In this document: positions 1-39,771 of the stretch, piece by piece | Layout of the letters: each line of letters opens with the position of its first letter | Position numbering within the stretch: the first letter of the stretch is position 1 | Assembly: GCA_016215335.1 (NCBI GenBank) | Contig: JACRKE010000011.1 | Location: 1 to 39,771, forward strand | Length of the DNA stretch: 39,771 bases | Direction: 5' to 3' | Origin: Candidatus Vogelbacteria bacterium | GTDB lineage: Bacteria; Patescibacteriota; Minisyncoccia; Phycocordibacterales; JACRKE01 | Position numbers and translations under genes: made by a program | The notes under the pieces: model-generated | Told to the model about the DNA's origin: nothing | Databases searched by the model: none | The model's input: the letters and a program-made list of their open reading frames with translations, nothing else

Positions 1-197
1 GCTTTCCTGAAGCCGACACCAATCTGCCTTTCGAGATTTCGGTTCGTGTTCGGCGGATCGAAAGCATGGGAAAGTCAGGTTGTGACTGGAAGATCGTGCT
101 CTACGACTTCAACAGCACCTTCGGGAAGCCTTATCTAGTAGGTACCTACAACTCCACATCGCGGCGCGGTTGGCTGACACCGGCTGCTTCAATCTAG
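1..197 (+). CDS. 3' end of a hypothetical protein (partial, starts before the window)
   Basis: Frame from nt 3 is open to TAG 195-197 (...PFEISVRVRRIESMGKSGCDWKIVLYDFNSTFGKPYLVGTYNSTSRRGWLTPAASI*) and is followed by a strong hairpin. Confidence 0.6.
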   Translation, partial: FPEADTNLPFEISVRVRRIESMGKSGCDWKIVLYDFNSTFGKPYLVGTYNSTSRRGWLTPAASI

Positions 198-214
198 CCA
201 GTTCAATCAACATT

Positions 215-272
215 GCCCCGACCACGGAGAGCCTTTAGCTCTCCGTGGTCGGGGCTCTTCATTTTCCTATTT
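215..272 (+). terminator. Intrinsic terminator, perfect 18-bp stem
   Basis: GCCCCGACCACGGAGAGC (215-232), loop CTTTA, GCTCTCCGTGGTCGGGGC (238-255), then T-rich tail. Confidence 0.8.
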
Positions 273-275
273 TAA

Positions 276-304
276 TTGACTAGAATGTTGATTAAGTATA
301 GGCT
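276..304 (+). promoter_or_regulatory. sigma70-type promoter, probably giving a leaderless mRNA
   Basis: TTGACT (276-281), 17 nt, TAGGCT (299-304); ATG only 6 nt downstream and no SD. Confidence 0.55.
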
Positions 305-310
305 TTTTGC

Positions 311-871
311 ATGAACGAAATTGAAGTAAAGGCACGCCTTAAAGACGCCAAGCATGGCAAGGATATTATTCGAAAGCTCAAGAAAGCAGGATGGAATTTC
401 GGTGCCACATTAAAGCAAAAAGATACTATATATTGCGACAAGGAGACGCTTAAGCGGTTTGACCAATTTACTCCAGTGCCATTCTCTCGTATTCGAATTC
501 AAGGAAAAATGGCGTGGTTTACATTGAAGAAAAGTGAGATCAACGAACTTGAGGGCATTGAATGCGAGACGGAAATTTCCGACCCCAAGGCCATGCACGA
601 AGCACTACTTCAGTTGGGCCAGTTTCCTGGGACTATCGTCGAGAAGAAACGGATTAAGGCAAAGAAAGGGAAATTGGAAGTGTGCATCGACGAGGTGAAA
701 GGTCTCGGCTGGTTTGTGGAAGTAGAAAAATTAACTAACGAAAAAGATTCGGAAAAAGTCCAAAGCGAATTATTTGATTTTCTAAAAACTTTTGGGATTG
801 AAGTAGAAGATCGAGTGGCCAACGGATACGACACACTTATTTACCGTAAGTTTGGTCCACTTAAGGCGTAG
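311..871 (+). CDS. cyaB: CYTH-domain protein, class IV adenylate cyclase (CyaB)-like
   Basis: N-terminal EIEVK (ExExK) motif, QKDTIY, RIR, TLK, ECET, KKR and CIDEVKGLGWFVEVE, typical of CYTH/CyaB. Confidence 0.8.
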   Translation: MNEIEVKARLKDAKHGKDIIRKLKKAGWNFGATLKQKDTIYCDKETLKRFDQFTPVPFSRIRIQGKMAWFTLKKSEINELEGIECETEISDPKAMHEALLQLGQFPGTIVEKKRIKAKKGKLEVCIDEVKGLGWFVEVEKLTNEKDSEKVQSELFDFLKTFGIEVEDRVANGYDTLIYRKFGPLKA

Positions 872-905
872 CCGAATTTTGGAAACAGGATTTCCAAAAT
901 TCGGC
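871..905. repeat. Perfect 15-bp inverted repeat; terminator and/or REP-like hairpin with a TTGGAA..TTCCAA core
   Basis: GCCGAATTTTGGAAA-CAGGA-TTTCCAAAATTCGGC directly after the cyaB stop, followed by T-runs. Confidence 0.75.
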
Positions 906-938
906 GTTAGTTTTTTGTGTTTTTAGGTCTGTGTTTTG

Positions 939-982
939 CCAGTTTAACCACAGGCGATTTCATCGCACCGGTGTTAAACTGG
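939..982. repeat. Imperfect hairpin immediately upstream of the smc start
   Basis: CCAGTTTAAC (939-948) pairs with GTTAAACTGG (973-982); inner GCGAT-TTC-ATCGC. Confidence 0.5.
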
Positions 983-986
983 TGTC

Positions 987-3095
987 ATGTACCTGAAGTC
1001 GATTGAACTCTCGGGTTTTAAATCTTTTGCGCGGAAGACTTCGCTAATTTTCAATGCGCCTGTGACTTCTGTGGTGGGTCCGAACGGTTCTGGTAAATCA
1101 AACGTGGCCGAAGCTTTCCGCTGGGTGCTTGGCGAGCAGGCGCTCTCAAACATTCGTGGTAAGCGCGGAGAGGATTTCATATTCAATGGTTCGACCGAAG
1201 CGGCGCGACTTAATCACGCGTCTGTCGCAATCTATTTTGATAATTCGAAGCGTCAATTTGCGGTCGAGAGCGAGGAAATCGTAATTGCGCGCCATGTCTA
1301 TCGCGACGGTACGAATGAGTATTATCTAAATCAATCCAAAGTTCGACTGATGGATATTGTTGAGCTCATGGCGTCAGTCGGACTTGGTAGCTCGAGCCAC
1401 TACATCATTAGTCAGGGTGAGGCCGACAGAATGCTCTCGGTCAATCAAAAAGAGCGCATGAAAATGGTTGAGGACGCGCTTGGACTTACTGTGTTTGAAA
1501 TCAAGAGAAAAGAGGCAGGGCGAAAGTTGGATAAGACGCAAGAAAATCTGAAGCAGGTGGAGGCGCTTCGTAGGGAGATCGTTCCCCATTTGAAATACCT
1601 AAAAAAGCAGGTAGAACAGATCGAGCGAGCAGAGGCCATGAAGTCAGAGCTCAAAGGTTTGTACAGAACATATTTTGCATCGGAGGATGCCTACTTAAAA
1701 CTCGAGCACGGCAAGATTACGGAAGAACTGAAGACAAACAATCATGAGTTAGGAATAGTTGAGAAAGAGATAGAGAAGAATCAGGGTATTGCCGCACCTG
1801 ATAGTGAGAGTAAGAAACAACTTGAGACGCAGTTGCTTGAATCAGAGAGAACTCTCGGAAAGGTGCGAGCTACGAAGGATGAGCTCTCACGAACTATTGG
1901 GAGACTCGAAGGAACTATTGAGTCGGAAGAAAATTCAGGTGAGAGAAGTTGGCAGAAAGCAGAGGAGGGCAAATCGTGTCCTGTGTGCGGGCAACTTGTA
2001 ACAGAGCACTCAAACAAGGAGAAGCTCGAAGCATTATGGTTCGCTCGCGAAGCGAAGCTTCGCGAGCTCAAGACCCAGAAATTGGAAGCAGACAAGATTA
2101 TGCTTGAGGCCGATAGACAGAGTAAGATTTTAACCGAGAGAATTTTTGAAATCAGAAAAAAGATTGCTCTTACAGAAGAGCAGGGAAGGGTCGCTAGTGA
2201 GAAAGTGTACTCATTTCGTGCGAAGAAACAGGAGTTTGTCTCAAACATTTCGCTCCTTAAAATGCGAGAGGAGAAAATCCATATTGAGATTAATGCCTTC
2301 AAACGTGAATGCGGCGAGGCAGCGGTGCTTATCGGTCGCGACGTTCTCGATTACGAGGCGACAACACTTGCCGAGAATGTTCCACGCGAAGTACAGGAAA
2401 CTCGTAAACACAGTATCGAAAGATTAAAGATTAGAATCGAAGAGATTGGCGGAGGACATTCAGATGTACTCAAGGAGTATCAAGAGCTCAATGAGCGTGA
2501 GCAATATCTTGTGAAAGAAATTGCAGATTTGAATTCAGCTATCGAGTCACTCCAGAAACTCATGGCGGATTTAATCACTCAATTGAAGACCCAATTCAAG
2601 ACAGGTTTTGAGAAAATCAATACGCAATTCAACTTTTATTTCAACGTGCTTTTCGGTGGTGGTTCTGCAGAACTTTCAATCATTGCCCTGAAGCCACAGC
2701 TAGGCGAAGATGAACCTGAGTTGGGAGATAAACCAGAGGAGGGAATTGAGATAAGTGTGTCACTGCCTCGCAAAAAGATCCGCGGACTTCAGATGCTTTC
2801 GGGCGGAGAACGAACACTGACCTCACTTGCGTTGCTCTTCGCTGTAACTCAAGTGAATCCACCACCATTTCTAATACTCGACGAGACAGATGCGGCACTC
2901 GACGAAGCGAATTCAAAGAAATATGGCGACATGCTCGAGGGTCTAGCCAAGAAATCCCAACTTGTGATAATCACCCACAACCGAGAGACAATGTCCCACG
3001 CGGGAGTGCTCTATGGTATTACAATGGGCAAAGACGCAGTCTCGCGAGTTCTATCTATAAAGTTCGAAGAAGCGGAACAGATGGCGGCAAGGTAA
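987..3095 (+). CDS. smc: Short SMC-family chromosome segregation ATPase with a central CPVCG zinc-hook motif and no recognisable hinge
   Basis: GFKSF, Walker A GPNGSGKSN, Q-loop IISQG, signature LSGGE, PPPFLILDETDAALD, ITH; coiled coils between; CPVCG at aa 331-335. Confidence 0.88.
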   Translation: MYLKSIELSGFKSFARKTSLIFNAPVTSVVGPNGSGKSNVAEAFRWVLGEQALSNIRGKRGEDFIFNGSTEAARLNHASVAIYFDNSKRQFAVESEEIVIARHVYRDGTNEYYLNQSKVRLMDIVELMASVGLGSSSHYIISQGEADRMLSVNQKERMKMVEDALGLTVFEIKRKEAGRKLDKTQENLKQVEALRREIVPHLKYLKKQVEQIERAEAMKSELKGLYRTYFASEDAYLKLEHGKITEELKTNNHELGIVEKEIEKNQGIAAPDSESKKQLETQLLESERTLGKVRATKDELSRTIGRLEGTIESEENSGERSWQKAEEGKSCPVCGQLVTEHSNKEKLEALWFAREAKLRELKTQKLEADKIMLEADRQSKILTERIFEIRKKIALTEEQGRVASEKVYSFRAKKQEFVSNISLLKMREEKIHIEINAFKRECGEAAVLIGRDVLDYEATTLAENVPREVQETRKHSIERLKIRIEEIGGGHSDVLKEYQELNEREQYLVKEIADLNSAIESLQKLMADLITQLKTQFKTGFEKINTQFNFYFNVLFGGGSAELSIIALKPQLGEDEPELGDKPEEGIEISVSLPRKKIRGLQMLSGGERTLTSLALLFAVTQVNPPPFLILDETDAALDEANSKKYGDMLEGLAKKSQLVIITHNRETMSHAGVLYGITMGKDAVSRVLSIKFEEAEQMAAR
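2043..2067. repeat. Perfect 11-bp hairpin inside smc
   Basis: GCTCGCGAAGC-GAA-GCTTCGCGAGC. Confidence 0.6.
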
Positions 3096-3103
3096 TGAGT
3101 CTT

Positions 3104-3144
3104 TTTCTAGTCGTCCAACGACTAAGTCGTTGGACGACTAGAAA
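3104..3144. repeat. REP-like palindrome, left copy (doublet of two hairpins)
   Basis: TTTCTAGTCGTCCAACGACT-A-AGTCGTTGGACGACTAGAAA; 20-bp arms, each arm itself a hairpin AGTCGT-(CCA/TGG)-ACGACT. Confidence 0.9.
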
Positions 3145-3159
3145 GTTTTGGTGTACAAT
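3131..3159 (+). promoter_or_regulatory. Putative leaderless promoter of the RAYT gene with its -35 inside the REP
   Basis: TGGACG (3131-3136), 17 nt, TACAAT (3154-3159), ATG 7 nt later. Confidence 0.5.
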
Positions 3160-3166
3160 TTAATGT

Positions 3167-3835
3167 ATGGAAATTCTACGCTCCGAGTACATTGTGGAAG
3201 ACGAATACTATCACGTTTACAATCGTGGGACTGATCACCGTGCTATTGTGCAAGACAAGTATGATTCTGATAGATTTATCGATAGTCTAATCGCTTTCAA
3301 CTCAGTGGAACCTATCCAGAGCATTTACTGGAATGAATACGAACGCAATAAGATGGGTTTTGAGAAGCAAGGGAACGTCAATCAAAAAAAATTAGTAGAG
3401 ATAATTTGTTATTGCTTGAACCCTAATCATTACCATTTGATTTTGAAACCTATATCGAAGAATGGCATAAGTGAATTCATGAAAAGGATAGCAGGCTACT
3501 CTAGGTATTTTAACGAGCGCTACAAGAGATCTGGATCATTATTCCAAGGCAAATACAAGGTAAAACATCTAGATTCAAATGATTACCTACTCCATGCCAG
3601 CGCATATGTAAATATTAATTTTAAGGTACATGACATTCATGAACCTGCTTTGAAGTTGGTTCGCTCAAGTTACGATCAATATTTTAGTGACTCGACAGGC
3701 ATTTGCGTGACCGACATTATTTTAGATCAATTTTCGAATACGGCAGAGTATATAAAATTTTGTAATGATTCACTTGAGTTGATGAAACAGCGTAAGGTAG
3801 AGGATAAGGAATTTAAAAAGCTCCTATTAGAATAA
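3167..3835 (+). CDS. REP-associated tyrosine transposase (IS200/IS605-related Y1 HUH, TnpA-REP/RAYT)
   Basis: YYHVYNRG, YCLNPNHYHLIL (HUH), YSRYFNERYKRSGSLFQGKYK, candidate catalytic Tyr in SAYVNIN, RSSY. Confidence 0.9.
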   Translation: MEILRSEYIVEDEYYHVYNRGTDHRAIVQDKYDSDRFIDSLIAFNSVEPIQSIYWNEYERNKMGFEKQGNVNQKKLVEIICYCLNPNHYHLILKPISKNGISEFMKRIAGYSRYFNERYKRSGSLFQGKYKVKHLDSNDYLLHASAYVNINFKVHDIHEPALKLVRSSYDQYFSDSTGICVTDIILDQFSNTAEYIKFCNDSLELMKQRKVEDKEFKKLLLE

Positions 3836-3884
3836 TTCTAGTCGTCCAACGACTTAGTCGTTGGACGACTAGAACGACTAGAAA
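3836..3884. repeat. REP-like palindrome, right copy, plus 9-bp tandem duplication
   Basis: TTCTAGTCGTCCAACGACT-T-AGTCGTTGGACGACTAGAA (3836-3874), the reverse complement of the left copy; CGACTAGAA repeated at 3866-3874 and 3875-3883. Confidence 0.9.
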
Positions 3885-3996
3885 GAAGAGATTGGGTGAG
3901 GAACATGGAAATATTTAAGGAGATTTTAGCCGCATACCTGGTTTGGTATACGGCTGGTGAAGGATTCTCTGCCGAACGTTAGCCGGAGTGCATGGC

Positions 3997-4443
3997 CTAA
4001 TCTTCGTCGGGGACCGGCAGGATGTGCTCTATGAATTGCGCGAGGAGGCGCTTGTAGCCTCGCTTTACCGCGTGCATCGAACGATCGCACCTGGGGTCGT
4101 AGGCGCTGATTACGAACGAGCTCTTGTTCGGCTTGGCCACGAATCGAATCTTGTCGGTGAGGCCGATTGATCCAGACACGTCGATGGTGACGATGTAGTG
4201 GTCGATCTCTTTCGAGCGCTGGGGCATCGGGGCAATACGGAGGCTGTACCCGCGATTCGCAACCACATCGATGAAATCGCTCTCCATATCTGTGGCCAGT
4301 TGAACCGAAGTGTGATTCGGTATGGGCTGAAGCCACCATGGTTCCCCATTTAACATGATACTGAGTTGCGAGACGATCTGAACCGCCGTCAGCTCGAGTG
4401 GGGTCAGGTTGGTTTCTCCAACCAGTTGGACCTTTTTCTTCAC
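3997..4443 (-). CDS. Hypothetical protein (ORFan, 148 aa)
   Basis: GTG start preceded by AGGAGG SD; own sigma70 promoter upstream; protein-like composition. Confidence 0.7.
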   Translation of the reverse strand: MKKKVQLVGETNLTPLELTAVQIVSQLSIMLNGEPWWLQPIPNHTSVQLATDMESDFIDVVANRGYSLRIAPMPQRSKEIDHYIVTIDVSGSIGLTDKIRFVAKPNKSSFVISAYDPRCDRSMHAVKRGYKRLLAQFIEHILPVPDED

Positions 4444-4512
4444 GATTCCTCCTGTCTTTGTGGGCCTTAACCACCATATTTACGGCTGGATGACTGTTGC
4501 TTTCTGATTCAA

Positions 4513-4541
4513 ATAGTATCAGGATGGAGTGAGTTTGTCAA
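4513..4541 (-). promoter_or_regulatory. sigma70 promoter for 3997-4443
   Basis: TTGACA (4541-4536), 17 nt, TGA-TACTAT (4518-4513) on the minus strand. Confidence 0.7.
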
Positions 4542-4555
4542 AAACTTCGACCAAA

Positions 4556-6478
4556 CTAAACTTCCACAATCTTGTACGTAATTGTTCTGTTTTGGAGGTC
4601 TGTTGCCATAACTTTTACCTTTAGTTTGTCGCCCAGGCGATATTTTTTGCCTTTTTTGCTGCCTACTAGTTGCAGACTCTTTTCGTCATAATTGTAATAA
4701 TCGTCGGTCATTTCGCGCATTCGGATCATGCCCTCACTTGCGGACTCTTTCTCCTGCACGTACATGCCGTACTCTGTAACGCCGGAAATTGTGGCGTCGA
4801 ACACTTTACCTATTCGCTCGCTCATGAATTCAACCTGTTTCATTTTTATTGAATCCCATTCCGCTTCCATCGCTTTACGTTCCATGTCTGAACAGTGCTC
4901 GCATAGTTTCTCAAATTTGCTTTTTGCCGCTTCGCCTACGGGGGCTTTGTGTTCAAGATACGTTTGAAGAAGGCGATGGACCATTACATCCGGATATCGT
5001 CTGATGGGCGATGTAAAATGAGTGTAGTAATCAAAGGCGAGGCCGTAGTGACCTATGTTTTTGGTAGAATATATAGCCTTTGCCATTGAACGCATGACAG
5101 TAGTCGAGATCAGCTGTTCCTCGCGAGTATCTTGAACTTTATCAAGTAGAGCAGAGAGCTGACTTGATTCAACCTGGCCGTCGTGCATTTTGAGCTGGTG
5201 TCCAAACTGCTTCACGAGCGCCTGCAAATTGCCCATCTTTTTAATGTCTGGATAGTCGTGGATTCTGTATACGAAAATGTTGGCCTCGCCTTGATCCTTG
5301 TGTTCAAAAACGTGTTCCGCCACCACTCGGTTTGCAAGTAACATGTATTCCTCGATCATTTTGTTGGTGTCTTGACGAAGTTTCTTGTATACGAAAAGCG
5401 GTTTGCCGTTTTCGTCCAGCTTGAACTTTATCTCATCTGTCTCAAATGCAATTGCACCCTCGGCAAACTTCTTTAGGGCCATTTTTTTGGCCAGCTCATT
5501 CATCGTGTTTAGTTCATCGTAGTAGAGTCCTCTTTTGTTGTCCAAGATCTCTTGAGCTTCTTCGTAAGTGAAGCGCTTGTCAGAGTGGATCACAGTTCGT
5601 CCGAGCCAGTAGTCCACCACGTCGGCTTCAGGGGTGAGTGCTACAACGCAAGAAAAAGTAAGTCTGTCTTTGTCGGCTTCAAGACTGGCAAGATTGTTAG
5701 AGAGTCTCTCCGGAAGCATTGGAATCACTCGATCGACTAAGTAAATCGAAGTCGCGCGATGCTTGGCTTCTTCGTCGAGTGCTGTGTCTTCACGCAGGAA
5801 ATGTGATACGTCAGCAATATGAATTCCAATTTCGTAATTACCGTCCGACTTTTTTTCAAATGAAAGTGCGTCGTCGAAGTCCTTTGCGTTATCAGGGTCA
5901 ATTGTAAAAGTTAGCACCTTTCTGAAGTCTCTTCTTTTAGATAGTTCCTCTTTTGAAATCTCTTCAGGAATTGCCTCGACTTCTTTTTCAATTTCACGAG
6001 GGAATTTGTCGGCTAGGCCCTGCGAACGAAGTATTGCCTTCATTTCCACATTGTTGTCACCTGCTATCCCTAAAACCTCAACTACTTTTCCGGCAGGGAA
6101 CTGTTCGGTTGTGGACCAGTCGAGCATTTTCACGACGACTTTTTCGCCCACTTTTGCATTCATAAGGTCGTTTTGTGCCATAAGAAAACGTACGTGAATT
6201 CGTCTATCATCTGACTTGAGCCAGTAGTGACACTCACTAGTTTCGATTGTTCCGACATACGTCTCAGAAGCACGACTTACAACTCTGATAACAGAGCCCT
6301 CTTGTCTTCGGTTGTAATCTTTAGGCAAAAGCTCAATTGCCACGGTGTCTCTGTGCAGTACATTTTTTAGATTTTCTGGTGTAATGATAACGTCCTCCTC
6401 GAGTTCTTCAGATGTTACGTATCCGACGCCTTTACTATTTATGCTTATCGTTCCCATTATCTCTTTTTGGTCTTTCAT
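4556..6478 (-). CDS. rnr: Ribonuclease R (RNase II/R family)
   Basis: FTIDPDNAKDFDDA catalytic motif, HIADVSH, YTHFTSPIRRYPD, N-terminal CSDs and C-terminal S1. Confidence 0.95.
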   Translation of the reverse strand: MKDQKEIMGTISINSKGVGYVTSEELEEDVIITPENLKNVLHRDTVAIELLPKDYNRRQEGSVIRVVSRASETYVGTIETSECHYWLKSDDRRIHVRFLMAQNDLMNAKVGEKVVVKMLDWSTTEQFPAGKVVEVLGIAGDNNVEMKAILRSQGLADKFPREIEKEVEAIPEEISKEELSKRRDFRKVLTFTIDPDNAKDFDDALSFEKKSDGNYEIGIHIADVSHFLREDTALDEEAKHRATSIYLVDRVIPMLPERLSNNLASLEADKDRLTFSCVVALTPEADVVDYWLGRTVIHSDKRFTYEEAQEILDNKRGLYYDELNTMNELAKKMALKKFAEGAIAFETDEIKFKLDENGKPLFVYKKLRQDTNKMIEEYMLLANRVVAEHVFEHKDQGEANIFVYRIHDYPDIKKMGNLQALVKQFGHQLKMHDGQVESSQLSALLDKVQDTREEQLISTTVMRSMAKAIYSTKNIGHYGLAFDYYTHFTSPIRRYPDVMVHRLLQTYLEHKAPVGEAAKSKFEKLCEHCSDMERKAMEAEWDSIKMKQVEFMSERIGKVFDATISGVTEYGMYVQEKESASEGMIRMREMTDDYYNYDEKSLQLVGSKKGKKYRLGDKLKVKVMATDLQNRTITYKIVEV

Positions 6479-6517
6479 ATATTAAAGTAGTTATAACACA
6501 AATTGCATAAATGAGTA

Positions 6518-6540
6518 AGCCGGCCCCTCTGGGGCCGGCT
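6518..6540 (-). terminator. GC-rich hairpin after 6560-6889
   Basis: AGCCGGCCCC-TCT-GGGGCCGGCT; weak U-tail. Confidence 0.6.
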
Positions 6541-6559
6541 GGTAGAAGCGTTCAAAGCT

Positions 6560-6889
6560 CTAGTTGTGTACAATCGGCGTCGTGCAAGGTAGCTTCCAGC
6601 TTGATGCTTTATCCTGATACGCTGGACTCTCGAAGTTGCGCCGAAATGCTACGAGCTGTGGGTTTGCTTTGATATCGTCGACGAGTGATTCATCGACTTG
6701 CACCCACGAACTTTTGGAGAACTTCTTGAACTTGCGTTCGCCTTTCAGTTTGACATAGGGGATGACGTAGTAGACTCCTGATTCCTCACAGAGCTTATAC
6801 CTGTGCTCATCTCCCTTTGACCAAAACACATCAATTACAACAGCAAACTGCTCGTCTGCCATCAGTTTTGACGTCCTTTCGCGGATCAT
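6560..6889 (-). CDS. Hypothetical protein (109 aa)
   Basis: Isolated ORF with GGAG upstream and a hairpin downstream; no recognisable motif. Confidence 0.6.
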   Translation of the reverse strand: MIRERTSKLMADEQFAVVIDVFWSKGDEHRYKLCEESGVYYVIPYVKLKGERKFKKFSKSSWVQVDESLVDDIKANPQLVAFRRNFESPAYQDKASSWKLPCTTPIVHN

Positions 6890-6943
6890 TGCCGCAGGTT
6901 AACTTCTCCGGAGATGACTTTACCAGAAAATTGATTTTAGTGC

Positions 6944-6972
6944 TAGACACCAGACTTTTTCTCTGCTATCAT
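6944..6972 (+). promoter_or_regulatory. Promoter for rpsP, probably leaderless
   Basis: TAGACA (6944-6949), 17 nt, TGC-TATCAT (6967-6972); ATG 8 nt later and no SD. Confidence 0.55.
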
Positions 6973-6980
6973 CTTTAACT

Positions 6981-7322
6981 ATGTTAATGATAAGATTACA
7001 GCGCGTCGGACGAGCAAATGATCCATCTTTCCGCGTGGTTTTAACCGAAAAAAGAAACGCTACAAAGAGTGGTAAATTCTTGGAAGTTTTGGGGTCTTAC
7101 AATTCCCGCGGAGGTAAGGCGGTTCTAAACAAAGAGCGTGTCACTAAATGGCTCAAAGACGGAGTGCAGCTTTCAGATACTGCCAGAAATATTTTGATAA
7201 ATCATAAACTTATCAAAGGGGATAAAGTTAAGTTCATAGGGAAGAACAAGACGAAAGAGGTAGTAGCTGAAGTTAAAGCTCAAGAGACTAAAGCTCCAGA
7301 AGCCGCTACTGCACAGGTTTAG
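6981..7322 (+). CDS. rpsP: 30S ribosomal protein S16
   Basis: MLMIRLQRVGR...FRVV...GKFLEVLGSYN...WLKDGVQLSDT, typical bS16. Confidence 0.95.
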   Translation: MLMIRLQRVGRANDPSFRVVLTEKRNATKSGKFLEVLGSYNSRGGKAVLNKERVTKWLKDGVQLSDTARNILINHKLIKGDKVKFIGKNKTKEVVAEVKAQETKAPEAATAQV

Positions 7323-7331
7323 TATTTGCAC

Positions 7332-7363
7332 ATTCGAAGGGCGAAACCTTTCGCCCTTCGAAT
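7332..7363. repeat. Perfect 15-bp inverted repeat after rpsP (terminator or REP-like)
   Basis: ATTCGAAGGGCGAAA-CC-TTTCGCCCTTCGAAT. Confidence 0.7.
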
Positions 7364-7479
7364 TCTTATCCCCAACGTGTATCTATTGCGAATGTCGGGT
7401 ATTGTATTGTACAATTTTAATAAGCAGTAACCCTCACTTTCGAGGTGGTCGAACAGCTGCGGTAGTAATGATTAAAAGA

Positions 7480-7601
7480 TAGGACTTGCGCAAATGGCGC
7501 ATAACTTTGTCGAAAGTTCCGTTTGCTCGTCAATGTACGTCAGTACATTTTCTCGCAATACTCACTTTCTTCGCGTTCTGCATCCATTTGCTCATGTCCT
7601 A
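7480..7601. repeat. 122-nt long imperfect palindromic element (RPE/MITE-like or structured leader)
   Basis: Termini TAGGACTTGCGCAAATGG / CCATTTGCTCATGTCCTA (16/18 complementary); inner GAAAGT/ACTTTC, TTGC/GCAA and AATGTAC-GTCA-GTACATT. Confidence 0.7.
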
Positions 7602-7617
7602 GGATAGCAAGACTATA

Positions 7618-7971
7618 ATGACACAGGAAAGAGATCAGGAGTTTCTTGAATTCGTAATCAAGGCTCTAGTAGATAATCCAAATGACGTCAAGATCACTCG
7701 AACAGTAGATGAGATGGGTGTATTGCTCACACTTATTGTACACCGAGATGATATGGGTAAGGTGATCGGCCGATCAGGTAATACTGCTAAGGCTGTTAGA
7801 ACACTCCTCCGCGTAGTAGGAATGAAATACAATGCTCGCGTGAACCTAAAGATTGAGGAGCCGGAAGGTGGCCGAGGTCCTATGGGAGCCGGTGCGGATA
7901 CGCCACGTGAGTCGCAGAACTTGCCAGCTACAAAGACTGTAGATGAGGCGATGGCGGATTTGAAGCTCTAA
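7618..7971 (+). CDS. khpA: KH-domain RNA-binding protein KhpA (YlqC)
   Basis: LVDNPNDV, DDMGKVIGRSGNTAKAVRTLL (GxxG KH motif); position downstream of rpsP. Confidence 0.9.
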   Translation: MTQERDQEFLEFVIKALVDNPNDVKITRTVDEMGVLLTLIVHRDDMGKVIGRSGNTAKAVRTLLRVVGMKYNARVNLKIEEPEGGRGPMGAGADTPRESQNLPATKTVDEAMADLKL

Positions 7972-7976
7972 AATTC

Positions 7977-8122
7977 AGTAGTTAGTAGCTTGCCTGCCCG
8001 TATCGAACGATATGTTCGGTCGAGTGGCTAATAGCGATGGATTAGAAAAACCGCCCAAGGGCGGTTTTTCTAATGGATGAAATAAGAGTTGCAAGTCTAC
8101 CAGCTACCAGCTACTATCTACT
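7977..8122. repeat. Intergenic element with inverted heptamer-repeat ends enclosing hairpins
   Basis: AGTAGTTAGTAGCT (7977-7990) vs AGCTACTATCTACT (8109-8122), 13/14 complementary; CTACCAG-CTACCAG-CTACTAT-CTACTTA array. Confidence 0.55.
8041..8074. terminator. Bidirectional-type intrinsic terminator
   Basis: ATTAGAAAAACCGCCC-AA-GGGCGGTTTTTCTAAT, perfect 16-bp arms. Confidence 0.8.
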
Positions 8123-8132
8123 TACTATCATT

Positions 8133-8834
8133 ATGCATTTCCATGTAATTACAATTTTCCCCAAGCTTCTTGAATCATATCTTGCCGACTCAATTTTAGC
8201 GCGGGCGATTGAGTCAGACAAAATTAGCGTGCAATTTTATAATCCTCGAGACTTTACAGAGGACAAGCATCATAAGACTGACGACAGGCCCTATGCTGGA
8301 GGACCCGGGATGGTAATGTACGCTGCGCCGATTCTCCATGCTGTCGAATCGGCAATTTCCAATTTTCAATTTTTCCCGCCTGCGGACGGGACCCCGCCAA
8401 AGGCGGTGGCAATCTCCAACAAAAAAACAAAACCACAAATCTTCATTCTCTCACCTCGCGGAGAGCAGTTTACAAATCTGACTGCTAAAATGATTGCGAA
8501 CAATAAAAATACTGACATTATATTGATTTGCGGACGATATGAAGGCATCGATGCACGCGTTAAGAAAATTTTAAAAGCAAAAGAAATTTCAGTGGGACCT
8601 TACGTTCTTACTGGTGGTGAACTTCCAGCCATGATTATGATTGATTCAATTGCGCGTCAGATTCAAGGGGTGCTTGGCGACGAAGATTCTGTAGAAGAAA
8701 ATCGCACGGCGGCAGCTGAAGTTTACACCCGGCCTGAGATTCTCGAGTGGAAAAGCAAAAGATATAAAGTTCCTAAAGTTTTACTCTCGGGTGACCATAA
8801 AAAGATCGAGAAGTGGAAGATTGGAAATAAATAG
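8133..8834 (+). CDS. trmD: tRNA (guanine-N1)-methyltransferase TrmD, with an internal repeat-like insertion
   Basis: MHFHVITIFP, DDRPYAGGPGMV, LSPRG, LICGRYEGIDAR, SVGPYVLTGGELPA, YTRP, VPKVLLSGDH; start moved from 8073 to ATG 8133. Confidence 0.93.
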   Translation: MHFHVITIFPKLLESYLADSILARAIESDKISVQFYNPRDFTEDKHHKTDDRPYAGGPGMVMYAAPILHAVESAISNFQFFPPADGTPPKAVAISNKKTKPQIFILSPRGEQFTNLTAKMIANNKNTDIILICGRYEGIDARVKKILKAKEISVGPYVLTGGELPAMIMIDSIARQIQGVLGDEDSVEENRTAAAEVYTRPEILEWKSKRYKVPKVLLSGDHKKIEKWKIGNK

Positions 8835-8883
8835 TGTAGGGTTGTTGTCAGACCTTCAGTACTAAATTAAAGGAGGGCCTTCG

Positions 8884-9576
8884 ATGCCCAAACATAAACC
8901 AGAAGGCCTGCGGGCACTCTGGCACGTTCTTGCTACACCTTTCGGTGTCGGAATATCGCTTATGATTTCACCGGATTATGGTGTATACCTGTTGTTTCTG
9001 GTGGTTGCCTTGGAGGAGCTCATAAGAATCAACTTTAGCCTCATCCATAAGACATGTGTTGGTTATTATGGACTCGGGGCGACGGTCAATCTAGAATCTT
9101 GGCCTGCTCCGTTCAAAAAGACCTACTCTAGAGCCTCTGGATTCGTCCGCTATTTAGTAAACGAAATCTTTCGAGAGGACGAGATGGCTGGTAGACCAAC
9201 GGCAGCTCTCGCGATGAGTGTCGGCATTATGCTCGCGTGGATAATTGCACCCAGAGAACATTTTTGGATATCTGTGATCTGTGCAGCTGTAATAGACCCA
9301 GCGGCCAGACTTACTGGTATCCACTATGGTGCAACACCTTTTCCGGGTGTAGAAAAGAAGACCTGTGAGGGTTATCTTGGCGCCTTGCTCGCCGGAGCAA
9401 TGGCGTCCTCTGCTGCTGGGTATCCGTGGCCTGCAGCCGGCATGATTGGAGTCGCTGCGGCATCGGGTGAAGTAATTGGCCGCCACGAGCCTTGGTGGTT
9501 CGACGATAATCTTTTCGTCGCTCCTCTAGTCGCCATAACTGTTCGAGTGCTCTCATACCTCTACTTCCTCTCGTGA
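8884..9576 (+). CDS. Membrane protein, dolichol/phytol kinase-like (CTP-dependent kinase family)
   Basis: Multiple TM segments; D-P-A-A, G..YG, KKTCEG (cf. KS/TxEG) and DDNL motifs; AAGGAGG SD. Confidence 0.6.
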   Translation: MPKHKPEGLRALWHVLATPFGVGISLMISPDYGVYLLFLVVALEELIRINFSLIHKTCVGYYGLGATVNLESWPAPFKKTYSRASGFVRYLVNEIFREDEMAGRPTAALAMSVGIMLAWIIAPREHFWISVICAAVIDPAARLTGIHYGATPFPGVEKKTCEGYLGALLAGAMASSAAGYPWPAAGMIGVAAASGEVIGRHEPWWFDDNLFVAPLVAITVRVLSYLYFLS

Positions 9577-9598
9577 TCTATTCGGGGGGAAGTTTTTT
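9564..9598 (+). terminator. Intrinsic terminator
   Basis: CTTCCTCTCG / CGGGGGGAAG stem with G-U pairs followed by TTTTTT. Confidence 0.55.
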
Positions 9599-9647
9599 GT
9601 TTTAAATGTACTGATATCCACTTGACTCATTTTCCACTCTGACGGAG

Positions 9648-9676
9648 TTGACATAAGGGTGCTTATTTTCTATACT
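9648..9676 (+). promoter_or_regulatory. Near-consensus sigma70 promoter of rpoBC
   Basis: TTGACA (9648-9653), 17 nt, TATACT (9671-9676). Confidence 0.8.
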
Positions 9677-9682
9677 ACTTAT

Positions 9683-9831
9683 GAACATTGCACGATTGAG
9701 TATTTGGCGAAGCAATTTTTTATACAACGGCCGTCTACGGCCATAGCTAAAAATAGGGAATACGTGCACCCTTATATTATTAACAAGTAAGCCACAATAA
9801 AAGGCGACAAGCTGCTTGCCGCAGTTTTTTT
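9683..9831 (+). promoter_or_regulatory. Structured 5' leader of rpoB with a possible attenuator
   Basis: TGCACG/CGTGCA closing stem, GGCCGT-CT-ACGGCC, and AAGCTGC-TTGCC-GCAGTTT plus U-run. Confidence 0.4.
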
Positions 9832-9861
9832 GTCTCACAAACGCTCATTTAATTAAAAAAT

Positions 9862-12800
9862 ATGTTGTCTACAACAGAAAAGCTTCCTAAAAAACTGTTC
9901 TCCCAGCACAAAGAGCCCTTGATCGACATGCCGGCGCCAATCGAGATGCAGATTGCTTCTTATAAGTGGCTTATGGAAAAGGGAATCTCTGAAGTTTTCG
10001 AAGAGTTCTCCACTATTAAGGATTACTCCGGCAAGAAATTCGATTTGAAGATTGTAGGTTACAGACTTGATAAACCGACAGTTGACGAGTTCCAAGCCAA
10101 GGCAAACAAGCTTACTCTTGAAACTCCGATGCGGGTTACTCTCAAGCTCATAAACAAAGTGATGAATGAGGAGAAGGAGCAAGAGATCTTTATGACTGAT
10201 TTTCCTATCATGACTCCCCATGGAACCTTCATTGTTAATGGCGTAGAGCGTGTGGTTGTACCACAACTCGCCAGAAGCTTCGGAGTATTTTTCACAATGG
10301 ACGAGGCGAAGGGTCGCAGATATTTTGGTGCCAAAATCAATCCGGTTCGCGGTGCATGGATTGAAATAGAGACTGAAGCTGACGGTGTTATATATGTTCG
10401 CATTGACCGACGCAGAAAATTCCCCGTCTCATCGCTTTTGCGCGTTTATGGTGATGGCAAGACAGACGCGGAAATCAAGCAAGATTTCGTTGACTTAGTT
10501 TCAGAAATTCCCTATATCGAAAACTCATTTGCAAAGGATCACGCCAAGAACTCCGACGATTCATTCGTTGAGATATACCGTAGACTGCGTGATAACGACC
10601 TTGCAACCCCAGCGTCTGCTCGTGAATTTATAAACGGAATTTTTGATAAAGAAAGATACGATCTTTCGCCTGTAGGACGCTTCAGATTCAACAAGCGCTT
10701 CGATAAGCCGATGACAGAAGTTGCGCTTGCTCGCAAAACTTTGAATTACGAAGACATGGTAGCTACTGTAAGGCACATTATTGAACTTAATAATGAGAGC
10801 GATGCAGAGGCAGATGATATTGATCACTTGGGCTTGCGCCGCGTGAGGTTGGTAGGCGAAATGCTTCAGCTGAAGGTACGCCTCGGTCTTCAACAGATGA
10901 AAAGAAGTATCCAAGACAGAATGTCTACCATCGATACATCGACTTCACTTCCTGTACAGATTGTAAATCCGCGCGCACTGCAAGCAAGAATTAAGGAGTT
11001 CTTCACCACAAACCAGCTATCGCAATTTATGCGACAAGAGAACGTTCTTTCAGAGCTCGAGCACTTGCGAAGACTCTCCGCACTTGGTCCCGGAGGACTT
11101 ACTCGCGAACGAGCGGGATTTGAAGTTCGCGATGTACACACGTCACACTATGGTCGTGTTTGTCCAATCCAGACACCTGAAGGTCCAAACATCGGTCTTA
11201 TTCTCACTCTTTCTTCGTACGCACGTATAAATGATTTTGGAATTATTGAGGCGCCTTACGCCAAAGTAAAGAAAGGCAAGGTAACCGACGAAATTGTCTA
11301 CCTTAATGCACTTGAAGAAGAGCAGTACAATATCGCGCACGGAGGCGTACCGGTGGACAAAGACGGAATGATTATGAAAGAGGAGGTTGAGGCCAGAATC
11401 AAAGCAAATCCGGGCGTAATTTCAAGAGACAAGATTGATTACATTGATGTGGCTACGAATCAGGCATATTCGATTGCTACTTCGATGATTCCATTCATTG
11501 AGCATAACTATGCGACTCGCGCACTCATGGGTTCAAACATGCAGAAACAATCGACCCCGTGCATCGTACCCGAGGCACCCCTGGTTTCTACCGGTATTGA
11601 AGAAAGAGTGGCCTCTGCAACTGGCCGTTTGGCACTGGCTGGCAGTGATGGTGTTGTTGAGAAGGTGGACGCACGAAATATTACAATAAAGACAGATGAT
11701 GGTGAAAAAGAGGAGCACAAACTTATAAACTTTTCTAGAACGAACGATTTCACTTCAAGTCACCAGCGACCAAACGTGACTCTTGGTCAGAAGGTGAAGA
11801 AGGGTGATGTGCTCGCCGATACTTCTACAACTGCACATGGACAAATAGCGCTCGGACAAAATATGTTTGTAGCCTTCATGTCGTGGGGAGGAGCAAACTA
11901 TGAAGACGCTATTATCATTTCAGAAAAGTTGGTAAGGAATAGCAAGTTTTCGAGTATACACATTGAAGAGTTTTCGCTAAGTGTTCGTGATACTAAACTT
12001 GGCCCAGAAGTTACAACGCATGACATACCGAACGTGGGTGAATCGAAATTAAAGGATCTTGACGAAGATGGTATTGTCAGAATCGGTGCTGAAGTCGGTC
12101 CAAACGATATTTTGGTCGGCAAGATCACGCCTAAAGGCGAAACAGAACTCACACCAGAAGAGCGATTGCTTCGAGCGATCTTCGGTGAGAAATCGAGAGA
12201 CGTGAAAGACAGCTCGCTTCGTATGGGCCATGGCAAAAGAGGACGCGTTATAGGAGTAAAAGTATTTTCTCGCGACCGCGGTGACAAACTTGAATCCGGA
12301 ATAATAAAGAAAATATTTATTGAAGTCGCACAACTTAGAAATCTGTCAGTCGGAGATAAAATGGCCGGACGACACGGCAACAAGGGTATTGTCTCTCGTA
12401 TTCTTCCTGAGGAAGACATGCCGTTCATGGAAGACGGTAGACAAGTGGATGTGATACTGACTCCTCTCGGCGTACCTTCTCGCATGAACTTGGGACAAAT
12501 CCTTGAGATGCACATGGGACTTGCGGCAAACACTCTTGGTTATCAGGCTATTACGCCTCCTTTCTACGGCCCTACAGAAAAAGAGATTAAAGAAGAGCTG
12601 GTCAAAGCAGGATACCCTGAAGGGGGTAAGGTAAGAATGTTTGACGGTCAGACAGGAGAGGCCTTCGACAAAGACATTGCCATCGGATACATGTATATGT
12701 TGAAACTCGGACACATGGTGGAAGACAAAATTCACATGCGTTCAGTTGGCCCATACTCGCTTATTACACAGCAACCTCTTGGTGGAAAGGCCCAGGGTGG

Positions 12801-13044
12801 AGGGCAGAGGTTTGGAGAAATGGAGGTGTGGGCGCTTGAAGGTTACGGTGCTGCTTACACACTCCGCGAGATGCTTACTATTAAGTCAGATGATATTCAG
12901 GGTCGTTCAGCGGCTTTTGACTCTATCGTAAAAGGGGACGAAATACGACAACCAAACATACCAGCATCGTTCAATGTGCTCCTAAGTGAACTAAAGGGGC
13001 TCTCGCTCGACGTTGAACTTCGAACTCTAAATGATGAGGAGTAA
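9862..13044 (+). CDS. rpoB: RNA polymerase beta subunit
   Basis: GTFIVNGVERV, RRLSALGPGGL, TPEGPNIGL, GDKMAGRHGNKG, GGQRFGEMEVWALE. Confidence 0.99.
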   Translation: MLSTTEKLPKKLFSQHKEPLIDMPAPIEMQIASYKWLMEKGISEVFEEFSTIKDYSGKKFDLKIVGYRLDKPTVDEFQAKANKLTLETPMRVTLKLINKVMNEEKEQEIFMTDFPIMTPHGTFIVNGVERVVVPQLARSFGVFFTMDEAKGRRYFGAKINPVRGAWIEIETEADGVIYVRIDRRRKFPVSSLLRVYGDGKTDAEIKQDFVDLVSEIPYIENSFAKDHAKNSDDSFVEIYRRLRDNDLATPASAREFINGIFDKERYDLSPVGRFRFNKRFDKPMTEVALARKTLNYEDMVATVRHIIELNNESDAEADDIDHLGLRRVRLVGEMLQLKVRLGLQQMKRSIQDRMSTIDTSTSLPVQIVNPRALQARIKEFFTTNQLSQFMRQENVLSELEHLRRLSALGPGGLTRERAGFEVRDVHTSHYGRVCPIQTPEGPNIGLILTLSSYARINDFGIIEAPYAKVKKGKVTDEIVYLNALEEEQYNIAHGGVPVDKDGMIMKEEVEARIKANPGVISRDKIDYIDVATNQAYSIATSMIPFIEHNYATRALMGSNMQKQSTPCIVPEAPLVSTGIEERVASATGRLALAGSDGVVEKVDARNITIKTDDGEKEEHKLINFSRTNDFTSSHQRPNVTLGQKVKKGDVLADTSTTAHGQIALGQNMFVAFMSWGGANYEDAIIISEKLVRNSKFSSIHIEEFSLSVRDTKLGPEVTTHDIPNVGESKLKDLDEDGIVRIGAEVGPNDILVGKITPKGETELTPEERLLRAIFGEKSRDVKDSSLRMGHGKRGRVIGVKVFSRDRGDKLESGIIKKIFIEVAQLRNLSVGDKMAGRHGNKGIVSRILPEEDMPFMEDGRQVDVILTPLGVPSRMNLGQILEMHMGLAANTLGYQAITPPFYGPTEKEIKEELVKAGYPEGGKVRMFDGQTGEAFDKDIAIGYMYMLKLGHMVEDKIHMRSVGPYSLITQQPLGGKAQGGGQRFGEMEVWALEGYGAAYTLREMLTIKSDDIQGRSAAFDSIVKGDEIRQPNIPASFNVLLSELKGLSLDVELRTLNDEE

Positions 13045-13067
13045 ATAAAACTAAAATCGAAAAATAT

Positions 13068-16000
13068 ATGGAAAATAGACCTCAAAACATTGGAACGATT
13101 GCCAGAGAAAGTGCAAACACTGTTCCTAACGATTTCAATGCGATATCACTCAAGCTTGCGTCCCCCGATCGTATAAGACAATGGTCGCGTGGAGAAGTTA
13201 CTAAGCCGGAAACAATCAATTATAGAACTCAAAGATCCGAAAGAGGGGGGCTTTTTGATGAAAAGATTTTCGGCCCAGAGAAAGATTATGAATGTTACTG
13301 CGGTAAATACCGACGAATAAGATACAAGGATATAGTATGTGAAAAATGTGGAGTCGAGGTAACTCGGTCAATTGTCAGACGCGAAAGAATGGGTCACATA
13401 GAACTTGCTGCACCCGCGGCGCACATCTGGTTCCTGCGGGGCATTCCTTCAAAGATTGGACTACTTCTGGATCTACCGGTGGCAGATGTTGAAAAAGTAA
13501 TTTATTTCGCGGGATATATTGTCACTCGGGTCAATGAGGAAGATAAGAAGAAATTGTTACGAGAGCTTGATAATGAATTCAAATCAAAGACTAAATCTGC
13601 AAACAGCGACGAAGCTAAAGAGGCTATAAAGCAGTCACTCATTGAAGTTAAGCGAGAAATTGAATCAATTTCCGAGGGAATGGTTCTTGATGAAGTCAAG
13701 TATGTAAAGTTCTCACTCAAATACGGTCTTATCTTTGAAGCGGAGATCGGAGCTGAAGCAATCTACAAACTTTTCAAAAAAATGGACTTGCCGAAGATGG
13801 TTCAGGAATTACACGAAAGACTTGAAGGGGCAAGTGCAGCAACAACGCCTAAGCTTCAGAAGAGATTACAGCTTGTCCAGGCCATGATCAGATCCGGTGT
13901 GCGTCCTGAATGGATGTTTCTTAGCGTCATTCCTGTTACTCCTCCGGCTATTCGACCAATGGTAGCCCTTGATGGCGGTAGACACGCAACTTCCGACGTA
14001 AACGATCTTTACAGGCGTGTAATCAACCGAAATAACCGACTGAAAAGACTTCAAGAGATAAATGCGCCGGAAGTAATTCAGAGAAATGAAAAACGAATTC
14101 TACAGGAAGCAGTGGACGCACTCATAGATAACTCTATTCGTCATAGCGCCGGAGCCGGTGGCGCAGTCTCTCAAGCACAGCGAAGACCGCTCAAATCACT
14201 TGCAGATATGCTTAAGGGTAAGCAGGGACGTTTTAGGCAGAACTTGCTTGGAAAGCGTGTGGATTACTCCGGAAGAAGTGTGATTGTTGTGGGTCCAACC
14301 CTTAGACTTGACCAGTGCGGACTTCCAAAGCACATGGCGCTCGAACTCTTCAGGCCATTCGTGATCTCAAAGATTTTGGAGCGCGAGCTTGCCTTCAATA
14401 TTCGAGGTGCCGGTAAATTAATAGAGGAAGGAGCGGCAGAGGTATGGGCCATTCTTGAAGAAGTTATTAAGAACAAATACGTGCTTCTTAATCGGGCGCC
14501 TACTCTTCATAGACTTGGTATTCAGGCTTTTATGCCGGTACTGATAGAAGGAAATGCAATCCAGATTCATCCGCTGGTTTGTGCGGCATTTAACGCAGAC
14601 TTTGACGGAGACCAGATGGCGGTACATGTTCCTCTGGGTCCGGAAGCTCAAGCTGAGGCGCGCGAGCTCATGGCAGCGAATAATAACTTGCTTTTACCAG
14701 GAAGTGGTAACCCGATTGTCACACCAAAGCTTGATATAGTGCTTGGATGTTACTGGATGACGAAAGCAGTGCCGGGCGAAAAAGGAGAAGGTATGATTTT
14801 CCAATCTACAAATGCGGCAATTCTTGCTTATGACTTCGGACTTGTTGGATTTCGAGCAAAGGTCAAGATCATGGCAGGCGATCATCCGAAGTACGCAGTT
14901 TTTAAGGGTGGCATATTCGAGACAACAGTTGGAAGACTTATGTTCGGCAGTATATTCCCGAACGATTTCCCTTACATCAATCATGAAATTACAGGAGCCG
15001 AATTAGCTGCTATTATTGAAGATTTGATTGCGCGTTATGGGGTGGCCGGGACTCCTCAGATTCTAGACAAAATTAAGGCCTTCGGTTACAAATATATTAC
15101 AAGATCAGGTACCACATGGGGAATAGATGACCTGCATATTTCACCCGAAAAAGCGCCAATCATTGAAAGCGCGCGAGCGGAAGCAAAGACGGTGGAGGAT
15201 AATTACGCAGAAGGGCTTATCTCTGACAATGAACGCTACCGAATGGTGATTGAAATTTGGACCGCGGCCAAGAGTGCCATAGAAAAACTTGTGCCGAAAA
15301 CCCTTCCAGAAAATGGCAGTGTTCAAGACATGATCTACTCGAAGGCTAGAGGTGTTATGTCTCAAACTGCTCAAATGTCGGGTATGATCGGAATGATCGT
15401 CGATTCTCGCGGCCGCACATTGGATTTCCCGATCATTCCTTGCTACAAGGAAGGTTTGTCGCCACTTGAATATTTCATTACAACACACGGTACTAGAAAA
15501 GGTCTTACGGATACTGCTCTTAACACCGCTAAATCAGGATATCTTACCAGGCGTTTGGTGGACGTATCACAGGATTGTGTAATTATAGATGAAGATTGTG
15601 GAGAGAAGAGCGGTAGGGTGGTTAACAAATCAAACCTGATTGGAATTGGCGCTAATATTACAAGCGCCGTGAGGGGTAGAATACTTGCAAAAGATGTAAA
15701 GGATTCTTTGGGAACAGTCCTATACAAAAAAGGAGACTTGCTCTATAAAGCCGATGCCAAGAAAATCGAAGATGCAGGTGTTACACAGGTCTACATCAGA
15801 TCTCCCCTCACATGTCTCTCAAATCGAGGAATCTGTAGACAATGCTACGGACTCGACCTTGGAAGAAACAGACTTGTGGCGAGGGGTGAAGCAGTGGGAA
15901 TTATTGCTGCTCAATCAATCGGCGAACCTGGTACTCAACTTACAATGCGCACATTCCACTCGGGAGGTATTTCTCAAGAGGCTGGAGACATTACTATGGG

Positions 16001-16742
16001 TCTTCCTCGCGTGGAAGAAATTTTCGAGAAGAGACCGCCAAAGAATCCGGCGGTGATCAGCCAGACTGATGGTGAGGTCATTGAAATACGAGAAGAGGGT
16101 CGCGACCGAATAGTTACAGTATTATCTGATGTGGTGGTTTCCAAAGATGCAAAGAGCGCAAGCACCACCTATACAATCCCATTCGTAAGAACAGTAATAT
16201 CAAAGGTTGGCGATAAGGTTAAGAAAGGGGATCTCATCACAGACGGATCTGCTAATTTGACAGAGCTCTTCGATTTTGGGGGTAAAGAAAAAACAGAGGA
16301 TTACATTCTTAATGAAATTCATAAGGTTTATTCAATGCAGGGAGCTCAAGTGGCGCGCAAGCACGTAGAAGTAATCATTCGTGAGATGTTCTCAAGGCGT
16401 ATTGTTACAACTCCCGGGGGCACAAATCTCGTGCGAGGCGAGATTGTAGACATTGCAAAACTTAGTATGGAAAATTCCAGAGCAGAGAAGGTGGGCAATG
16501 AAATAGCGAAAGGAGAACTTCTGATAAAAGGAATTTCAGAAGTTGCGCTTACCACTTCAAGCTTCTTGTCTGCAGCATCCTTCCAGAACACTTCGAGAGT
16601 TCTCATTGATACCGCAATCAAGGGTGGTGTAGATCACTTGGTGGGCCTCAAAGAAAACGTCATAATTGGTCGCTTGATTCCTGCGGGTACAGGGTTCTGG
16701 GCGCATAATATCGATGACAGAGAGGTTAAAAAAGAAGAATAG
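13068..16742 (+). CDS. rpoC: RNA polymerase beta' subunit
   Basis: Zn finger [21 protein letters not shown], catalytic [29 protein letters not shown]. Confidence 0.99.
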
Positions 16743-16762
16743 GAAATCAAAATTCAATAACT

Positions 16763-18487
16763 GTGTCATCGCTCGTTGAACAAATCAAGACGCGCTTGAG
16801 TATTGCGGATGTCGTAGGCACGTATATAAAGATTGATAAGCAGGGGTCGACCTTGAAGGCCAGATGTCCTTTCCATAATGAAAAGACTCCATCATTTTTC
16901 ATTTCTCCCGCCCGGGCCAGCTTCTATTGCTTCGGATGCAATAAAGGTGGTGACGTATTTACTTTTGTGCAGGAGATTGAAGGTTTGGATTTTAGGGGGG
17001 CTCTCAAGGTTCTTGCTGACCGCGCAGGATTAAATCTTGCGGACTTTTCTGACTTTAAAGAAGATACAGGAGAAAAAAGTACATTGAAGAACCTCATGGA
17101 GGTAGCGGCCACATTCTATGAGGATAGGCTGAAAGAAAGTTTAGAGACCATGGATTATCTTCGTGGACGAGGTCTTAAAGATGAAACTATAAAAAAATTT
17201 CGTCTCGGCTTTGCTCCAGACGAATGGGGGGCGCTCTACAAGTATCTAATGTCAAGAAAGTTTCGTGAGGCCGAGATAGAGAAAGCCGGGATGATCATAA
17301 AAGGAGAGAGGGGATATTACGACAGATTCAGAAACAGGATAATGTTTCCACTTGAAGATGCGGGCGGCACAGTCGTTGCTTTTTCGGGAAGAGTGCTTCC
17401 GGGAGTAAGTAGGTCTGGCGGCAAAGATCCGGCTAAATATATCAATTCACCCGAAACGGTTCTTTACAGTAAATCAAATTTTCTTTACGGATTTAATCAC
17501 GCCAAGGTTTCAATGCGTCAAAACAAATCTGTTATTCTGGTAGAGGGGCAGATGGATCTCATAATGTCTCACCAGGCGGGAGTGTCCAATGTTGTAGCCG
17601 TCTCTGGCACGGCGCTTACCAATATGCACTTGCAAATGTTGAAGAGATTGAGTAATAATGTTCTTATGGCGTTCGATCAGGACGTGGCTGGTTTCAACGC
17701 AGCACGTCGCGCAATCGAAATGGCTCTGGAACATAAGTTAGAAGTTAGCATTCCAATTTTGCTCAATGCGAAAGATCCTGCTGATTTGGTACGTGAAAAT
17801 CCAATATTGTGGTGCACGGCGGTTTCTCATGCATTGCCTATAATTGACGCTTTGCTTCAGACAATTACAGCTCGTAAATTGTCCGCGGACGAAAGAAGAC
17901 GTGCTGTGGAACAAGAAGTCCTTCCGTTTGCTGTGAGACTCCGCAGCAGTTTAGACCAGGCTCATTATGCGCGTCTGATCGCTGATTTTTTAGGCCTTCA
18001 AGAGGATTCAATATGGAAAGCAGTGAAAGAAGTCTCCTCTAAATTAGAGAAGGGTACTCCTTCTTCTAATGTCCATATCACTCTACCCACACACGAGGAA
18101 AAAAGGCTCACGAATATCGTAAAGAGAATAAATTCCATTCTTCTTTGGCAAAGTAAGGAGGCTGATCCACAGATACCAGTCGAAGAATTTCGGCTTAGAT
18201 TATCGGAGTTTTTACCGGACTCAAATTCAGACAGATGTCCTCCAGAAAAGGATGAGCAGGCAGAAATCTTTAGGGCTGAGGTGGCCTACTCGGGACACAG
18301 TAATCTAAAAGGTGAATGCGATAGTCTGTTTAAGGGACTCGAGGAAGAGATTATAAAGGAAAAACTAATCAAAGTGATGGAAGATCTAAAAAAAGCTGAG
18401 AATGATAAGAACTCATTTGAAATCGAGAAACATGTCGAAAAATATCATTCTCTATCAAAGCAGTTAAACGATCTAAAACAAAAGTAG
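16763..18487 (+). CDS. dnaG: DNA primase
   Basis: [15 protein letters not shown] zinc finger, [30 protein letters not shown] and FDQDVAG; GTG start. Confidence 0.97.
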
Positions 18488-18491
18488 AAGC

Positions 18492-19817
18492 ATGAAGAAC
18501 TCAAAAAAACAATTTAAAGATAAAAGAAAGAATATGATTCAGAGATCCGGTTTTAGAAAGACTGTTAAATCGAGTTCTTCGACGAGAGTTTTTCGTCGTA
18601 AATCAGCGCCTTCCGCCTTAAGAAAAGTAGTGGCTAAGCGATTGTCGACACCTAAAAAGATTACTTTGCCGGCGGGAAGAGTTAAGCCGGTGCTTAAGGG
18701 TAAACCTCAAGAAAAGGCTTTGACCAAAACTTCTGGCAAGAATCTGGTGCAGGCAGAACGTGTAAATCAGCTCATTGATCGTGGTCGTGCCAAGGGATTT
18801 ATAACTTATAGCGAGATTTTGAAGGAGTTCCCAAATATTGAGAACGATATTCTCTTTCTCGATGATTTGTATGGAAAGTTCGATGAATCCGGCATTGATG
18901 TACTTGAAGGAGGAGGATTGCTCGATACACATGTTGAGGAACCTGTTGTTTATAAAGGAAAGGCAGGACTTAGGCACAAAGAAGGCGGTCTCGATTCCGT
19001 ACAGATGTATCTCCGTGAGATTGGCAAGTACAAACTTATTGGTGCGTCGGACGAACGAGATTTGTCAAAGAGAATCGAACTTGGCGACAAGGAGGCCAAG
19101 GATTTACTCATAAAGGCAAACTTGAGACTCGTGGTTTCCATAGCTAAAAAATATATTGGTCGATCAAGCGACCTCACTCTTCTTGATCTTATTCAAGAAG
19201 GTAATCTGGGCCTGTTTAAAGCAGTTGAGAAGTTCGACTGGTCAAAGGGTTATAAATTTTCAACTTACGCAACATGGTGGATTAGGCAAGCGATTACAAG
19301 AGCATTGGCTGACCAGTCTCGTACTATTAGAATTCCGGTGCACATGGTAGAAACAATCGCTAAATACAAGCAGGTGGTTAGACGTTTATCGCAAGACCTC
19401 GGCCGAGAACCTTTACCCGAAGAGATTGCAACAGAGATGGGGCTTGAAGTCGATAAGGTGCATCAAATAGAGAAAATTGACCAGGGAACAGTCTCATTAG
19501 AGTCACCCGTAGGAGATTCATCAGATGACAAGTCAATGCTCGGTGACTTTATTGCAGATGAGAAGATATTGTCTCCCGATCAAGAGTCTTCCAGAAGAAT
19601 TCTCGCTGACCAGATCAAGGAGATTCTTGACGATCTTTCTCCTAAGGAGCGCAAGATTTTGGAGATGAGGCATGGACTTATTGATGGAGTTATGAGAACG
19701 CTTGAAGAAGTAGGCAAAGAGTTCGGTGTTACTCGTGAGCGTATTCGACAAATTGAAGCTAAGGCCCATGAAAAAATAAGATTCCACGAAAAGGCGAAGC
19801 GTTTATTAAACTACTAA
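18492..19817 (+). CDS. rpoD: Primary sigma factor RpoD/SigA
   Basis: [67 protein letters not shown]; basic N-terminal extension. Confidence 0.97.
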
Positions 19818-19829
19818 AAAGATTTCTTA

Positions 19830-20702
19830 ATGTTGGAGACAGTCAACTGGTCAATCCTTGGTTTTTCTACCGTGATCGATATAGCTATCGTGGCTTTTTT
19901 GTTATACTCAGCGCTTATTTTATTGCGAAGGACTCATTCTATAGTAGTCTTCAGAGGTATCCTCGCACTTTTTGTTGTGTATCTTATCGCGACGTATTTT
20001 AACCTACTACTTACTCACGCGCTTTTTCAATTTTTCTTCTCTTTCTTCATTATTATCTTTGTTGTAGTTTTTCAGAGGGAGATGCGGCGTTTTTTTGAGG
20101 AATTTTCGATTTCCATTAAAAATATATTTATAGATGAACGTCCATCTCTCGACAAAAGAGTTGCCGACGAAATATCAGGGGCGATAGAAGAGATGGCTCA
20201 AAAAAGAAGAGGCGCTCTCATTGTAATGCCAGGGAAACAAGAAATTGAGAGACATTTGGAAGGTGGATATTATTTGAATGGAGAGATATCCAAGCCCCTC
20301 GTTTTAAGTATTTTTGATCCATCCTCTCCGGGCCACGATGGCGCTCTGATTGTGACTGGAGATCAGATTTCTAGATTTGCGGCACAACTGCCACTCGCGA
20401 TGAAGCCAATCAAGGAGCGTGGCACCAGGCATAGAGCAGCTCTAGGCTTGTCGGAGAGGACTGATTCTTTGAACATTGTTGTTTCAGAAGAGCGCGGCAC
20501 AGTATCCGTAGCTCATTTCGGTAAGATGAATGAACTTAAAAACGCATCTGACATAGGTCAGGAGATTGAAAAATTTTATCGTGATGTTTTTGGTAAACAC
20601 GATGATTCTTACATCGTATCCATCTTTAAAGACAACTGGAAAGAAAAACTGTTAAGCATTGCGCTCGCAATACTGCTATGGTTTGTTTTAGTGCATAAAT
20701 AG
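19830..20702 (+). CDS. cdaA: Diadenylate cyclase CdaA/DacA with an extra C-terminal TM segment
   Basis: Three N-terminal TM helices; catalytic HDGA and GTRHRAA, VSEERG motifs. Confidence 0.9.
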   Translation: MLETVNWSILGFSTVIDIAIVAFLLYSALILLRRTHSIVVFRGILALFVVYLIATYFNLLLTHALFQFFFSFFIIIFVVVFQREMRRFFEEFSISIKNIFIDERPSLDKRVADEISGAIEEMAQKRRGALIVMPGKQEIERHLEGGYYLNGEISKPLVLSIFDPSSPGHDGALIVTGDQISRFAAQLPLAMKPIKERGTRHRAALGLSERTDSLNIVVSEERGTVSVAHFGKMNELKNASDIGQEIEKFYRDVFGKHDDSYIVSIFKDNWKEKLLSIALAILLWFVLVHK

Positions 20703-20715
20703 CACGAGGTGTATT

Positions 20716-21516
20716 TTACCTTCCTGCTAGGGCTCTTTCTATGATCGACGACACCGTCGCGAAGGATTGTGCTCCTTCAATGGGGTATTTTGTTTCGTCT
20801 GGCCCGATTATTACCGAATATGGTGTCCCGGTCAATCCTGAGTTTGTCGCATCTTCTAAATCTTTTTGCACTTTCTCTTTTCCATAGCCTGATTTCTGGC
20901 ATATGACGAACTTTTCCCCATCTATTTTTACTTCTTTTGCAATCTCAACTAGCTTGGCCGGATCAAGACCGTCATTTGAGGGGGTTACTAAGTAAAGCTT
21001 ATTTACGTATGACCAGAATGCGTTCTCTCCTGCAAGCTTTGCCACGCATTCTAGCGCCTCTGCTTCTGGCCTAGCCTTTGCATGTAGGCTGTCTAATGGG
21101 GCATGTCTGTAAACTACTTTGACCTGACCACTGTCTACATATTTCTCTATTACCTTCAAAACCGTTTCAATATGGAATTTTTTACAAAATGGACACTCGG
21201 TATCAGAAAATAACACGAGAGTCACGGGAGCGCTAGGCTGACCCAAAACATGATCTGTGCCGTTAACAGGTTCAATATTTTTTGCAAGGTCGATTACACT
21301 CGGTCGATTCCCTGCGACTATCTGCCTGTCGCCCTCATTCAGTTTGTTTTTGTTCACGTACACTACCGAGCCTGCAATTATGAGTCCCGCAATGATAATA
21401 GCCATTGGTACAGTCAAAAAAGGTTGATTGTTTTCCTGTTGGATAGGAAGTGCTACTTTGCGATTTTCTAACTCTTTCTCTACAGCCTCTATATTCTCTA
21501 TCTTGTCATCGTTCAT
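20716..21516 (-). CDS. DsbA/BdbD-like thiol-disulfide oxidoreductase, membrane anchored
   Basis: TM anchor, FSDTECPFCKKFH, YRHAPL, cis-Pro GTP motif. Confidence 0.88.
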   Translation of the reverse strand: MNDDKIENIEAVEKELENRKVALPIQQENNQPFLTVPMAIIIAGLIIAGSVVYVNKNKLNEGDRQIVAGNRPSVIDLAKNIEPVNGTDHVLGQPSAPVTLVLFSDTECPFCKKFHIETVLKVIEKYVDSGQVKVVYRHAPLDSLHAKARPEAEALECVAKLAGENAFWSYVNKLYLVTPSNDGLDPAKLVEIAKEVKIDGEKFVICQKSGYGKEKVQKDLEDATNSGLTGTPYSVIIGPDETKYPIEGAQSFATVSSIIERALAGR

Positions 21517-21522
21517 GAGCTA

Positions 21523-22116
21523 TTATTTGTTGTTATAATTATTACTAACTTTTTCCCAGTCAAGATTTTTAAAGAATGCGTCAACGTATTTCGTTCTTTC
21601 TCCTGGTAAGTAATCCAGAAGATAGGCATGCTCCCATACATCTAGAGCAAGGACTACTCTGGCACCTGCCAGGTGACCGATCTCGTGGTCACTAACCCAA
21701 TTAAGCAACAGGCTCCCACTGACTTTGTCTTTCAAGAGCAAAACCCATCCTATACCACGCATTAGTGCCATCTTCTTTATCTCACTTATCAAATTATCAA
21801 TGGTTCTGAACTGTTCATTAATTATGAGTATGAGGTCTGCGGGTAGGGCAGAGCTGGGTGTTCCCTGAAGTGAGTCGAAGTATATCTCGTGAAGCCGCAT
21901 GCCGTTAAATTCGAATCCCAATCTTCTTCGGAGCTCTGAAAGCATTAATGCATCAGATGACTCTTTTGAAGACTCAAGCGTTATCTTCTCGATAAGTAGA
22001 TTGCAGTTTCTCACGTAACCTCCATATAACTTTAAATGTTCTTCGATTTGCCTTGAAGATAGCCCTTCCAGTGGCCCTACTTGGAACTTCTTTTCTTCAA
22101 ATGTTACTTTTTTCAT
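21523..22116 (-). CDS. sod: Fe/Mn superoxide dismutase family protein
   Basis: EHLKLY, FNGMRLHEIYF, GIGW, DVWEHAY metal-ligand motifs. Confidence 0.88.
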   Translation of the reverse strand: MKKVTFEEKKFQVGPLEGLSSRQIEEHLKLYGGYVRNCNLLIEKITLESSKESSDALMLSELRRRLGFEFNGMRLHEIYFDSLQGTPSSALPADLILIINEQFRTIDNLISEIKKMALMRGIGWVLLLKDKVSGSLLLNWVSDHEIGHLAGARVVLALDVWEHAYLLDYLPGERTKYVDAFFKNLDWEKVSNNYNNK

Positions 22117-22177
22117 ATGTTTTTTGTATTATCTGACTATCATATCCGACTCATAATCCGAGGGCAAGCAATACTTG

Positions 22178-22202
22178 ACAGTGCTATGTAGTATAGCACT
22201 GT
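22178..22202. promoter_or_regulatory. Dyad (operator-like or REP-like) upstream of sod
   Basis: ACAGTGCTAT-GTAGT-ATAGCACTGT, overlapping one TTGACA hexamer and near another on the opposite strand. Confidence 0.45.
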
Positions 22203-22297
22203 TATAAAGGACTATCTAACTTGTCAAAACCTATATTATAGGCCATATTTATTCAATAAAAGACAACAAAGAAGCATGTGAAATATTTAGGAATTGA

Positions 22298-22326
22298 TTG
22301 ACTTCGGCACTACTTTTTGCTACTAT
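22298..22326 (+). promoter_or_regulatory. sigma70 promoter for the transglycosylase gene
   Basis: TTGACT (22298-22303), 17 nt, TGC-TACTAT (22321-22326). Confidence 0.65.
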
Positions 22327-22459
22327 GGACAGACGCACCGTAGGGGTGCATTTGTTGTAAAAGTCTCAAAATGTCCCAAAAGACGTACTGAGGCGGATAG
22401 GATAGTCAGGTATTATTCGATAGTTAGTCGCGTCGGGTTATACTGGAGAAGTTACCTAA

Positions 22460-22963
22460 AGACATAAATTTACTAGAATTTTCAGCTCGTTTATTCAGAA
22501 TGCTTTAGCTGGCACACTGCTCGCTACAAGTATTACCGGTACGTCCACATCGGCGCTTATCGGCAATGTAAGTACTGTCGAAGTAGATAGAGAAATTCCG
22601 GTCAAAGAGGCAACAATAAGCAAACAAGCTTCAAAGCCGGGATGTGATTCAGAAGTTAAGAATACCAAAGCATGTATCAAACAGCTTATCTCCAAATACG
22701 CTAAAATGTATGGAGCAGAAGAGAAGCTGGCGCTTGACATAGCCTTCTGCGAGTCAAGTTTCAGGGCAAACGTATATGGGGACGGCGGCAGGGCGTTCGG
22801 AACATTCCAGTTCCATCGCCCTACGTTTGAAAGGTTTTCAAGACTCCTAGGTGAAAAACTTGATTACTACAACAACGAAGACAATATCAGACTTGGCGTC
22901 TGGGCGCTTGCAAACAACAAAGAAGACCATTGGTCTTGTTACGAGAAAGTTGCTTTCAACTAA
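22460..22963 (+). CDS. Secreted lytic transglycosylase (SLT/Rpf-like); start codon uncertain
   Basis: IAFCESS (catalytic Glu), GTFQF, HWSC; frame open from 22460 with a signal-peptide-like N-terminus, but first ATG only at 22706. Confidence 0.75.
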   Translation, partial: RHKFTRIFSSFIQNALAGTLLATSITGTSTSALIGNVSTVEVDREIPVKEATISKQASKPGCDSEVKNTKACIKQLISKYAKMYGAEEKLALDIAFCESSFRANVYGDGGRAFGTFQFHRPTFERFSRLLGEKLDYYNNEDNIRLGVWALANNKEDHWSCYEKVAFN

Positions 22964-23006
22964 CAATGAAAAATCCCGCTTGAAGCGGGATTTTTCATTG
23001 TTAGTT
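22958..23006. terminator. Bidirectional terminator, perfect 23-bp inverted repeat
   Basis: AACTAACAATGAAAAATCCCGCT-TGA-AGCGGGATTTTTCATTGTTAGTT between convergent genes. Confidence 0.85.
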
Positions 23007-24242
23007 TTTTGAGTATTTATCAATGAATTCACTCTTGTATGTTTTAAAATCATCGTTTATTAATGATTCTCTGATTTTTCTGACAAAATTTATTATAAAA
23101 TATAGGTTATGAATTGATGCGAGACGATAAGCGAGCAGCTCTTTTGCTCTGAATAGATGCGCGATGTATGCACACGTATAAGATTTACAAGTAGAGCATT
23201 CGCAATCTGCTCCAAGAGGCTCAAGCAATTTTCTGAATTTTGTGTTTTGAATATTTATTCGGCCGTTTCGAGTAAGTACTGTCCCATTGCGTGCCATACG
23301 GGTTGGCATTACACAGTCAAAAGTGTCACAGCCATTTTCTATCGCAGTGATAATATCGAGTGGCTCTCCAATGCCAAGAAGGTGCCTCGGTTTATCTTCC
23401 GGTAAAATTTCTGTCACCCAACGCACTGCTTCGCCCATATCTTCCTTGTTGAATGATCCGCCTATTCCAAAACCGTCAAATCCCATTTTTCCAATTTCTC
23501 TTGCACTCTTTTCGCGAAGATCTTTGTGGCGCCCACCTTGGACTATACCAAATAGTGCTTGCGGGTACCCTAATGGTTTCTCAATTTGTAATTTTCTATG
23601 ATGTTCAAGCGAGCGAAGGGCCCACCTGCGCGTGCGTTCCATGGCCTCAAATTGATATTCGTATTTTGCGATAGGCGAGGTGCATTCATCAAAAGCAAAA
23701 ATTATATCAGCACCCAAATCGTGCTGTATTTGCATTGAAATTTCAGGCGTAAGTCTATGGTCGCTGCCATCAATCGGCGACTTGAAGTTGACCCCATCCT
23801 CGTCTATTTTCGCAAGCCTAATCTTGTCTTCGAATTCACTTGGAAGCTTAGCTTCCAAGTGGGGAGTCTTAGATCCCGCCATAGCGGGGTCTAACCTTAT
23901 GGAATGTGAGAGTTTACTGATTCCCGTGCCGTAAGCGGCGCCAAGTGAGAACACTTGAAAGCCTCCAGAGTCTGTCATTATGGGCCCGTCCCAGTTCATG
24001 AATTTATGGAGTCCGCCCGCGGTTTTTATGAGTTCGTTGCCAGGCTCTAGATAAAGATGATATGTGTTTGCAAGCACTACTTCTGCCCCAAGCCCAGCAA
24101 CTTCTTCAGGTGAAAGCGCTTTGACGGTAGCCTTGGTCCCCACAGTCACAAAGGCCGGTGTTTGTAACTCTCCATGTTCGGTAGATATAGTGCCAACTCG
24201 CGCCTTGCCGCGTCCGAGTGATCTTGTAATTTTAAATTGCAT
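23001..24242 (-). CDS. tgt: tRNA-guanine transglycosylase (queuine tRNA-ribosyltransferase) with internal insertion
   Basis: LANTYHL, MTDSGGFQVFSL, FDEC, GIVQGG, RHLLGIG, DTFDCVMPTR, CECSTC..H zinc site. Confidence 0.96.
   Translation of the reverse strand: MQFKITRSLGRGKARVGTISTEHGELQTPAFVTVGTKATVKALSPEEVAGLGAEVVLANTYHLYLEPGNELIKTAGGLHKFMNWDGPIMTDSGGFQVFSLGAAYGTGISKLSHSIRLDPAMAGSKTPHLEAKLPSEFEDKIRLAKIDEDGVNFKSPIDGSDHRLTPEISMQIQHDLGADIIFAFDECTSPIAKYEYQFEAMERTRRWALRSLEHHRKLQIEKPLGYPQALFGIVQGGRHKDLREKSAREIGKMGFDGFGIGGSFNKEDMGEAVRWVTEILPEDKPRHLLGIGEPLDIITAIENGCDTFDCVMPTRMARNGTVLTRNGRINIQNTKFRKLLEPLGADCECSTCKSYTCAYIAHLFRAKELLAYRLASIHNLYFIINFVRKIRESLINDDFKTYKSEFIDKYSKN
23837..23894. repeat. Two adjacent REP-like hairpins within tgt
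   Basis: CACTTGGAAGCT-T-AGCTTCCAAGTG (23837-23861) and TTAGATCCCGC-CATA-GCGGGGTCTAA (23869-23894). Confidence 0.75.
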
Positions 24243-24317
24243 GTCATTGAATATTACACAAGAATATGCTTAAGTAAACACAGAGTAGAGATGTGACAGT
24301 TACAAAGGAGGGCCAGC

Positions 24318-24794
24318 GTGAATTGCGGATACTGCAATCTATCGCCCGGATTCAAGTTCGTTCCTGATCCACGCTCCAATGGCGAAGTGGAGCGAATGTC
24401 TTGTCTCAATTGTGCGAAGAAGAATCCGTACTTTTGCCGAAGACACTCTGTAATTCATCTTGTTTTCAGAGATGGAACGCACGTGTGCAGGCAGTGCATG
24501 TACTTTTACGTCAGTGCGCTCGGTCATACGGTGAAAGCCTTTTATCTTGATAGAATTACCGATGGTGTTGGACCGGAGCTCCTGCTTGAGCTAGGGATCT
24601 ACGGCCACAAGAGACAGGGACTAGCTGAAGAGTTCCGTGATGAAGAGTACGAGCTCACGCTTTCTGAGGATGAGCATGTGCTTGCCCTCTGTTTCTCTTA
24701 TATGGAGAGAAAAGGACTTTCTAGTTTGAGCGAGGTAATTGACACAATAATCGAAGCTGGCAGCGCAGAGGTTCTTTTCGTGGCCTACTACTAG
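24318..24794 (+). CDS. Hypothetical protein with Cys/His-rich (putative Zn-binding) N-terminus
   Basis: CGYC, CLNC, CRRH, CRQC pairs; AAGGAGG SD before GTG. Confidence 0.7.
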   Translation: MNCGYCNLSPGFKFVPDPRSNGEVERMSCLNCAKKNPYFCRRHSVIHLVFRDGTHVCRQCMYFYVSALGHTVKAFYLDRITDGVGPELLLELGIYGHKRQGLAEEFRDEEYELTLSEDEHVLALCFSYMERKGLSSLSEVIDTIIEAGSAEVLFVAYY

Positions 24795-24816
24795 ATTGAT
24801 TCAATGGGTATCCATA

Positions 24817-24839
24817 GGCCGGCCACGAAGTGGCCGGCC
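24817..24839. terminator. GC-rich hairpin between convergent genes
   Basis: GGCCGGCCAC-GAA-GTGGCCGGCC. Confidence 0.65.
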
Positions 24840-24862
24840 GAATCTTTCCAAAAATTTTTCAC

Positions 24863-25621
24863 CTATGATATCTTGCGTGCTTCAAGGTACATAAAAAGAG
24901 GGAACTCCTTACGCGCACTGTTTTCTGCAGAAGCTCTTGGGCCGCTATCACTTTTTTTGTGTGAGATCCATTCCTCAAGCCCCGTTATCGCAAAATCAAA
25001 TTTCCTTAGTGTTTTTACGTACATCTGAAGTGGGCGATGGAAAGAGATTGTTACCTCAGTCATACGTGCCCCCGGGTGCATTCTAATCAGAGAATGGGTT
25101 TCTGACATATATTTATCTATTGCCCTAAACTGCGTCTGTGCTTTTTCGTCAAATTCCCAACTACTATGCTCGGGGATTCTAAATGCTGGATGATTTAATA
25201 CTATATGTAGAGTGCCGTTTTGTTTCATAACTCTCTGGCACTCAAGGATAGTGCCGTCAATGTTTTGAATATTTTGGAGTGCGAGAACAATAATAATTTT
25301 GTCGAAGCTTTTATCGGCAAAAGTTATATTGTCTGATGGGGCAACAACGTATTTTTCGTTTCTATGTGCGTGCCGCTTTGCAATTGCTATAAGCTCAGGT
25401 GATATGTCAGCACCACTTACGTCCGTACCTTTTAATGCAAATTCATGCGCGAAAAATCCGCTTCCACACATGAGATCGAGCAGTGCATCGTTCTTCTCAA
25501 TTTTAATTAATCGTTCTAGGTGAGGAAGAATGACTTGCCTTTGATAGCTGTCTTCGCTTTGTATTACTCCGTTGTACCATTCAGATACTTCGCCCCAGGA
25601 GGTATTGTTCTGTTGAGTCAT
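24863..25621 (-). CDS. Class I SAM-dependent methyltransferase
   Basis: LLDLMCGSG motif I, GADISPELI, SFDKI, HPAF. Confidence 0.85.
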   Translation of the reverse strand: MTQQNNTSWGEVSEWYNGVIQSEDSYQRQVILPHLERLIKIEKNDALLDLMCGSGFFAHEFALKGTDVSGADISPELIAIAKRHAHRNEKYVVAPSDNITFADKSFDKIIIVLALQNIQNIDGTILECQRVMKQNGTLHIVLNHPAFRIPEHSSWEFDEKAQTQFRAIDKYMSETHSLIRMHPGARMTEVTISFHRPLQMYVKTLRKFDFAITGLEEWISHKKSDSGPRASAENSARKEFPLFMYLEARKIS

Positions 25622-25651
25622 TGCTTGATTGCTATGCTGCTAAAATTTTTT

Positions 25652-26377
25652 TCAGCCGAGCAAGGTTGAAACCAGTAAAATGAAAAGCACTCCGACCAAT
25701 GTAGCGTAAATTGTTTTGTGCGAAGAACCGTGACTATGCGCTTCTGGCAGAATGTCAGAAGCGCCTATGTACATAAGAAAACCTGCAAAAAACCCAAGAT
25801 ATATGAGTAAATAATCGGAGGACAAGGTGAAAAAGAAGGTAGACAGTCCACCGAGCAATGGAGCGCAAGCATGAAATGTGAGGAACTTGATCGCGCGTTC
25901 TTTTGTGTTTTTATGTGCAAGCATTAATGCCACGTTATTCAATCCATCACTAAACGCGTGGGCAATCACCGCAAGCGCAACCGCAAGACCAACTTCCCTC
26001 GAAATCTGGAAACCAAGCCCGATTCCAAGCCCGTCAAGAAAGGAGTGTGCTGAAAGCGCGAGAGCCGAGAGCATCCCGACAGATGGGTGTTTGTGTTCGC
26101 CATACTCTTCTTCGTGCGAATGGTGGATAAGAAGTAGTTTCTCCGCAATATGGAAAACAAGAAAGCCTGCCACAAAAGCGTACATGACATAAGTGATCTC
26201 TCCGACACCTGATTCGAGAATTTCGAAAATCTCAGGAAATATGTCGAATGCTACTATAGCGAGTAGTACCCCGGCAGTAAAACCAAGTACAATGTGCATC
26301 TTGTCTTTGAACTTAAGACCAAACAAGCCTCCAACCAGCGTTGAGACAAAAGTCAGCAGAATCGATATTATAGCCAT
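25652..26377 (-). CDS. ZIP-family (ZupT-like) metal transporter
   Basis: GFTAGVLL, His-rich loop HHSHEEEYGEHKH, HSFLDG, HAFSDG, DILPEAH; start set to ATG 26377, 7 nt after TATACT. Confidence 0.88.
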   Translation of the reverse strand: MAIISILLTFVSTLVGGLFGLKFKDKMHIVLGFTAGVLLAIVAFDIFPEIFEILESGVGEITYVMYAFVAGFLVFHIAEKLLLIHHSHEEEYGEHKHPSVGMLSALALSAHSFLDGLGIGLGFQISREVGLAVALAVIAHAFSDGLNNVALMLAHKNTKERAIKFLTFHACAPLLGGLSTFFFTLSSDYLLIYLGFFAGFLMYIGASDILPEAHSHGSSHKTIYATLVGVLFILLVSTLLG

Positions 26378-26473
26378 AATATTGAGTATATGGTTTAGGG
26401 AGAGTTCAGGCAAGTATAAGCGGAAGATACAGAGAAAGATCGGCTAGATCAAAAGTCGCCCAAAAAATCAACT

Positions 26474-27007
26474 TTAGTATGGGAATTTCCTCTTGTACTT
26501 TTCGTAAGCTACCAAAAATTGCGGGCTGAATTGGTCTGGATCAATCTTAAGAAGCGTTTCAAGTTCAACCCTTTTGATTTTTTTAATAGTGGAAAGCTGT
26601 TCGGTGTTTATATTCCAATTGTTATCATAAAGACAGTAGAACACGTTCATCAGTCTCTTTGTGCCGTCTTTTAAAGATTCGAACTCTCTGCCGAGCAAGT
26701 ATAGTTTGGAAGGATGTATGCACATATCATGCAATAGCGCCCGCTCAGCCGCTTTACTCGGATCTTCATTCTGCCATACAAGAGAAACGGCTGGCACTCC
26801 CATTTTGCCCTTATAAATCTTTTTTGAGAGCTTGCTTTCGGTAAGTGTGGCAAGAAGCATTTCGCGATTCTGAGTAAATACGAAAACGAAGGCATTTTCC
26901 AGGTAATCCTTGCGTCTATCAACTTCATTCCATACCTTGGTCTCGACGGGTTTGCCGTGTTCGTCCAATATATCGACCTTGTAACTATGTGATGAGCTGT
27001 TAATCAT
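26474..27007 (-). CDS. NUDIX-fold / IPP-isomerase-like protein with a degenerate Nudix box
   Basis: VDILDEHG, AFVFVF, NEDPSKAAERAL; catalytic Glu residues look eroded; ATG 27007 lies 7 nt after TATACT. Confidence 0.55.
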   Translation of the reverse strand: MINSSSHSYKVDILDEHGKPVETKVWNEVDRRKDYLENAFVFVFTQNREMLLATLTESKLSKKIYKGKMGVPAVSLVWQNEDPSKAAERALLHDMCIHPSKLYLLGREFESLKDGTKRLMNVFYCLYDNNWNINTEQLSTIKKIKRVELETLLKIDPDQFSPQFLVAYEKYKRKFPY

Positions 27008-27096
27008 GCGAAATAAGTATAACCCAGACACGTTTTTCTACAAGTGCGAAGACACCGGAGCACTACTTAGTCAAGTATGCCCGCAGCCGCTTCTTA

Positions 27097-28266
27097 CTAG
27101 AGCAGATTTAGCAGTTCTTGGGCCATTACTTTCATCTCATTGGTTTTCATCGCGAATATTTGTACTTCGGATCCCTCGTCGCCAATCTCGCCGCTACCGC
27201 TTGTCCGAGTACTATTTTTCGCATCATCAAGTCTGATTCCAAATGAATTCATGTTCAGACAGATTCTGTTTCGCAAATTCGCCGATCGTTCTCCTACTGT
27301 TCCGGTAAAGACTAGGGCGTCTATTCCGTCTAATGTCGTAGCCATGCTTCCTATCATTTTTTTTATTCTATATACATAGAGTTCGAGGGCCGATTTCGCG
27401 TTTTTGTTTCCTTCCTTTTCCGCTTTAAGCAGATCTCTCGGGTCTTCGGATATGCCGCTTAGGCCAAGTAGCCCGCAGCCACGATTCAGAAGCGTTTCCA
27501 CGAGCGATATGGGCGAATCTGTTTTTTCTATGAGAGTGGAAACCAAAATAGGATCAATGTCTCCAGAACGCGTGGCCATCATAACACCTTCAAGCGGGGA
27601 GAATCCCATGGATGTATCTACAGTTTTGCCGTCTTTAAAAGACATAACACTTATTCCGCCTCCTATATGGCAGATTATCAGCTTTGATGGTAATTTTCGG
27701 CACAATCGGTCAAGCTCGGAAACAATATATTCCGCAGACAGTCCGTGATAGCCGAACCTTTCGGCCTCGAGGTTTTCGCGCATTTGGCGCGGAATGGCGT
27801 AGAGCCTCGACACCAAGGGCCTCTCCCTGTGAAAAGCGCTGTCCGAGAGTGCGTATATCGGCACATCCGGCAACGTTTCTTTGAACATTTTTATTTCTCC
27901 GAGTGAGGCTTCTATGTGGAGAGGAGAGATCGCGAGTTTCTCGTTTAGGTTCGTCATAAAAGTTTCGTCTATTTTACGATGGGTTGCAAAAAAATGCCCG
28001 GGAGCAACGATCCTCACTCCAATGGCCGCGAGCATCGTCGGGTCAAACTCGCACTCTTTCTTTATAGTCTTGATCAAATATTCGGCGCATTTCCTGAACT
28101 GTTCTTCGGTGACATTTTCTTCGTAAACTTTCGTCCCTTTTTCTACGGTTGAAATATATGAGCCTTTATTTTTTTCCAAATGAAGCGAAAGGATCTGTTC
28201 AGAGTCCTTATAAAGCGCGTATTTCCTGGATTCACTCCCGGGGTTGGATAAGATTATATATGCCAT
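27097..28266 (-). CDS. ackA: Acetate kinase
   Basis: NPGSESRK, SPLH, DSAFH, FGYHGLS, CHIGGG, DTSMGFSPLEG, TRSGD, FTGTVGE, TNE; overlaps the xfp end. Confidence 0.92.
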   Translation of the reverse strand: MAYIILSNPGSESRKYALYKDSEQILSLHLEKNKGSYISTVEKGTKVYEENVTEEQFRKCAEYLIKTIKKECEFDPTMLAAIGVRIVAPGHFFATHRKIDETFMTNLNEKLAISPLHIEASLGEIKMFKETLPDVPIYALSDSAFHRERPLVSRLYAIPRQMRENLEAERFGYHGLSAEYIVSELDRLCRKLPSKLIICHIGGGISVMSFKDGKTVDTSMGFSPLEGVMMATRSGDIDPILVSTLIEKTDSPISLVETLLNRGCGLLGLSGISEDPRDLLKAEKEGNKNAKSALELYVYRIKKMIGSMATTLDGIDALVFTGTVGERSANLRNRICLNMNSFGIRLDDAKNSTRTSGSGEIGDEGSEVQIFAMKTNEMKVMAQELLNLL

Positions 28267-30602
28267 TTCCAATTTGTTATCTCTTCCGAATCAACTCCAT
28301 GTTCTTTTACGTATTCAGGATACGACGCAATCTTTTTCAAGTATTTTTGATACAGGCTCCGTGCAGTATCCGCATCCAATTTGCCTTGGTCTTCAAGTGA
28401 TCTGAAAGCGTCCAGAGCAAGATGCCACCTGCTCGTACTGTTGCGGAGTTGCAGATCGAACGGCGTTGAAGTGGAGCCTATTTCCAAATATCCGTGCACT
28501 GTGAATCTGCGCAGATCGGTTTTCCAGTCAAAAAGCCGTTGTTCGAAAGTTTCCGGATAGCCGTGAAAATTAAATATGACCGGTTTGTCGCTCGTAAAGT
28601 ATTCTTCGAGAGGGTGATGATTAGAACTACTGCCTATATTTGTGGCACAGAGTTCAAGCACGTTTACGAATCTGATTTTAGCGTTCGGAATCTCTTGTTT
28701 TACAATCTGAATGGCGGCGAGAGATTCTCCTGTCAGATAATCGCCGGCGGCCCCGAAAACAATATCAGGGTCTTCGTCGCTCGCGAATTTCCAAATTGAA
28801 AGTCCGGCCTCTGCTTCTTCTTCCGCCTCTTCTTTGTTGAGCCATATCGTTTCTTCCGTTTTGGCCGCGCATATCACATGAATCTCATTTTTTGTTTTCA
28901 ACGATCTATGAAGAACGGTGAGCGTGGAATTGGCATCGGCCGGAAAAAACACCCTCGCGAATCTTCCGTGCCGCTCTAGAACTCCGTCAATAAATCCCGG
29001 ATTCTGGTGTGAGAATCCATTGTGATCTTGTCTCCAGCCGGAGGAAGTCAGCACATAGATTAATGAGGCAACAGGCTCCCGCCAGCTTGTTTCGCGTGCG
29101 ATTTTCAAAAACTTCGCATATTGGTCTGCCATGCTTGATACGACTTGCACAAAAGCTTCATAAGATGCGAATATTGCGTGTCTTCCTGTGAGAATATAAC
29201 CTTGAGCCATCCCTTGAAGCGAATTTTCCGAAAGCATTTCGATGACCCTGCCTTCGGGTGCGATATCTTTGTCCCAGGATTTAAGGGGACCATTCCATGC
29301 GCGGGTTGTCGACTCAAAAACTGCATCAAGTTTATTGGAGTACGTCTCATCGGGCGACATTAGCCTGAAGTTCTTTTTTTCACTGTTTTTTGTAAATAGC
29401 TCATTTAGATATTTGCCCATCTGTATCATACTGCTCGCCGTGCTTTTTTCCGATTGGGTCTTGGGTGAGATGTACTTACTCACATCCGGCAGGTCAAGCT
29501 CGTTTTCCGGCGTGACTCCAAGGCGCGCTATCCGATTGTCTCCCATGAGAAGTTTTTCTTCCGGAACAAGACCCATGAGCTCTTTTAATGGGCCGTTTAT
29601 GGGATCAAACAGTTCTTCAACTCTATAGCTTCGAAGCCATTTGTCGAGCGCCACGAGATCTTTTTTGTCATTTTTAGCATTGGGCAGGGTAACCTGATGA
29701 GACAGACAATTGTCTTCTATCTTATCTTTGCCTCTTTTCTTTATTCCCGTCGCTCCTTTGGGGGAGCTTAAAATTATCATGGGCCAAGCGGGCCAGTTTT
29801 TTCCGGTGCCGTCTTTCGCCTCTGACTGGATTCTACGAATCTCCAGGTGCGCGTCAGTCATCGCTCTTGCTAAACTTTCATGTATTTTGTCTTCATCCCC
29901 GTATGCTGACACGAAAACAGGATCGTAACCGTAACCCTTGAAAAGATTTTTGAGTTCTGTCTTTGACATACGTCCGAAAATGGTCGGCCCGGATATTTTG
30001 TAGCCGTTTAAATGTAAAATCGGCAGAACGGCGCCAGATGATTTAGGGTCGATGAATTTATGAAGATGCCATGCCGTTGCGGTCGACGCTGTTTCCGCTT
30101 CGCCGTCGCCCACAAGACAAGCCACTATCAAGTGAGGTTGGTCGAGCACTGCCCCATATGATGTGGAAAGGGAGTATCCGAGTTCTCCGCCTTCCACTAT
30201 AACACCGGGGGTCGCGGGACTTGAGTGGCTTGGAAATCCGTACGGCCAACTGAAATTTTTTGCCACATAGCCGAGGCCTTTTTCATCCAATGTTGCCTCC
30301 GGATAGTATTTACGGAGCGTGCCCTCAAGATAAATATTTGCCTGAAGAGCGGGGAAGCCATGGCCAGGACCGAGAACGAACAAAAAATTAGAACCCGTTT
30401 TTTTAATGAGTAGGTTAAGATGAGCATAAACCAGATTTATACCGGGACATGTTCCCCAGTGGCCGAGCAGACGCGGTTTAATATGTTCGGGCCGGAGAGG
30501 TTCTTTAAGCAGGTAGTTCTCTTTCAAATAAGTCTGTATCGCACTTATATAATTCGTAAGCCGCAAAAATTTTTTCAAATTTTCCAGTTCGTCTTTATTC
30601 AT
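28254..30602 (-). CDS. xfp: Xylulose-5-P/fructose-6-P phosphoketolase
   Basis: LLGHWGTCPG, GPGHG, EGGELGY, TPP-binding GDGEAE, LHLNGYKI, SYEAF, QDHNGFSHQNPG; start moved to ATG 30602 (MNKDEL). Confidence 0.95.
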   Translation of the reverse strand: MNKDELENLKKFLRLTNYISAIQTYLKENYLLKEPLRPEHIKPRLLGHWGTCPGINLVYAHLNLLIKKTGSNFLFVLGPGHGFPALQANIYLEGTLRKYYPEATLDEKGLGYVAKNFSWPYGFPSHSSPATPGVIVEGGELGYSLSTSYGAVLDQPHLIVACLVGDGEAETASTATAWHLHKFIDPKSSGAVLPILHLNGYKISGPTIFGRMSKTELKNLFKGYGYDPVFVSAYGDEDKIHESLARAMTDAHLEIRRIQSEAKDGTGKNWPAWPMIILSSPKGATGIKKRGKDKIEDNCLSHQVTLPNAKNDKKDLVALDKWLRSYRVEELFDPINGPLKELMGLVPEEKLLMGDNRIARLGVTPENELDLPDVSKYISPKTQSEKSTASSMIQMGKYLNELFTKNSEKKNFRLMSPDETYSNKLDAVFESTTRAWNGPLKSWDKDIAPEGRVIEMLSENSLQGMAQGYILTGRHAIFASYEAFVQVVSSMADQYAKFLKIARETSWREPVASLIYVLTSSGWRQDHNGFSHQNPGFIDGVLERHGRFARVFFPADANSTLTVLHRSLKTKNEIHVICAAKTEETIWLNKEEAEEEAEAGLSIWKFASDEDPDIVFGAAGDYLTGESLAAIQIVKQEIPNAKIRFVNVLELCATNIGSSSNHHPLEEYFTSDKPVIFNFHGYPETFEQRLFDWKTDLRRFTVHGYLEIGSTSTPFDLQLRNSTSRWHLALDAFRSLEDQGKLDADTARSLYQKYLKKIASYPEYVKEHGVDSEEITNWKWHI

Positions 30603-30670
30603 GAAGAGAAGTATACCAGAGTAAGCTTCTCGTGTGGATTGGATAATTATCCCTTGCCAATTTATATTAT

Positions 30671-31000
30671 TTGAGCCAAAATACGGCCAACATGATTGAC
30701 AGGCCCGACATATACGAGTCTCACATAGACGAACAGATAGAGAAGTACGACCTCCGAGGAGTAGTAGACGAAATGGTGTCTTACTGTCTGAACACTTTTG
30801 CGAAAGAAGAGGAACCTTCAGTCTCAATTCCAATAGAAGACGTTAATCCTCATAAAGTTTCTGTCATTTTCGCCGCTGTCAAGCAGTTGGTTGAATCACG
30901 AAATCCCGACCTTCACGTCCGTGCGTCATCTTGGCCAAAAAAATTCGGAAAGACGGAAGGTTCCAAATACGAAAGCGTAATTTTTGTCACCAGGAAATAG
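30671..31000 (+). CDS. Hypothetical protein (start TTG 30671 or ATG 30692)
   Basis: Fills the gap between xfp and the lipid operon; protein-like composition. Confidence 0.55.
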   Translation: MSQNTANMIDRPDIYESHIDEQIEKYDLRGVVDEMVSYCLNTFAKEEEPSVSIPIEDVNPHKVSVIFAAVKQLVESRNPDLHVRASSWPKKFGKTEGSKYESVIFVTRK

Positions 31001-31020
31001 TATACTTACTTTTTGCTTGT

Positions 31021-31671
31021 TTAGATTTTACAACCGATTGAGTCGAACAGTTTTTTGTCCTCTCGGAAAAGATAGAGCGCCATATGGTAGATGGTGTAGG
31101 TGATAAAGAACGCCGCGAGAACATCGATGGAGTAGTGGAGATGCCCCATAAGTACCGATACGCCGAATATAATGGACAAAGCCATGAACAGTATTCGGAG
31201 CCTTATGTCTTTCCAAAATATGTAAGACATCAGAAACGGCAGTCCCGTATGTCCGGAGAAAAACAAGTCGCCGCCAAACGTGAAATTACTGACGAAACTG
31301 GTTGGATCGATGTATATTTGCGTAGGAAATGCGCCCAAGTGTGTAATGCTTATGAATACGCTTCTTATGAGTATAAAAAGGGCGGTTGATTTAAGCACAA
31401 ACGCGATGCGCGCGGGTTTTTTAATGCATAAAAAAATTATGAATATCCAAAAAACTATCGCTCCATAATTGAATATCCAATCTACATCGTAAACTCTTAT
31501 ATTCGAAAGTATGATATCCGTTACGAAATTGCTCGCTTTTTCTGTGGCATATTCTGAAGCTACCGCATTTGCAATGAGACTGAGTATGATAAGCGCGAAA
31601 GACTCAAGTGTGAGTCTTAAGTTGTTGTGATCACTGAATATTCTTTTACAATTCTCCGCGTATTTTTTCAT
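31021..31671 (-). CDS. PAP2-superfamily membrane enzyme, sphingomyelin-synthase-like
   Basis: About six TM segments; GGDLFFSGHT and HYSIDV motifs. Confidence 0.75.
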   Translation of the reverse strand: MKKYAENCKRIFSDHNNLRLTLESFALIILSLIANAVASEYATEKASNFVTDIILSNIRVYDVDWIFNYGAIVFWIFIIFLCIKKPARIAFVLKSTALFILIRSVFISITHLGAFPTQIYIDPTSFVSNFTFGGDLFFSGHTGLPFLMSYIFWKDIRLRILFMALSIIFGVSVLMGHLHYSIDVLAAFFITYTIYHMALYLFREDKKLFDSIGCKI

Positions 31672-31673
31672 TT

Positions 31674-32399
31674 TTAGCGTATATCTTTGTACTCTTTGTT
31701 GAAAGGACGATGTAAAATCACCTCGGAGAGAAAATTTATTATGTATAAAAAACCCGTGTTTACGAGACCCTGGCCTTCGAGTCTTCGGTTTGAAGAGTAG
31801 ACGATGAAGGGCACTTTGAATTTTGATTTTCCGAATTTGCTTGCTCTTCTCGCGATGTTTGTGTCTTCGCCGTAAAAGGCGATAGAAGTGTCGAATCCTC
31901 CCATCTTTTCAAGTACGCTTTTTCTTATGGCAAAATTGCCACCTATTATCATATAACCCACTATCCAGTAAGAAGGCAGAGCCAGTATGTTCCACCATAT
32001 GTACCTTACGATCCATTGCTGCCATTTCGGCGAATTGTAATAGATATACGGTCCACTTAAACTTGCTAGATTTTTGTCTCGAGAAAATTCTTCAATCACC
32101 GTTTCGACCCAATCTTCTGACATATAAGAGTCGGCGTCGTTATAGGCAAGAATTTCACCCTTGGCTTCCATAAATCCTCTTTGTCTCGCCCACGTTATGC
32201 CCTTATGCTCTTCGCGGACCACTCGCACTCCTTCTCTTAGAAGAGCGATTCCGGCGGTATCGTCCGTGCTCGTATTGTCTACGACAATAATTTCATAAAG
32301 CTTGCCGTGGCTGTTCTTTATACTTCGGTCGAGCGTAAATCCCAAGTACTTCTCTTCATTGTAGGCCGGTATTATCAGGCTTATTTTTGGAATATTCAT
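31674..32399 (-). CDS. Glycosyltransferase family 2
   Basis: SLIIPAYNEE, VVDNTSTD, DAD, GGNF, YGEDT; ATGA overlap with the upstream gene fixes the start at 32399. Confidence 0.88.
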   Translation of the reverse strand: MNIPKISLIIPAYNEEKYLGFTLDRSIKNSHGKLYEIIVVDNTSTDDTAGIALLREGVRVVREEHKGITWARQRGFMEAKGEILAYNDADSYMSEDWVETVIEEFSRDKNLASLSGPYIYYNSPKWQQWIVRYIWWNILALPSYWIVGYMIIGGNFAIRKSVLEKMGGFDTSIAFYGEDTNIARRASKFGKSKFKVPFIVYSSNRRLEGQGLVNTGFLYIINFLSEVILHRPFNKEYKDIR

Positions 32400-33115
32400 C
32401 TGATTGGTTGCCATACTTTGTGCGCGGATTTTTTTAAAAATGTCATATAAAGGAAATTAACGATCCATTGGTATATAAGCCTGTGCCAGCCCAGTTTGTG
32501 CGGACGTCTTCCCGTATTTCTGAGCAACAGTTTTTTTTCACAGCGAGTCTTTCCGATCTTTCCTATTCTTTGAAAGAATTCTATGTCTTCGGCTACCGTC
32601 AGATTTTCATTGTAACCTCCGACTTTTCTAAAGGCGCTCTCCCGTACCATCTGAAACTCACCCGAGGCCGCACCAATTCCCAATATATTGTTTTGCAATC
32701 TGAAAATCAAATTAACGAAAAACATTATAAATCTATCCATGAATGTTTCTCTGTCATGCGCGATTCTTATAGGACAAGAAATGCCGACCAATTCAAAATC
32801 GTTTTTGAAAGACGCGAGCGCACTTCTGAAAAATTCATTCGGGTCGTCTATTATAATATCCGCATCAATGAAAACCAAAAGATCACCCTTGGCCTGCTTT
32901 GCTCCGTTGTTTCTATTTATGGCAATCGATTGGCTTTCTCGGTTTTGGGCGACTATTGTAATGTCTGCATATTTACGCGCTATATATAGGGTATCATCAT
33001 CGCTCCGGCCGTCCGATACGATTATTTCAGATTCACCGAAGTAATTTCGGAGAGACTTGAGCAGTTTCTCGAGTACGTGTTCTTCATTTAAAGTTGGAAT
33101 GATGAATGAGATCAT
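32396..33115 (-). CDS. Glycosyltransferase family 2
   Basis: SFIIPTLNEE, SDGRSDD, RNNGA, FIDAD, GGY..AED. Confidence 0.88.
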   Translation of the reverse strand: MISFIIPTLNEEHVLEKLLKSLRNYFGESEIIVSDGRSDDDTLYIARKYADITIVAQNRESQSIAINRNNGAKQAKGDLLVFIDADIIIDDPNEFFRSALASFKNDFELVGISCPIRIAHDRETFMDRFIMFFVNLIFRLQNNILGIGAASGEFQMVRESAFRKVGGYNENLTVAEDIEFFQRIGKIGKTRCEKKLLLRNTGRRPHKLGWHRLIYQWIVNFLYMTFLKKSAHKVWQPIR

Positions 33116-33717
33116 AATTTTGCCATTTCAGACTTCGCGAATCTCACAAAGACAGTTATACCTGCCGAGGCGATTACAATGATACCGATAAGGAAGTACA
33201 ATTGTAAATCTTTCGCTATGAACGAGTACAAAGATCCGAATGTGTAGCCTATTGAAAGCAGGACTGAAACCAGAATCAATTCGCCGAAAAGATTGATTGC
33301 CATGTATCTGACGAAGGGGATTCTTGTTGCGCCTGCCGCCATGAGAGTTGCGAGACACATGCCGAACCCCATTGTTACTTTTGATATGACCATGATCTTT
33401 AAATGATATTTATGGAAAAGACTTTTCGCTCTCAAAAAAAGTTCCGGCGTCACACTCAAGATGTGTCCATGTTTTTTGATTATGGGTTCCGCGAAAAAAT
33501 AGCCCACGTAATACCATATGACGTCCCCGATGAGGTCTCCCATAACCAAAGCGATGAAGAGGGGCCAAAAAGTGAAGACTTCAACCGAAAGCAAGAAACC
33601 CGCGGCTATCATGAGTATGGGTCCTTCTATGGTAGCGCCTATGGCTACGATCGGATATTTGAGATATCCGCTCGCATTTGTAGCATAAACCAAAAATGTA
33701 GGAAGTGTTGTTTCCAT
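33112..33717 (-). CDS. DedA/VTT-family membrane protein
   Basis: IEGP, GDLIGDVIWYYVG, AAGATRIPFVRY; ATGA coupling to the GT2 gene. Confidence 0.85.
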   Translation of the reverse strand: METTLPTFLVYATNASGYLKYPIVAIGATIEGPILMIAAGFLLSVEVFTFWPLFIALVMGDLIGDVIWYYVGYFFAEPIIKKHGHILSVTPELFLRAKSLFHKYHLKIMVISKVTMGFGMCLATLMAAGATRIPFVRYMAINLFGELILVSVLLSIGYTFGSLYSFIAKDLQLYFLIGIIVIASAGITVFVRFAKSEMAKL

Positions 33718-33814
33718 CCGAATTACAATATTGTAGCACTATATTGTGGAAAACTATTATGAGCAAAAGTATTCGATTGATATAATGTCTGAATTAGCAG
33801 TTCATCAATAGAAT

Positions 33815-34201
33815 ATGGAACTATCACTGTTTTTGGCGAAGTTAATTGGATTGTATTTGATTATTGAAGGTCTCGTACTTCTCTTTAGGGGAGCTATGTT
33901 GCGAAGGGTACTCGGGGATTTTATGCATACGCCCGCACTTCGATATATTACCGGAGTTTTGGTGTTGCTCGTGGGTCTTTCCATGGTAATTTCGCATAAC
34001 ATATGGGAATGGTCATGGCTCGGACTTGTCACGCTCATCGGATGGTTGATTCTCATAAAGAGCGTCATGTACTTATTCATGGGAGAGAAATCGGTTGCCA
34101 AATTGTACAAATCATTCGATAAGAAAGGTTATTACGTTACCGCGGGAGTTATTGCGCTTGTACTAGGCATATATCTAGCCAAGATTGGTTTTGGGATATA
34201 A
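33815..34201 (+). CDS. Small integral membrane protein (DUF2065-like)
   Basis: Four TM helices, IGLYLIIEGL, HNIW. Confidence 0.7.
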   Translation: MELSLFLAKLIGLYLIIEGLVLLFRGAMLRRVLGDFMHTPALRYITGVLVLLVGLSMVISHNIWEWSWLGLVTLIGWLILIKSVMYLFMGEKSVAKLYKSFDKKGYYVTAGVIALVLGIYLAKIGFGI

Positions 34202-34223
34202 GCTTTTTTGAGTTTTTGGGAAG

Positions 34224-35207
34224 TTAATCTTTGAGATTGTTCACAATGGTATAAGCTTGATTGGCCGATTCGATGACGGAGTCAGCGCCGGTAAGCGAGC
34301 CGGCTATATAGAGGCCTTGAACATTTGTTTCGAAGTTCTCATCAAACTTTGGCTTCCCGCCTCCTATTGACTCCTCGATTTCGATGCCCGCGCTCTTTAG
34401 AAATTCGAGCGGCTTCTCGTATCCCGCGTGTACAAACATGTAATCAAAGGGAAGTTGGTGAGTCATACCTGATTTATTGATTGTCGCACTGTTTCCGGTG
34501 ATCGCTTCAACTTTACTCTGCCAGCATATTTCAACTTTTTCTTCTCCTACCATCGCCCCAACTTCAGCCTTGTTCTTTTCGGTAACGCTATCCGTAAAAT
34601 GATCTTTTCTCACAATCAGAACAATTTTGTTTTGTTCGCCGTGATAGATGGCCGTTTCAAGTGCGCTATTTCCACCACCGACAACGATTATGGTTTTGTT
34701 TGAATAATCGTTGTAGTAATCAAGCGCGTAAAAAATGTTCGGATGACCTTCTTCGCCAGGTACATGCAACTTTCGGGGATTTTCGAAGGTGCCAGAAGTG
34801 AGCAACACTCGCCTTGCTTTGTATTCAACACAGGCAGGACTTGTGTACACAGGTAGGACATGTGTGGTAGGTGTTTTAACCACAAATGTGTCTCCCTCTT
34901 TTTGAATTCTAAGTACGGTGTCAATTTTCACGTTCAGTGTTTCGGCTTGTTTTTGCCACAGGGTCACAAGTTCTTTGCCAGTGATCCTGTCGGGAAAAGT
35001 GAGAGCTCCTTTTAAGGTGGCCGTGTTGCGGCCATAGACATGATAGAATTTCTTTTCGGCCATGGTGTCTATTATGAGCGAGCCCGGGTATGTTTTCTCG
35101 ATGAGCATATACGAGAGACCAGTCTTCTTGGCTTGGAGTGCGCCCTCAATGCCTGCAGGCCCCCCTCCCACTATAACTATGTCATAAATGTTATCGTTTG
35201 AGTCCAT
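34224..35207 (-). CDS. Thioredoxin-reductase-like FAD/NAD(P)H oxidoreductase without CxxC (YpdA/FNR-like)
   Basis: VGGGPAG, LLTSG..PRKL.VPGE, VVGGGNSALE, FETNVQGLYIAG. Confidence 0.8.
   Translation of the reverse strand: MDSNDNIYDIVIVGGGPAGIEGALQAKKTGLSYMLIEKTYPGSLIIDTMAEKKFYHVYGRNTATLKGALTFPDRITGKELVTLWQKQAETLNVKIDTVLRIQKEGDTFVVKTPTTHVLPVYTSPACVEYKARRVLLTSGTFENPRKLHVPGEEGHPNIFYALDYYNDYSNKTIIVVGGGNSALETAIYHGEQNKIVLIVRKDHFTDSVTEKNKAEVGAMVGEEKVEICWQSKVEAITGNSATINKSGMTHQLPFDYMFVHAGYEKPLEFLKSAGIEIEESIGGGKPKFDENFETNVQGLYIAGSLTGADSVIESANQAYTIVNNLKD
34828..34865. repeat. Tandem pair of 19-nt palindromic units inside the oxidoreductase gene
   Basis: ACACAGGCAGGACTTGTGT + ACACAGGTAGGACATGTGT; both near the perfect palindrome ACACAGGT-AGG-ACCTGTGT. 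Confidence 0.7.
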
Positions 35208-35259
35208 GTCTAAATATTGCTACAGTGGTGGCATTCTAGCATACTAATACACTAAATAA

Positions 35260-36597
35260 ATGGAAACTGCAGAAAAAAAACGAATTGCTTTGATCGGTGC
35301 GGGTATCGCGGGTTTGGTATGCGCGTATGAATTAAAGAAGCGCGGGCATGATGTTATCATATATGAGAATAGTGATCGCGTTGGAGGCCGCATGGCGACC
35401 CGCGTAAAGGATGGTCTTGAGTTTAATCCGGGCGCCACTTTTTTAAGCCACCACTATCATACTTTGCGCGCTTATGCTGAAGAGTTTCGCATTCCGTGGC
35501 ATCCTATGCAGAAAGGAAGCTCGCATCGCGTTCGGCGCGGCGGCAAGTCTTACTACTATAACGTGGCCGGGCCGATTGATGTGCTTAAACTCCGAGTGCT
35601 TTCACTGCCGTCGCGCTTGCGTTTCCTCTGGTTTTTAATGAGACTTGCTTTGCGCAAAATTCCGGGCAGTTTTTTCGATTTGTCTTTGGTGCCCGAGAGT
35701 TTTGATTTTGATAACGCGAGCCACTATCTAAGAAAAGCGGTCGGAGACGAGGTCGTGGACTATGTCGCTGATCCTTTCACAACCACTCTTCACTTTTATC
35801 TGTCGGATCAGGTGAGCACGGCCATGATGTTTACACTTTTGAAATCTCTTATAGGCAATCCTGAATTTAGCGCGGAGTATCCCGTGGGCGGTATTCAAGC
35901 TATTCCGAACGAACTGGCCAGGAGACTTAATGTCGTGACTGAAGCGCGAGTAGAGAGCGTCATACGAGGAAAAGACGGAAACACAGTTCGAGTGAATGAT
36001 CGGGATGAAATGTTTGATGCCGTGGTGTTCGCTTGTCCCGCCCCAGCTGTTCTTGGCATTCTTCGGAATCCGACCGAGTCCGAGCTTGAATTGCTACAAT
36101 CCGTGACTTACGGCAGCACTATCACCTTTGCATTTAAGGTGCCTTCAACAATGTTTACCGACAATACGCACTGCATCTATGTGCCATACGTTGAAAACAA
36201 GATAATCGGTTCGTGCATCTTTGAAATGCGAAAGCAGACAGGACTGCTTGCGGAGGGCAAAACACTATTCAATGTTTATCTTCATGATCAAGCGGCCAAA
36301 GAGCTAATGAACAAAAGCGAAGAAGAGTTGCTCTCGATTATTATTCCCGAACTTCGCGCCATCTGTCCTGAATTCACGGTCCACGAGAAAGATATCGTAT
36401 TTCACGACATTGAGCGATGGCCCCGAGCAATGCCAGCCTTTCCTCCGGGTTATGTTTCAAAGACAAGAAAGTTCCTCGAAAACAATCAAGGTGTCGACAA
36501 TATCTATCTTATTGGCGACTACATGAACAGCACATGGACAGAGGGCGCGGCCAGATGTGGTCGGCGCACTGCCGAAGTAATTGACAATGTAGGCTAG
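35260..36597 (+). CDS. FAD-dependent oxidoreductase (protoporphyrinogen oxidase / flavin amine oxidase family)
   Basis: IGAGIAGL, E..DRVGGR, GG..IPNELA, RWPRAMP, GDY...WTEGAARCG. Confidence 0.82.
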   Translation: METAEKKRIALIGAGIAGLVCAYELKKRGHDVIIYENSDRVGGRMATRVKDGLEFNPGATFLSHHYHTLRAYAEEFRIPWHPMQKGSSHRVRRGGKSYYYNVAGPIDVLKLRVLSLPSRLRFLWFLMRLALRKIPGSFFDLSLVPESFDFDNASHYLRKAVGDEVVDYVADPFTTTLHFYLSDQVSTAMMFTLLKSLIGNPEFSAEYPVGGIQAIPNELARRLNVVTEARVESVIRGKDGNTVRVNDRDEMFDAVVFACPAPAVLGILRNPTESELELLQSVTYGSTITFAFKVPSTMFTDNTHCIYVPYVENKIIGSCIFEMRKQTGLLAEGKTLFNVYLHDQAAKELMNKSEEELLSIIIPELRAICPEFTVHEKDIVFHDIERWPRAMPAFPPGYVSKTRKFLENNQGVDNIYLIGDYMNSTWTEGAARCGRRTAEVIDNVG

Positions 36598-36691
36598 TCC
36601 ATGTTATTGTTAGTGTAGAGTTTTGTGATCTGACTAGGACTCGTAATTGTAGTGCCAGACAGTAAGTACCCAAACAACAAGGAGCAGACGT

Positions 36692-37033
36692 ATGTTGTGT
36701 CAAATTGAGAGGGTCTCCCCGATCATGATCGAAGGCGAAAAGTACGTCCAAGTGGTGGCTTTCAGGATGCAGAATGGAGTTTTTCTGAACCGTGAAGCTC
36801 GGATACATGTTGCGGTCGAAAGGGGGCATCCGGATCCTGGTTACTGCTGGGACATGATCCGGAGTGCCACCGGGTTGGACGAGAGGGTTCGTCGGTTTTT
36901 TCTCGAGAACATTGATCGCTTCCATCTGACTGAAGTCTCTTGGAATGCGGGCTTGTTCGCGCAGTTGTGGTACGGAGACTCCGTCGAACAGGCTCGGAGA
37001 CACATGATTGAGTGGCGGAAGAATTGCCGTTGA
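36692..37033 (+). CDS. Hypothetical protein (113 aa)
   Basis: AAGGAG SD before ATG; co-oriented with its neighbours. Confidence 0.6.
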   Translation: MLCQIERVSPIMIEGEKYVQVVAFRMQNGVFLNREARIHVAVERGHPDPGYCWDMIRSATGLDERVRRFFLENIDRFHLTEVSWNAGLFAQLWYGDSVEQARRHMIEWRKNCR

Positions 37034-37097
37034 TATTTTCCGTGACTCAACAACTCTTAACGTAACTAATCTACTTACTTGAAGGGAGTGGTGGAGC

Positions 37098-37922
37098 TTG
37101 AGAATTATGATTCTCGACGGCGGAGCCGTCCGGGGCGCCTACATGGGTGCCATTCTCGCTCACTTTTATTCGGTGGGGATTAGGGCAGACTTCTTCGATC
37201 TCATCGTTGGCACTTCGATCGGCGGGACCAGCGCGACCTACTACGTTGCGGGTCAGATTGAGGAAGGGCTACGGTTTTTCACGGAGCACATGCCGGGTAA
37301 GTTCATTACAAAAGTCCTTGGTGTTCCTTTCTTTAATATGCAGTACTTGGCTTGGGCGTATCGCGAGTCTCGCGACAAGCTTAACGCCGAACTGCTACGC
37401 GGAAGGACACCCGTCTACATGCCAGTCTCAAACTCGAAGACTGGTAAAGCGGAGTTTGTCTGCTTGAACAACCAAGAGGATCCGACCTGGGTCATGCTAA
37501 ATGGCGTAAATGTGCCGGTGCTTGGATACAACACCGCTGTTCTCGCCGATGGTTCTCGAGAGGATGGCGGCTTTATGGAGCAGCCTCCAGTCCGACACCC
37601 GTTCGTGGAGAAGGCGAATGAGATCTGGTTCTTGTCGCCTTTCACCAGGGAGTATCGGTCGTCCGAATTCAAGTCGAAGATCATTGCTCTTTTTCTTGGA
37701 GCGTTTGATCCGGACGTGCGGAGAATGGTGGCCAATATGGCATCACGCTCGAACGCCGCTCGCAACACTCTGGATGGAATGGCTGACGTAAGAGTGATCC
37801 GCCCAGAGCGGAAGCTCGAGATCGGCTGGGCTCACAAGGATGTGCCAGCCATCAAACGAGTGATGGCTCTAGGGACGGATGACGCAAAGCGATTTCTGGA
37901 TAGCAAGAGCATGAAGCCATAG
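37098..37922 (+). CDS. Patatin-like phospholipase
   Basis: DGGAVRG oxyanion loop, GTSIG nucleophile, DGG catalytic Asp; TTG start with GGGAG SD. Confidence 0.85.
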   Translation: MRIMILDGGAVRGAYMGAILAHFYSVGIRADFFDLIVGTSIGGTSATYYVAGQIEEGLRFFTEHMPGKFITKVLGVPFFNMQYLAWAYRESRDKLNAELLRGRTPVYMPVSNSKTGKAEFVCLNNQEDPTWVMLNGVNVPVLGYNTAVLADGSREDGGFMEQPPVRHPFVEKANEIWFLSPFTREYRSSEFKSKIIALFLGAFDPDVRRMVANMASRSNAARNTLDGMADVRVIRPERKLEIGWAHKDVPAIKRVMALGTDDAKRFLDSKSMKP

Positions 37923-37971
37923 CACTTTCGATTAAAAGGAGCTGAATGATGACCCCATTTCGTTCTCGGCC

Positions 37972-38000
37972 GCCGCCCCCGTTAGGGCGGCTTTCGTTTT
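37972..38000 (+). terminator. Intrinsic terminator
   Basis: GCCGCCC-CCGTTA-GGGCGGC followed by TTTCGTTTT. Confidence 0.65.
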
Positions 38001-38012
38001 GCAAAACAGTCT

Positions 38013-38064
38013 GTCCTACGACGTTGGACGTCGTAGGGACTGTTCACACTCCGGGTTGTGAGCA
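38013..38064. repeat. Two REP-like hairpins
   Basis: CCTACGACGT-TGG-ACGTCGTAGG (38015-38037) and TGTTCACA..TGTGAGCA (38041-38064). Confidence 0.6.
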
Positions 38065-38139
38065 GTCACGTTTGTTATGCATTGTTTAGAATTTGGAAGG
38101 TGATAAAATATTTACATTAGCAATTTAGATAATATTAAA

Positions 38140-39501
38140 ATGAGTTCGCTTAAATTTGCCAGTCTTGTGTTTTCATTATTACTTGCACCGGCTTTTGTGC
38201 TTGGTGAAGAAGTTAGAGGCGACACAGCGCCAGTAGAGCCTGTAAACCCTGCACCAATCGTGCAACCAAATCCAGTAAATGCTGTGCCTCCGGTTCAAAA
38301 TATCAATCAGGCCAGGACACCTGATCCTATTGCGCCAAATCCCGGAGCTCCTATAATTCCTCCGATTCCAAATAATGTGGATCGTCCTATTTTAGATAAT
38401 CAAAACCGTGATCCAAGAGGGGAGTTTGGTCCACGTCCAGGGGAAAGAATGGGAGATGAAAGAGGAAGACCTTTCGTGTCGGAATTCAAGCCTAATGGTG
38501 GCGAGGATCGAAAAGATAATTTTAGAGATGATGGGGTAAGGCCTCGGGAGATGAGGGGAAATAACCAGACTGACAGGAAAGATGATAGAAGTGATGAAAA
38601 CAAAGAGAAAAGCAAGGCGCGAAAAGATCGTTTCAATGAAGACGAAGAGCCGCGGGACTTCGTGGATCCGCGCCAGATTAGTGATGCCTTAAGACAGATT
38701 AAGGAGGTAAGGAGAGAGACGAACAGATTGCTCAAGCGAACCAAATCCTTAAAGCTCGAAGCGCCGCAGTCTGTTTTGAATTCACTCCTGGAAGATCTTA
38801 AGAAGTCAGAGGATGCTATAAATAACGCAGAGGACGGAAAAGAGCAAGAACCGGTACAAGATTTCTTCGAATCGCGTGCTTGGGAAGTGGTGCAAAAAGT
38901 AAGAATAGAAGTTGAATTGCCGAGCGAGCTTCAAAGGGTTGAATCTGAACTAAAGCGATTAGAAAAGACAATTTCAGTAAAGAATTTTTCGCTTGAAGGA
39001 ATCGATACAGAGCTTATAAGAGCCAAAATAACTGAAATAAGAGAAGCCGTAAACACAGCCAGGGCTGCAATGGCGGAAAATAATCCCGAAGAGGCTCAAG
39101 TTGCAATGCATACGATATATGAGGGTTCTCATCCGGGAGACATTAACGGAGTGGTTCAGCAGATGAAAGAAATTTCAAGTGCCTTAAAACGTATTAAATC
39201 TGCTGAAATCAAAGAGTCAATGCTCGACCTGCTAGCCCCTGTCTTTGAAGCGGTGGAGGAGGGAGATTTCAGAGAGGCAAATATGGCATTGAATGAAGCC
39301 AGAAGGGAAATCATGCCACTTATGGGCAAAGTGCAGAAGCTTATGAAAATGAATCCAGAGACTCAAAGAAAGATCCAAATGTTGGAGAAGCAGATTGAAG
39401 ACAAATTGAATGAAGGTGATGGCCGTCAATCATATGCGCCGTACACTTTTTATCAGAAGGCCTCGGTTCTCGACATGGTGCGAGATTTGTTTGGATGGTA
39501 A
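38140..39501 (+). CDS. Secreted hypothetical protein: Pro-rich and charged low-complexity N-half, helical/coiled-coil C-half
   Basis: Signal peptide MSSLKFASLVFSLLLAPAFVLG, P/N-rich tract, R/D/G-rich tract, heptad-rich C-terminus. Confidence 0.8.
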   Translation: MSSLKFASLVFSLLLAPAFVLGEEVRGDTAPVEPVNPAPIVQPNPVNAVPPVQNINQARTPDPIAPNPGAPIIPPIPNNVDRPILDNQNRDPRGEFGPRPGERMGDERGRPFVSEFKPNGGEDRKDNFRDDGVRPREMRGNNQTDRKDDRSDENKEKSKARKDRFNEDEEPRDFVDPRQISDALRQIKEVRRETNRLLKRTKSLKLEAPQSVLNSLLEDLKKSEDAINNAEDGKEQEPVQDFFESRAWEVVQKVRIEVELPSELQRVESELKRLEKTISVKNFSLEGIDTELIRAKITEIREAVNTARAAMAENNPEEAQVAMHTIYEGSHPGDINGVVQQMKEISSALKRIKSAEIKESMLDLLAPVFEAVEEGDFREANMALNEARREIMPLMGKVQKLMKMNPETQRKIQMLEKQIEDKLNEGDGRQSYAPYTFYQKASVLDMVRDLFGW

Positions 39502-39549
39502 TATTTTAAGCACACTTTTAATCCTAAATCGATTTAACAAGATTTAACC

Positions 39550-39588
39550 AAAAGCATCCCGCTTTAATCTGGATGCTTTTTTGTTTTG
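39550..39588 (+). terminator. Intrinsic terminator
   Basis: AAAAGCATCC..GGATGCTTTT followed by T-runs. Confidence 0.6.
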
Positions 39589-39609
39589 AGATTAAAATTA
39601 CGTGTGCTA

Positions 39610-39638
39610 TTGCAAAAAGTTTTAAAATAAGATATAAT
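39610..39638 (+). promoter_or_regulatory. sigma70 promoter for a transcript leaving the window
   Basis: TTGCAA (39610-39615), 17 nt, TATAAT (39633-39638). Confidence 0.7.
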
Positions 39639-39654
39639 ACGCGTAGCGATTTCC

Positions 39655-39709
39655 TCGCGGCTCTGCCGCGATGACCTTGGAGGAAGGTTTGGAAACCCTC
39701 GGTTTCCAA
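39655..39709. repeat. Two short hairpins downstream of the promoter
   Basis: TCGCGGC-TCT-GCCGCGA (39655-39671) and TTGGAAACC-CTC-GGTTTCCAA (39689-39709). Confidence 0.6.
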
Positions 39710-39771
39710 GTAGAATAGAGGGATGCCCGTCAAGAAAACATGGCACAATGCGTACGATACCCACTACCACA

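Follow-up and report, generated by a model that had tools for sequence, protein, structure and literature searches.

The open reading frame at nucleotides 987–3095 of the window (the whole stretch of 39,771 nucleotides that was analysed) raises the question of whether a condensin of the Smc type can hold its two chains together without a hinge. The earlier note had read here a protein with the head motifs of canonical Smc, much too short for a bacterial Smc, and with a CxxC motif at the point where the coiled coil should fold back, and had proposed a miniaturised condensin that closes its ring through a Rad50-style zinc hook. The features it described are confirmed, and as far as computation reaches the reading built on them holds, since none of the four outcomes named as fatal to it appeared; we regard it as partly supported. 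With a probability of about 0.7, the gene encodes the only Smc of this organism, which would serve as ATPase in an Smc-ScpAB condensin, is hinge-less and short-armed and has its chains joined by an apical zinc hook.

The frame starts with ATG and continues without an internal stop for 702 aa. Its translation contains all the head motifs that had been listed: GFKSF (aa 10–14), GPNGSGKS, LSGGE and PPPFLILDETDAALD (aa 625–639). Our Pfam scan of the protein identified SMC_N (E 1.8e-66), and the TIGR02168 (SMC_prok_B) model matched with 540.1 bits (E 1.1e-161), just below its curated cut-off of 567.35. The 1181 positions of this model are matched in two stretches, with profile positions ~447–928 skipped and positions 929–1180 corresponding to nt 2256–3062. 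On the same protein the Rad50/SbcC head models remained far under their cut-offs (NF002572: 65.3 bits, cut-off 1087; NF003034: 54.9 bits, cut-off 700), the RecN model TIGR00634 reached 37.6 bits (cut-off 407.85), and the ASRP model NF045487 59.5 bits (cut-off 300). A sequence search of the PDB returned bacterial Smc heads at the top (E 3e-90; Rad50 E 2e-10), and Foldseek ranked Smc, cohesin and condensin heads first, with the first Rad50 at rank 28. By these family-model scores, PDB sequence matches and Foldseek ranks, the head is of the Smc type, neither Rad50/SbcC nor RecN; the expectation that it would stand apart from SbcC/Rad50 agrees with 540 bits for TIGR02168 versus 55–65 for the Rad50 models.

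The hinge, on the other hand, is missing. SMC_hinge (PF06470) had no match in the protein or across its own genome, in a search that was positive in 10 of 14 control genomes. The AF2 model (mean pLDDT 81.3) shows helices at aa 168–325 and 344–556, with an 18-residue loop (aa 326–343) and no globular domain between them, as had been claimed for this 702-aa protein. Each arm strand comprises ~160–190 residues, about half of the 344 aa given for the Bacillus subtilis Smc arm in the available sections of PMC5344682, and falls near a minor mode at 163 aa in the stepped arm-length series of Burmann et al. reported there. The interruption of the descending helix at aa 450–491 is possibly the Smc "joint"; Foldseek matched the model best to 5xei, a structure that comprises the Smc head, coiled coil and joint. 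The features of the gene are collected in the following table.

Features of the hinge-less smc gene and its product (nucleotide positions in the window)
Feature	Position	Strand	Basis
smc gene: hinge-less Smc with apical CxxC (P0001)	987..3095	+	ORF, translation, TIGR02168, PDB sequence matches
ABC ATPase head, N-terminal half (aa 1–167)	987..1487	+	AF2 secondary structure; aa 1–209 align to Smc head chains 5xg3/3zgx
Walker A GPNGSGKS (aa 31–38)	1077..1100	+	sequence; invariant in 41/41 aligned homologues
Ascending arm helix (aa 168–325, short break at 270–272)	1488..1961	+	AF2 helices H168–269, H273–325
Conserved RxxGRLEG arm segment (aa 302–309), predicted on the dimer axis	1890..1913	+	alignment A1, predicted contacts
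Apex loop (aa 326–343), in hinge position	1962..2015	+	AF2 non-helical, low monomer confidence; no PF06470
Putative zinc-hook motif CPVCGQ (aa 331–336)	1977..1994	+	sequence, relatives, predicted contacts 333:333 and 334:334, weak 1l8d alignment
Descending arm strand (aa 344–536)	2016..2594	+	AF2 helices H344–449, H467–487, H492–556; head border at ~536 is an estimate
Descending-helix interruption (aa 450–491), possibly Smc "joint"	2334..2459	+	AF2 breaks 450–466, 488–491
ATPase head, C-terminal half (aa 537–702)	2595..3092	+	aa 505–698 align to 5h66_B (Smc C-terminal head), E 7e-36
ABC signature LSGGE (aa 604–608)	2796..2810	+	sequence; invariant in alignment A1
Walker B FLILDE (aa 628–633), catalytic glutamate kept	2868..2885	+	sequence; D632 and E633 invariant in alignment A1

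Of the three cysteines of the protein, two belong to CPVCG (aa 331–335, nt 1977–1991), which lies 47% along the chain in the apex loop between the two arm helices, i.e. near the midpoint and at the fold-back, as the earlier note had it. Close homologues keep the pair: a midpoint CxxC is found in 37 of 37 top database matches and in 41 of the best 120 listed, these relatives being 47–64% identical to the query, and 46 hook-type relatives (663–771 aa) carry it at 45–48% of their length. The rows of alignment A1 were picked for having CxxC, so that C331 and C334 are bound to be invariant there, and the same applies to the count of 46 out of 46. Two neighbouring residues that were not used for selection are conserved as well, Q336 being invariant and G335 present in at least 90% of 41 aligned proteins; GQ directly follows the second Cys in 40 of the 46 hook-type relatives. 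The similarity to known hooks is weak. The HMM scan that had been proposed gave the expected SMC_N match and no SMC_hinge, but not a clean Rad50_zn_hook match: PF04423 aligned with aa 325–347 at E 0.034 and 14.4 bits, under its cut-off of 24.3, and this family is outside the top 25 matched by most of 41 hook-type members. A phmmer search of the PDB with the 80-residue apex found the Pyrococcus Rad50 hook chain 1l8d at E 0.27, which is not significant alone and is equalled by the RING-finger E3 ligase RLIM and by a chain of transcription factor E. From its sequence conservation and the structural models, we consider the cysteine pair a putative zinc hook that probably binds zinc.

For prediction of the complex, two copies of aa 250–415 were submitted together with Zn. 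All three runs scored the dimer at 0.57, against 0.01 for the best of three controls, so that the zinc-containing dimer model called for in the earlier note passed its controls. Of 30 proteins known from solved structures as same-chain pairs, 20 attain the 0.57 mark, compared with one of 23 known as single chains, in a calibration with no riding ligand and no user-supplied alignment, and the zinc itself is unscored; the predictor may also succeed by recalling Rad50 hooks of known structure. At least 94% of contacts are common to the runs, with a partner pLDDT of at least 78, and the predicted interface is symmetric and consists of residues 294–317, 330–350 and 397–412. Hook contacts are predicted at 330–336, and 333:333 and 334:334 are among those of lowest error. 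The tightest inter-chain contacts, however, are 305:305, 306:305 and 302:302, in the RxxGRLEG segment and not in the hook.

These contacts argue for another reading, which we consider unlikely, namely that the protein is a condensin Smc whose chains are joined by arm contacts around RxxGRLEG, as those of the hook-less relatives must be, while the CxxC only stiffens the turn, binds a metal with a role in stability or in redox sensing, or forms a disulfide. The segment is highly conserved (alignment A1 shows no variation at R302 and G305, and G305 occurs in 46 of 47 hook rows), and because it is equally conserved in hook-less relatives (G305 in 62 of 65 and 25 of 26 non-hook rows), the arms may dimerise without a hook. 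These relatives manage with a short helical insert and often with zero cysteines (123 of 222). Against this reading, the two Cys of one chain are insufficient for a tetrahedral zinc site, and 33 of the 46 hook-type proteins have no cysteine besides the CxxC pair; nor do the aligned rows show a conserved histidine after the motif. The predicted interface itself includes residues 330–336, with the lowest-error contacts at 333 and 334 mentioned above, and the hook loop sits where the relatives have ~30–35 extra residues, which suggests that one apex device replaces the other.

We have also considered the possibility that the cysteine pair joins a different protein, either by a heterotypic zinc contact or by docking of a partner at the arm tip. 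The one argument for it is the half zinc site exposed at the apex. Bacterial Smc proteins are homodimers, the predicted homodimer has a symmetric interface and stood up to its controls, and the neighbouring genes (upstream, a CYTH-domain protein; downstream, an IS200-like transposase) suggest no partner, so that we find this explanation very unlikely.

The gene content of the genome (0.84 Mb, 91.4% complete) fits a condensin. The TIGR02168 search revealed no second Smc in this 91.4% complete genome; a weak second match, on contig C7, turned out to be an M23 peptidase with a coiled coil. ScpA (254 aa, 79.8 bits) and ScpB (184 aa, 130.1 bits) are encoded by overlapping ORFs, also on contig C7, and ParB is present (159 bits). 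Neither SbcD (TIGR00619) nor SbcC (TIGR00618) had a match within the same 91.4%, and the lone match of the RecN model in the genome falls inside the present ORF. The suggested genome search for scpA/scpB and sbcD thus found both scp genes and not sbcD, and five further hook-type genomes agree with it (ScpA in five of five, SbcD in none of five).

These data bear on the proposal that the protein is no condensin at all and belongs instead to the hook-bearing SMC-like ATPases of repair or defence, such as Rad50/SbcC, Lamassu LmuB or MADS mad3. PADLOC models do match (mad3 188.7 bits; LmuB 94.5 bits, over aa 1–666), and LmuB proteins are described in the available sections of PMC10586767 as ~650 aa long and in many cases equipped with a CPxCG-like hook. 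TIGR02168 nevertheless scores far higher (540 bits), and the protein is the sole Smc of a genome that keeps ScpA and ScpB and in which SbcD was not found. No defence genes adjoin it, its orthologues are present in 40 of 41 genomes of the order, as for a housekeeping gene, and the Walker B glutamate is intact, unlike in LmuB, where the same sections of PMC10586767 give glutamine as the general residue. We therefore judge this proposal highly improbable. That the short length is an artefact of assembly or gene calling is a negligible possibility: the frame is continuous and stop-free, the best 120 homologues listed are all 689–782 aa long and come from many contigs and sources, the 663–771-aa hook architecture recurs on many independent contigs from several sources and in 15 of 30 related genome loci read, and an alignment of 187 Smc proteins of the phylum shows both apex flanks to be constant in length.

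For the Smc condensin closed by a hook, we propose the following mechanism. Each chain would fold back on itself at the 18-residue loop bearing CPVCGQ and form an antiparallel coiled coil of ~160–190 residues per strand. The loops of two chains would then meet, and C331 and C334 of each (four Cys) could bind one Zn2+ in a Rad50-like manner, giving a zinc hook that would hold the dimer permanently at the apex. Beneath the hook the arms are predicted to run alongside each other and form a rod, with RxxGRLEG (302–309) on the two-fold axis. The heads would come together and separate with ATP, and at the heads the ring would be closed by ScpA together with ScpB. The complex would act on the chromosome, presumably in its segregation, as an ordinary Smc-ScpAB does, with loading probably via ParB. 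Since B. subtilis Smc in which the hinge was swapped for the Pyrococcus Rad50 zinc hook sustains normal growth, according to the available sections of PMC5344682, an Smc head combined with a zinc hook is a viable architecture.

The protein can be compared with several known systems. With the Smc-ScpAB of the B. subtilis type it shares a head with all ATPase motifs, an antiparallel coiled coil with a near-head break, and the encoded ScpA, ScpB and ParB, but it lacks the hinge, has arms of about half the length (702 aa versus a 1181-position model) and possesses an 18-residue CxxC loop. The engineered Smc(Zh) of Burmann et al. 2017 has the same combination of an Smc head and arm with a zinc-hook apex (putative in our case); as described in the accessible part of PMC5344682, it is man-made, carries the archaeal hook of Pyrococcus furiosus and worked at near-full arm lengths, whereas the present protein is natural, with its own CxxC[GA]Q-type motif and much shorter arms. 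The Rad50/SbcC hook (PF04423; 1L8D) likewise has CxxC at the coiled-coil turn, and CPVCG together with the polar and the aliphatic residue after it aligns to the 1l8d chain; here, however, the head is not that of Rad50, no Mre11/SbcD was found in the genome, and the hook HMM remains below its cut-off. The archaeal ASRP/ClsN/Sph proteins and Lamassu LmuB are also ~600–700 aa long, with short coiled coils and an apical zinc-hook motif (PMC9389158 and PMC10586767, in the portions available), yet they are separate families without ScpAB partners, and their models score 59.5 and 94.5 bits, far under the Smc model. A further comparison is offered by P0207, a hook-less short Smc from genome G001 of the same family, which has the same head and RxxGRLEG segment as the present protein and arms that agree with it in length as far as residue 309 and again from residue 401 onwards. 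In the hook-less short Smc proteins of the order, a ~60-residue insert replaces the CxxC loop; it usually contains no cysteine and appears in a low-confidence monomer model as a loop and two short helices.

The suggestion that this architecture might be typical of reduced CPR genomes stands for the short hinge-less Smc and fails for the zinc hook. No Pfam hinge match was obtained in 146 of 157 sampled Smc-bearing Patescibacteria genomes. The hook, in contrast, was seen among the genome loci read in five families of one order, and in seven of the best 150 representatives at 50% identity; 40 Smc genes, one from each of 40 other families of the phylum, all lack it. Smc without a hinge is common among the sampled Patescibacteria, and the zinc hook is a minority apex that does not typify the phylum; the apex of most relatives carries a small helical insert. 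A cryptic hinge seemed indicated in mid-size Patescibacteria Smc proteins (hinge-negative, 830–900 aa) by a score of 97% in a profile comparison with the hinge-bearing class, but the alignment is confined to the coiled-coil flanks, with gaps at the hinge core; 7–13% was the score in the same comparison for the hook class, the short hook-less class and the long class (hinge-negative, 985–1059 aa).

Trees built from the head only require five changes of the hook (187 rows, FastTree) or six (60 rows, IQ-TREE quick), and their starred branches force at least two. The AU test nonetheless does not reject the hook rows as a single clade (p 0.554), and the constrained tree has the higher likelihood. 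The trees omit L007, which duplicates the window, the fragment L030, L046 with its masked residues and L017, which is cut at a contig end, as well as, by random drop, 59 of the 79 hook-less proteins of the 120-match listing and 98 of 143 hook-less representatives at 50% identity.

A natural hook-bearing or hinge-less Smc from these bacteria was not found in the literature we covered, mainly papers readable without subscription. A review defines SMC by the hinge and kleisin partners, and Rad50 by the zinc hook and a nuclease partner (PMC10586767, available sections). Swaps across this border have been engineered, in Smc with a Rad50 hook (PMC5344682, in the part available) and in Rad50 with the MukB hinge (PMC6969161). 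The exchange of hinge for hook, so far found only as engineering, seems here to have arisen naturally. A natural Smc that keeps ScpAB and yet is closed by a hook would mean that evolution made the same exchange as the engineers, and would support the view that the apex need only hold two arms together. Its arms of about half length, near the 163-aa mode, provide a natural test of the length rule of Burmann et al., the compact Smc-ScpAB (702 + 254 + 184 aa) is suited to structural work, and the presence of a hook or a helical insert in close relatives is a ready-made comparison of apices.

Extending these observations to the phylum, we tentatively suggest, at somewhat less than even odds, that the Smc-ScpAB of Patescibacteria dropped the hinge, keeps head-proximal half-arms of fixed length, and closes its apex by interchangeable small devices, with the zinc hook serving at least five families and a short helical insert most of the rest. 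Provided that such complexes continue to organise chromosomes, the hinge fold would be dispensable in nature, together with the DNA-handling roles proposed for it. An arm of ~160 residues would in that case suffice for Smc function, and structural and single-molecule studies would find in this lineage minimal SMC motors of natural origin.

The open reading frame identified in the earlier note as a hinge-less Smc contains all the motifs listed there. A Pfam scan detected SMC_N (E 1.8e-66) and no SMC_hinge, both as had been expected, but the Rad50_zn_hook domain, also anticipated, gave a weak match to aa 325-347 (E 0.034, 14.4 bits) that remains under the cut-off of 24.3. In the AlphaFold2 model, built on 41 homologues (mean pLDDT 81.3, pTM 0.55), the apex is a loop of 18 residues, which is too small for a hinge and bears out the claimed hinge absence. 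The RxxGRLEG segment of the ascending arm is near-invariant in both hook and hook-less Smc proteins of the order, with small residues at 305 and 309 recurring across the phylum, and the tightest contacts of the predicted dimer come from it.

Coordinates of the smc gene, its motifs, its modelled fold and its neighbours
Feature	Window, nt	Strand	Smc, aa	Remarks
CYTH-domain protein	311-871	+		
Smc	987-3095	+		open frame, 702 aa (translation)
N-terminal head half			1-167	AlphaFold2
GFKSF			10-14	
GPNGSGKS			31-38	
Ascending helix			168-325	AlphaFold2; short break 270-272
RxxGRLEG	1890-1913		302-309	ascending arm
Non-helical loop			326-343	AlphaFold2
CPVCG	1977-1991		331-335	47% along the protein
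Descending helices			344-556	AlphaFold2; breaks 450-466 and 488-491
LSGGE			604-608	
PPPFLILDETDAALD			625-639	
C-terminal head half			up to 702	AlphaFold2
IS200-like Y1 transposase	3167-3835	+		222 aa; PF01797, E 1.3e-9; directly downstream of smc
ORF	3926-4477	-		no Pfam match
RNase R-like protein	4556-6478	-		RNB, CSD2, S1 domains
ORF	6560-6889	-		no Pfam match
Ribosomal protein S16	6981-7322	+		

The head is that of Smc, as the earlier note had read it from the motifs. The TIGR02168 (SMC_prok_B) profile scored 540.1 bits (E 1.1e-161), just under its curated cut-off of 567.35 because profile positions ~447-928 are left unmatched, and the models of related families scored far less: Rad50 NF002572 65.3 bits (cut-off 1087), Rad50 NF003034 54.9 bits (cut-off 700) and RecN TIGR00634 37.6 bits (cut-off 407.85). 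Bacterial Smc heads were the top sequence matches among solved structures (E 3e-90), Rad50 heads reaching only E 2e-10, and in the fold search the leading places went to Smc, cohesin and condensin heads, Rad50 appearing first at rank 28. Defence models also stayed far under the Smc model (mad3 188.7 bits, LmuB 94.5 bits). The protein fits neither ASRP/ClsN (NF045487, 59.5 bits, cut-off 300) nor Lamassu LmuB.

The assembly that holds the window (836,512 bases, 46 contigs) is estimated to be 91.4% complete, so that the absence of any gene from it is unprovable. Within these limits, we found in it no PF06470 hinge (the same search was positive in 10 of 14 control genomes), no second Smc and no match to SbcC or SbcD, and the sole RecN match was weak and lay inside the smc ORF. 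Of the partner genes named in the earlier note, scpA and scpB were thus found and sbcD was unmatched: ScpA (254 aa) and ScpB (184 aa) are encoded by overlapping ORFs on contig C7, and ParB is encoded as well (159 bits). ScpA is likewise present in 5/5 other genomes with a hook-type Smc, and SbcD in 0/5. The neighbours of smc (CYTH-domain protein, IS200-like transposase, RNase R) form neither a defence nor a repair context. The presence of ScpA, ScpB and ParB, the lack of a second Smc and of SbcC and SbcD matches and the non-defence neighbours together argue that the protein is the organism's condensin ATPase, and we regard it as almost certainly the short, hinge-less Smc of this bacterium. An extra weak TIGR02168 match in the genome turned out to be not an Smc but an M23 peptidase that begins with a coiled coil (431 aa; C7 26275-27570, minus strand; locus L003 970-2265), encoded about 7 kb from scpAB. 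ARAGORN detected no tRNA or tmRNA genes across the 39.8-kb window (1-39771).

The 120 best database matches are all 689-782 aa long, have no hinge among their precomputed Pfam domains, and are in some cases labelled by source as Candidatus Vogelbacteria, Taylorbacteria or Paceibacterota. In 37/37 top matches a CxxC lies at 45-48% of the length; the motif is conserved in close homologues, where its lack would have refuted the earlier note. Overall it occurs in 41 of the 120, the remaining 79 being without a midpoint CxxC, and when clusters were made at 50% identity, it was present in 7 of their 150 top-ranked representatives and absent from 143. The 46 hook-type proteins collected (663-771 aa) contain two cysteines in 33 cases, three in 9, four in 3 and five in 1, and never none or one; in 222 hook-less relatives the counts for zero to five cysteines are 123, 64, 26, 5, 3 and 1. 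Thus, 33/46 hook-type proteins hold just the motif cysteines in an otherwise cysteine-avoiding family. The second cysteine is followed by GQ in 40 of the 46, AQ in 4, KQ in 1 and NQ in 1; in genomes from a further family these residues are GS or GN. Across the 41-row alignment Q336 never varies, and at least 90% of rows keep G335. These rows were chosen for the motif, so that cysteine invariance there carries no weight; what does carry weight is the cysteine census and the GQ. Local alignment of the apex to the Pyrococcus Rad50 hook (1l8d) is suggestive though not significant (E 0.27). Half a zinc site, conserved and placed exactly where the coiled coil turns, looks like a Rad50-type hook.

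The dimer prediction proposed in the earlier note was run on two copies of aa 250-415, with the 41-row alignment and one Zn. Each of three runs scored 0.57, the best of three controls reaching 0.01; in a calibration that covered neither a ligand nor a user-supplied alignment, this mark was reached by 20/30 same-chain pair structures and 1/23 single-chain structures. The runs agreed in at least 94% of contacts, with a partner pLDDT of at least 78. The confident interface comprises aa 294-317, 330-350 and 397-412, and the lowest-error contacts lie both in the arm (305:305, 306:305, 302:302) and at the apex (333:333, 334:334). In our reading of this model, the two arms run alongside each other and form a rod below a shared hook. 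It supports the hook without being proof, as the pass may reflect memory of solved hooks, and zinc is unscored. In the main rival reading, the dimer would be held by contacts between the arms, with only an accessory part for the cysteines. We put at about 0.7 the probability that the two cysteines form a zinc hook that holds the dimer together.

In a sample of 41 genomes of the order, 40 have a short Smc, the whole genes being open frames of 689-811 aa; among the 30 loci listed, including the window's, CxxC was found only in the window's genome and in another genome of its family (G002), and a third member (G001) has a 759-aa Smc without it. In a larger sample of the order, of 401 genomes, 51 matched a hook-type query strongly, and 15 of the 30 loci read among them have a midpoint CxxC (families f1, f203, f237, f193 and f41). 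Hook-less relatives, the majority of the order's short Smc proteins, carry an insert in place of the hook loop (e.g. L020 of G001, L009-L036, P0038-P0120), and their apex is ~30-35 residues longer overall. In the model of the G001 protein (P0207) this apex, aa 324-386, is a low-confidence loop with two short helices and not a hinge fold. The hook is one among several apex devices.

The architecture had been proposed as possibly typical of reduced CPR genomes, which applies to hinge-match absence but not to the hook: among the loci read it occurs in five families of the order, and 0/40 Smc genes from 40 other phylum families (710-1059 aa) have any CxxC. Of 401 genomes drawn evenly from the Patescibacteria, 157 match TIGR02168 (E <= 1e-30); PF06470 matched in 11, 10 of them above cut-off, and all 11 are among the 157, which leaves 146/157 Smc-bearing genomes without a hinge match. 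The hinge genomes belong to families f74 and f146, apart from a single weak match. When eight Smc proteins from hinge-negative genomes (826-1059 aa) were scanned directly with Pfam, none gave a hinge, and a control (L038) showed one at aa 421-537. The hinge is undetectable even in proteins of 985-1059 aa. When the mid-size and hinge-bearing classes were compared as profiles, the alignment took in just the coiled-coil flanks, and hinge-negative proteins of the phylum may have a very divergent hinge-like fold. At the same threshold 244/401 genomes have no TIGR02168 match, including whole families (f58 0/13, f66 0/13, f63 0/10) in which Smc is either missing or very divergent. Two Smc matches contain in-frame stops (two TGA in G309, one TAG in G485), which could be due to a different genetic code, to disruption of the gene or to sequencing error.

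In a MAFFT alignment of 187 Smc proteins, on which the following counts rest, length variation in Patescibacteria is confined to query residues 309-401. Median numbers of residues before, within and after this region are 309, 93 and 311 in the hook type, the most compact form; 308, 123 and 128, and 313 and 318.5 in two sets of short hook-less proteins; 309, 250 and 308.5 in other phylum families; and 314, 389 and 316 in nine hinge-bearing rows. Both arm strands have a fixed length in their head-proximal half, hinge-bearing forms included. The B. subtilis Smc arm measures 344 aa according to Burmann et al. (PMC5344682), who find that prokaryotic Smc arms prefer 238, 341 and 515 aa and that 163 and 423 aa may be minor modes; the hinge was placed by alignment, so hinge-less proteins would have gone unmeasured. 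With modelled strands of 158 (ascending) and ~190 residues (descending, ~20 of them non-helical), the present arm falls, by our estimate, near the minor mode of 163 aa.

In trees built from the heads alone the hook rows do not group together, with 5 changes in the 187-row and 6 in the 60-row tree, at least 2 being forced by well-supported branches, and the window's hook clade adjoins the hook-less P0207. A single hook clade was not rejected by the AU test (p 0.554), the constrained tree being slightly better, so that the hook may have had one origin, several origins, or been transferred between relatives. That hook and helical insert alternate inside a single taxonomic family, f1, is firm.

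Reviews define SMC by hinge and kleisin and Rad50 by hook and nuclease (PMC10586767), and hooks are described in archaeal ASRP/ClsN (PMC9389158) and Lamassu LmuB (PMC10586767). B. subtilis Smc engineered to carry a Pyrococcus hook supported normal growth (PMC5344682), and fission-yeast Rad50 engineered with a MukB hinge was functional (PMC6969161). The part of the literature covered describes neither a hook-bearing Smc that occurs in nature nor, for these bacteria, a hinge-less one; there, hinge/hook exchange is a matter of engineering only. We rate the protein as one that would work in the same way as Smc-ScpAB but lacks the hinge, one of the features by which that family is defined, and whose apex would follow a logic borrowed from Rad50.
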